From NCBI GenBank assembly GCA_965644265.1, contig OZ286462.1, positions 106,082,001 through 106,146,000 of the forward strand: a stretch of 64,000 bases of DNA, written 5' to 3'. How positions within the stretch are numbered: the first letter of the stretch is position 1; each line of letters opens with the position of its first letter. The notes under the pieces are model-generated. The model saw only the letters and a program-made list of their open reading frames with translations, had not been told where the DNA came from and ran no database searches. This stretch comes from Glycera tridactyla. Taxonomy: Eukaryota. The position numbers and the translations under genes are program-made. Below, one piece after another: positions 1 to 64,000 of the stretch.

Positions 1-341
1 TGTAGGGAATATAATTTTTTATTGATGGAGTCAAAATTGTCGTGGTCTGGGTATTTTGGTTGTCACATCGGGAGAGCATATTGGAAGAATCGCCCTCCGA
101 AAATATGTGGAATGTTGAACAGAAAAATGAGCTGGAACTATGCTATTCTGAGTTCAAGATGTCTGCCTAATCAATCATCTAACCAGGACGTGAATTACAA
201 GTTATTCTTCTGAGTTGCTAGGGAAGTCCCGCAAACCAATGTTTCTCTTGGGTTTGTTCTTTAGAATCCTACATGCACAGGTATATGCACTGCCATTTTG
301 TAGGGAATATAATTTTTATTGATGGAGTCAAAATTGTCGTG
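1..341 (+). repeat. ~43-bp direct duplication (1-44 and 299-341)
   Basis: tgtagggaatataattttt(t)attgatggagtcaaaattgtcgtg occurs twice ~298 bp apart. Confidence 0.85.
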
Positions 342-842
342 TTCTCTGTTCACATTAAATCCATCACTTTCTAATCAACTGAATTATTCACAATCTCCCA
401 TGGGGAGAGTGAGTTTGGTCTTCTCACTCTCCCGGGAGAGTGTTGAATTCGAAGACTCTCATCATTGGCATCGACATTGATGTCTATGTTGGCATGCGAA
501 TCCAAGCTGAGGACCAATTGATTCTCGCGACTAGAATTTTTTTTCCCCGAAACACGCATTTCTGGTGATAGTGTTTATCCCTAGGAACGCAACACATAAC
601 ACAGGCGCATTTCGTAGCAGGCTCCCATGGATGCAAACTATATGATATATCAGGTCGTTCCACAAGTCTAATTGAAATTGGGGACAAAATGGTTCCTTTC
701 TAGATTTGATTCCTAATTTTTCATTGCCTCACAAAATAAATACGGGCCACGTATTGGGTCTTCCGACATCAGCCGATGATTTCGATGCGATTGCTCGAGT
801 TCTTTGCGGCAATGGGTGCATTCAGTGAAGGCTATATTATTA

Positions 843-1019
843 CAGTCGAACCTCCTCTAAAGACCACCTCTCTATAAAGAACACCTCCCTATAAAGACCA
901 CCTGAACTGCGACCGTGTTAGTATTTTTAACAGTGAATGACTTCTCTATAAAGACCACCTCCCCATAAAGTCCAGTTTTCGATGCGACCGAAGGCGGTCT
1001 TTATAGGGAGGTTCGACTG
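843..1019. mobile_element. Tc1/mariner-pogo (Tigger-like) MITE, 177 bp
   Basis: TIRs CAGTCGAACCTCCTCTAAAGACCACC / rc CAGTCGAACCTCCCTATAAAGACCGCC; TA flanks at 841-842 and 1020-1021; internal repeats of ctataaagaccacct. Confidence 0.85.
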
Positions 1020-1479
1020 TATTTCCAAGGTGGCTCATGTGACAAAATTCCAGAATATCGGTTGTTTTTATAATCAGAGCAACGTAAAACCTTATTCGAC
1101 AAGGGCCACTTGACCTAGAAACCAATGCGCAGAAATCTAAATACAGAAGATTGAAAAGAATGATACAGATAAAAGAATTGCTGACATCTCCGACGACTAG
1201 AGATGTGATCAAGGCGTTGTTCCCTTGTATATTTCACCTTAGAACACCGAATGTGTCCATTTCATGATTGTTTCACGGCGTCTGTGGCGGCCGCATCGCC
1301 ACTGTTTATTTATCAGAGGTGCATATCAATGGCCAGAACTTTTCAATGGCATTTAGACGATTACGTCCCTGTAGGTCATCAATTGATCCTGGTTGAACGT
1401 GCTATCTGTAACGTCACTGGCTTCCCTGCAATCCAGCAAGGTCGATCACGTGTCTTATCTTTTGAATCATCACATACCT

Positions 1480-1650
1480 CGTCCTTCTTCTTATCCTCCC
1501 TCCTTCCCCACCTGCTCTTCCCCCTCCTCCTCCTCCGACTCCCCCTTCTCCTCCTCCTCATCATCATCGTCACCAATAATAATAATGATAATAATGATAA
1601 TGATAGTGATAATAATGATAATGATAGTGATAATAATCATCATCATCATC
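1480..1650. repeat. Low-complexity (CTC)n/(AAT,GAT)n/(CAT)n microsatellite
   Basis: Direct reading; accounts for ORFs 1251-1949, 1379-1576, 1393-1671. Confidence 0.9.
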
Positions 1651-1708
1651 TTGAGGAAGTCCCGTTACTAGAGGACGAAAAGCATAATGCACTGTTACAC
1701 ACACCATA

Positions 1709-1871
1709 NNNNNNNNNNNNNNNNNNNNNNNNNNNNNNNNNNNNNNNNNNNNNNNNNNNNNNNNNNNNNNNNNNNNNNNNNNNNNNNNNNNNNNNNNNNN
1801 NNNNNNNNNNNNNNNNNNNNNNNNNNNNNNNNNNNNNNNNNNNNNNNNNNNNNNNNNNNNNNNNNNNNNNN
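1709..1871. other. Assembly gap
   Basis: Run of N. Confidence 0.99.
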
Positions 1872-1879
1872 AGTTACAA

Positions 1880-2270
1880 TACTGATTGTTGGATTATTGT
1901 GTACAAAATAAGAACTTCGGGAGCGAAGTTGTGGAGTCTGTTATTCTAGTACACGTTCAATGACACTAAAAATCGAAAGTTTGAAATACTCTATGTCTAA
2001 GAGGAATTTTCGACATAGAGCTGCTATGTCTTGGAATGAACACGTTAAAAAACATCCAAAGTCAGTGGAGCTAGAAGTCACACCTTTCAAAAATTTCCTG
2101 AGGGAACCTAGATTTATTGAAACGTAAAATTTTTGGACCCTACGAGATGCAATAATGCGTGAAATCTCCGGATAGAATCTCGTGATATATTAAAATTCAG
2201 CACTTGTTCTATCTTATTCTATTTTATTCTACTTTATTTTACAAATAAACCAGGAACAATCCGAATAAGT
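1880..2270 (+). mobile_element. 3' fragment of a CR1/L2-type LINE
   Basis: Translates IVYKI...LF and RNFRHRAAMSWNE...PFKNFL, matching the C-terminal F-x-x-R-A-x-x-x-W-N...FK-x-x-L pattern of CR1/L2 ORF2, followed by a (ttcta/ttatt)-type tail. Confidence 0.5.
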
Positions 2271-2676
2271 ACTTTCAAATATTATCAAATAATAAAAATG
2301 GTCATGTCATTTCATCATCATCTCATTATTGTTCAACATCATCAGCATGTCACATCATTGTAAATATCATGTCATCAACATTGATATCGTATTAAATTAT
2401 GTGTCGATATATGTTTTGGCACTTCTGAAGAAGAACACCTATGTGTCTAATTGCTTTATGCGAAATAAAATAATGTTACAAATCGAACAAAAAATCCACA
2501 TATCATGATCATCATTATTATCGTCATCCAGGGCTACTTTTTCGGTCTGACGGTGACATAACACATGCCTGGATTCAGGCGTGGTTATGACTTCAGAGTG
2601 TCTAAAGCGTTTACCCATGCTATCATGTGATTGTATATATTGTTAGTTGTTCTCTAGTCACAGAAATGAAAGTACT

Positions 2677-2845
2677 NNNNNNNNNNNNNNNNNNNNNNNN
2701 NNNNNNNNNNNNNNNNNNNNNNNNNNNNNNNNNNNNNNNNNNNNNNNNNNNNNNNNNNNNNNNNNNNNNNNNNNNNNNNNNNNNNNNNNNNNNNNNNNNN
2801 NNNNNNNNNNNNNNNNNNNNNNNNNNNNNNNNNNNNNNNNNNNNN
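2677..2845. other. Assembly gap
   Basis: Run of N. Confidence 0.99.
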
Positions 2846-3028
2846 TGACCACCCCAACCCCAACATCACCACTACAACTAACACGGCCACTACCCCTTCT
2901 CCTCCGATCCTTTCAGTCATGATGCCCAGCTTCACGACCATTGTGATATATTGTTCATCCATGATATGTAAGGGGTGAGGTGGAGGGGCTGCATTGACAC
3001 AGCATGATGCTGGCCTGTACGGAGTGTT

Positions 3029-3819
3029 GCAGTGTGTGAGTGATAAGTGAGCTATGAGCGCTCCGTGCTCGGGTTGCCTGTATGTAGTATGGCAGTGTGT
3101 GAGTGATGAGCTCATAGCTCAGGATGCCTGTATGCATGTGGCAGTGTGTGAGTGATGAGTGAGCTATGAGAGCTCCGTGCTCGGGTTGCCTGTATGTAGT
3201 ATGGCAGTGTGTGAGTGATGAGTGAGCTATGAGCGCTCCGTGCTCAGGATGCCTGTATGTAGTGTGGCAGTGTGTGAGTGATGAGTGAGCTATGAGAGTT
3301 CCGTGCTCGGGTTGCCTGTATGTAGTATGGCAGTGTGTGAGTGATAAGTGAGCTATGAGAGCTCCGTGCTCGGGTTGCCTGTATGTAGTATGGCAGTGTG
3401 TGAGTGATGAGTGAGCTATGAGCGCTCCGTGCTCAGGATGCCTGTATGTAGTATGGCAGTGTGTGAGTGATGAGTGAGCTATGAGCGCTCCGTGCTCGGG
3501 TTGCCTGTATGTAGTATGGCAGTGTGTGAGTGATAAGTGAGCTATGAGAGCTCCGTGCTCGGGTTGCCTGTATGTAGTATGGCAGTGTGTGAGTGATGAG
3601 TGAGCTATGAGCGCTCCGTGCTCGGGATGCCGGTATGTAGTATGGCAGTGTGTGAGTGATGAGTGAGCTATGAGAGCTCCGTGCTCGGGTTGCCTGTATG
3701 TAGTATGGCAGTGTGTGAGTGATGAGTGAGCAATGAGCGCTCCATGCTCGGGATGCCTGTATGTAGTCTGGCAGTGTGTGAGTGATGAGTGAGCAATGAG
3801 CGCTCCGTGCTCGGGATGC
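3029..3819. repeat. 63-bp minisatellite, ~12.5 copies
   Basis: Unit gcagtgtgtgagtgatgagtgagctatgagcgctccgtgctcgggttgcctgtatgtagtatg; starts at 3141, 3204, 3267 give period 63. Confidence 0.97.
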
Positions 3820-4047
3820 TAAATAGACAGCTGTAATCATGCTGCTCACTGGTGCATGATCAATGCTACTCCATCAAACATAATTGCACACATCCAGCAC
3901 AATCAGGCTCCCGGCTATACACTGTAAGTAGACCTCTAGCCCTTGACTACCTGATACCCATAAATGCTTGGCAAAAAGGGGACCGTTTATGCTAGGGAAA
4001 GGTTCAGGTGGTATAAATTCGATGTTCTTCTCAATGATTCCGAAATA

Positions 4048-4083
4048 TTGATTGATTGATTGATTGATTGATCGACTGATTGA
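4048..4083. repeat. (ATTG)n microsatellite
   Basis: Direct reading. Confidence 0.9.
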
Positions 4084-4549
4084 GTATCGTTCAACGTTTT
4101 TTCGACACGACTTGTGTCGGACTGAAACAATATTATTTTCTGGTATTTTTAAGCTTTCTTCCTGGAAAAAAATCTCAGCTGAAAAAATGGAGCACCATTG
4201 CCGAAAGGAGGTGAAAGCTCCTCGAGGCACATCTACAAGCAACCCGTCAATATCACACTGTCAATACCAGCATGTTTCTGACATGGCTTTTTTTTCCTGA
4301 AGTGGCAATAAAGTGGGCTTCTCACTATCACCAACAGCCAATAAGAACATCGGATACCATTCATGTATGGGATGATGGTACTATGGGAATATATACGTGA
4401 TGGGTGGGGGGGGGGGGGGGTCGTTGGCTGCTAGATCAGTAATGTAGGACCAAAATGAGACTATTCCCCTTGTAGCAACAGATGAAACACCACGGCACGA
4501 GATGCTAGACTGGAGACCGACTCTAAGCTTGACTGACTCAGCAAATGGG

Positions 4550-5220
4550 GGATATTTTGATTAATTTTTCGATTTTCCTCGGGACTTCTGTGAACGGAAA
4601 GTGATTTCGCGTATGAAATGAGCGGGTTTTGGGATAATCTTCACTCGGGATTACCCTATTCAGCGAGATGTTGCTACACACCTCTACTATTTGATACGAT
4701 ACAGCAGTCGTGGGGCATTGCATTTCGTAATGTTTGAATGCTGAGCTCCATCAAAAGTCTTCCTTATTGCCTGGACACTATAGTCATCTTCTCTGTGCTT
4801 AGAATACACCTCTCTACTAGTGAGAAGTTGCATCTAATCATATGGATGTGCCATTTTCAGTGAAGTATCAGGTGTTGAGTACTGCGTGTGATACTTCACA
4901 GCTGAATAAGGACTGCTTCTTGATGATTTCTCCCCTAATCCATGTGATGAAAGCAAGACTATATGACCGTGAGGCAAAAACGCAATACCAAACTCGGTGT
5001 GAATTTCTCCAGAGGTCACTTGGCATTCGGCCTCGGGACGTCAGGGGATAATCTTGTTTGGTATTGCGTTTTTTCTTCATGGCCATATAGTCTTGCTATA
5101 CTTACATATGCGTATTCTTTCCCAGCAAGAGGTTATTCGCTTTGAGGAATGGAATCATTTCATGGAGTCGTAGGAGATGCAAGCTGAGCAACCAGAACTG
5201 CATTGAACGACCTACATCAA
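4550..5220 (+). pseudogene. Decayed intronless rhodopsin-family GPCR
   Basis: Across frameshifts: ILINFSIFLGTSVNG (TM1), F..NL.S (TM2), LIA.D..(Y)..I...LR-YTSLL (TM3/DRY region), MISPLIHVM (TM5), WYCVFSSWPYSLAIL (TM6 W-x-P-Y). Confidence 0.45.
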
Positions 5221-5235
5221 GCATACACTATGCTT

Positions 5236-5311
5236 ATCATCACTAACTATCTCTTCAGATCATCACTAACTATCTCTTCATATCATCACTAACTATCTCT
5301 TCATACCATCA
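5236..5311. repeat. 23-bp tandem repeat x~3
   Basis: atcatcactaactatctcttca(g/t). Confidence 0.9.
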
Positions 5312-6961
5312 CTGTTATACCACAGATAGAGCTGTGAGCGTGAGATACGGACCCGTGGTGTATTGTGTGAAATACACCATGGTTTTCAAAATACACCACG
5401 GATATTATGCGCGATGACGAAAGAATGCTTCCCTTGTGACGCCGTCTTCGTTACGCAGTTCATGATGTCTGTTTCCGGCAGTCTGAGCTTGTTTGGAATT
5501 GATTATTTTGGGCCATTTCTTTGATAAATGTATTATCTGCGGTATAAAAACAAGAACGTATGATCATCGACAAAAATCACAATATTCCACTCGGTGGAAC
5601 TGCCGTGGGACGTCACTCGGTCTCCGGCCTCGTAATATGCCTGTACTTTGTGATCATCTTCATACCGGAAACGCTTCACACCGGAGACGCCCCATTGTAT
5701 GGAGTAATTGTATTTATACATGACCAGTGAAATGGCGATACAAAATAAAGAATTATCTATCTATCCACCGGTGACTATATACAGTGTGCCATTGAATGGT
5801 CGATAATTAGACGTCAAGCATCTGTGTTGACTACTGGACCAATCTCATTTGTGTGATCCCCCACGTGGCATTCATCCAATTAGAGCTTATAACGGTAAAG
5901 CTTCCGTATTTGATGGATGCCACCATTCAGTGACAATTAATTCAGTATTATCACTATTCAGATTATTCCTCATCTTAGTACAATCACCCATCCATCTTCA
6001 TTTCAATCATTGGATATCTGACTTCTTCCAGATTTAAATGATTGATGTCTATATTAACCGCACTCGCCAAGAGGAAGGAGGTCAATACCTCACCGCCTTT
6101 GCTTTCTCTGAGCTGGTGCATTCGCTCCTAGTAAAGGAGCATCAGCATTTTACCTGGAGAAAAATTGGTAAATCTGACACTTTCCAGGAAAGTTGCCTTT
6201 AGTGTCCCTGAGTTCAAAAAAGATTAGGTCCCCCAAAATCCCCAAGGAGCTGACTGTGGTGGCACAAAATCCAAAATGCCCGCCATCTACAATAGGGAAT
6301 ATATAACGTCTGAACTGATTGTCACAGATTGAGTGTCAATGGGTAGGGAAAGTTATTTCTGACATCATTTTCATAATGCAATCTCATGGTTCATCACTAT
6401 CATCACGATCAATATAAAATTGAGTCGAAAAAACTTGAACCTTTACCGCATACGTCACTGCGTCGCAACGTGCGTGTTCCCAACTACGCTCTATGCACAC
6501 ATGCAGTAAAGTGTTGAATGATTATATCTCAGGCTATGGCTGACTGAGCTTGAACACGCAATTTTGAAACAGGTACCAGCCCATTCACTGAGACATTCAT
6601 CAGTGATGGATTGGATAAAATAGTGACTAAAATGATTACAATTCTGCAATATTTTGTTTCATGTGTAGGAAGTTATTCCCAACATTTATGAGCGATATCA
6701 GGGACTCAGAGACCCATAAGGCAACTTTCTTGAAAACAAACCAGCTTACCCTTTTTTACGAGGTTGGGTCAAAATTTGACCTAATGTTCCCGTACAATTC
6801 TGAGTCTTGCACTTATGAGCCTGTGAATATGAGTAAATTCCAGAAGACAGTTGCACTGTAAAAAGTTCTCATATATGGGATCTATGACTAGCTTCTCATT
6901 TGATGAAAAAACACTAATTATCGTGAAAAAAAAATTCTGCCATGCAACGATTTCACAGAAT

Positions 6962-8560
6962 TGCAGTGTGGGCAATTTGAGTGTAGGCCCGTTCATGCAG
7001 CATTTGAGTGTAGGCTCCTTCATGCAGCATTTGAGTGTAGGCTCCTTTATGCAGCATTCGAGTGTGGGCTCGTTTCATGCAGCATTTGAATGTAAACTCA
7101 TTTCATGCAGCATTTGAGTGTAGGTTCCTTTCATGCAGCATTTGAGTGTAGGCTCCTTCACGCAGCATTTGAGTGTAGGCTCGTTTCATGCAGCATTTGA
7201 GTGTAAACTCATTTCATGCAGCATTTGAGTGTAGGCTCCTTCACGCAGCATTTGAGTGTAGGCTCGTTTCATGCAGCATTTGAGTGTAAACTCATTTCAT
7301 GCAGCATTTGAGTGTAAACTCATTTCATGCAGCATTTGAGTGTAGGCTCATTTCATGCAGCATTTGAGTGTAGGCTCATTTCATGCAGCATTTGAGTGTA
7401 GGCTCATTTCATGCAGCATTTGAGTGTAGGCTCGTTCATGCAGCATTTGAGTGTAGGCTCCTTCACGCAGCATTTGAGTGTAGGCTCGTTTCATGCAGCA
7501 TTTGAGTGTAAACTCATTTCATGCAGCATTTGAGTGTAAACTCATTTCATGCAGCATTTGAGTGTAGGCTCATTTCATGCAGCATTTGAGTGTAGGCTCA
7601 TTTCATGCAGCATTTGAGTGTAGGCTCATTTCATGCAGATTGAATGTAAACTCATTTCATGCAGCATTTGAGTGTAGGTTCCTTTCATGCAGCATTTGAG
7701 TGTAGGCTCCTTCACGCAGCATTTGAGTGTGGGCTCGTTTCATGCAGCATTTGAGTGTAAACTCATTTCATGCAGCATTTGAGTGTAAACTCATTTCATG
7801 CAGCATTTGAGTGTAGGCTTGTTCATGCAGCATTTGAGTGTAGGCTCCTTTATGCAGCATTCGAGTGTGGGCTCGTTTCATGCAGCATTTGAATGTGAAC
7901 TCATTTCATGCAGCATTTGAGTGTAGGTTCCTTTCATGCAGCATTTGAGTGTAGGCTCATTTCACGCAGCATTTGAGTGTGGGCTCGTTTCATGCAGCAT
8001 TTGAGTGTAAACTCATTTCATGCAGCATTTGAGTGTAAACTCATTTCATGCAGCATTCGAGTGTAGGCTCATTTCATGCAGCATTTGAGTGTAGGCTCAT
8101 TTCATGCAGCATTTGAGTGTAGGCTCATTTCATGCAGCATTTGAGTGTAGGCTCATTTCATGCAGCATTTGAGTGTAGGCTCATTTCATGCAGCATTTGA
8201 GTGTAGGCTCATTTCATGCAGCATTTGAATGTAAACTCTTTTCATGCAGCATTTGAGTGTAGGTTCCTTTCATGCAGCATTTGAGTGTAGGCTCCTTCAC
8301 GCAGCATTTGGGTGTGGGCTCGTTTCATGCAGCATTTGAGTGTAAACTCATTTCATGCAGCATTTGAGTGTAAACTCATTTCATGCAGCATTCGAGTGTA
8401 GGCTCATTTCATGCAGCATTTGAGTGTAGGCTCATTTCATGCAGCATTTGAGTGTAGGCTCATTTCATGCAACATTTGAGTGTAGGCTCATTTCATGCAG
8501 CATTTGAGTGTAGGCTCATTTCATGCAGCATTTGAGTGTAGGCTCATTTCATGCAGCATT
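6962..8560. repeat. 27/28-bp minisatellite, ~57 copies, with higher-order variant pattern
   Basis: Unit gcagcatttgagtgtaggctcatttcat with recurring variants (aaactc, aggttcc, ccttcac, gggctcg). Confidence 0.97.
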
Positions 8561-10074
8561 CACATCAACACATGAATAGGATTCGGTGAAGGATTCTGTA
8601 ACGAAGGACGAGTGAATTATACTGACAATACACTCCGACAACTCTCCGACAACACTCCATGGTTTCTTGCTTATATACCACGAATTACCATGCTGATTGA
8701 TGGCTGTAAGCTCACCTGAATGGAATTCAGTCTATTTGTTGTTGTCGTCTATCCCATCATAAACTCCTTGTATGAAACATACTGGAGATGCAATATATAA
8801 CAAACATGAACAAATGAGCAGAATTTCACTATGTTTTGTTTGGATGTAGACCCTAAATTCGTGACATGTGATGTGAAATTGAATGGACCATGAATCATTT
8901 TACAGACAGTTTAGCCGCCTGCGGATCGTGGCGCATGGAACGTGTCCACGGTGCCAAAGACAATGGAGAGTCACGTGACTACGCATTGTGACGTAGCTGC
9001 GTGCACCAGTGGTCCCGAGGAGTTATATTCGAGCCATCTCCACGCTAATCGTTATATATCAAACGATCATCGATAAAATATGTATTCAATAATTAGCTAG
9101 TGCTATAGATGAGCCATAACTCGAACAACACGAATCCCACCACTATTCATGAATTTAATAGTCAGCTGGTGACATAGATAAAACACAACTCTTAACAATG
9201 CTCACAAATATTCATCTACTGGATAGCATCGTGAAAAGGCACAATGTTCATCATCCTTCATAGAATATTTATCCATAAGATAGTTAGCATCGTTAATAAG
9301 ACACCATTACTACCTTCATTCATGATATATTTATGTAATAGTTAGCTAGTGACATTGATAAAGCACTGGTGTAAAACATCATTTCACTACCATCATCATG
9401 CTGATGAGCAACGGAGGTAAAAACTTTAATGCCCAAATAGCATACCACGCGTTGTGAGTGCTATATCGAGATGCACATGTAATTGGCTAGGGTGCAACAA
9501 CTCATGGACACAGGAGCCTTGAATGATCAGGTTGCCATGGACGACTCAATATGGCCAAACCTGTATGCAGGAAACAGCGAACTAACTGACCAATCAACCC
9601 CCTGGGGTTCAAATGGTAGAGAAACATGATGAAATTCATAGATATTTCAGTTGTATTATCCGACTAAGATGGATATCTAGAGACATCGGGTAATAAACCC
9701 CCCATGGTATGTTCAGTCTCTGAGACAAGATAACATTTAAATCTCATATTAGCAAGCCGGTTATCAGCTACTAGCCTGATTGACTGCAGACTCCCACAGG
9801 ATGATCATCGTATTACGTAAGAAAAATGCCTCAATCTCACGCTTCACTGCTCTTCAATTGCCTTCTGTGCACCCAGCGGCACCGAACAAATTGCTGCAGT
9901 AAACACGATCACCAAACGATCAGAAGATATGAATCTGGCAGAAGCACCCATATTCATCTGTAGTCGTACACTTTTCAACCTTGATGTTAATACACCCATC
10001 CAACCCTCATATAAGGTACTTTCTCGTTTCGAGTAGATAGCAAGGTATAGCCACATGATTCGATCAGGTTCAAA

Positions 10075-10210
10075 TCAGATGGGTAGAGGTGTGTCAGAAC
10101 TGTCAGCTACTTCAATTCGACAATCTTTCCGGTTCCCAATCATCTTGTGTTCAGCGTTTGTGAGAGTGATGCCTGCAAGGGAGAGAACATTGACCAGGTA
10201 CACACGGCAT
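10075..10210 (-). pseudogene. Ig-domain remnant (family B); paralogs at 28230-28400, 32405-32560, 32690-32800
   Basis: Minus strand ITLTNAEHK..GN..C RIEVADSSDT; copies give TLTNPEH/QDDG..CQVEVADGSD and ITLTNTEQNDE; consensus resembles L-x-I-x-N...D-x-G-x-Y-x-C. Confidence 0.5.
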
Positions 10211-11089
10211 GTGACAAAGCAATATTTCCTTCGCTTGAATCTTCAAGACTAGTACGAGTAATTCTATTGGCGTAATCGAGAATTTTGGAATGGGATTGCC
10301 CCTCAAAATTTTCACTAAATAAAAAGACTTTGCATCACAATCTAATCATATGTCGATTGTCGAGACCTCTCATTGGTCACTGAGTCCATGCAGCATGAGA
10401 AGCCTGATACGATATGGCATTGTATTCAAACGATTATTCTTCGCGACTTTATCTGTGATATATAACCATTACCTAAACTAACAATCAACGACACATTTTT
10501 CCAGATTGAAAAAGGATTCGGAACGTAGAAATAGTCGAATGGCGTCAAATAACATGCAAAATCACACTGATATATCACATATAACTTGTTTCACCATGAT
10601 TTTGTGTGGTATTCACCCGAAGACAGTGGTCCTCGCGAGTTGAGTGGTGCATCACTTTTCTTTCTGAGAGACATCATTCGACTGAGTGAAATGTTGTTTA
10701 TTCTCAAAGTCCTGCCCAGAATGAGGTACATCTGCATCTCAAATGATGTCTTGATTGATTGATTGATTGATTGATAGGTCTTGTTCTACAATTGGTCGAA
10801 ACAACCGAATAATACAGTACGGTCCCCCATTCAAGGGCTTTTCCAGATCGATGAAAAGATATCCATACTACAACTTCAATGATATTGAAGATATAATGGT
10901 AGTGATGATCATCGAATGTTTATGAAATAATGAAGATCTCTTAGAGTGGTATATGTTATTGTATGATATGTTATTTGACATCTACTGTTGAACGATTCAT
11001 TTTTCAGTATGAAGAATCGGGTAGGTGTATTATCATCTAGCTTCCGTGGTAGAAATGAGGATGGTTGAAAAATACTGTTTCTAATTTTA

Positions 11090-11900
11090 GCCTCTCTCGA
11101 ATCAGTACAGAATAATATTGATAGATGGATCAGTGAGTCCTAATAAAATTGAGATGCAATTAGCTTATCTTATGATGTACTCGTGCAAAAGACATTGACA
11201 TATGATGTATGACATAATTAGAAGATTTCCATCCTGGCTGATTTAACAATGAATATAATTGTTATCAGTATTCACAGTAGTATAAGGGGATCATTGTGAA
11301 AATATACCAAAACCACCAACAAAGTACAAATTGTCACCCACGTCAGAATTCAAGAGAAAAGGTTACACAATGCAGATGCAAGTCGATATCCACATTGTCA
11401 TCTGTGTTGACTCAAATAGAATCTTTCACCTCAGTACCAGAGAAATGAGTAAATGGCATAATCAATTGGATCAATGGTGAATGAAGGTGAGACCGTTGGA
11501 TGACACTGATTTGATTGGATGACATTCCCTCTTATTATTATTCTGATGTGGTGTGAGCCTGTGCTAGGATGTGTTATCACTGGTTTTGTTTAAATTTTAT
11601 GAGTAGAGATCGGGAAGGTTTAGCTTGGCTTGCATCGTGAGATGACAAACTATCTAGTAGATGGCAGGCATTACAAATGAGTGAGCTTGGTGCTAAGCTC
11701 CACTTCTCTTATCACCCTCGAGGGATTCATTCATCTCCCGGTGAAAAATGAGACTCTCCACTTCGGTCGCGACTACTCACACATCATTGGTTGACAAGCT
11801 GCCAACTAGTAGCCTGATATGACCACTCTTATTAGCACTGATTGATTCACTAGCAACTGAGCCAGATAAGCCAACGTAAATCCGTCATCATCCATACTAC
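11090..11900 (+). pseudogene. Duplicated block X (Ig-like remnants); paralogs at 25960-26720 and 35215-35962
   Basis: Shared stretch gagatgacaaactat..agtagatggcaggcat.acaaatgagtg.gcttggtg...agctccacttctcttatcac in three copies; conserved frame DAISLSDDV, YTKTT..IV..VRIQE, C(V/S)(D/A)SN. Confidence 0.45.
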
Positions 11901-12205
11901 GATGGAATCATGCAATTAGATAGTTTGAACCACTTGTGTAGCCCATGATGATAAGTGAATGGATAATCATCAAAAAAGTAGATACAAATACATGGTTGGA
12001 TCAACAGATAGACATGTGTATGGATGAATGAATGAATGAATGGATTGGAAGATATTTAAATGAAGAATCAATGACTCTAGTAATAATTCCAATGAAGAAA
12101 TGCCTTTTGGTTCCCATATCAACCCTCTAGGATTCATCAGACTATCCTTGGTCATTACCATGTGAAAATTCTTGGTGAATATAAAGTGAATTCACATGAA
12201 TAACT

Positions 12206-12365
12206 GCCTTGGTGGCTCAGTGGTAGCGTACTGGGCTGGTGTGCAATGGGTCTGGTGTTCAATCCCCGGTCCCACCATGCAGGAACGTTTCACCCTTCAT
12301 CTTCGATCCTTCTTGGCAGGTGGTCTGGTTTAGCCTACTTAAGTGCAGAAAGTGGACCTAAAACC
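12206..12365 (+). mobile_element. tRNA-derived SINE
   Basis: A box TGGCTCAGTGG (12213-12223), B box GTTCAATCC (12257-12265), followed by a non-tRNA body. Confidence 0.7.
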
Positions 12366-12991
12366 CCACCTTTTCCATTTTGACATGAATAAGAGAAAGA
12401 GAGACCCTTTTCTGGCATCTCTCTTTAGTTGAGATGACTTGCTTGCTATGATCTCCATCAATGTTAGCAAGAACATATAAATTGGGTGTAAAATATAACA
12501 TTGTACCCTTAACTGAATTGAATTGAAAATGCGATTTGTTGAATATATAAGAGTTCAAATAATCAAAATGCACATAAGCTACAGAACCAAAAGAACGAGA
12601 GTAGAAAGATGGAGAATGGATGGTACATGTGGGCAGCATTTATGTTGAGGGCCGTGTCAGAGGCAATCAGCAGATCAATGGCTCGTTGTTTGTAATTCAC
12701 GAATCATGGTGTTTAGCTGACAGGCTCTATCTAGACTCTCCCTATTTCTGGGTGATCTACTAACTCCCAGACTCAAACAGATTAATGGACAATCGATGAT
12801 TTTCCCCTCTCCTGGATAATAGGCAGTATGAATACAATTTGCAAGCAGCTTGACGGACTGGAGTGAAAATCTATATGTGGTTGTGGCCAGAGCTCAATAG
12901 AATGCTACCATCAGAAGCCAATATTGCTGCCACGACGTTTATACGTGGCGCTGGTGTTTTGTTCCTATGGTACACACTGAGGCTACCTCTT

Positions 12992-13281
12992 NNNNNNNNN
13001 NNNNNNNNNNNNNNNNNNNNNNNNNNNNNNNNNNNNNNNNNNNNNNNNNNNNNNNNNNNNNNNNNNNNNNNNNNNNNNNNNNNNNNNNNNNNNNNNNNNN
13101 NNNNNNNNNNNNNNNNNNNNNNNNNNNNNNNNNNNNNNNNNNNNNNNNNNNNNNNNNNNNNNNNNNNNNNNNNNNNNNNNNNNNNNNNNNNNNNNNNNNN
13201 NNNNNNNNNNNNNNNNNNNNNNNNNNNNNNNNNNNNNNNNNNNNNNNNNNNNNNNNNNNNNNNNNNNNNNNNNNNNNNNNN
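12992..13281. other. Assembly gap
   Basis: Run of N. Confidence 0.99.
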
Positions 13282-13394
13282 TTCTTTGAAAAAATGCCTC
13301 CCTATCTCGTCTGTCAGCAGAACTGCGTCTTGAATGACAAGCATGGGCGAATAAATAACAAGAGCGCCCAGGGGCGCCGAGAGATCTCCGAAAT

Positions 13395-13640
13395 AGAGAG
13401 AGAGAGGGAGAGAGAGAAAGAGAGAGAGAGGGAGGAAAAAACAGACGCAGAGAGAGAAAAAGACGGATGGATGGGGGTATTGACGAGCCCTCCTTCAGGA
13501 ATATGGGGCAGCGAGTCATGAGCGAGCCACCCGTGGATTTGTCTTGTACCATTATGGCCACATTTCATCACAAACAGAGCCGGGACTACTTTCGCCAAAT
13601 CTGTCTGTCTGTCCGCTGTCTGTCTGTCTGTTTGTCTCTC
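13395..13640. repeat. (GA)n and (CTGT)n microsatellites
   Basis: Direct reading at ~13395-13460 and ~13600-13635. Confidence 0.9.
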
Positions 13641-14569
13641 TCTTGATTCCTCCTCATCCATTTGTCTTACGTCCATGTATAAATCTCGAAAAATCTGTCT
13701 TTCGGTTGATATGATAATTCGTGGGGGAGTAAAGTAGTGCTTCTTCTTCGCACCTCATTATCAGGTTTCATGGATCAATGCGCCGATTCATGAATGAAGT
13801 TGTAGATAGTGTTTGTAAAACCAGCCAATCAGAAATCAGGATTCACATGTTACCATCGAAGTGGGCGTGCCCTAAGCGCTTGATTGACAGGCATTTACTA
13901 TTTGTGCGTAGCTATACATCTCTGAGTCGTCCCATCTGTGTGCTTCGGTAATCGGCAACAAAAACGAATGTATGGCGAAATGTCCATTACTTAATTGCCA
14001 CATTTCCTCGAATTGTCGTTAATCAAATAGATAGATCATCCTGAAAATGTGTTAGATTAGATAATTCGATCCTTTTACATAGATCTGATCAAGATTCGTT
14101 TGATTATATCAGCCTCCGGAGTCAGAATCTGCGAAGTTAGAAAGCATTTCGAGCAGAGAGATGGCAGCATAGTGATCTCTAACGGAGATCACAAAAACTG
14201 CCAATCAAGTCAACTGTCCTCAAGTGAATGCTGTCAGGAGATAATGATCATCCCATTCATAGCATCATCAGCTTGATCACTACTACATGCTCATCCCAAT
14301 GATGGTTGATAACAGAGGAGGACAAGAGTAGGGATGGATATTGGTGAGGGTCACTTTTGGCAGATGGCAATTGCTTGGCCACTCATGATGCTGGGAGTGA
14401 TCGTCACTCGTATCCTGGCTGATGAAGACAACCTTGCATTGAGTGGGATTGATTGATTGACTGAGTAAGTCTTGATGTTTCTGCAGCTCTCTTTGTATAA
14501 TTGATGACACTGCCTCCATTCATCAGCCTCTGAGATCAATATTGGTGGCGAGTTAGGTGCAGTCATTCC

Positions 14570-14860
14570 GGTTCTCAACTGAGCAGCACTGTTTACTACA
14601 GTGAGCACGGCTCCTCCTCGGATGGGTGACCAACATGGACGAGGTTCGCCATTCCATACCGGACCTGCACCATTACACAGATCTGTATGATCTGTTCTAC
14701 TCACCAAGGAGGCACTTCTGTGTGGAGACAGCTGAGTGGAACCTCTGTAGTCCACCACTTCACTTCACCCAGGTGTGAATGGGTACTTGGCATATAGGCA
14801 GTGATGGTAGAGTGCTCAGCCCAAGCAGTCTCTTGGAGATCTCTCCGCGTACGTGGGCAC
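14570..14860 (+). mobile_element. Degenerate SINE, possibly 5S rRNA-derived head
   Basis: cggatgggtgacc resembles the 5S C-box region (ggatgggagacc); cacccaggtgtgaatgggtac resembles a conserved SINE central domain. Confidence 0.3.
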
Positions 14861-15169
14861 TCTTGTTGTCAATTACATGGAAACCACTTCCATCACAGCA
14901 ATCACAGGTGCTTCCTGCTTTTCAGCTTGATGGATTTTAATTTAGCCGAGTAGTATGCCAGGTCCTGAAGGTATCTGATCTTCCCAATGTTGCTACAATA
15001 GCTTTTGGATAGGTGGTATTGCACAACCATTTATATATGATCAGATTTTGAAGCCTTCCCTCTTGTGCTCGCATGCGGATGTTTGTTTACTTTGGAGGGT
15101 ATTTTTAGGACTGATTTGAGATTGCTTCTTTTATGACTATCGTATGGTCAGCCATTTTGTAGTTTCGAT

Positions 15170-15340
15170 TTTGCACTGAATGTATATATGTTATATTTGT
15201 ATTCTTAATGGAAAATATGGTCAATTATGGCCACCCAGTCCAGAATCAAAAGAAGATTTTTCTATTGTCTGTTGTCTGCACCATCACTACGCAGAGCTCA
15301 TTGTCCAGATTTCCTGGTGGGGTCCTAAGTCCTTCAGACG
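15170..15340 (+). pseudogene. GPCR TM1-TM2 remnant; paralog at 21290-21400
   Basis: VIFVFLM(E/G)NMV in both copies (21k copy LIVYMLCVFVFLMGNMV, TM1 GN motif); PDFLVG (TM2 D) in shifted frame. Confidence 0.45.
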
Positions 15341-16299
15341 GCTGTGTACGTGGAGTATACAGAACGACATCTTCTGGTCTCTCATTCCACTCGAATCATG
15401 TGACTTCATATCTAGTGAGCTGTGTCTCTGCATCCAGTCATAATCATAATATAGTTGTATCACATCGGATTGGAACAGGCTGGCCATGAGAGCTCTGATG
15501 ATTCTTCACCTTCCATTAGAGAGCAGAGTAGAGAAACCGTGAGTGACTCCACCATGCACATTGAAATAAACAACAAATACTGATGAACCAATAAAAAACT
15601 AACGAGCGAACGAATTCGATCGACTATCCAATTATCCAAACAACCAGAAGGCCAAAAGTGCCAATCAGTAATGTTACAGATCTGTTTTCCTAACATCTAC
15701 TTTGGCAACGGAGGCCAAAGCAAGTTCTTCAATCCCCTGACAGGACTCGCCGACTCTGAAATTGGAAGGGATTGCACATGGGTATTCATTCGTGTATATA
15801 TGTGGGTGTTTGAGGTGCTTCATTTGCCTGAACAGTGTCTCCACGTAAATCATACTTAAAAAAAATGGATATGACCCTCCAACACTATTGTCTCTGGAAG
15901 GTGGTCTGTATCATGTAACCAAGGATCTCTTTCTTATATCTGTTCAATTTGCAAGTGTGTTGATATAGGTATATGCATTTTCATTTAATAGATGTCGTCG
16001 CTTACCAACCGTCATAACCATCACAATGATATCTCAAACCGATATTCAACTATGACTTGGTATTACTCTCTCCTGTACCCATTTCGAAATATCAGCATAC
16101 CTGTATCTCTCTCTTCCTCGCTCATATACATGGTATTCTCATTATTTTCATACTCGGTATGACGATGGTAAAACACCATTGAATTGGTCGATGGTTACCG
16201 AATCGACCATTACAAGATATGCCAAGCACATTGGCATACTTGTTCGAGAGCCTTAATATACGAGATATGATATGTGGTGGAATATATCCAGATTTTCTT

Positions 16300-16745
16300 T
16301 CTGTATTGATTCAGCCAGCCAGCTCCACACCTAGCACAATGCAATGTATGAGGGCTGCTCCCGCTTTGTGACCCATCCTGCTATATAAATACATAAAGCT
16401 CATGAGAAGAGCCTCCTATCATACAGCCACACTCCCGCCACTAGATGCCAATATGCTGGCAAACACATGAAAGGACATAGACACTTTACAGAGGTTGCCA
16501 TACAAAAATATATTCATGATCAACATGCAAAAATATAATAAATATGATATTGGAGGATTCATTCGTATTAGCATTTGCGAGGTCAAACATACATATAGAA
16601 TGAATTATTCTCTCCACTGGGACCCCGAGCTATTCCATATTACAGAAAAAGGTTGGTCTTTGTGGACGGGCTCAACTGTAGAGCAATGCATCCAGCATTG
16701 CAGCATTATCTGTACTGGCTTTTGAAGACGGTTCAATGTGTTTCA
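16300..16745 (+). pseudogene. Ankyrin-like plus WSC-domain remnants; paralog at 43745-44300
   Basis: PRAIPY...VDGL-TVEQCIQHC...TGFEDGSMCF (WSC pattern); 44k copy TVSQCIYR and KCSSVCG...LC; upstream RTASHHAV..RDANMLAN is ankyrin-like and matches the inverted copy at 58.8-59.0 kb. Confidence 0.5.
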
Positions 16746-16859
16746 CCATCTTCATTGACAGTATGAATACCATATGACTACTATCATCATTTTCCACAAT
16801 AGTTGAAAATGGTAGCTTCAGCATTATTTCAACATGAAATTAGATATGATAATGATACA

Positions 16860-19515
16860 CTCTGGCAGCTGGCTAGTGTTTATGTCTTGCTCCATCAGAT
16901 ATCGGCTGTTTTAACTTATACTGGCAGCTGGCTAGTGTTCATGTCTTGCTCCATCAGATATTGGCTGTTTTAACTAATACTAGCAGCTAGCTAGTGTTCA
17001 TGTCTTGCTCCATCAGATATTGGCTGTTTTAACTCATACTAGCAGCTAGCTAGTGTTCATGTCTTGCTCCATCAGATATTGGCTGTTTTAACTTATACAG
17101 GCAGCTGGCTAGTGTTCATGTCTTGCTCCATCAGATATCGACTGTTTTAACTTATACTGGCAGCTAGCTGGTGTTCATGTCTTGCTTCATCAGATATTGG
17201 CTGTTTTGACTTATACTGGCAGCTCGCTGGTGTTCATGTCTTGCTCCATCAGATATCACCTGTTTTAACTTATACTGGCAGCTAGCTAGTGTTCATGTCT
17301 TGCTTCATCAGATATTGGCTGTTTTGACTTATACTGGCAGCTAGCTAGTGTTCATGTCCCGCTCCATCAGATATTGGCTGTTTTGACTTATACTGGCAGC
17401 TCGCTAGTGTTCATGTCTTGCTTCATCAGATATTGGCTGTTTTGACTTATACTGGCAGCTCGCTAGTGTTCATGTCTTGCACCATCAGATATTGGCTGTT
17501 TTGACTTATACTGGCAGCTAGCTAGTGTTCATGTCTTGCTCCATCAGATATCGGCTGTTTTAACTTATACTGGCAGCTCGCTAGTGTTCATGTCTTGCTC
17601 CATCAAATATTGGCTGTTTTAACTTATACTGGCAGCAAGCTAGTGTTCATGTCTTGCTCCATCAGATATTGGCTGTTTTAATTTATACTGGCAGCTCGCT
17701 AGTGCTCATGTCTTGCTCCATCAGATATCAGCTGTTTTAACTTATACTGGCAGCTCGCTAGTGTTCATGTCTTGCTCCATCAGATATTGGCTGTTTTAAC
17801 TTATACTGGCAGCTGGCTAGTGTTCATGTCTTGCTCCATCAGATATCGGCTGTTTTAACTCATACTGGCAGCTGGCTAGTGTTCATGTCTCGCTCCATCA
17901 GATATCATCTGTTTTAACTTATACTGGCAGCTAGCTAGTGTTCATGACTTGCTCCATCAGATATCGGCTGTTTTAACTTATACTGGCAGCTAGCTAGTGT
18001 TCATGTCTTGCTCCATCAGATATCGGCTGTTTTAACTCATACTAGCAGCTAGCTAGTGTTCATGTCTTGCTCCATCAGATATCGGCTGTTTTGACTTATA
18101 CTGGCAGCTAGCTAGTGTTCATGTCTTGCTCCATCAGATATTGGCTGTTTTAACTTATACTGGCAGCTAGCTAGTGTTCATGTCTTGCTTCATCAGATAT
18201 CGGTTGTTTTAACTTATACTGGCTGCTAGCTAGTGTTCATGTCTTGCTCCATCAGATATCGGCTGTTTCAACTTATACTGGCAGCTGGCTAGTGTTCATG
18301 TCTCGCTCCATCAGATATCAGCTGTTTTAACTTATACTGGCAGCTCGCTAGTGTTCATGTCTTGCTCCATCAGATATCGGCTGTTTTAACGTATACTGGC
18401 AGCTGGCTAGTGTTCATGTCTTGCTCCATCAAATATCGGCTGTTTTAACATATACCGGCAGCTAGCTAGTGTTCATGTCTTGCTCCTTCAGATATCGGCT
18501 GTTTTAACTTATACTGGCAGCTAGCTAGTGTTCATGTTTTGCTCCATCAGATATCGGCTGTTTCAACTTATACTGGCAGCTAGCTAGTGTTCATGTCTTG
18601 CTCCATCAGATATCGGCTGTTTCAACTTATACTGGCAGCTAGCTTGTGTTCATGTCTTGCTCCATCAGATATTGGCTGTTTTAACTTATACTGGCAGCTA
18701 GCTAGTGTTCATGACTTGCTCCATCAGATATCAGCTGTTTCAACTTATACTGGCAGCTCGCTAGTGTTCATGTCTTGCTCCATATGATATTGGCCGTTTC
18801 AACTTATACTGGCAGCTAGCTAGTGTTCATGACTTGCTCCATCAGATATCGGCTGTTTTAACTTATACTGGCAGCTAGCTAGTGTTCATGTCTTGCTTCA
18901 TCAGATATCGGCTGTTTTAACTTATACTGGCAGCTGGCTAGTGTTCATGACTTGCTCCATCAGATATCATCTGTTTTAACTTATACTGGCAGCTAGCTAG
19001 TGTTCATGTCCCGCTTCATCAGATATCGGCTGTTTTAACTTATACTGGCAGCTAGCTAGTGTTCATGTCCCGCTCCATCGGATATCGCCTGTTTTGACTT
19101 ATACTGGCAGCTAGCTAGTGTTCATGTCTTGCTCCATCAGATATCGGCTGTTTTAACTTATACTGGCAGCTAGCTAGTGTCCATGTCTTGCTCCATCAGA
19201 TATCGGCTGTTTTAACTCATACTGGCAGCTTGCTAGTTTTCATGTCTTGCTTCATCAGATAACGGCTGTTTTAACGTATACTGGCAGCTAGCTAGTGTTC
19301 ATGTCTTGCTCCATCAGATATCGGCTGTTTCAACTTATACTGGCAGCTAGCTAGTGTTCATGTCTTGCTCCATCAGATATCGGCTGTTTTAACTTATACT
19401 GGCAGCTAGCTAGTGTTCATGTCTTGCTCCATCAGATATCGGCTGTTTCAACTTATACTGGCTGCTAGCTAGTGTTCCTGTCTTGCTCCATCAGATATCG
19501 ACTGTTTTAACCTAT
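16860..19515. repeat. 59-bp minisatellite, ~45 copies
   Basis: Unit tactggcagctagctagtgttcatgtcttgctccatcagatatcggctgttttaactta; ctggcag at 16862 and 16921. Confidence 0.98.
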
Positions 19516-19899
19516 ACATTAAGAAACATCAAGACAGGAGTGTAATCACTCAGTCAAGAAGCTCGGTTATGTGACAAGACTCTTGTCCATTTTAGGGAGT
19601 GAATTCAGGTGTGTTTCTCAACTGAATGTTCCATCCACATGACACATTCTTGACACCCAAGAATGGGTACAGTGTCTCTGCAAGTCATGCTCGCAGGAAA
19701 CACGTAATTCAAGGAAAATGAATGAAAGGAATCATTCAGGTAGTCAAGTCTCTCCCCGGTTTTGTTTTGAAGGCCGAAAACACAACTTGGTGAAATCAGT
19801 CACTCGAAGCCTCATAAGTGACTTATTGAACATGGTGACCCATCCACCTCTCCAGAAATCTTCTTATTAGTACTGGATGGTGACTTCCCTCCGAACTTT

Positions 19900-20980
19900 T
19901 ATATGCTGTTACGGACAACGAGCAACCTGCCCATTCATTCCATTGATAACACGATCATGGACCGGTCATAAATTTCTTTTGGTAGATAGATAAGGGCTCA
20001 TGTCCGTATGGTACAGTAATATGTCTTTCGGATTGAATGTAGATGAGTTTTACTTTTTCCTCAACATTGAGCAACACCCACGAAGTTTCACTCAATAAGC
20101 CTACAAATTCACCGACAAATTGACGAACCCATCAACAAGACAAATGACCAGATAACCAACCAAACTTCTATCTGGCTTGTGGTCTTCATTGTAGAAATGA
20201 TAAAAAGGACACCATCATATATAGATGAGAGTGCTACCATGTGACAATGACATCAAAACATATGGATGATAGGGCAACTTTGTGACAAGAACACTCATAT
20301 ATATATATAGATGACAGTGCTACCTTGTAACAGATATGGTCATGGACTACATAGTCAGGCCAGGACGGGCATGTAGAAAATATAACATCATCCATCAACC
20401 ATTCTGCTGCCGTTGTCATCAGTATCAGCTTATTCTCAGCAACACTGATACTGATATAATTTGAAGCGACAAAGCAAACAAATCTTCTCTTATCAAGTCC
20501 TGAGACAAGGGCTCCAGGATACATGGTGATATGCCGAAGATGGTGCTTTACCCATTTCTGATACAATTAGAACTTGACGCGATAAGTTCGATCTGTCTTG
20601 AGATAGGAGGGTATTGTCTGTAAGAATGGCAATCCATCTGAAATTACAGTTGGAACAAGAGATTTGTTGGTTAACGGTTTTTGTCACGATGGCTCCAACT
20701 AAGCTCTACTGAGATGTTCATACAATGGGTATTCAAGACTCTCCATGCAGCTCCCCCGAGAAAAGAGAATGGAGCTTTCTATGATTTGAGATGAAGGTGA
20801 TGGGACAACATAAACAAGAAAATCGATCATTTGGATGACAATCAGGATGACCAATATGAAGGCATGGAAGCAAACAGGGAGAGTGAAGACAATGGTTGAA
20901 GATGGAAAACAAGTATGAGGACATAATATGATACATCGAGATGTGTATCCTGCCTTAATTTTTTTCGATGATGTAGCCAT
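19900..20980 (-). pseudogene. Several juxtaposed GPCR remnants
   Basis: GWLSGHLSC..FVGEFVGLLSETSWVLL..SERHITV..PL (ECL1-TM3-ERY-like); NYISISVAEN.LIL..WPD...IC.K (TM2-3); ILVILIVIQMIDFLVYVV (TM7-like). Confidence 0.45.
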
Positions 20981-21549
20981 ATGAAGTTAATTACATGCAT
21001 ATTTTTTGGAATTGATTTGTATTTTGCTTTGATGTGCGATAAGCCTGACTACATCAGCAAACTGTATGCTCTTTGTTTGGATGAAACTTCAATTGCCTTT
21101 ATAGAGTTTGCGACGGCGAGTTGGATAATCGGAATTATGGTGAACTGCTACGTCTAGATTATCATGCTCTATTATCTCGATGAACTATTATTTGAATGAC
21201 AAGAAAAACGTTTGTTGTCTCGGATCAGCCCAGGACTCAGCTATCTTTTTGGTATAAGGTACTCGTTGAGGATCTCATAATTTCTTGTCGAATAGTCAGC
21301 TATTCTGTACTGATTGTTTATATGTTATGTGTATTTGTATTCTTAATGGGAAATATGGTCAGACTTTGGCCATCCAGTCCAGAATTCAATCAAGTTCATC
21401 TATCGTCTATTTTCTATGCTTTTGACTATGACCAGGTTTTTCTCGCAGCACAACATTTTAGGTCATACAGAATCCTGCAGGACCCATGCAAAATTTAGTT
21501 GGATATGCATCAAAGTCTTCTCAACGAATTTGCGGGGCCTTGATTCGGA

Positions 21550-22285
21550 GAATGAATCCTGGCACCATTTGGGATTGTTTTAGTTTTTGCGGAGGAGGTC
21601 TCACCAAGTCGAGGCATCAACATAATTTGCTACCGAATATGTACTTTGTGCCAATGTTCAAAAGATAACTGTAAGATATGAACTGACATTGCTGGCAATA
21701 TAGGCAATTGCCCCAAGTCAGATATTCTAGAGAGCAAGCCCTCTTGATCACTGGCATGAGCCGCAGAAGCAACCAGAATCATTTCTGAAGGACACACTAT
21801 CCTATGTCTTATTGATCTCCATCTTGTAGATGATAGACCCGTCAATGTTGACATCCTATGTGATTAAACGCTAATCATCTGGCTTTCATCATGGCCTGTG
21901 CTTCCTCAACGCCTTCTAGATCTTTTTGTATACCTCTCAACCACATGAGTAGACTCATTCAATCGTCTCACATTTGTTCCCCAAAAGAAGGTGACATCCA
22001 TGAAATCCACGGACACTCAAGGTGTCATTTCGGGTAACAAAATGTGGACCAAAATTTTGCCCGTGAACGTGAGTTGATTCATAAGTCTTCCATCATATCG
22101 GAACAACTTGGCTACTGTGTTACTTGTGCACTTGGTAGGATGGCTGCTGAATATCATGGTCTCCCATGAATATGTAAATGAAACATTCTATGATTATCAC
22201 CATGAATACCATCACAATCATTAATAACTTCATAATTGTTATTGTTATCATCATCATCTCACATTATCATCATCATAATCATTAT

Positions 22286-22362
<77 letters not shown>

Positions 22363-22650
22363 CGATCAACATTTCCAATCATCCCCTCATACTTACCAAT
22401 GTCCCTCTTCTCATACACAGCTCACATTTGGTGACTGCTCACATGGAAGAAGTCAGAATCTGAGTTGTACCATCTATGAGGGTAGCTGCTGCTGCTGCTG
22501 CTGCTGCTACTGGTACTGTTATTGATCTCACATATTTTCATGCCTGCTCTGGGACAGACCAGGTCAAGAGCAATATACCTGGCTCCACTCATATGGGCCA
22601 TAAATGTCACAGCATCAGTTCCAGATGGCATGTGTATAGAGTCCTCAGCA
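21550..22650 (+). repeat. Segmental duplicate of 45030-46030 (decayed, possibly ankyrin-like, coding remnant)
   Basis: Collinear shared blocks, e.g. gacacactatcctatg.cttattgat.tc.atcttgtag.tgatagacc.gtcaatgttgacatcc; frame K(F/S/Y)TDTQGVISG recurs at ~22010, 45540, 51070, 57610. Confidence 0.7.
22262..22362. repeat. (ATC)n microsatellite; (CTG)n at ~22487-22511
   Basis: Direct reading; the 45.7-kb paralog has only a short imperfect tract. Confidence 0.95.
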
Positions 22651-22959
22651 ATGCTTCATCAACAATAAAAGAAAAAAACCTTTGTCCCTTTTGGTCTTCT
22701 GCGTGATTCATTGTTGCTCAGCGCATTGTTCAATGATTTCTCAATTGGGTATATTTGGCTGATTCCCGGTTTGTTGGTTTGCTGGTTGCTTGCTTGCTCG
22801 GTTAGTCTAAGATAGGCAGCATGTTCAAAATAGACACGAAAGAAGAAGAGGGTTAGGTGAATGTATTGAAATCGATAGTGTAACAAGAGACTTTCCTACT
22901 TCAAAATGTCAACCTGAATTTCACAGCATTTTCAATCAAAACTGGTGCGCTGCTGTTCA

Positions 22960-23400
22960 CTTATAGTGATGGCAACCAGAAGCATCCACGTGGGGAGAAA
23001 GTTCAGTTAAATTGGAGAACGATCCACTCAAGATGAATGGAGAAAACCTGAGCTGAATAGCAATGCATGACAACCAATCACTTCTTACTTCACTGCTGCA
23101 ATCGAGGCTTCTGATCACATGGTAGAACAGCTGACTAATGAACACATCTTGAGTAATATTGATGCAATTAAACAAGCTTTTTTTCCTGATAAGAATGTCA
23201 TATTCCAAGCACTCCCATCGTATCTTTGATCACTGATAGTTGAGTGGTGCCATCTTCACGCTCATCGCTGATCATCGAACAAATCAAACACATTGGACAT
23301 TCTAGACAGGTGGTCACTGTACAGAGGTTGTCACTACTGGAAAATTCTGCTGCCATTATGTCCCAGTATCGATCTGCGAATCTCGATAATCGATACATGT
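22960..23400 (+). pseudogene. C-type lectin domain remnant; paralog at 46270-46740
   Basis: THWTF*TGGHCTEVVTTGKF..YVPVSICES and TQWTW*TGGHCIEVVPAWKF (C-terminal CTLD pattern). Confidence 0.4.
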
Positions 23401-23789
23401 CCATTTGACAGTTCAAATCATCCGAAATAAGTTTTACGAAAGTATAAATGTGGGGTGTCACAAAACAAGAAATGGAGATCTTTACTCTCTCAATCATTCT
23501 TGGCAATAATCCTAATGGTTCAATGTTTCAGATACCAATCCTCGCTTTCTTGAAGTAGCTGAAAAATGAAAAGAAAAAGGCGGTGGATTGATTGATTGTT
23601 TGGTTGTACATATCATCTTGAGACATGCTGGCCAAGGAATATATGGAGTGGTTGGTTGGTTCAATGTCACGTCAGCCCCATATTTGTTACATTGTGATGC
23701 CCATGTGATGAACGTCTGTAGGATCACCCGAGATCCTCCCTAAGGATCCTCAATGAATGATCATGAAATTCACATACCTTCATGGAGTG

Positions 23790-24040
23790 TATTATCAAAT
23801 CTACCCAACATTTTGCAGAGATAAAATGGAATGTCTGGCTTGGCTATATGAGGAATTGAAGTCATGATTTATTCATAGCGAAATGGATCGTCAATAGCAT
23901 CACCAGCCTGTGCCATGTCATGACATTTCCAGAACAATGATGAATGGTCAGATGGTCGATTATCTAACTTCTCACGGATCTCAGGTGGGCTATATCTATA
24001 CGTCAATACAATGGGAATGTTTGTGATCATCCAGGGCTTC
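23790..24040 (+). pseudogene. C-type lectin domain remnant; paralogs at 27420-27660 and 48130-48300
   Basis: VWLGY / VWIGY / VWFGY (WIG motif) in three copies, then (K/Q)W.V..S and W(S/L)DGRLSN. Confidence 0.5.
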
Positions 24041-24399
24041 TAATTCTAGGTCCTGAATGCAAGCTGAGATCTCCCTAGAATCACGAGCACTCCCTAACAT
24101 TTCAGACACGGAGCCTCTAAATTGATAATTGTATTGAATAGATTGGACATCTTTTTTTGTAATCCGATCAGCAATACTGACTATTGCTAGACCAACAGCA
24201 TATTCCAGTCCTTCGATGTGTTTTCATTCGATGCCTGTCTTGATAGAATGCCAGACACACCTGCATGGACATTGACATTCTGCATTGTTGAAGTGTCAAC
24301 TATCGATCCCCAAGCCTTGATATTATAGGTTCTTCTCTACCTGAAATACAACAGCCCTGTTGCCAAGAGCATGGACATATCATAATCTCAAAGAGATCA

Positions 24400-25020
24400 A
24401 TTGACTGAACTGTTGCTCCATCACCTGCTCGTAAGGCAAGGGTGACTACCTTCATATCTGGATTCCCTGCTTCAATCGATTATTGGTTGATATTGTATTG
24501 CCCAAAACATTAAGAATTGGATATTCGGAGAATCACAGCTGACGTGGTGTTAAGAATGACACACCACTCTGATGAGTATAATGCTCACAAGATACGAGAT
24601 ACAGAAATATATTTGGACAGGCACATACAGATTTGGGTATGCATAGTCACGAATAGGTGATGCTTTGTATCAATATTATGCTCGTGGTCAGCTTGTACCC
24701 TGTGCTCGATGTATTTATCACAACGGTATCACCATATATATTTCACATGATACTCAAAAAAATAATCTACCACCAACTATCGGAGTGTGTAGTAGGATTC
24801 ACTATATTTGTTATATGGTACTCACACATGTTTTGGGGTACACGTTAGGCAGTTCATGAACACAATCAATAAGATCATCGACATAAATGGCACCTTTAAG
24901 CTCTCTGGTAAGTCTGTGAGAGAGGTCTTTGAAACCAGTGATTCGAACCCATTGAGAGTACCTACTTCCCTCACTCCCAAGGGCATACCATTCACTATTC
25001 CTTGCCAGTATGTGTGACTA
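24400..25020 (+). pseudogene. Tandem Ig-domain remnants (family A); paralogs at 28860-29130 and 48480-49150
   Basis: SITCS*GKGDYLHIW (B-strand Cys, C-strand Trp), ~200 nt later TGTYRFGY / IQNTRY..TGIYRFEY (D-x-G-x-Y-x-C-like); then ETSDSN..RV.TSLT. Confidence 0.5.
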
Positions 25021-25129
25021 ATATCTCGGTGATATAGGGAAAGTAAAACTGGGTTTGATATTCTGTGTCCATGATCTTACACAGTTTTGTGCTCTGTTCG
25101 CAATGAGGACGTCAATCCCATGCACTGAT

Positions 25130-25260
25130 TGAATGGCTTGGTAACCCTGGATACATGCATTCCATATGATATACCATGGACATTGGTCTTCTTCAATGTG
25201 AGCTTGTCTGATCTTCAGAACAAGTAAACTCTCATCAGAAATTCAGACAAAGAATCTAGA
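25130..25260 (-). pseudogene. Ig-domain remnant (family Y); paralogs at 29340-29470 and ~49430-49500
   Basis: SLLVLKIRQAHIEED and LVLKIG*THI..KGTFPCRI. Confidence 0.4.
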
Positions 25261-28200
25261 ATGATCACTTCCGTGCCACGCCATGGGAGTCTTGATCAAG
25301 CGATTATATTCATGGCGAGATCGAATATGAAAAAAAATCTACAAGACTACCTCGAGTGTCGAGTTGTTGAAATATGTACTTTGTACCTGAGACTCCATGT
25401 GTAAAGCAATGAAAATATGTACTTTGTATATGAGACTGAGATGCCGGGATGGTAAAAGTCTCTCCTGGGAATGACAAGTCAAATGGTATACGTACTTGTG
25501 GAAATAAGGTGGTTTAGCCTTGTAACATCTATGAATGTTGTCTGAGATGGCCATTCTCTCACAGTTTTGGAATGATGGTCACTAGCAATCATATATAGCA
25601 GTTTGATCTGAAGGCTCCATTTGTCATGGTCAATAAAAGTGCAAAAACCTTTGACATTTGACCCAAGCCATTTCATTTCAAACAAAGCAGACGATTAGAG
25701 TAATTGGTTACTATTCTGAATAAGAAACCAACAGAATCAATTCTAATATAGAATGGAAGACAAATTTGCTTGAAGCATTTTGTTCAGTCATCTGTATTAA
25801 GGGATGGCCAAACATTAAGGGAATATGAGGATCTGTTACTTGACCCAATATCGCACTACAAAATACTTTATATAATCAATTCCTTCAGCGTCTCATCCAA
25901 TTCTTTGATTTGGGTAGTATCACTTAGCCACACTGGTGAAAAAAGGGTGGTCAAAATAGACTGTTTATCATTAAAACCATTATCGAATCATTACAGAAAA
26001 ATATTCATGGATGGATTGGTTAGCCCTAATGAAAATGCAGATGCAATTAGCCTATCTGATGATGTTCTTGTCCCGAAAAAAAAGTTTTTATGGTAGTGTG
26101 AAGTTAATTTGTAGAGATTTATAAAACAACCAACAACCTACACTTTTCGTCCATGTCAGAATTCGAGGAGAAAGGTGATAATGTGCAATACTTTCCAACA
26201 TCTACATTGGCAACTGTGTTGATTCGAATAGAATTGTTCACTACAGCACTACAGCAAATATACAAATGACATAATCAATCACATCACTGGTGAATGAGGA
26301 TGAGAACATTGAATGACAATACTTTGTTTGAATGACATTCCAACTTATTATTACACTGATGCGATGTGAGCCAGTGTAGACATGTGATATCATAAGCAAG
26401 TTGCAAACACCAGTTTGGTCAAATTTGTTGATAGAGATAGGGAATTTGTAGCTAGGCTCACGACGTGAAATGACAAACTACCCAGTAGATGGCAGGCATC
26501 ACAAATGAGTGGGCTTGGTGTCAAGCTCCACTTCTCTTATCACACTCGCGGGATTCATTCATCTCCTGGTGAAAAAATGAGACACTCCTCTTGGCCATGA
26601 CTTCTTACACATCATGGGATGACAAGCTGCCAACTAGTAGCCTGATATGACCACTCTTATTAGCACTGATCGATTCACTAACAACTGAGCCGGATAAGTC
26701 GACATAAATCTCACATCATCCATTCTCCGATAACTACGTAAGACATATTTTGGATCCGTATTAGCCGTTATAATTCACGGAATGCCCTCAATGGGGAACC
26801 AATGTTTCACGATGCACATCAGAATTATGATCCTCATACAGTATGCTCTGGTGAATGAACCGGTGCAGGGTTACCGGTGAATGCTGCTTCTATATACGGC
26901 ATTGACCTTTTGAGACCATAATTTTTATCACAGCCTTTTATTAGAGCCCCTCACCACCTGCTAATAAATGACGCAATATCATTATTTGCTGGACACGTGC
27001 ATGTGTTTTTTCAACGTATAGTAGCAGATAACAGGGAATAGAAATTGTCATTCTTTCATTCCTGGCAAGAATCATGATAGATAAATCATCGAAAAACGTC
27101 TCCTTGTTCTCTCTCGAAAGAACTGTGGAATGAAAACACAGTGCGTCGGTTGTTTGTTTAGTTGTCCATAGCATCTTGAAACATTGATGTTATGGGCATT
27201 CAAGTATCCCGAATCTTAATCTTTTATTGGAAATAAATTGAACCAAGACGATAAATTGTATGCTGACCAAGGAATAAATGTGGTGGTTCATTGGTTTAAT
27301 GTCACGTCGGCGTCATATGTGCTATATTGCAATGTCTCTGCGATTGACCTCAGTAGGTCTCCTCCCTATGGATCCCCGAAGGAAATTGAATGATCATGAA
27401 ATTCACATGAATACATGAAATGAATTTTTTCAATCTACCCAACATCTTGCAAAGGAAAAATGGGATGTCTGGATCGGCTATAGAAAGAATTGAGGTCATC
27501 ATTCATCCATCGGGCATGGATTGTTGTAGGCACCACCCACCTGTATCATGTCATGACATATCTTGGATAGTAATGATGGTTGGTTGTCTAACTTTTCATG
27601 AACCTCGGCTGGGCTATATCGATACGTCCATGCAATAGGAATGCATGGTATCATCCAGGACTATATCTGCTACAGGCAAACCATCAGCCAGCTACACCTG
27701 AGACCATTTCACTGAAGAGAAAAGAAATAGCTTAGAGGGATAGGAAAGAGGTCAAGAAAAAGAAATCTGGTGATAGTGCAATTTTGGTAGAAAATGCCTA
27801 AAGATAGATGATAGAAAATTGTGAAGGTATGTTTTCATTCAACCCCCCATTCCAAAAGATATTGAGAAGAAGAGAAGGGATGATGCTACACCTAGGCCAC
27901 ATCGTACCCGATGGCAACACTTCAGAGTAAAAGTCCCACGCCCATTGGACCAGGCACATCAGTTCTGGGTTACTAGGGCTGCGACTAGGTTTACTAGGTT
28001 GTGTGATGGCATTGTACTGCAAGCATAGGGCAAGCCATGATTGTAAAGCTGGTTTGAAGTTGACAGTTCGTAATTGAAGACATTATTTGAGTATTCTCCG
28101 AACCTAATGCTTTTCCTTGTTTCAAGTACTGCGCTTTGCGTGAAAAAAGCATAGCTATCAGGCTTGAGGGTTAGCTTCCAGCCAGCTACATAGTTAGATA

Positions 28201-31200
28201 TGCCATCATCAGGTTCAATATGTCTTTTTTCGTAGAGTTAGAGTTGGTAGGGGTGTGTCTGAACCATCAGCTACTTCCACTTGACAACCTTTCAGGGAGT
28301 TCCCCATCATCTTGTGTTCAGGGTTTGTGAGAGTCATGTCTGCAGGGGAGAGACCATCTAGCTTTCATTAACCAAGAACACATGGCACACATAATCCTGT
28401 GGGTTGATACATGCCGTTAAGCCTCAAACAAACAAACAAACAAACAAACATCCAGGACTTTTAATTCCAGGTCCCAAATTGAAGGTAAGATCTTCCCAAA
28501 GTCACGAGCATTCACTGATATTTCAGACTATGAATATGTAAGTTTTTTTTTATTTGAATTTGTTTTTTATACTCTACTGATGTTGATAAGTGGATGAAAC
28601 AGATTGAACATCTTCGTTGTATTTTGATCAGCAATACAGACTATTGCTGGACCAATAGCATGTTCCAGTTTTTTAATGTGTGTTTATTCCATGCCAGTCT
28701 TGATAGTATGCAAGATACAACTGCATAAGCATTGACATTCTGCATAGTTGAAGTGCCAACTATCGATCCCCAAGCCTATATATCATAGGTTCTTTCTCTC
28801 TCCTGGAATACAACAGCTCGGTCGCCAGCAGCATGGACATATCATACTTTCAAAAAGATCAATTGACTGAAATGCTTCTCCATCACCTGCTTGTGAGGCA
28901 ACGTCGCCTGCATTCATATCTGGATTCTCTGCTTCAGGCAACTATTGCTTGATCTTCTAATGTTCAGAGAATAACAGATCGTATATACCAAGAAACACAG
29001 CGCTCTGTGCCGTCTGTGAGATAAGTCCTGGAAACCAGTGATTCGAACCTATCGAGAGTATCTACCTTGCTCTATTCCTCAGCAGTATAACTTGGGCCCA
29101 GAATGTGTAACGAATATCTCGGTGATGTGGTGAATGGAAAACTAATGCAATGGCATATATATTAAACACCATTCACATAACAATCGATTGAATACTTCGG
29201 TGGTGCGTCGAACTCGATCAAATAAGGGTTCCCTGGAGGATGAATAATTTATGTCGATGATCTTGAACAGACCTCTTGTTCATCTTCTATGTGCTCTGTT
29301 CACCATCAGGATGCTATTTCAATGCGCTGACTGAATGGTGCAGTAACCCAGGGTACGTGCATTCCTGTTTGATACGGCATGGAAATGTTCCTTTTGTACT
29401 CTCCAATGTGAGTTTATCCAATCTTGAGAACAAGTTAGCTCCTGTTAAAGATTCATCTGAAGAATCTGGACTGATCACTTCAATACTGTGCGATAGGCGT
29501 ATTAATTGAGCAAATATATTTATAGCGGATCAAAAATCAACATAAAACAACAAGACTCTCATGAGTGAAAATATGTATTTTGTATCTAAGACTCCATGTG
29601 TAGAGCAGTATAAATATGTACTCCGTATCTGAGGCTGAGATGCCGGGGGCAAAAAGTCTTCCCTGGGGATGGCAAGTCAAATAGGATACAGTATAGTGTT
29701 GCCTTGTAACATCTATGATGAATGTTGTCTGAGATTACCATTCTCTTACAGCTAACCAATGATGGAAGAGGACATGGCTACTAGCAATTACAGATAACAG
29801 CTTAATCTGAAGGCTCCATTTGTCTTGGTCAATCTCGGACATCTGGCCCAAGCTACTTTATTTCAATCCGAGCAAAAGATTGGAGTTATTGGTGAGGGCA
29901 CTATCCCGAAAAAGAAACCAACAGAATCAATCCTTCTACAGAATATCTTTTGCAAGAGACTTGTAGGAGGACAAATGTGTTTGAAGCCGTTGAAGCATTT
30001 TTGTTAAGTCATCTGTATTAAGAGATGATCAGACAAAAGTGGAACACGGAGATCTGTTTCTTGACCCTAACATCGCACTACAAGATACTTCACATGAATT
30101 TGCGATACTTTTATACCAAGACTTCTACTGTATCCACACTGTACACTATGTATCATTCTTCACTTCTCACAAAAACACAATTCGTCAGAACAGCATCATA
30201 TTATCATCAGGGTTGTCCATTTACTGATTCCTTCTCGTAAATGAGTTGACGGAAGGGAATAATCCAAGAGAATACAATATACAATGATTGAATGCGTGAT
30301 AGAAACCTCGCCTATCCAAAATCCACATGGTCATCAAAAAGCGTGGACATATCAAGCTTTACATATGTGTTTTCGGCTCTCGCGATAGAATGACTTATAT
30401 GTTTCAGATATATCACCTGATGGAGAATCTGCAGTGGCAAACTCGGCGGCAGAATTCAGGGAAGAGAATATCTTATCGTATTCACAATTATATGATCTTC
30501 AGATTATCAAATGTCCATCGATCAATAGATGTTTTATCGAATTGCCTTGGAATGAAATACAGGAGTGGTCCAGCTAGCACCTATTGGATACATCAAGTGA
30601 TATGAATGACGATCAGCTAAGCGAGTTGCAATGATGATAATCATCATCTTTAGCAATCTGGCATCTACTCAGGTTACAATGATTCATCAATAATATTATT
30701 GCAATGCACAGGTTTGTTATCCCCCTCTTGATATCAAATATAGATAACTCTCATACATTTGATTCATCATCTTTCTATTCACTGCCTCTTGCCCATGATG
30801 CACCTATGCATATAGAGATCTTTTTCTGCACACTCGCAGCCATTTAGCAACTCAACATCAGAGGCTATTCCAGACAGGGTGAAGCCAGTTGTCAAATAAT
30901 CACAGATACTAGGAAGATGAAAAGAATCATGGATTCAATTCAATCGATCATTCATTTCTTCGTCCGTTTGATCGTTTGCTTGATTCTTCATCACTTCATT
31001 ACATTGTTTGATCCATCATTCTCTCATTCATCTATTCAAATTCAAATTCAAACATACTCTATCCAAACTCGTAACTTCGCCTATTCCTCCCTTCATCCAA
31101 TACTTTATCCATCTTTCTATTTCATTCATGTATCTCAAATTCATTCATCTTTCATTTATTAATTCATTGATCATGTATTTGGTCATCACGGACACAGACT

Positions 31201-33198
31201 GAAGTAGCTGTTGTAGGCAGGTAGCCATTTTCATGAAAGTGGTCTCTCATGGCTGTATTATTGACTTCCATGTATACTGTTGAAGCCGAAATCGGATTTA
31301 CCTCCAGCTTTCTGTTTGAATATCCAGGCCAGATGAGGACTGTACAGTGCAAACCACGCTTTTTATCATACGCCAATACTGCACAAGAAGCACATCAGAT
31401 GAGTTGATTGCATCTCAATTTTTTGGCAACTCACAAATCCATCTTTTACTACGATTCTTTGTACTTGTTCAAGGGAGGCTAGAGAAAGAAAATTATCATT
31501 TTTGCTCTGTTTTGCACATCAAGCAATTAGATATATAGAGCGTCAATGCACATAATTCTGCCGACTGGGTCAAGATGGTTGAGATTCGTCAGATATTTCG
31601 TAATTATGTAGGATGAAACCAGTAAAAAAACATTTGAATTCCTCGTACATTTCTGGTAATTCGCAGCGGTATCAGACAGTCAATGTATACAGATTTCTCG
31701 TGTATGTCCTTGATCCTAATCTGTTTGCAGAGGTATTGCATTCGGGCTTGAGTGGGAATCATTGACATAGTCATATGTGCCACTTACATAGTCATTCATC
31801 CCATATCCATTGCATGGGCGTCACAATATAGTACATATGATGCAGACGTGACCTTGAACAAGAATCGACCAACCAGCTTGACCTTATTCAGGCGAGTGAC
31901 CAGTGTATGTGCATGAAATGTTGACCTTTGGAAAACATGCTGTATGTGAGGGCTTCTCAGCAGAGGCTTCCTCACCTTTTGTTCGATCTTCTTATCACCT
32001 GTCGTTGTGGGAAGCATGCGACTGAAGCCTGCACCCTTCCACAGTCACAAAGACATCATCATGGAGTTGCAGTCTTCGAATCCAGGGGAATTGGGTAACA
32101 TGCCACCCCTGGATCTCAATATCCATAGCATGTCCATTTCATATTAGCCAGACAGTTATCAGCTCCAAGCCTGATTTACTTCGGGCGTCCTTGAGATGAT
32201 CACCATATTATCAATTATCCAGGAAAAGCTCTATAATCTCATGCTCCACTGCCCTCCATTTGCCTCCCATGCACCCAGCAGCTTCGAACAATTCCTCTCT
32301 GCAATCTGGATGTTACTATACCTGACTTCTTCTCAAATTAGATATTCTGACATTTCGAGCAAAGATATCCAGGTAAAGGACCAAATAGATTGAATGCCAT
32401 CATCAGGATGGGTAGATATGTGTCTGAACTGTCCACTCGATCACCTTTCAAGTTCCTCATCATTCTGTTCAGTGTTTGTGAGAGTGATGCATGCAGGGAG
32501 AGAACATATAACTCTCATTGACCAGAAACACATGGCATACACAATCCCACGGGTTGATGCATGTTGTCAAACATGAATCGAATCAAACCAAGATTAAGTC
32601 TCAGGGCCTAGGTGATTCGTACATCTGAAGACTGACATCCGGGAATATCACCTGAAGTTTCAATAGCTGTCAATCCAGTTTATACAGTCAGCTACTTCCA
32701 CATGATCAGCTTCCAGGTTCCCCATGATGTAGTGATTGTGAGAGTGATGCCTGTGGGGAGAGAATATTCAGTATTCATTGACCAAGAACATGCTGCATCC
32801 GAAATCATCTGGATTGATAATGCCTTCATTTTAACCAAACCAAACCACATGATCTGAGAAGGGTGGGGGTGGAAGTGGGGTGGGGGTGGGGGGATAATCA
32901 TCATTCGTTTTTTTTCTTTTGGTTATTGATGTGACTGATGTGAGCAGCGCATTAATTTGTTCTCATCATTCACCAAGCTGGTTTGAAATAAATTGAGTTG
33001 GTCCACGATTGTAAGGCCCCAATTGAATGTGTCAAGTTGAAATTCAATCTATCCCTGGGGACTCCCTGGTTGATCTCACTCATGCCAATTGCATGAATAT
33101 TGCAATAAATCCATCCTGGTGCTTAGAGGACGAGAACACACTACCACCATGTAGGAAAATTCATAAGAGCAGTGCTTGGCAGCGAGCTTCAAATGACC

Positions 33199-33937
33199 CC
33201 AGCTTTGATTGTAGGTGATACCCGACAGCCAGCTTTGATTGTAGGTGATACCCGACAGCTAGCTTTGATTGTAGGTGATACCCGACAGCCAGCTTTGATT
33301 GTAGGTGATACCCGACAGCCAGCTTTGATTGTAGGTGATACCCGACAGCCAGCTTTGATTGTAAGTGATACCCGACAGCCAGCTTTGATTGTAAGTGATA
33401 CCCGACAGCCAGCTTTGATTGTAGGTGATACCCGACAACCAGCTTTGATTGTAAGTGATACCCGACAGCCAGCTTTGATTGTAGGTGATACCCGACATCC
33501 AGCTTTGATTGTAGGTGATACCCGACAGCCAGCTTTGATTGTAGGTGATACCCGACAGCCAGCTTTGATTGTAGGTGATACCCGACAGCCAGCTTTGATT
33601 GTAAGTGATACCCGACAACCAGCTTTGATTGTAGGTGATACCCGACAGCCAGCTTTGATTGTAGGTGATACCCGACAGCCAGCTTTGATTGTAGGTGATA
33701 CCCGACAGCCAGCTTTGATTGTAAGTGATACCCGACAACCAGCTTTGATTGTAGGTGATACCCGACAGCCAGCTTTGATTGTAAGTGATACCCGACAGCC
33801 AGCTTTGATTGTAAGTGATAACCGACAGCCAGCTTTGATTGTAAGTGATACCCGACAACCAGCTTTGATTGTAAGTGATACCCGACAGCCAGCTTTAATT
33901 GTAGGTGATACCCGAGAGCCAGCTTTGATTGTAAGTG
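33199..33937. repeat. 30-bp minisatellite, ~24.5 copies
   Basis: Unit ccagctttgattgtaggtgatacccgacag; explains four overlapping repeat ORFs. Confidence 0.98.
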
Positions 33938-33944
33938 CATAATT

Positions 33945-34111
33945 GTGTGTGTGTGTGTGTGTGTGTGTTTGCATGTGTCCATGTATGTGCGCATATTTGT
34001 GAGTGTGTGTGTGGTGTGTGTTTGTGAGTGTGAGTGTATGTGTGGAGTGAGTGTGTGTGTGGTGTGAGTGTGGGTGTGTGTCCATGTATGTGCACATATT
34101 TGTGAGTGTGT
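33945..34111. repeat. (GT)n-rich microsatellite
   Basis: Direct reading. Confidence 0.95.
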
Positions 34112-34417
34112 NNNNNNNNNNNNNNNNNNNNNNNNNNNNNNNNNNNNNNNNNNNNNNNNNNNNNNNNNNNNNNNNNNNNNNNNNNNNNNNNNNNNNNNNN
34201 NNNNNNNNNNNNNNNNNNNNNNNNNNNNNNNNNNNNNNNNNNNNNNNNNNNNNNNNNNNNNNNNNNNNNNNNNNNNNNNNNNNNNNNNNNNNNNNNNNNN
34301 NNNNNNNNNNNNNNNNNNNNNNNNNNNNNNNNNNNNNNNNNNNNNNNNNNNNNNNNNNNNNNNNNNNNNNNNNNNNNNNNNNNNNNNNNNNNNNNNNNNN
34401 NNNNNNNNNNNNNNNNN
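34112..34417. other. Assembly gap
   Basis: Run of N. Confidence 0.99.
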
Positions 34418-36357
34418 GACATTCCAATGTCATTACCCGACTTATGCTTCATTGAAAATTATGGTGGAATCAAGGCTGATATTCAAGGTATGTACATTTT
34501 GTCACTGAAACTTCTGGTATGTGTACCGTCATGTACTCCATCAAGAGAATACAGTGATGATGCATAACCATGTACTTGAAATTGTTTGAGTAAACTCATG
34601 TTTACATGATCGTCAAACCGACATACTCAAAACAAATATTTTAAGGGCGTGTATACTCTTGTGGATATCATGTACAAAAATGACTCTTCTCAGATATACC
34701 CTTGACTCAATTTTTGAAGTTTGTAATCAAGCAGAATGATTACCTCTGTTCCTGATTCCCTGCTGCATGAGTGACTTATGGGAGGTATATCTTAACTCCC
34801 GGTCATCTGATTCTGGTGGGGATTTCGATGGCAGTATCCCTATTTTGCACCCCACAAGTACCAATGACAGTCAATGGTCTGCAGATGCTGGAAGACTGGT
34901 TGCGTATCAGATATATACACTAATCACCTGAAGCAGGATATATTTAGCAGCAGTCGAACACTGTAGCCTGCAAGCACTCAGGTGACCTACTTCGGGGCTG
35001 GTGCTAGTGAACAAAGGTTCACAGGGATTTGGTCTAGCTACGGCATCCTCATTAAGGAGGGGGCACTTTCTCCGTCTAATGTCCCTTCATGATATCACCC
35101 AGCTGTCCGTTGACCCGTGACATGATGGTATTCCCTTGCTCAAGTCTTCAAGCCTAATCTGAGTAATCCTATCGGCAAAATCGGGAATTTTGCAATGAGG
35201 CTGTTTATCATTTCAGCCTGTCTCGAATCAGTGAGAAATGATATTAATGAATGGATTAGTGAGTCTCAATAAAAATGGAGATGCAATCAGCTTATCCGAT
35301 GATGTATCTGTATGGAAAATATTGAAATATGTTGTATGACATGATGTGTGGCCTTCAAATGCAACTGATGATACAACAGATTTCATCAGTATTCACAGAA
35401 GAATAAGGGGAACTTTGAATGAATATACCAAAACAACTGACATACTACACATTGTCGCCTGAGTCAGAATTCAAGATGAAAGGTAATAAGGTGCAAATAC
35501 CGCCTAACATCTACATTATTAGCTGCTCTGCTTCGAACACAATGTTTTCACTGCAGCACTGATGAGATGAATAAATGACATACTCAGTTACATCACTTGT
35601 GAAGGGAGGCAGGACCGTTGAATGATGACACTCTGATTGGATGACATTCACACTTATCATTAAACCGATGTGATATGAGCCTGTGCTAGGATGTGATATC
35701 ATGAGTCATTTGCAAACACTGGTTTCTGGACAAAGTTCGTTGATAGAGACAGGGAATTTACAGCTAGGCTCACAACGTGAGATGACAAACTATCCAGTAG
35801 ATGGCAGGCATTACAAATGAGTGAGCTTGGTGTTAAGCTCCACTTCTCTTATCACACTTGAGGGATTCATTCATCTCCCCATGAAAAATGAGACACTCCA
35901 CTCTTGTTGCGACTACTCACATATCATGGACTTACAAGCTGCCAACTGGTAGCCTGATATGAGACATGGGGGTAAATTTTGAATTAGGCAGATCGGATCT
36001 AAGTGGTTTGGAGATCTGAGGAGCAGCTAGGCTTTTATTTCATGGGCATGTTCAAGTGGCCTGGTACAGACAGTGCTGTCTTCATTCCCTTTCCTGAGGT
36101 GAGTGCACAGGCGCTCGGAGAAGATCGGCGGCGGTAGCGGCGGGCGTAATAGTAGAGTAAAGGAAGGTCCGAATGTTCCGTGTACGAAAACTGACACCTC
36201 AACGGAGATCTTCAAAATATAAGTTTTGAGAGCATGACAGCAGTTTACTTACGCACGAATGATTAGAAAACCATATTCTCTACACGTTACCCCCATCAAA
36301 CACCCACAACGCTACTTTATCTGTGAGAATCCTCCATCTGAATACACAAATTCTGTC

Positions 36358-36379
36358 CTGCACCACTTGTCATGACGTT
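36358..36379 (-). repeat. Subterminal inverted motif, partner at 43273-43294
   Basis: AACGTCATGACAAGTGGTGCAG vs AACGTCTTGACAAGTGGTGCAG (21/22), ~250-265 bp from each terminus. Confidence 0.85.
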
Positions 36380-36802
36380 CTCAGGCGGATTGGACGGGTG
36401 TCATGACTCCCACTGCCCACAGCTTGTGACAGGGGACCAGACAAACCTATTCAGCAGCAAATACTCCCGGTTACAAAATATAAATAGGAATAAGAGTAAG
36501 AAATCTTCATGGCAAACTTTGTCCTGAACATTGGTCCGACAATACAATAAAGGTAGAGCATGATTCACAAATTACACAACAGATACAAATAGAGTAAATG
36601 GATAAGAACATTTCCAGCAGATACGAATAGAGCAAAATGTACAGATACAGATACAAAAATGTTCAGCATACTTTCAAAACGGGGGCTGATGAGTTCAATG
36701 GTCACACCAACATTACCTAGGGTTGTGGTAGGCTCATCACAGAAAATACCAAATGAAAAAAAGGTCTCATTTCGATGATTAACTTGATGAAAAAATGCAT
36801 GT

Positions 36803-36928
36803 TTGTCATATGGGAGATGAGCTCCATCCTGTCATGGTCTGCCTTTATTTCAATAATTAAGTAGATCAGAAAATTCACGCTTGTCATATGGGAGATGAGC
36901 TCCATTCTGTCATGGTCTGCCCTCATTT
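36803..36928. repeat. ~48-bp direct repeat, period 78
   Basis: ttgtcatatgggagatgagctccat(c/t)ctgtcatggtctgcc at 36803 and 36881. Confidence 0.9.
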
Positions 36929-37068
36929 TGATGATTAACTAAAGCCTGAACAAATCAACACATGCACCATAGAGGATTACTGTTTGTCAAAGCAACTGAG
37001 GCTGCAGGATCATTGCAATCCAATGCAACCAGCAGTCCATCAAAACAAGTCTCGACAAAGTATATATA

Positions 37069-38267
37069 CTAGCTGTCAGAGATAGACATCTAGATCTAAC
37101 CATCAGAGATAGCTGTCTAGACCCAGCCGTCAGAGATAGCCTTCTAGACCTAGTTGCCGCCTAGACCTAGAAGCCGTCTAGATCTAGCTGTCAGAGATAG
37201 CTGTGTAGACCTAGCCGTTAGGGATAGACATCTAGACCTAGCTGTCAGAGATAGGCAGAGAGAGACGTCTAGACCATAGCTGTCTAGACCCAGCCGTCTA
37301 GACCTAGCAGTCAAAGGTAGCGATATAGACCTAGCCGTCAGAGGTAGTCGTCTAGACACAGCCGTCAGAGATAGCCGTATAGACTCAGCTGTCAGAGGTG
37401 GCCGTCTAGACCCAGCCATTGGAGATAGCCGTCTAGACCTAGCCTTCAGAGAAAGCCATCTAGACCTAGCCATCAAAGCTAGCTGTCAAGACCCAGCCGT
37501 CAGAGATAGCCGTATATACCTAGCCTCCAGAAATAGCCATCTTGATCCAGCCGTTGCAGGAAGCCGTCTAGACCTAGCCGTTAGAGGTAGCCATATAGAC
37601 CTAGCCGTCAGAGGTAGCCATCTAGACCCAGCTGTCTGAGATAGCTGTATAGACCTAGCCTTCAGAGATAGCCGTATAGACCATAGCCATCTAGACCCGG
37701 CCGTCGGAGATACCTGTCAAGACCCAGCCGTCAAAGATAGCCGTATAGACCTAGCCTCCAGAGATAGCCATCTAGACCCAGCCGTTGCAGAAAGCCGTCT
37801 AGACCTAGCCGTCAGAGGTAGCCATATGGACCTAGCCGTCAGAGGTAGCCATCTAGACCCAGCTGTCAGAGATAGCTTTATAGACCTAGCCTTCAGAGAT
37901 AGCCGTATAGACCATAGCCATCTAGACCCAGCCGTGAGAGATAGCCATCTAGACCCAGCTGTCCGAGATAGCTTCATAGACCTAGCCGTCAAAGATAGCC
38001 GTATAGACCTCGCCTTCAGAGATAGCCATCTAGACCCAGCCGTTGCAGAAAGCCGTCTAGACCTAGCTTTCAGAGATGGCCGTCTAGACCTAGCTGTCAG
38101 AGATAGCCATCTAGACCTAGCCGTCAGAGATAGCCATCTAGACCTAGCCATCTAGACCCAGCTGTCAGAGATAGCCATCTAGACCTTGTTGTCAGAACTA
38201 GCCATCTAGACCTAGCCATCAGAGATAGCCATCTAGACCTAGTCGTCAGAGATAGCTGTCTAGACCT
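37069..38267. repeat. Divergent ~27-bp minisatellite, ~44 units, inside the TIR element
   Basis: Consensus tagacctagccgtcagagatagccatc; 231-bp higher-order duplication (ctgtcaagacccagccgtc at 37483 and 37714). Confidence 0.95.
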
Positions 38268-38494
38268 GATGAAGCGCCCGGCAACTACACGATTTTTAAT
38301 GGGGGCTTTCACAGACTCGGGATATGCCACCCTCGGGCTGGCATTTGCGGTTGAGTGGGAGGGATGGAATTCCAGAATTATCTTGCTAATAGTAGAGTTA
38401 AGGAATGAACTCTGTACTTGTTGTGCTTGCTCGTATGCTATATTTACAGCTAACCACACGATTCAGATGTCCCCTCTGGGTCATAATTGTCCCC

Positions 38495-38570
38495 ATGGTG
38501 ACGTCTGTGACGTCACGCGTTTGGCGATGCTACGTCACAGCAACAACGCTTGAATCTGCGCCATTTTGAA
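38495..38570 (+). promoter_or_regulatory. Putative promoter upstream of SGNH ORF
   Basis: CpG-rich; TGACGTCA at 38508-38515 plus partial CRE sites; GCGCCATTTT (YY1-like) at 38558-38567. Confidence 0.35.
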
Positions 38571-38719
38571 TTCAACCAGCCGGGCGGCAGGTTAGGATTT
38601 TCGGGTGGACGGAATTTCTGGATTTACTCTCTGACTTTGCGCTTGGTGACACACAAGTTACGGTAAACTTGCACCTTGACACCAACCCCACTCCGTTCCG
38701 TTCCCTGACCATTGTTGCG

Positions 38720-39334
38720 ATGGAACCAAGGGCCTGTTTCATCGGACACCTTCTGTCTCAAACGGGAGGCGTGGTTGGAGCAACTTATGAAGAGCGGTTG
38801 GCTACCGTCTTCGGAGTGAACCATTTCTTCAGTGAAATACAGTTTTGCTACACCCCATTATTATACGGACAAGATTTCGTGAATGCCGTATGGTCGTTGA
38901 ACTGGTTTGCCCCTCAGGCGGTGGTATTGATATTGATCAAATGATTTGCGCGGAGACAATGTTGATGGTGTTGATGTAGCCAACCAAGTGTGGCGCCTCG
39001 CCCAAGAATTACTGGGGGTACCTTCTGTCACTTGCATTCATGTTGTGGGTTGTCTTCTCAGAGCTTCTAACCTCGGGTGCGATGAATCTGTTTTCAACAC
39101 ACATGTTGAACAATTCAATGATCGTCTTCGCAACTTCAAAAAGTGACACCCGAAATATGCATCATATTTCTCAAGGGTTTCTCACGCCGCGCAGATGGTT
39201 CAGTCATGTCAGTTTGGGAATATGCTCAAGACGGGATTCATCCCGGTCCTGATCCTGCGCATTGGGCTTTCCGGAGCTTTTCTGATCAAATGTGTAGATC
39301 ACTTTTCAGCCTCAGAAATGAGATTGAGCACTAA
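38720..39334 (+). pseudogene. SGNH/GDSL hydrolase-like ORF of Ngaro type, frameshifted
   Basis: MEPRACFIGH (block I, GHS-type), PQAVVL..(G)SNDL across the frameshift at ~38935 (block III GxND), QDGIHP (block V DxxH). Confidence 0.75.
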
Positions 39335-39724
39335 TTTGCTGCCCGGTTGTTTTTTCTCCACATTTCCGCGTTTTTTGATTTGGTACTGGTTTAAGTTTGT
39401 GCTATTTTGTGTTGCAATTGGGAATGAGTGTTTTATGGTCCTTGAAGAAGGATTCTGAGTCCAATGACTCTATATTTGTCTACATTTATTTTGACCTCGA
39501 AGGGGGTCATCGTCCACGTATCATCAGCGCGAAATACGTGCTTGGTGGCGTGTTGTAAGCCAGCTGTCAAAAGACGGGGGAAATTAATATTATTTGGAGC
39601 CAATGCTCTTTAATAATCATCTGTTCACGTCAATACGTGTTGTCACGGCACATATTGGGCTTTGTGCCTTCATGTCCCGTTCACGGGCTGCCCTCTTGTT
39701 TCCCGCCATATTGCGGCGTAGCCG

Positions 39725-39920
39725 GATACCCGGAGTGCCGCTTCCAATCAGATGGCGGGATTGATGTGACGTCATCATCTGACCTCGTGGACTGGTCTGC
39801 GATGAGTGCCGCTTCCAATGAGCGCCTCGCCTCGTGTCATGTGACCGCGGCTCGCCGTTGGATTGGTCGACGGCCGGTCGTTGTCAAGGTGGCACGCCCT
39901 CCCCGTGCCTTAAAATAGAA
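39725..39920 (+). promoter_or_regulatory. Putative retroelement promoter upstream of gag
   Basis: 16-mer GAGTGCCGCTTCCAAT twice (39733-39748, 39804-39819), TGACGTCA 39767-39774, reverse CCAAT ~39862, CpG-rich. Confidence 0.4.
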
Positions 39921-40363
39921 TTGTTGCCAAAAAAGCTAGCGTGTGGCGGTGCGACAGTGCTTGTCGAAAATATCAACGTTTTGCCGTCATATTCAACAAG
40001 GTATGTGTTTCCATACATGGCACACACTTTTTGGTCTATGGGGGCGTTTCACAGTTGATTTTGTTCCTATTAGCCATGTTATTCCCACGTCAGTTAGGAC
40101 CATCGACCGACAGATTGTGACGCGCCAGTGATAGCGCCATTTCATTCTTTCCACCTTTCTTTGGATCGATACCAAACTCCTTACCATTTTCTCATTCACA
40201 TCAATTAGTCACAGTCTTGAACCTTCGTTGTCGCCTGTCGGCCTACAATTTCTATGCAAGCTTGGATTGCACAGAGACGTGTGTCACGTGCCACTCCCCC
40301 CCCCCCCTGCCCCCCCGCTTGTGCCTCTTGTCGGTACTTAAAAATCTTTATTCGGCAGGTGTC

Positions 40364-41695
40364 ATGATTCGGAAACGTCCTTCGAAGACAAAGTTGGCCC
40401 AGTCGTCCATTCCAAAGAGATCAGTGCAGCTGACGGACAGGCTTCTCTTCTCGCCCATGGCTAACGTGTTAAATCCACGGAGGGAGAACACTAGGTCAGA
40501 TTCGGATTTGGCATCTGATAGCGGGGTGGCCATCTCGCCCAATGACACGCCTGCCGCGGTGCCTTTGGCTGTGAGACTGGATAATGCGAATGGCATCCTT
40601 AACGTGGCTGGTTCTTCTTCTGGTCCCCGTGTGTCATCGTCGATTCAGAGTATCTCGTCTCCAGAATATGCTTCTCTTCTTGCTATCATCAATGACACGG
40701 CGACAGCTGTCAAGTCAGTGGCTTCCTCTGTGTCCGAATTAAAGAACTCCTTTGACTCACATGTGCAGGGGTGCAGTGCCGAGCACCCTACTCACACCCA
40801 AGCCGCTGAAGACGATGAGCCAATCACTGTTTTGAACGCTGCAGATGCTACAGATATGGGATTGGTGCCAGGTTTGGACCAAGGTATGGGTGACCCGCTT
40901 TCTGATCTTGCTGTAGCTGGTGAGCAGGATGATCCTGCCTTGAACATTCCTATCCTTGAGTTACATACCCCAGGACCATTAACTTGCTCAGGTCTGAAAT
41001 GTGGCGAAGTCGTGGACAAGAAGCTGATCAGTGTAATCTGGCAGGGATCTTACTTGAACTTAGCTTCTTTGCTACCAACTGAATACGAACCCAAATTTGA
41101 ATTAGCTTTCAACCCTTCCGATTCGTCGGGGGCTCTTTCTTTTGTGCAAAAGGGGGCTCGTACTATCAAAGATATAAATCAGTGGTCACAATGTTTTGAG
41201 ATATTCATGGCCGTCCTCCTAAGGAAGCCGGGCAACAGTTCTCTAGCAGCCGAGCTTCTTACTTACTACCGTTTCGTCAAGCAAATGGCGGCTGATCGTT
41301 TAGATTGGAAGTCGTATGACGAGGTGTATAGAAGGGAACGTTCATTTACTTCCCAGCCACCCTCATGGGACGCAATTAGGACCGATCTTTACACACGTGT
41401 CATTGCAAAGAAGACCGTGTCTTTTTCTAAGCCTTCATCTTCTGCCGGGGGATTCGATTCCAACAATATCACTATCCATAAGGTCCCACGAGCATACTGC
41501 TACGCCTTTCACAATCAAGGCCAGTCATGTAGCAAAGGCAAGGATTGCGGGTACAAGCACTCTTGCCCCACTCCTGGGTGCGATGCGGCCCACCCTGTTT
41601 TCAAGTGTAACAAATCAAATGAATCTAAAAAGACAACCAATAAAGATCGAGCTAATAAGCAATCTGATCTTGCTAAGATAGAGAATAAGAACTAA
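40364..41695 (+). CDS. gag: Gag-like protein of a Ngaro/DIRS (tyrosine-recombinase) retrotransposon, 443 aa from first ATG
   Basis: Uninterrupted ORF (open from 40217); YLNLASLLP, IKDINQWSQCFEIFMAV, WKSYDEVYR motifs; C-terminal C-x8-C-x5-C-x3-H finger followed by C..PGC...HP...C. Confidence 0.85.
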   Translation: MIRKRPSKTKLAQSSIPKRSVQLTDRLLFSPMANVLNPRRENTRSDSDLASDSGVAISPNDTPAAVPLAVRLDNANGILNVAGSSSGPRVSSSIQSISSPEYASLLAIINDTATAVKSVASSVSELKNSFDSHVQGCSAEHPTHTQAAEDDEPITVLNAADATDMGLVPGLDQGMGDPLSDLAVAGEQDDPALNIPILELHTPGPLTCSGLKCGEVVDKKLISVIWQGSYLNLASLLPTEYEPKFELAFNPSDSSGALSFVQKGARTIKDINQWSQCFEIFMAVLLRKPGNSSLAAELLTYYRFVKQMAADRLDWKSYDEVYRRERSFTSQPPSWDAIRTDLYTRVIAKKTVSFSKPSSSAGGFDSNNITIHKVPRAYCYAFHNQGQSCSKGKDCGYKHSCPTPGCDAAHPVFKCNKSNESKKTTNKDRANKQSDLAKIENKN

Positions 41696-42870
41696 ATTCT
41701 TCATTTTTTCTGTGTTTTAGGGTTTAATTACTTCAATGAAGGGCCCTTCCCTATCGCGTCAGCGCTCCCAACTCCCGTTTCGCCAGATGAGCTTGCCAGA
41801 CAATTACATGGGTATGACCGGGAGACAGCTTTGTATTTGGTAAATGGCTTTACCTTTGGCTTCTCAATGGGGAGAGCAGTTGGGCCTGTCTTTCAGGCCG
41901 AGAAGAATTCTCTTCCAGCTGAGAGAAGCCCTGACATTGTCCTAAAGTTGGTCAAGAAAGAGCTTGGTTTGTGTCGTATGGCCGGACCTTTCGTTGAAAT
42001 GCCGTTTGAGTACATGCCCATCGCCCCACTCACCATCAGGCCCAAAAAAGAGCCGGGGAAATTTAATACCTCTCATATCCTTATTCATGTTTATCTATCA
42101 ATGGTTTGATTCCTGACAGCGAAGCTTGTGTCAAATATGCCTCCGTGGGAGACGCAATTAAGTGCATTATGTCCATGGGAAGAGGAACTTATCTGTGTAA
42201 GACAGACGTAGTATCTGCTTTCAGGCTCATGCCCATCAACCCCAATGAGTACCATTTGCTGGGGTTCCGCGTGGGCGATCATTACTATCATGACAAGTGT
42301 TCAGTTTTTGGGGGCATATCCAGTTGCAAAATTTTCGAAACATTCGCGACGGCCATCGAATGGATAGCCAGAAACAAATTCGGTATCACAAATATTATTC
42401 ATTACATAGATGATTTCCTCCTCCTCAACCGCACGGAGTCCTCTTGTTTGACCTCTTTGCATATTTTCTGTGCCCTCTGCAAGCGTCTAGGGGTGCCCCT
42501 GGCACCGGACAAAACTGTGGGGCCGTCGAGAAGCCTGGTTTTCCTGGGTATCGAGTTGGATACCTGCGAATTTTATGCCACCCTCCCATGTTATAAGGTG
42601 GATGAATATGTCAATCGCATTGAAGCTTTCTTGAATTCAGATATTGTTACCCTGGCAGAACTACAGCAAATCTTGGGCTGCCTCCAATGGGCGGCCAATG
42701 TGGTTCTGCCAGGACGTCCTTTTCTCCGACGACTGATAAATTGTACATGCAGGAAAAGGTCACCATATTCCAAAATAATTCTCTCGTCTGAGGTCAAAAA
42801 TGACCTTCGTATTTGGCTGATTTCAACGGGTCTGACATGCTAATTGGTGATGAGTTCTACTTTGTCATGG
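41696..42870 (+). pseudogene. pol: Reverse transcriptase of Ngaro/DIRS type, frameshifted and truncated before RNase H
   Basis: LPTPV, GF..GF, KEL...RMAGPF, PKKEPGKF, KTDVVSAFR, FG..SSC.IFE, HYIDDFL (YIDD 42403-42414), LGVPLAPDKT, FLGIELDT; frameshifts at ~42065 and ~42825 (IWL/FNG). Confidence 0.93.
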
Positions 42871-45800
42871 TCTGCCTCTATTTCAATAATGAATTTCAGA
42901 ATCTTCTGCTCACCTCATTTATATGTTGTATTATTGTTATGTATTTGCATTTCCCAAGGTCTGTTATGCTATGCTTGCCTCAGTGTTCGTAGTCTCTCTT
43001 GTCTTGTATGGTTCATACTCACACCTTGTTATTTTTGTCTGTCTTGGTTCTTTCTCTTTTCTAGTTTTGTATGTTGTATGTTGTATGTTGTATCATTATC
43101 GTTTATAATTGAAAAAGAACAATTTAGCCAAAGAGCAGGTGCCTAACAAAAATCGGTAATCAATTTTCCGGGCATTCAACATTTTATTTTGAATTAATAA
43201 CAGAAACTTTTGTAAATTTTGGAAAACATTTTTTAACCAATCAGAAGCCAGCTCCTACAATATCTGCTGATCAACGTCTTGACAAGTGGTGCAGACGCCA
43301 ACAAGTTGGATCTAACTTTTTTTTCTTTCAGAATATACTGCAAAGATGAGTTTTGATGTAGTGGATCCCCGAAAAATGTTCTTATGAATGATTTATTCGC
43401 GGCAAACTGGATTTTAATAGCTTATTTACAGCACATTGACAGTTTACCTGTCCGCGCGCTCCGACGCGTCAATCTATTATCGCTCAGACATTCGGACCTT
43501 CCTTTACTCTACTATTACGCCCGCCGCTACCGCCGCCGATCTTCTCCGAGCGCCTGTGGGTGAGTGGCCTCCGTCCACTTTCTGCCAATGGTGTTTGTAT
43601 CTGGTACAGCTATGTACGTAATCCATACAGGATGAACATATGATAAATCATGAAAGAATGCAAAGCATGATATCACATTTATTCTTGTGCCTAAATACAC
43701 CAAGTATTATATGCAATAGAATATATTCAGTTTTTTCCTGTATTGATATAGACAGCCAGCTCCACACCAAGCACCATGCCATGTATGAGGGCTGCCTCTC
43801 TTTGTGACCCATCCTGCTATATCAATACATAGAGCTCATCAGAACAGCCTCTCATCATGCGGTCACAGTCCTGCAACGAGATGCCAATATGCTGGCAAAC
43901 ACATAGCAGAACATATCCACTTCAAAGAGGGTTGCCGTGTAAATATACATCCGTGAGCAACATCCAAAGGCCAATAATTGCCTACTTGTCTTCCCTGTTG
44001 ATAATGAAGCTCATAGACCAATATAAATTGGAGGATTCATTTGTATTAGTATTTCAATATACATATAGAACTGATGTTCTCACCCGGTGGTATCCTGAGG
44101 TCATTCATCTGATGCAATTGATTGGTCTTCGTAAACAGGTTAAACTGTATCGCAATGCATCTATCGGTATGTATGAGCTTACCTGCATTTTTTTCATTTT
44201 TTTTCCACCCGTAACACAAGAGTTTTCATCACTGAAATGCAGTTCAGTATGTGGCTTGGTCAGCAGTCTGTGCTCCCTGATATAGGTTGTACCCCTGATG
44301 CATCTGCCTCCAGAGTGCAGAATCTGATCGTAAATTTCGTGCTCGATACTTACTCTTACTCGAATTTTTCTGGCAGGAATACATGTAAGTATGTACTTGA
44401 TATATTAGGCGATGGTAAAGGAAAAGTGAAAAGAAAGCGGAATAGTTAAAGATAAGAAAGCGTGGGGCGCTATATTCAGGTTTACATTCATAAGGCTTTC
44501 ACTAAAACCAATGTAGCGATGTAAGCGAATGCATACACCATGAACCCAAGCACTTTCTATCCCTATTTTCGGTTCAGGACAATATTGTAGTCAACCATCG
44601 CCAGCATGAACTCTTAAATGTGCACGTCATTTTATATGGATCACTTTCTTGAGGGAACAGCCAGAGTTTTCTTGCCTGTTTTTGAATGTGCTTTTGTGCG
44701 AAGGCAGTGCATATCTTCCTTGTAATCTGCCTGTTATATCGATGCAGTGAGTTCATAAGAAAAGGCTCTTAGCATTTTGGCACGGGATGCCAATATTCTG
44801 GCTAACACACAAAAGACCGTATTCACATCACAGAGATTTCTGTACAAATATACATCCATGACCAACAACAAAATACCATCACTCAAACGTCTGCTAATGA
44901 GGTAGACAGATTGCAGTATCATATTTCGAACTGTATTAATGGAGTTCCATTCCAATTAGCTGTATTATCGATCTATACCTTACCAGCATCACAAACATGC
45001 AATTTGAATTTGGAAGGACCCTGCCTGGCCCATGCACAATTCAGTTGGATGAATGTGTGAGGTCCTGATTCGGAGAACAAATCTTGGCAGCGTTCAGGAC
45101 TTCTTCACTATTCATAAAATGGCATATTTATTATATCAATCATTGTAGGAGTCGAAGTTGAAGGCATCGATAGAATTCGCTACAGAATGTATGCCTTCTG
45201 TCAGTCTTAAAAAAAAAACCGTGAGAAATGTACTGACATTGCTCACAATATAGGCAATTGCCCGTGGTCAGTCATTTTAAACAGCATACCATCTAAATCA
45301 CTGGCAGTAGCAGCAGAGGAATCCAGACACACTATCCTATGACTTATTGATTCTCATCTTGTAGCTGATAGACCTGTCAATGTTGACATCCCATGTAATT
45401 GAGTGCTAATCATCTGCCTTTTATCATGGCCTATGTCTCATCATCGCCTTCTAGATCTTTTGGAATACCCCTCAACTACATGGGTGGACTCATTGGAATG
45501 TCTCTTATCTGAGTTTACAAAAGGAGGCGATATCCATGAAATACACAGACACTCGAAGTGTCATTCCTGGTACAAAAATGTTTACCACAGTTTGCCAACT
45601 CGGTCGGATGGCTGCTGATAATGATGGTCTTCGATGAAGAGGTGAATGGAAACCATTCTATGATCAACATCATGAATACTATCACAATTAATTGTTATTA
45701 ACCTCATGATTATCATTATCATCATTATCATTTTGCATCATCATCACTATCAACATTTTGATCATCCCCCCATACTTACCAATGCCCCTCTTTTCCTACT

Positions 45801-48800
45801 CAGTTTACATCAGATGATTGGTCACATGGAAGAAGGTTATTGAATCTGAGTCAGAATATGAGGTGTTTCATCGATGGGGGTAGCTACCACTCTCATGCTG
45901 CTGCTGATGCTGCATATTCTTATGCCTGTTCAGGGCCACTCCAGGTCAAAAGCAATACACCTTGCTCCACTCATATGAGCCATAAATGTCGCAGCACCAG
46001 ATAAGTATGGCATCCTGAGCTATGCTTCATCAACTATGTAGAAAGAAATGAATGAGCTCTTGGATATTCGGTTTATTTCCGTTTTCGATGATTCCCTGGC
46101 TGAATGCTTGCTGGTTTTCTTCTTAGATACGCAGAATATTCGAAATAATAATGATAGGGGAGAATAAATGGATCAAAGGATTGAGATTGATAACGTGAAA
46201 ATAGACCTTTCTATATTCAAATGTCAAGCTGAAACTCATTGCATTTTCATTCAAAACTAGACCGCTGTTGTTCACTCATACTGATGGCAGCCAGAAGCAT
46301 CTACGTGGGAAGGAAGCTCAGTCAAATTGGAGGACGATTCACTCGAGATGAATGGAGAAAAACCTGAGCCGAATAGCAAAGCATGACAACCAATAACTTC
46401 AAACTTTGATGCTGCACTTGAGGCCTCTGATCCCAAAAGAGGTCTCAGAAAAAGCCGACTAATGAAGACACGTTGTGTAACATTGATGCAATTAAACAAG
46501 CTTATTTTATTTCTGATGAGAATGTCATATTCCAATCACGTTGATGGATTACTTCCAAGTCTTGAGAAACTCCCATCCTATCTTGGATCACTGACAGATG
46601 AGTGGTGCCATCTCCACGCTGATTACTGATCATGATACCAAATCGAACACAGTGGACATGGTAGACAGGTGGTCACTGTATAGAGGTTGTCCCTGCTTGG
46701 AAATTCTGCTGGCGATATGTACCAGAATCGATCTAATTAATGCATAGCATTGTATTTTCTTCTCCAACGTCTTCTGGAAGTGGTTTTCATGGACAGGTTT
46801 CTCTTTTACAGAGGTCATTTTCGGAACAGGGTCAACAATAGGCCTCAAACGGCATAAGAGAATCAAATTTGAAATTTGCCTTTTTGAATGATACCCGCTT
46901 CACTCAAGCTTGGATATGCTTTTTTGCGACTGATTCTCTGCAACCACCATCAGTCTCACAAAACCTGAATATGAGATGATGCGGAACCAGGAAGTATTCC
47001 ATATGAGAAAACTGGCGAACCTTGTGAAAGCATATCCCACTATATGATTGACCAAAAACTGACACTCAAGTCCTTTTTTTCAATTTTTTGGGATCCACTT
47101 AAATTATGGAATTGACATTTGTATGCCAACAATGCCTTGATCTGCTAAATCAACGCCCAGCACATGTGCTTAATGCTATCATGGGTTTTTTTTTTAGACT
47201 TCATGCATGTGTGTTTTTTTGTGGGTGCTTGAGAAAAGTACCCAAACGAACTGAATTTTTTTGTAGAAATACACTGTATCGATTGGTCATGTAATCTGTT
47301 CCATTTCTGAATCATCTTTGAGCATTCGAAGGATACGAGGGCTATATGAATCCAGCCATTTTGTTATATCGATCAGTTATTTCTCACATTTCAATCAGTC
47401 ATTGGCTGTGTCCATTGTTCATCCCATCAGATTCCCTTCATTTGAATTATGGTCTTAGGATGGTAGGAGGATAGGGGCCAGGCACGTATCCAGCGAATAA
47501 TGGAATTGCCTCATTCATTAGCAGGTGGAAAGGAACTCTAACAAAAGGCTAAGTCGATCCTGCTGAAAGGCTATGACATGAATTATGTTCTGCAAAGGTC
47601 AAAGCCTTAAACAGATGCAGCACTCACTGTTAACCCTGCACCAGTTCATTCAAACTGTATGAGGAACACAATCCTGATGTACACTGTGGAACATTGGTCT
47701 CCCGATGAGGAATTCTGTGAATTTTCATGGCCACTACATGAAATACGTTTCACAAAGGTATAAATGTGGGATATTCCCCAATCTCAGATTTTTTTCAGGT
47801 CTGGTATCACAAAATTGGAAATGGAAATTTCCACTCTTTTGTTCAATCTTGGCAAGAATCCAGACAGATCAATTATCGAATACGCATCCTCCCTCTCTCA
47901 AGGGAGTTTCAAAATGAAAAAAAAACTTGTCGATTGATTGGTTGTTTGGTTGTACGTACCATCTTTAGACATGCCAGCCAAGGAATACATGAGTTGGTTG
48001 GTTGGTTTAATGTCACATCACATTGTGATGCTTATGCAATTGGCGTCATTGTGATCATCCAAGATCCTCCCTATGGATCCCAGGAGGAAGTTGAATAATA
48101 TTGAAAGTGATATACTTACAAGGAGTGTATTCTTAAATCTACCCAGTGTCTCACAGAGGATAGATGGAATGTCTGGTTTGGCTATATAAGAAATTGAGGT
48201 CATCATTCATTCATATGGCAATGGAGTGTTGATAGCACCACCAACCTGTGTCATGTCATGACTTTTCCTGGACAGTAGAGTTTGGTTGGATGGTCGGTTG
48301 TCCAACTTGAAAACGGCTCGGCAGCATGTTCAGGACTTCAAGTGTACTTGCCTCAGGCTTGTCTTGATTATATGCCAGACACACCTGCACGGACACCGGT
48401 ATTCTGCATTGTTGAAATGCCAAATATCGATCTCTGAGCCCTTCTATCAAAGGTTCTCTCCCCCTTGAAATACTACATCTCCATCGCAACAGCATGGATA
48501 TATCGTCTCTCAAAGGGATCAATTGACTCATACAACTGTATGTATGACTACATCGACTACTTTCTATATCTGGCTTGCCCGTTTATTTCTTGATCTATCG
48601 GCCGAAAAATTAGGGAATCTATATTCGAAGAAATACAGCTGAAGTGTCATCAAGGACACTCTGCCTGGATGAGCATATGATACAAAATACAAGATACAAA
48701 ATCATTATTCGGACAGGCATATACAGATTTGAGTATACATAGTCACAAAAAGGCTCGATATTTCAGTCTTATGGTTCAGACTGAAGCCTACACTTCCTCT

Positions 48801-49738
48801 GTAACCAGTTATCAGTATATTTACCACATCATTATTACCATATCTATTCCACATGATACTCAGAAAATTGATCTAGCACTGACTACTGAAGGGTGTTAAA
48901 GGATTTACCATGTTTTGTAAAATGACACTCACACATGTTTTGAGATACATGGTAGGCAAGTTATGAACAATTTGACTTCCACAGTCAGAAACATCATCAA
49001 CACGAATGACATCTTGCAACCATTTGTGACATTTGAGGGAGCAGTGCTCGAAACCAGTGATTCGAACATATCGAGAGTTTCTACTTCACTTACTTCCAAG
49101 ATATGCTGTTCCGTGGCAAATCTAACTCAAGCCCAAAATGCGTAATGAATATCCTAATGACATGGCTGATTTGATACTAAGACGTGACTATCGAATCAGT
49201 GATGTGCTATCCCCGAACTAATGAATAGCTTATATATTTAGTTGGTGGTGCGTCAGACTTGACCAAACCAGGATGTCCTGGAGCTTGCATATTTTTGGTC
49301 CATGATCTCAGACAAACCTCTCACCTGTCCGATCTGTCTTCTGTTCACAATTGGAATGCCATTTCCATGAGTTGCCTACATGGTAAAGTATCCCTGAATA
49401 CATTCACTCATTGGTTTGCTTGGTTCCTCAGATACTCTCCAATGTAAGCTTTCCTGCTCTTCAAACCAAGTCAGCTTCCATTAGAGATTCAGTGGGAGGA
49501 TTCTCGAAGGTTTTCCTTCATGCCATGCCTCAATCGATTCAGTGTTTCTCTGTCATAATGAAGGTGACAGAATGACATCGTGCTGTTTCTTCACAATTTA
49601 TCGTCCTTTGCACACCCAAGGAAGTACCGATACGAAACAGTATATCACACAATACATGCCATATTTATCATTCCTGCTATAACTTATTTCAATAGAAATT
49701 ACACCTTGAGGGTCTATCATGAATTTTCTTCTCTGCAG

Positions 49739-49800
49739 CTGCTACTTCACCTTTTGTTCGATCTCCTTATCACCTGTCGCTGGGGGACACAATGTTTTCA
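49739..49800 (+). pseudogene. Start of an Ig-like exon remnant; paralog at ~31960
   Basis: Acceptor ttttcttctctgcag (AG 49737-49738), phase-1 frame ATSPFVRSPYHLSLGDT; 32k copy ASSPFVRSSYHLSL. Confidence 0.3.
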
Positions 49801-51244
49801 TGAGCCAGACAGTTATTATTGTAGACTGCTCGAACCCTTTTACAGTAACATAGACGTCATCATGTGGTTGCACTCTCCGAATCTACGCACTTTCCCCAAT
49901 CACCGGGTTCTGGAAGAATAAGAACCACTCTCCCGAAAAAAGAGTGTAAGTCCTTCTCTGATCTGAATATGATGAACAGAAACTATATTTCCTATGAGAT
50001 GATTTTGCACATGTATGATTTTGAAAGTCAAACATCAGCAAAATATTGGTTGGTGGCACATGGGCAGTCACTCACACGACAGATGATTTTGAATAGATTT
50101 TTTTTATGACATGCTTCCTCACACAGATATCTCGCTCTCGTGTTGAGGCTTGTTTTTCTTTCTCTACATGCACGGATTCGGGAGGGCGAATATATTTTCG
50201 AATGAGTGAATAATCTAGTCTGCTTTCGGGATGAGACAATGGTTTAGTTGGTGGGTTGATCCTGGTTCAATATCAGGCAGCGCAATGGGTGTTGAATTAC
50301 GACATCCATGCATAGGTTCATTAAAGACTACTCTCTCAAAACCGATGGCAATAATTCATGAAATGCTCCGCAAATCAAGATGTCACTCTCGATATTGGAT
50401 GAAGATAATATTCTATACGTATCATCTGTGAAGGTTGTGTCTTATGTTATTGAGGCGATAAAATGGAAATAGGCAGAGAAGAGAAAACCCCTGGTACAGA
50501 GGATGCCATCGGCAATAGAGGACTTCAATGGTGATTCTTGCTAAGGGACAAATTTCAACACAGGCCACCTGGCTACAGATGACATCCTGTGATGTATCAT
50601 AAGTTTCACCTTAGACTTGGAGTTGAAGCATGATTTGCTTTGGGCATGATATCGGATTCAAACATCCTCTTAAAATCCAACATGACCGAGTTCTGCAAGT
50701 GATGTACCTAATCTATCAACCTGATTAAATCAGGACTTCCTCATATCAGAAGAGATAAGCCTGTCTGATTAGTCAACTCCTATTCATTAGTCGACGTCGT
50801 CCTCATATGTGATCAGAGGGATTATGTGGCATGATTCAAGATATCCCCGTGGAAGGGATTAGTCAGCATACATTTTTGCTTACATCACCTTGTTCGAATA
50901 ATTGATAGAGTGCTCGACTGGTTGGGTGAATAGTGAATTGGTTGAATGTTTTACATCACATGAGGAGCACCATCTTGGCTATGTTCGGGTGCTCGTGCAA
51001 TGAGCGAGAGTTGGATCATACAATACACCTTTTGTTTTGGCTCTTCGAAAAGTGGTGAACATTTTGAAATTCACAGATATTCAAGGTATAACTTCTGATA
51101 TCAGTAATGCTGGCCACATTGATACTGTGAACGTGAAATTATTCACAGGTCTTTCTCTAGGTCGGATATATCTAACCATTTTGTTAGACTGCAAACATGG
51201 CATCAGTTTATTGGACCTACACTTGTCCCCGTGGTTTGAGCTTT

Positions 51245-51735
51245 GATGGATCGATTGATTCATCGATCGATCGATGAATGGATGGATGGATAGATGGATG
51301 GATGGATAGATGGAAGAATGAATGGCTGGATGGATGGATGGATGTAGGAATGGATGGGTGGATAAATGGCTGGATGGCTGGCTGGCTGGATAGATGGATG
51401 ATTGAATTGATGGAGGGATAGATTGGTTGATGTATGGGTACAGAAATGGATTGAGGGATGGCTTATATTTTCATCATTTTCTTATATCTCCAAATTCAAT
51501 GAACAGCATAGAGGGATTCGTTGAAGTGGACAGGTAGAATGCGAAATCGACATATGTTGCGAATATGTTTCAATGTATCAGACATTTTCACCTTTTTCGA
51601 GATAGATGGATGAGGTTGATGAATGAGTAAAGAAAGGGTGAATAGTTGGATGAATGGATGGATGGATGGATGGATGGATGGATGGATGGAATGATGTATT
51701 GATGAATTGTTGGATGGTTGGGTGGATGGATGGAA
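51245..51735. repeat. (GGAT)n microsatellites (51245-51440, 51640-51735)
   Basis: Direct reading. Confidence 0.92.
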
Positions 51736-51974
51736 GAATGCTTGATATTTCTCCAGGATGATGTAAGACGAAAGGGATGGGTTGGCTCTGAACGATATTA
51801 TCCACCCAACAAGTGGACTATGGAAAATATTTCGCATAGTTATTGGTGATTCTGGTAATTTTCATATATCTGGTAACAAAAATGCTATTGACTGCCGAAC
51901 AGAATTCGTCTGCCAGAGAACTTTTAATGCCTCTTGCCAAATTCACAGGATGAATCTTCTACATACAAGTAGCA

Positions 51975-52056
51975 CACACAAACACACATGCACACACACA
52001 CACACACACACACACATACGCACACACAAACACTCACACCCGCATACACAACACAC

Positions 52057-52098
<42 letters not shown>
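51975..52098. repeat. (CA)n microsatellite
   Basis: Direct reading. Confidence 0.95.
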
Positions 52099-52102
<4 letters not shown>

Positions 52103-52189
52103 CCTTCGATGAACCCGTCAAACTTCAAAAGAAGGCTGGTATTACTAGTGGATCATCAGTGATCCATTGCCATGCTTTGAGGTCCTGAC

Positions 52190-52360
52190 TTTAGCTCCAT
52201 TGGGGTCAATATAAGGTGGAGGCTTACACTGGTGTTGAAGATCAATGGTGCTAGTGGTGGTGGAGATGGGCGCTACAATATCGCCATTTTACTGCACCAC
52301 AGATGTATAATGCAAGCTTTTGCTCACATTAACTTAACCCTGAATTATGTATCTAACTAA
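52190..52360 (+). pseudogene. Ig-domain C-terminal remnant
   Basis: LTLVLKINGASGGGDGRYNI...AFAHINLTL resembles E-F-G strands. Confidence 0.35.
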
Positions 52361-52485
52361 CACATACAAAATTTGTGGATATATCGTCATCCTTAAAATG
52401 TATGCCAATGTTGTCTGATATTGCAAATCGAAATCGAGTAAAATCAAGTGTGTTGGAAATTTGTAGAAATGATGCATGGAGAGGA

Positions 52486-52597
52486 CCGACTGACCGACCG
52501 ACCGACCGACCGACCGACCGACCGACCGACCGACTGACGGACTGACCGACCAACAGCCTGACCGACCAACTGACTGACCGACCGACTGACCGACCGA
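52486..52597. repeat. (ACCG/ACTG)n microsatellite
   Basis: Direct reading. Confidence 0.95.
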
Positions 52598-53191
52598 CAT
52601 ACCATCGACCACATTGATCAATGACAATCAGCGATACCGACCATCAGTGATGTGATATTGAAGATTGCCAATTGGTCGAGGGATTTAGGGTAATCTGCAT
52701 TCAAACTTGAGTGAAGAATGGACTCAGATGGCGAGCAATTGACCCCTCTCCCCTCCGGAGATACAGATGCTTCAGATCTTGCTTTTCTGCCCTCTTTCAC
52801 GACTGATATATGGACATGATATATGTGTATGTCTAGCAGAAATTCCTAAAGTCTGGTTAGGGCACACATACCTTCGCGTGCTCACACATGCACATACGCA
52901 CGCACACTACATGTACAAGGGTAATTCGTCTGTGTCAGCAAGTCATACACTCTAACCTGTCATCCTTGCAGACATTGGCTACTCTCAGTGGTCGAGGTGA
53001 TACTCAGGGCACAGTAAGTGAACGATGGTATACTGCAGAGAAAAATGTGGCATTGATTACATCTCAGTGATCTTGATAAAGCATTGCTAAGGGTGCTATA
53101 TACATGCCAGCTACAACTAATGCCATGACGTTTATGAACCATATGAGGAACATAAAGTATTATGCTCCTGACCTTCCTGGGTCACGAGCAG

Positions 53192-53558
53192 GTGAAAGGA
53201 TACATGGGGTCAGAACCAGTAACACCTCTTGTAGCAGCATTCATCATCACGATATCTATTGTTACTGCTGCACTGATGCTATATGTTGGATTCAAAGCCT
53301 ATCTTCTCTTTCGCAGGATGTGGTTTATTAGAATCAACAGCAGGCATTGAGAAAATTCAGCAGAAGTTACTCCACCAAATCACCGACCCTCCAATGTATT
53401 CCATCTGCGAAGACATGTATATGAGTCCACCTGATCCAACTAATGGCGGGGTTTCCGAGTGCTTGTTGGTCGATTATACCATCTCTCAGCGTTCTAATTT
53501 TGCTATATTGAATCCCAACCATTTAGTTCCATGCCATTGTCATGTCAGCATAGACTAG
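53192..53558 (+). pseudogene. Transmembrane segment and cytoplasmic-tail remnant of a type I receptor
   Basis: PLVAAFIITISIVTAALMLYVGFKAYLLF-RR hydrophobic run with basic stop-transfer; stop at 53348-53350; downstream frames contain Tyr motifs (MYSIC, YMSP, HVYES). Confidence 0.45.
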
Positions 53559-53987
53559 TGATGCTCCAGATGCTTGACATCAGGGTTTTCCCTGCTTTAT
53601 AAAACCTTCTTCTTCACCAACTAAGCCTTTTCTCATTGGTTTTACCACCTGAGCCTCATCTACTAACTCTGCGAAAGTCACGTTCATCACGTGATTGTTC
53701 GAATCGCACCCCGAAGACTGACGTACTTGCTGTGAAATCATTGCGTAGAACGTTTTATTCCTTGGCGAATGGAGAAACGTCAGCAGCTTTGCCACAAGGC
53801 GGCGGCGCTGCGATCGCGATTAGTTTCGGTTGAATCCGCTAGGAGGGCAGTTTCACCCCGCAAAATTTGTCCTCTATACATCTCGACATTATTCCACTCC
53901 AACAACTGCGATCTTTGCCTGTACGTCTATACTCGTCTCATAAACAATACTATGTGCATGTGTGTGTGCGTGCATGTTGTGAGCATA

Positions 53988-54018
<31 letters not shown>

Positions 54019-54193
54019 ATAAATTGTCATGATATTGTAAATGCTATTTTAATGATGAATTTTATTTGATTGTTGATCGAAGAATTGTATGCATATGCGC
54101 ATAATACGACCATTTGGTCATGTGTAAATACGTTGTAAACATATGCAATGAACAGTTTTGAATCCTTGAATCCTCGAATTTACCTAGATATGC

Positions 54194-54408
54194 CAGGGCT
54201 CTATCTTCGCCAAATTATTCAGGAGCCAGCTGGCTCCTAAGTTGAAGTTTTTGGTAGCCAGTGCAAAATTTGGGTAGCCAGTAAATACATTACCACTCAC
54301 AACTTCTCAGAAGTTTAGATGTGGCAGGCTCCTGCCTTTCAGAATATGGTAACCAGAAGGTATATTTGGTAGCCATTAGCTATCCACAGGTAGCAACATA
54401 GATCCCTG
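54194..54408. mobile_element. hAT-like MITE, 215 bp
   Basis: TIR CAGGGCTCTAT / rc CAGGGATCTAT; TATGC repeated on both sides (54189-54193, 54409-54413); internal ggtagcca repeats. Confidence 0.65.
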
Positions 54409-54629
54409 TATGCTATGTTTTTTTCTATTATCTCAGACATTATAGGCAATTCTCGAGCCCAATCACCATATTCACACTTGTTTGAATCTAGGAAACAAGC
54501 CTTTGAAATTCACAGAATGACCCAGTACCACCTAAGCCTCTCAGACAATCAGGGAAAACCCTGTCGGTTGTATCAGAAGACAGATCATATTTTTCTAAAT
54601 GACCTACCTGGTGCTGACACCATGTGAGA

Positions 54630-54835
54630 CGAATCATGATAACAAATCATAATAACAAATCATGACAACGACTCATAACAACAAATCATAACAACAAATG
54701 ATAACAACGAATCATGACAACAAATCATGATAACAAATAATAACAACAAATCATAACGACAAATAATAACAACATATAATAACAGATCATAACAACAAAT
54801 CATGACAACAAATCATAACAACAAATTATAACAGA
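54630..54835. repeat. 13-bp degenerate minisatellite
   Basis: Unit tcataacaacaaa. Confidence 0.9.
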
Positions 54836-57292
54836 CTAACCACATTCTTCATCTATGACATTTTTCTCTCTCATTCGCCATATCCTTCTTCGGTACTTTG
54901 GTATAGTTTTGTTCTCCAAAACCATTGGCATGTTCAACAAGCTGTAATCTGACATTCAAGCCTAAAAATGCCTTGTGGCGATATTCATTAAATGGGAACT
55001 TGGAAAGCGGGTGGGCTCAGGTAATACTCTCCGATATGTGGTGTCGGTTTTCCAGATTGCGCATCAATCCATACAGGCGCGAACAGCTCAACATGACGGA
55101 TTATTCATATCTAATTAGAAATCCGATTAGGATCAGAATAATCAGATCTAATGTGACTAGTGCCAGCTTGTACGTGTTCATATCAAATTTCTGCTCACGA
55201 ACATGAATAAAAATATAGCAAATGCTTTGGGGATCTGGCCACGGTTAGAGAAAAACTAGATTGACACTTCGAAGCAGAAATGTCGAGTCTCTTGTAACAC
55301 CACAAATCTCATTCCATTCGTCCATCGATATTCCATTTTCACGATCTCTTCAATTATCCTGAGACAATAAATGTCAAGAGCGTTCGGTGAATGCGAGCCT
55401 CCCCCACGTATGTCTGTTGCCGCAACAATTGATTGATCATATCAATGAGTCGGAAATTGGACACGATGAGTTATGTATGTGTTATTTTACTATATTCTAT
55501 AAGTGCATTCATGTAACCAGTATTTCACATTATGTGCGTATTCAATATTATGTGTAACTGTCAACTTGTGATGTGAATATTTATGGGATGGAAATGAGGA
55601 GTTTTTCTCATCTCCATAATAAATTTGAAGCCTTTTTGAAGCCTTTTTAAAGCCTTTGAAGCCGGGTAAGCCTTATGCTGTCTATCTCGGCATGACCAAA
55701 CAAGCAACAAACCATGCTGCCATGCTGCCAACCAAATTTATAATCAACCAAATCACTGATCAACCAAGCCACAACCAAGCCCCACATTGAGCAATGATGA
55801 ACTGCACAGAAAAGCTAGGAGAACATTGATTTTTCTCCCGTTTTCCTGATTAATTCTGGCCTTGTCCTACTTTGGCCGCAGGTAGGCATGAGGAAACCTG
55901 AGACCAGCAATAGTAGCAGCGCTAGCAGTAATAACAGGCGTGAAAGTAGCATTGTTGGTACAATTCAAACTCAATACACCAATTTCATGTCATTTATCAG
56001 AACAACATCAGAAAAGTACTCATCTCAACTAGGAACACTGGAGAAGTATTCATAATGACGATATCAATAGTGGTAGTTATGATAAAATAACGATCGAAAG
56101 ATTAACTATTTCTGAATCTTTGCTGATGATAATGATCAACAATGTTCTATTCAGGCCATCGAAAAATACTGCTCATGAAAATCGAATATTCATCAGTTGC
56201 CTGGCTTAGTGAACTGATCCCACATTCAAAGAGTAACACAGAATAATGGTGACCGAAAATATCTGATCTCGAGGAAGCTCTGTGAATTGATCCCGCTTCC
56301 TCAAGGTCACACACTATTGCCAACATTCTAGAAGTCACCTTAGAGAATCTATGGATTTCCAAAATTTCATTTTCCTGTCCCAAAAGAAGAGTCTCGAGGT
56401 ACCGAACCTATACCCATATCCATGCACATGTGTCTCAATATAGCTAGGATGGTGCTTACAGGAAGTAAAACAGAAAAACCGACCAATCAAGCAACTCAAG
56501 CAGTGGTATGTCAGTCATGACAGAGGCATTTGGAGAGAGTAAATCGAAACGCACTTATCTTCGGAACTCTTGTGTGGTTGAGAGGATTGTTGATGTGACT
56601 GGGAAGATGATCATACATCAGAGAGCATGGTGAAAGGCAGAAGATTAGTGATGAATCACATTTGATGTCAAACATTGACAGAACGCAGATCAGCCGCAAG
56701 ATTGAAATGGATTATATAGTTTGTCTGTATGGAGCGGATTCAGGTTAATTCGGACTGGTGGAGGTGCAGCTGACCAACTTTGGGCAACTGTATGTCATGT
56801 GAGCAATGCCACTTGAACTTTCACTGGTCAAACATTTGAATATATATTTCAAGTCTTTCGAGGACATGAAAGACAGAGTCTTCAATGATGATTTTATGTA
56901 TCCCAATTCAGCGCAGTTGATACCAACACAACAAAAATGAACAATCAACCAAATGCAAGTAGATTCGATTTTTCATTCTTACAGGTAACATCCCCTCTAT
57001 CTCAAGGTATAATGGACATATTGCTCGAATCTTTGAAAAGATGGGGGATCAATGAATCACTATTCGCATATCACCATGCATAATAGAAGTCTTGTATTTG
57101 GTCTGGATGAGTAGATTTGTGTGATTTGCTGCCGTAAATTAGGTTGGTATCAAGGTGCTGTTAGCAAGCTAATCCCGAGGACACCAACAGCAGCAAGGTC
57201 AACGACTCGTGATGATGGATGACGCAATATTATTCAGTGAGGCCTAACTGTAGTGGCTATGACCATAATTATCTCGAGTAATACCTCAACCC

Positions 57293-57559
57293 ATGGCTGT
57301 ATTCGCTATTGTTTATCATCCTGTTCATTACTATACCGACAATGAGGAATACCATATTGATGAACGACTGAATGGTTGGTATGATGGTTGTTGGCCAGGT
57401 GAGCTCAACAACGTGATCAAATCCAAGAGAATGAAATATGATTTTGTGTTTGAGTGTGTGTGTGTTTCCACAGATTTTTATTTAGCGTTTGGGGCAGAGG
57501 AAAATTTTGATTGGCTCTCTGTCCGATGTCTGGACTATGTTGGGATGCCCGTGCAATGA
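57293..57559 (+). pseudogene. C-type lectin domain remnant
   Basis: GWYDG-WPGELNN (EPN-like site), ECVCV, FDWLSVRC (W-x-D-x-x-C-like). Confidence 0.5.
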
Positions 57560-58799
57560 TCATGGGTGCGATCACTCAAGACTACACTTCCCGAGGAGCT
57601 TAACATTTATGAAATTCACAGACACTCAAGGTGTCATTTCTGGTTGGACTGAGAAGAGAGAGAAGGCATCTTGAAAATTCTAACTATCCCCATCCAATTG
57701 GTTCTATATAATATAGCCAAAGGTTTGCTGATCAGATGAAGATTGACCCGACAACCATTCAACTCATGGTATCATGTATGCCAGAGATCAATGAGAGATG
57801 ATTGACATCTTCTGTAAGCTTCACATTCCACGAGACTGAAAACATGGTTGTTTGTCACAGATTTGGACATGTAGGGAAAATCATCAGTCGAGACATTTCT
57901 CAGCTTTTCCCTCAGGCTATCCTACCATGTGTGTGGCTGAAAGTTCACATATATGTCCAGAGGATCTCAAATGGAGATTCATGTTAGTGTGAGAGTGGTA
58001 AAATATTTCAGCACTGTTCACTTAGGCTATCAATCAGCCCCAAGGGTATTTATTCAACCTGAATGTCAATACCTACCTGTTTCTTCCTTAAATTATGCAT
58101 CCTCAAGCTAGCAATAGTCATAGAAGTGAGTAATGGCAGGTTTATCAATTTCCATACACATAGTAAATCACTATCCAACAGATTTCATGGAATTTTTGGA
58201 GACGACCAATGCTTTTAGCGTGATCAAGTGCCCATCATGGACGCTGAGCCATGCTGAATGGGGTTCACTTGTTCTGCCATTTCAAGCAAGTGGTTGGTAT
58301 TCAAGCCCCAGTTTGCTATGAATGTGTTGCTTTCGATTAACGGAAACTTCTGCCTAGGTCTTTGTATCAAGGATTCAATCAAATTTCATGATCTGATTGG
58401 ACTGGCGACACTCGTATCTATCTCCTCTCCGGTAGAATAGAAATTTGTTTGACCAAAGAATCCTGAATATCGTTACGGTTGAATTTGAGTAAAGACGCCG
58501 CTCAGAATTGAAATTTCTCACAGTCCAGCGATGAGAATTTCTCATCCTACTTCTTCAGGAAAATGGTTGGTTGGTTAATTGGTTGTTCAACGTTTCATGG
58601 GCACCATCTTGGCTGTATTGGAACGCCCACCCAATCGACAATGGTGAGATCATCGAGCACGTCCAGGTCCCCGAGGGGTTCTTCCAGTAATCTTCAACTA
58701 AATACTTCCTAAATACATTGTTTGTATCCAGTCGGGCCTTCCCACACTCAAAGATGTGCAAAAACAGCAGATACGATTGGACTTACAGCAGGGTCATTG

Positions 58800-59340
58800 A
58801 TGTGATGGTCATTGAAAGTTAATCGCGAATGCATATTTGTACTGTATCTCTCTGAAGTGGATATGCTCTTTCATGCATTTGCCAGAATATTGATATCGCC
58901 TGCCAGAATTGTGGCTGCATGAAAAGCGCCTCCAGTTCTATGTATTGATATAGACGGAGAGTTCACAAAGAGAGAACAGTTTTTTATATGATGTGCGTGG
59001 CATTGACTGAGGTGTCATACTCCAGGTCATAATGTTTGATCCTCTTTTGATAGCACAGAGCATGAAGTTGTTGGGAAGGTTAAGAAGCATAGCTCCATCA
59101 ACCATACGCGATAGCACAGTAAGAGTGCCTAAGTCTACCTGCTCCCAACTCAATATTGTGTACATTCTGAGCAAGGGGCTTCCTACCCTGCTCCTTACAG
59201 GATTTTTTGAGCAACAACCATTTCTTAGCAACCAACAGATTCCCCCTTGCAGCAGTTTGCAGCATGGTGCGGCCATCGCTGCGGTGTAAATACATAGATG
59301 TGGCTCTCCACACAAGACTGGTGGTGGCCATTACAATCAC
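58800..59340 (-). pseudogene. Ankyrin-repeat remnant
   Basis: DGRTMLQTAARGNLLVAKKWLL, GRKPL...LGAG, GAMLLN, SVNAT, GDINIL; part is an inverted paralog of 43790-43960. Confidence 0.6.
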
Positions 59341-59607
59341 TGTTGCTCAAAATGCATAAGGTAATGAAATTTCCCTCATGCATCAAAATTTCCACATGTT
59401 TTAGCTTAGCATCTATTTTGTTTCAGAATTTCTCTTTCAGAGATTATCGGATTATTTGGGAAACAACAGATATGCTGTAGAGTAGGACATGGAACCTCAC
59501 TTCATGCCAAATGGTGCAATCTGATTGAAATGCCATCTTTGGGTAAATTGTCCTTCATTATGGTGGTGAATTATGTCTGCAATCAAACGGAAAACACAAT
59601 AGGCTGC

Positions 59608-59660
59608 CTTCTTCTTCTTCTTCTTGTTCTTCATCTTCTTCTTCTTCTCCTTCTTCTTCA
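59608..59660. repeat. (TTC)n microsatellite
   Basis: Direct reading. Confidence 0.9.
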
Positions 59661-62600
59661 TTTCCTCGTTTCTACTTCTTTCTTTCCTCCTGTCCCATCT
59701 CCTCAGCATCTTTTATTTGTGTGTGTGATGGGATCCCAGTATCGAATACAGAACATTGTCCATTTTGGTCACGCTCCGTTCTAGTCCTTAAGCAGAAGAT
59801 GGAAATCAAATACATTTTTATCCAGCTGTCAAATCTGTTCAGAAATTTAGACACTTGAAAAGCACTCGATTAGAGATACAGAACCCACTTGATTGCTGGT
59901 GACATAATCACTCCTGTGGAGCATGTCAGCTAGGGAGTCTGGTGGATCAGATAGAGCCTGTTATCATTATGGTGACAATTTCAAATGTCAAGATGCCATC
60001 TCAACGATCCAAACAATATCTCTCATGGGCAGCATCCCTCATGCTGGCTGACTTAATGAAATTCACCTAATTCCCTTCGTGTCTTCAACTTGGTTTCACT
60101 GATCTATGAAATATCCGAATTATTACCAAGATAGCTGATTTCGTAGGAATGGGATTGAAAATTGATATTTCAGTGAGATGACTTGCCACAGTACAAATCA
60201 TGCATATTGCATCACAGGATAATTGGATTTTCTGTGAAGAAAGCACAGGTGAATCTTCATTCTACCAAGATCAAAGGATTCAGATACAACTTGATATTCA
60301 AGTCAATAGAAAAGATAAATCAGATACCAAAGGGATAATGAATCAGTGGCAAACACATCAATTGTGTAACAGATTGATGGATTTCTGAAATGGACTATCT
60401 GACTTTCCGGCCGTTGCTTGGTGTCTGAAGTGAATCTCTCACCTTGTGAGGATGATGGATGTCTAAAATGGATTATTCATCTGATGAGGGTTGATAGATG
60501 CTTGTGTGCAATACATGGTGTGGTGGGAGCTTCCTGATACTTGATCTAATCGTAAAAGGGCTGCAACTGCAGCTAATTGGAGAAGTCGTGACCAGGATAG
60601 AGGTGAGAGGATGCCTAGCGTATGGATGAATCATATGCTACTCTAATATTCAACGATTACACTCATTGAGTCTAAAACATGGAAAGAGACAAGAGCTGAG
60701 CATCACCAGGTCTAAATGATGATGTAAGCGCCTATCTGGGATCTGATTTCAGCGGTGGTGCCATAATAAGTGACTAAGAATCAGCTACTCTCCTCCGCCT
60801 ACACACATATTGGAGCACAAGAAAGGAGGGTTCAAAATTCGATCAGAGCAAGAGGGTTGAGCCTCGCAAAGATATGGATCTATGACCCCAGTATCAGGAA
60901 GATTGCAACCCTTGAGCTATGACAGTAATACTTAGCATCAGTCCAACCGGTTGCACGGACAAACAAACAAATAAAGAAATTATATAATGTGTGTGATGGC
61001 AATTTGATGGCGATTCTACCTTACTACTATTTAGAACAATGACATGTACATTTCCTCCTGTTGGAGGATGGCATGAATTTTTGATGCCAAGGGTCAAGGA
61101 GACTGATAGTTCTGCTCTTGCGTGAAATCAGAGCAATTTGCCGAATTCACCAACATTGTTTTTATATACAAATTGTGGAGATTGGATAAAGCAGCATTTC
61201 TGGTTTTGCCAAGTATCGCTTGTTCATCCACACAGCTATTTGGCCACTGATCCTAGTTCTAAACACAGAGACTAACCAATAAGCTAAAAAAAAACCTTGA
61301 TTGAACGCAAAAAATCTCTCCAATTTGAGGCATCAAAATACATCCATTGATTATAATGATGATGACATTCCCCATCTTCTGATGAATATTCTATATTCCC
61401 CTCTAAACTCACATCATCTCCCAGTTTCACCAATTGAACAAAACTTTGAAAACTGTAAGTCCAGAAAATCAGGTCCACAAAGCTAGCTGTTTGTGCTATT
61501 CAATACTTACCCGAGGTCTTTTCCCTGTGTGTCCCATAATTATGGTGATTTTTTTATCAGCACTTCTACTATCTTCGTCCGTTGCGGAAATGCGCGGTAT
61601 TCAATTCAATTCAACTATGGGATCGAGATGTTTATCAGAAGCTGGTCGCTACACTCAGAGCAGTACAAGACACGAGGAGACAGTATTCGCCTACATATAT
61701 GCTGTTCGGGTTTCCAATTCTCCTGAGCGAACAATGTAATTGAGATTGGTGGTATCATTCCATCTCTGTCCAGAATATCGATGGGTTGTTTACTAGATGC
61801 CTCACCAATTATTTGTCAGACAGGTCCGATTGCTATTGGGAATTTATTGATCGCCAGTTTGGGATTCACAAATCTACTTCAACTTTCCCGAAATTTCAGG
61901 GGAGCCTGCACGAAGATGTCCTCGAATGCATTGGTAGTAAAAATTCAGTGCTCGACATGATTGATTTGAAGGAGCATGTGAGTTGTGAGTGAGGATTGTG
62001 AATTTTGAACGATGTATGTCTGGTCGTGGATATCCATGTTTTGCAGTAGAGAACGATTACCACAGAGTATGATAATGGACTTTGTACAGAAAGTTCCACA
62101 AAAAGAGTGAGATTGTTTCCACAGTGGTAGAATGCTTTATTTAAGAAGTGTCTCCGCCGAATGATAGCATGACATCAATATTCTGTATCACATCCATGAG
62201 CATCATCGACCTGTCAACGAATCCTGATCAATCAGCCTCCTAAGTGTAGTGACTACAAGTCTCTCTACTCATCCCCTCGACCTCACCCAATCTCCTCACT
62301 CTCTGTTCAGAGAATACTAAGTAGGGGACACATTATGTAGGGCAGGGCATTGGCTGCAGATGATGTCATGGTCATGACATGAAGCTAAAGTTGGCAGCGT
62401 GAGCCCGGAGACTATAGTGCGCTGCTGCTGTTGTCTCAAATGCTAGATTGATTGATTAGTTGAGTAGTGAATTTCACATCAGTTGCGGGTGCATGAGAAT
62501 TGGCACCAATCAGTGAGGAGTTATACTTGTCTCAATTGGAAGATAATAGCAGAGAGATACGAACAAAGTCTGTCTCAGATATATGGAGTGTCCATGCTTG

Positions 62601-63048
62601 ATTCCATATCGGGAATCATCGGTTTTCAATGATAGCCAAAGGTCAGTGTACAAATATTGGAGCGATAGCTCATCTGGGAGCATTTAATGAGTCATATCCT
62701 CTCCACTCTCTAAGAGATGAATTGATAAGGTTTCTAAAGACAGGCAAGAACTGATCACCTCTTCACATTCAAAAAATTGCTCAATCCAGTAGATAGAAGA
62801 ATGAATGCACAGTCAACCAGTTCTACTAATCCAGACACTTCGAGATGTAGGTTAGACTACATAAATTTGTTCCATGTTTTCATGGTTATTGGCTCTTTTG
62901 ACCAGCCTATAAAATGGCCACAATGTTCAACGTTAGTATGATTGCACGGAATCCATGAGAAAAACCTTGATTTGAATGACTGCTGATGTGGGGAAACTGA
63001 GTGCAGTTTTGTGGATCATCAAATAATGACTGGTCTCATTTCGTATAG

Positions 63049-63261
63049 GGCTGTGATGAATTGCCTGGTCTGGGGTCTGATAAATATTCTGAGGGCGTGT
63101 GGAAGGCACTTGTTAACTGTTATCAGAATCAGCCTAACTATAACTCAGCAGTCCATGACAACATGTTTGAATATGTCATTGCCAATCATCAGAATTGGCC
63201 CGGTACTGATTTTAAGATTTATGGAGATGTTTCCTGTACCATGCCTCATTATTACATTTGA
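63049..63261 (+). other. Possible coding exon of unknown product
   Basis: Acceptor-like ctcatttcgtatag then open frame GCDELPGLGSDKYSEGVWKALVNCYQNQPNY...; no family recognised. Confidence 0.2.
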
Positions 63262-64000
63262 ATTAAATGATCTTTCAGCAAATCAATAATAATGCAGGTA
63301 TGAAACTCAATGGCCTGTTGATTCTTGCATGAAACGAGTGATCAAATGAGTGATGCAAATCAGCAACTGCTTGCACAAATTGTGTTCTAAACGGCATTAT
63401 GACATATTACGTCCTCTTTGGGATCTGCCATCAGAATATTCGACCAGTGCTCTGCATTCTTCTCTAGCTTTCTTCGTTTCTCCTTATATTTATGTTTCAG
63501 CATTTTGGGATCCTGGTCATCGAAACTTTGACAATTGAATCACTTACCTTCTTAATCATTGGCTAAAGGCTAGAACACCCTGGAAGAAAATCCTATCTTC
63601 TCAATGTTCAATTGATTTCCCATTATAGTTCTTGGTCTACCAAGCGTCTATTGGCCGACGGCAGCGCTGCCGTGACCTCTTTTGGGGTCATCTAGCCTGA
63701 ATAGAAACTGATATTTGGAATTTTCATTCCATAACTCTCAGGAAATATTCTCTGGGTCATAGTCAATATACCTGGTAAATCTAAGCTAAATGCATTGACT
63801 ATTCACAACAATATGGGCAAAGCCTTTGAGGGTGTCATGTCCCGGAAATGGCTGATTTTCCCTCATGCATATACCATGGATATTCAGGCCGATTCCCAAC
63901 TGTCCTTGCTACCATGGCAACCACAATTGATGCCTTTCATTCAAAATTATCTATCACGTACAATGTACAATCCCTGCAGCAAATATTCATTTGCTGCTCA

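Follow-up and report, generated by a model that had tools for sequence, protein, structure and literature searches.

The 64,000-nucleotide stretch of Glycera tridactyla DNA analysed here (contig OZ286462.1, positions 106,082,001 to 106,146,000; hereafter the window) contains a 7.45-kb segment, 36106-43558, in which the terminal inverted repeats (TIRs) of a cut-and-paste DNA transposon enclose part of a retroelement. This arrangement raises the question of whether the retroelement travels as a cassette hitch-hiking on the DNA transposon, as an earlier note on this sequence proposed, or whether one element landed once in the other, the simpler alternative that the same note allowed. Our comparison of the locus with the rest of the genome makes it probable that one mobile element inserted into another, unrelated one, and that it did so once. 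The outer element, which we refer to as the shell, is non-coding; its cargo, from 38317 to ~42821, is a single Ngaro-type copy whose 5′ end is complete and whose 3′ end is missing (Table 1). A tRNA scan of the element and its flanks found none.

Table 1. Features of the shell, its cargo and its flanking duplications, in window coordinates
Feature	Positions	Strand	Remarks
Left 8-bp target site duplication	36098..36105	.	GGTGAGTG; single copy at paralogous uninterrupted sites
Left TIR, 71 nt, first letters CACAGG	36106..36176	+	9 CpGs; 0 window-private bases
Left subterminal arm of shell	36177..37075	+	77-79% identity to other family copies
78-bp unit x2.3 in left subterminal arm	36766-36941	+	TRF
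27-bp tandem repeat array, ~45 copies, part of the shell family	37076..38267	+	231-bp higher-order unit
Shell bordering the retroelement insertion on the left	38268..38316	+	93% identity to C7:64344000-64344115
A repeat (5′ split direct repeat) of Ngaro-type fragment	38317..38627	+	canonical first bases TCGG
Broken SGNH/GDSL hydrolase ORF remnant	38596..39331	+	tblastn vs L061 ORF1, E 8e-63
Intact gag-like ORF	40217..41695	+	first ATG 40364; C-terminal Cys/His-rich motif
Reverse transcriptase, frameshifted, one stop, truncated before RNase H	41831..42821	+	RVT_1 E 9e-11
Right junction patch, imperfect 5-6 nt microhomology	42817..42823	+	resembles RT sequence and shell target
Right subterminal arm of shell	42824..43487	+	90-92% identity to C7 and C17 copies; 2.5% window-private bases
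Right TIR, 71 nt	43488..43558	-	100% complementary to left arm
Right 8-bp target site duplication	43559..43566	.	GGTGAGTG

The two 71-bp termini are exact inverted copies of one another, as had been claimed, and they recur well beyond chance: a search with the first 26 nt, allowing up to two mismatches, returned at least 167 genomic matches, compared with 0 for the reversed sequence used as a control. An 8-bp duplication flanks all 13 of the paired family copies (13/13), its sequence differing between copies, which bears out the description of a cut-and-paste shell. The duplication in the window is likewise exact. The site into which the shell inserted is a dispersed repeat of ~190 bp, and three uninterrupted paralogues of this repeat (L072, L073 and L074) confirm the duplication, with contiguous flanks around one 8-mer that is either GGTGAGTG or a variant differing by 1-2 bases. 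A search of the assembly with the left flank for a haplotig or empty allele returned diverged paralogs only. The left arm, the arrays and the right arm of the shell are common to other family copies, and 27-bp arrays are present in all long copies, often as inverted pairs. These sequence comparisons show the shell to be one non-autonomous member of a family of cut-and-paste DNA transposons that generate 8-bp duplications. Nesting is common within this family, and other long copies carry unrelated LINE fragments (LINE-like reverse transcriptase (RT) fragments in the shell copies L031 and L066).

As the earlier note reported, the element in the window encodes no transposase, RNase H or tyrosine recombinase. 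Neither the family copies examined nor the sequence beside the solo termini examined contains a transposase ORF, and the mobility of the shell must depend on a transposase encoded elsewhere. Long open frames for transposases of the P, KDZ and Merlin types are present in the genome, with 36 P-type matches and KDZ frames of up to 1091 aa. None of these P, KDZ or Merlin loci lies within 10 kb of the TIR matches listed, and the shell termini are absent from the one P transposase locus inspected. Elements of the hAT, P, Zisupton/KDZ and Merlin groups all have an 8-bp duplication and terminal inverted repeats, as the shell does. The 8-bp duplication and CA...TG ends of the shell are compatible with KDZ-type elements, the termini of which are 5′-CA...TG-3′ (PMC12730594). 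They are also compatible with the P superfamily in their CA...TG ends and duplication length (7-8 bp in P elements), the targets being GC-rich. The hAT elements likewise make the 8-bp duplication seen in the shell family (13/13 copies); their usual target consensus is nTnnnnAn, and the 13 shell duplications are 62% GC, with one of the 13 fitting that consensus. Merlin was rejected, as its termini start 5′-GG, with a duplication of 8-9 bp (PMC8101967), and those of the shell start CACAGG.

The origin of the cargo can be read from its full-length relatives. One of these, L061, is 7667 bp long and comprises, in order, A1, a GDSL/SGNH ORF, gag, RT/RNase H, a Phage_integrase ORF, B1, A2 and B2, with the split repeats A1/A2 (314 bp) and B1/B2 (689 bp) all 100% identical. 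A second, L062, shares this layout without the SGNH ORF, and because its repeats are nonetheless 99% identical, the SGNH ORF is dispensable in this family. ORF1 of L061 matches Lipase_GDSL_2 at 3e-5, RVT_1 and RT_RNaseH are matched in the ORF preceding the recombinase ORF, and against a Phage_integrase cut-off of 27.1 bits, L062 scores 32.5 and L061 26.3; no methyltransferase domain was found in any ORF. Comparison of the flanks of L061 and L062 revealed no direct repeat in common, i.e. no target duplication. Split direct repeats, a recombinase ORF and the absent target duplication would identify the cargo family as Ngaro-type, and the assignment made earlier stands. Among the features of Ngaro elements, tyrosine-recombinase retrotransposons of the order DIRS, as given in the part of PMC9210276 that summarises Goodwin and Poulter 2004, the relatives share the split direct repeats, the gag-like, RT/RNase H and tyrosine-recombinase ORFs, the SGNH hydrolase ORF and the absent target duplication. 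In Xenopus Ngaro families, however, the SGNH ORF follows the recombinase (PMC9210276), whereas in the cargo relatives it lies between A1 and gag. The cargo represents an invertebrate Ngaro lineage that is low in copy number and subject to strong purifying selection, with its SGNH hydrolase ORF upstream of gag.

The window copy differs from these elements in being a fragment that runs from A1 to mid-RT. It retains A1 alone among the split direct repeats, with 75-82% identity to A1 and A2 of the relatives; the A repeat begins TCGG in five copies, the flanks of which are unrelated. The SGNH remnant, correctly described as such, aligns with the GDSL/SGNH ORF of L061 at 51% identity across 229 aa and contains several stops (middle third). 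The gag is indeed intact: its frame stays open for 492 aa (443 aa counted from the first ATG), with a dN/dS of 0.07-0.08 relative to its relatives. It matches no Pfam family, the exact protein sequence is absent from protein records, and a large protein collection contains no homologs at E ≤ 1e-20. The RT had also been called intact, but the indel map and codon analysis revealed a frameshift, caused by a 10-bp deletion private to this copy near 42060, and one in-frame stop, and the RT breaks off at ~42821, before the RNase H domain; this point corresponds to position 5418 of L061, inside its ORF 4420-5934. With no RNase H, no recombinase and no 3′ repeats, the fragment would have been dead on arrival, and it cannot be autonomous. 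Its closest genomic relatives are 82, 79, 78 and 78% identical, and no nearer source copy is present in the assembly. From the excess of non-synonymous private changes in gag and RT, the stop, the 10-bp deletion and the broken SGNH ORF, we estimate the neutral-type decay of the cargo at ~1.1% (SE 0.35%).

The junctions between cargo and shell speak against a hitch-hiking cassette. A query across the junction found no second spanning locus in the genome, in agreement with separate queries for the left junction and for gag; shell copies align only from position 281 of the junction query and retroelement copies only up to 282. In addition, a sister shell copy, C7 (92% identical), is uninterrupted exactly where the cargo sits in the window, matching 38200-38316 and, after 5 unaligned bases, 42820-43140. 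It is this one uninterrupted copy that defines the pre-insertion sequence of the shell. None of the other TIR-bounded copies examined contains the cargo, the very outcome by which the earlier note would have abandoned its proposal, and this points to a one-off nested insertion. Since the combination of cargo and shell is single in the genome, we regard it as an ordinary nested insertion and not as a new hitch-hiking element.

When the window is aligned with C7, whose shell is uninterrupted, and with three relatives of the retroelement, an imperfect 5-6 nt of microhomology appears at the right junction, with at most ~2 nt of the target lost. Microhomology beside an almost intact target suggests aberrant integration in one step. 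On our preferred reading, a shell copy inserted into the ~190-bp repeat with transposase supplied from elsewhere, and a low-copy Ngaro-type retrotransposon entered the shell at a point between its array and its right arm. The left cargo end is the canonical first base of the retroelement, and the right end lies inside the RT and is attached to the shell via a few bases of microhomology. Both junctions probably stem from a single aberrant integration, canonical on the left and end-joined or template-switched on the right. They may record an abortive, one-ended integration by the tyrosine recombinase, exact at the 5′ terminus and joined through microhomology at an internal 3′ end.

Against simple nesting stands the finding that the cargo is ~1.1% decayed, whereas the 142 nt of termini and the 16 nt of duplication show 0 changes. 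Unchanged ends beside a decayed cargo fit a last jump after the nesting slightly better, and this mildly favors a different history, in which the nesting took place at an earlier locus and the 7.45-kb unit then moved here in trans in a single event. We consider this possible but do not favor it. The shell lineage is old, with window-private bases making up 13% of the left subterminal arm and a CpG observed/expected ratio of 0.45 in the left arm and 0.45-0.52 for the shell. The termini of the window copy nevertheless match the family consensus exactly, with none of their 18 CpGs lost, which suggests that the lineage stayed selected for mobility. Some short family members have 100% identical termini and perfect duplications, which shows recent transposase activity, and a cut-and-paste move that leaves no donor copy would fit the single-copy state, although a second locus with the same junction is lacking. 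The perfect termini do not discriminate. Transposition renews LTRs, but terminal inverted repeats are simply inherited, so they do not date the last jump, and the earlier argument from perfect TIRs to a recent insertion is flawed. Only the 8-bp duplication dates the insertion, and weakly; its 16 bases give a likelihood ratio of only ~1.2-1.8. If the cargo came from a defective source copy, moreover, its lesions may be older than its insertion, the SGNH ORF being dispensable. If the composite did move as a unit, a cut-and-paste transposon would have transduced a retroelement fragment to this locus.

The truncation of the cargo could also have followed a normal integration, a full-length Ngaro element having later lost 3.3 kb from its 3′ end, including the remainder of RT together with RNase H, the recombinase and B1-A2-B2. 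Transposable elements often suffer internal deletions, the solo A-x-B derivative L050 attests to internal recombination in this Ngaro family, and the microhomology at the right junction fits a microhomology-mediated deletion as well. The right end of such a deletion would, however, have to fall within ~2 nt of the integration point when ~700 bp of shell arm was available, a coincidence of roughly 1 in 100 or rarer, and we judge this course of events unlikely.

It is highly improbable that the fragment was copied into the shell from a Ngaro element elsewhere in the genome by template switching in post-excision gap repair, in the manner of Pack-MULEs. In several DNA-transposon superfamilies, repair is known to capture filler DNA, and the microhomology at the right junction would agree with it, but the left junction coincides with the canonical retroelement terminus to the base, unlike a random template switch and as expected from the element's own integration or a DNA-intermediate end; a donor copy nearer than 82% is also absent from the assembly. 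A false join of DNA transposon and retroelement in the assembly is the least credible explanation even in so repeat-rich a region, given the exact element terminus on the left, the microhomology with intact target on the right, the match of both shell halves to one contiguous sister copy and 0 N runs in the element.

A single nesting event, our preferred reading, has a parallel in Galileo of the P superfamily, whose non-autonomous copies contain nested transposable elements (PMC2775673). Like the shell, these copies are long and non-coding with conserved termini, internal repeats and unrelated nested guests, and each nesting is private to one copy, as it is here (PMC2775673). Duplications of their own flank the Galileo guests, whereas the shell guest has one canonical and one microhomology end, and Galileo itself generates a 7-bp instead of an 8-bp duplication. 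Pack-MULEs and similar elements also hold foreign sequence between functional termini that is in principle movable in trans, as in the window. They are defined, however, by amplified copies sharing the captured fragment, whereas the composite is single-copy, and the junction of Pack-MULEs is of a capture type in contrast to the integration-type junction of the cargo.

Past annotation, the locus matters little: it is a clean, well-bounded retroelement fragment in a non-autonomous DNA transposon, and the composite is not to be catalogued as a new class. The analysis does yield three by-products that may interest specialists in transposons. One is the low-copy Ngaro lineage described above, and a second is an uncharacterised family of DNA transposons with 8-bp duplications, 71-bp termini and foldback-like 27-bp arrays. 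The third is a 5′-exact, 3′-truncated Ngaro insertion, the junctions of which constrain models of integration by tyrosine-recombinase retrotransposons, a process on which there is little direct evidence (PMC7192593). If abortive one-ended integration is correct, the locus would be a rare natural snapshot of Ngaro entry into DNA. We also compared the four target sites of the Ngaro family for which both flanks are known; two of them, those of L050 and the window (C7-type), look palindromic, and that of L062 does not.

The shell, a non-autonomous copy of a DNA transposon, ends in 71-nt inverted repeats that are 100% complementary, and the 8-mer GGTGAGTG is present on either side of them. Both features bear out the earlier note, which had described exact 71-bp inverted termini and an exact 8-bp target duplication. 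A search with the initial 26 nt of the terminus gave 167 matches with two or fewer mismatches in the 2.04-Gb genome compared with 0 for a reversed control, so these termini mark a true repeat family. The element contains no runs of N, and its target site is a dispersed ~190-bp repeat that is present at least 35 times in the genome (76-88% identity) and in which ARAGORN detected no tRNA-like part. In three uninterrupted paralogs of this repeat, the two flanks meet at just one copy of the 8-mer, either exact or nearly so; the 8-bp target duplication is genuine. The sequence to the left of the target repeat occurs twice more in the window, suggestive of a local duplication, either segmental or in tandem.

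Coordinates of the shell, its cargo and related copies (element positions count from the first base of the shell)
Feature	Position	Remark
Inverted-repeat arms	window 36106-36176 and 43488-43558	
Target repeat	window 35959-36105 and 43559-43600	
Left-flank sequence	window 35506-35962	
First upstream copy	window about 26197-26650	81% identity, 9 kb upstream
Second upstream copy	window about 11424-11822	78% identity, 24 kb upstream
Left arm of shell	element 1-596	
Right arm of shell	element 6734-7453	
Left junction	window 38316/38317	shell up to 38316, then first bases of A (TCGG)
Gag-like protein	window 40364-41692	C-terminal Cys/His motif
RT deletion	window near 42060	10 bp, private
Right junction	window about 42821	L061 position 5418; shell from about 42822-42824
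Microhomology patch	window 42817-42823	imperfect, 5-6 nt
Complete cargo relative	L061:1029-8695; C29:58296028-58303694	7667 bp
Solo derivative	L050:736-1812; C13:22720562-22721638	
Long shell copy L065	C13:55947047-55951286	

BLAST comparison of the element with 30 loci carrying the terminus revealed that the termini, both arms and arrays of 27-bp tandem repeats are common to other family members, and that element positions 2212-6715 are absent from all of them. Every copy with both ends (13 of 13) is flanked by an 8-bp duplication; these differ in sequence and have 62% GC versus ~41% for the genome. The shell is a cut-and-paste element of the type that makes 8-bp duplications. In long copies the arrays are inverted relative to each other, giving a foldback-like structure, and several of these copies hold inserts unrelated to the family, among them LINE-like RT fragments. 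A transposase ORF is absent from every copy examined, and the family is therefore non-autonomous here. In L065, L060 (on contig C7), L064 and L068, the arrays from each arm meet in opposite orientation in mid-element, and certain of these copies hold a second, partial family copy nested within.

Only four relatives of the cargo exceed 75% identity (82, 79, 78 and 78%). Among these is the complete element L061, which runs, in order, through the repeat A1 (314 bp), an ORF matching GDSL/SGNH hydrolase families, a gag-like ORF, an RT/RNase H ORF, an ORF matching Phage_integrase, the repeat B1 (689 bp), A2, a 75-bp spacer and B2. The members of each repeat pair are 100% identical, and L061 has no target duplication. 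Such split direct repeats are the defining architecture of Ngaro-type tyrosine-recombinase retrotransposons (PMC9210276). By all structural criteria tested, the cargo classifies as Ngaro, and its family carries a recombinase of its own. The earlier remark that a recombinase is lacking thus holds for the window copy, because it is only a fragment, but not for the family. In Xenopus Ngaro families the SGNH hydrolase ORF follows the recombinase (PMC9210276), whereas in the full-length elements L061, L062 and L059 it lies between A1 and gag. In L062 most of the SGNH region is missing although its repeats are 99% identical, so the SGNH ORF seems dispensable for transposition. The locus L050 carries a solo A-spacer-B derivative, the analog of a solo LTR and presumably the product of A1-A2 recombination. 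At its insertion point, the two flanks together make up a near-perfect palindrome.

The fragment begins precisely at the start of A, as do four other copies with unrelated flanks, and ends within the RT ORF, ahead of RNase H. Its gag is open and conserved, with a dN/dS of 0.07-0.08 against all relatives, in keeping with the earlier description of gag as intact; the RT, said to be intact as well, is truncated and carries a deletion and one stop. An SGNH remnant had also been reported, and the ORF is indeed present, scrambled in its middle third. As L062 illustrates, loss of SGNH need not be decay after insertion. The gag-like protein matches no Pfam family, no identical protein was found on record elsewhere, and a collection of 5.8 billion proteins holds no homologs at E ≤1e-20; it may represent an undescribed gag lineage. 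From private changes, omega is ~0.10-0.11 on the window branch versus ~0.03-0.07 in two young intact copies. By our own calculation, this excess equals ~1.1% (SE 0.35%) neutral divergence, assuming a background omega of 0.05.

The earlier note had proposed that shell and cargo may have moved as one unit and had itself set the test of whether other TIR-bounded copies share the cargo. None of those examined does, so a composite family does not exist. One hop of the composite after nesting is possible, if somewhat doubtful. Cut-and-paste movement leaves no donor copy, so one hop would leave no second composite, and the 16 nt of duplication, which a jump resets, are perfect, giving a weak preference for a jump later than the ~1% decay of the cargo; that decay, however, is equally explicable as inherited from a defective source copy. 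The perfect termini had been read as a sign of recent insertion, an argument that fails because termini are inherited across jumps and not rebuilt at each one. Private bases make up 13% of the left arm, and arms and arrays are CpG-depleted (observed/expected 0.45-0.52 versus 0.55 for the genome), whereas the termini match the family consensus and have lost none of their 18 CpGs. Perfect termini thus mean that the lineage stayed mobilisable, and nothing more.

Queries across both internal boundaries were searched against the genome. A shell copy on contig C7 matches window 38200-38316 and, after five unaligned bases, 42820-43140; it is uninterrupted at the exact point where the window copy has 4.5 kb, and relative to it the target has lost ~2 nt at most. 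No other locus genome-wide spans the right boundary, where shell copies align rightward only and retroelement copies leftward only. Had a full-length insertion been cut later by a deletion, that deletion would have had to stop no more than a couple of bases from where the element first integrated; given the coincidence this demands, we infer that both junctions were made in one event. In such an event, the element's DNA intermediate would have been joined by its proper A end on the left and through an internal stretch on the opposite side, by end-joining or template switching. The patch at the right junction resembles both RT sequence and the shell target. Aberrant joining is plausible in light of DIRS-1, for which mostly linear single-stranded cDNA intermediates have been reported and many genomic copies are fragmented (PMC7192593). 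As in the window, non-autonomous Galileo copies hold nested elements (PMC2775673). The arrangement is an ordinary nested TE pair, and neither it nor its probable origin calls for a new category; the only mildly unusual points are how the truncated Ngaro copy is joined to the shell and that SGNH comes first in the gene order.

As to the superfamily of the shell, the usual hAT target consensus is fitted by only 1 of 13 target sites. Transposases of the P and KDZ/Zisupton types, with long open frames, are encoded in the genome, and none lies near a terminus among the matches listed. Merlin is excluded, since Merlin termini begin with GG (PMC8101967). Transposases of the Merlin/IS1595 type have 342 candidate matches genome-wide; 150 of these were scored, and many, belonging to several subfamilies, have frames open over 350-425 aa, a pattern suggestive of recent activity of Merlin elements in this genome.
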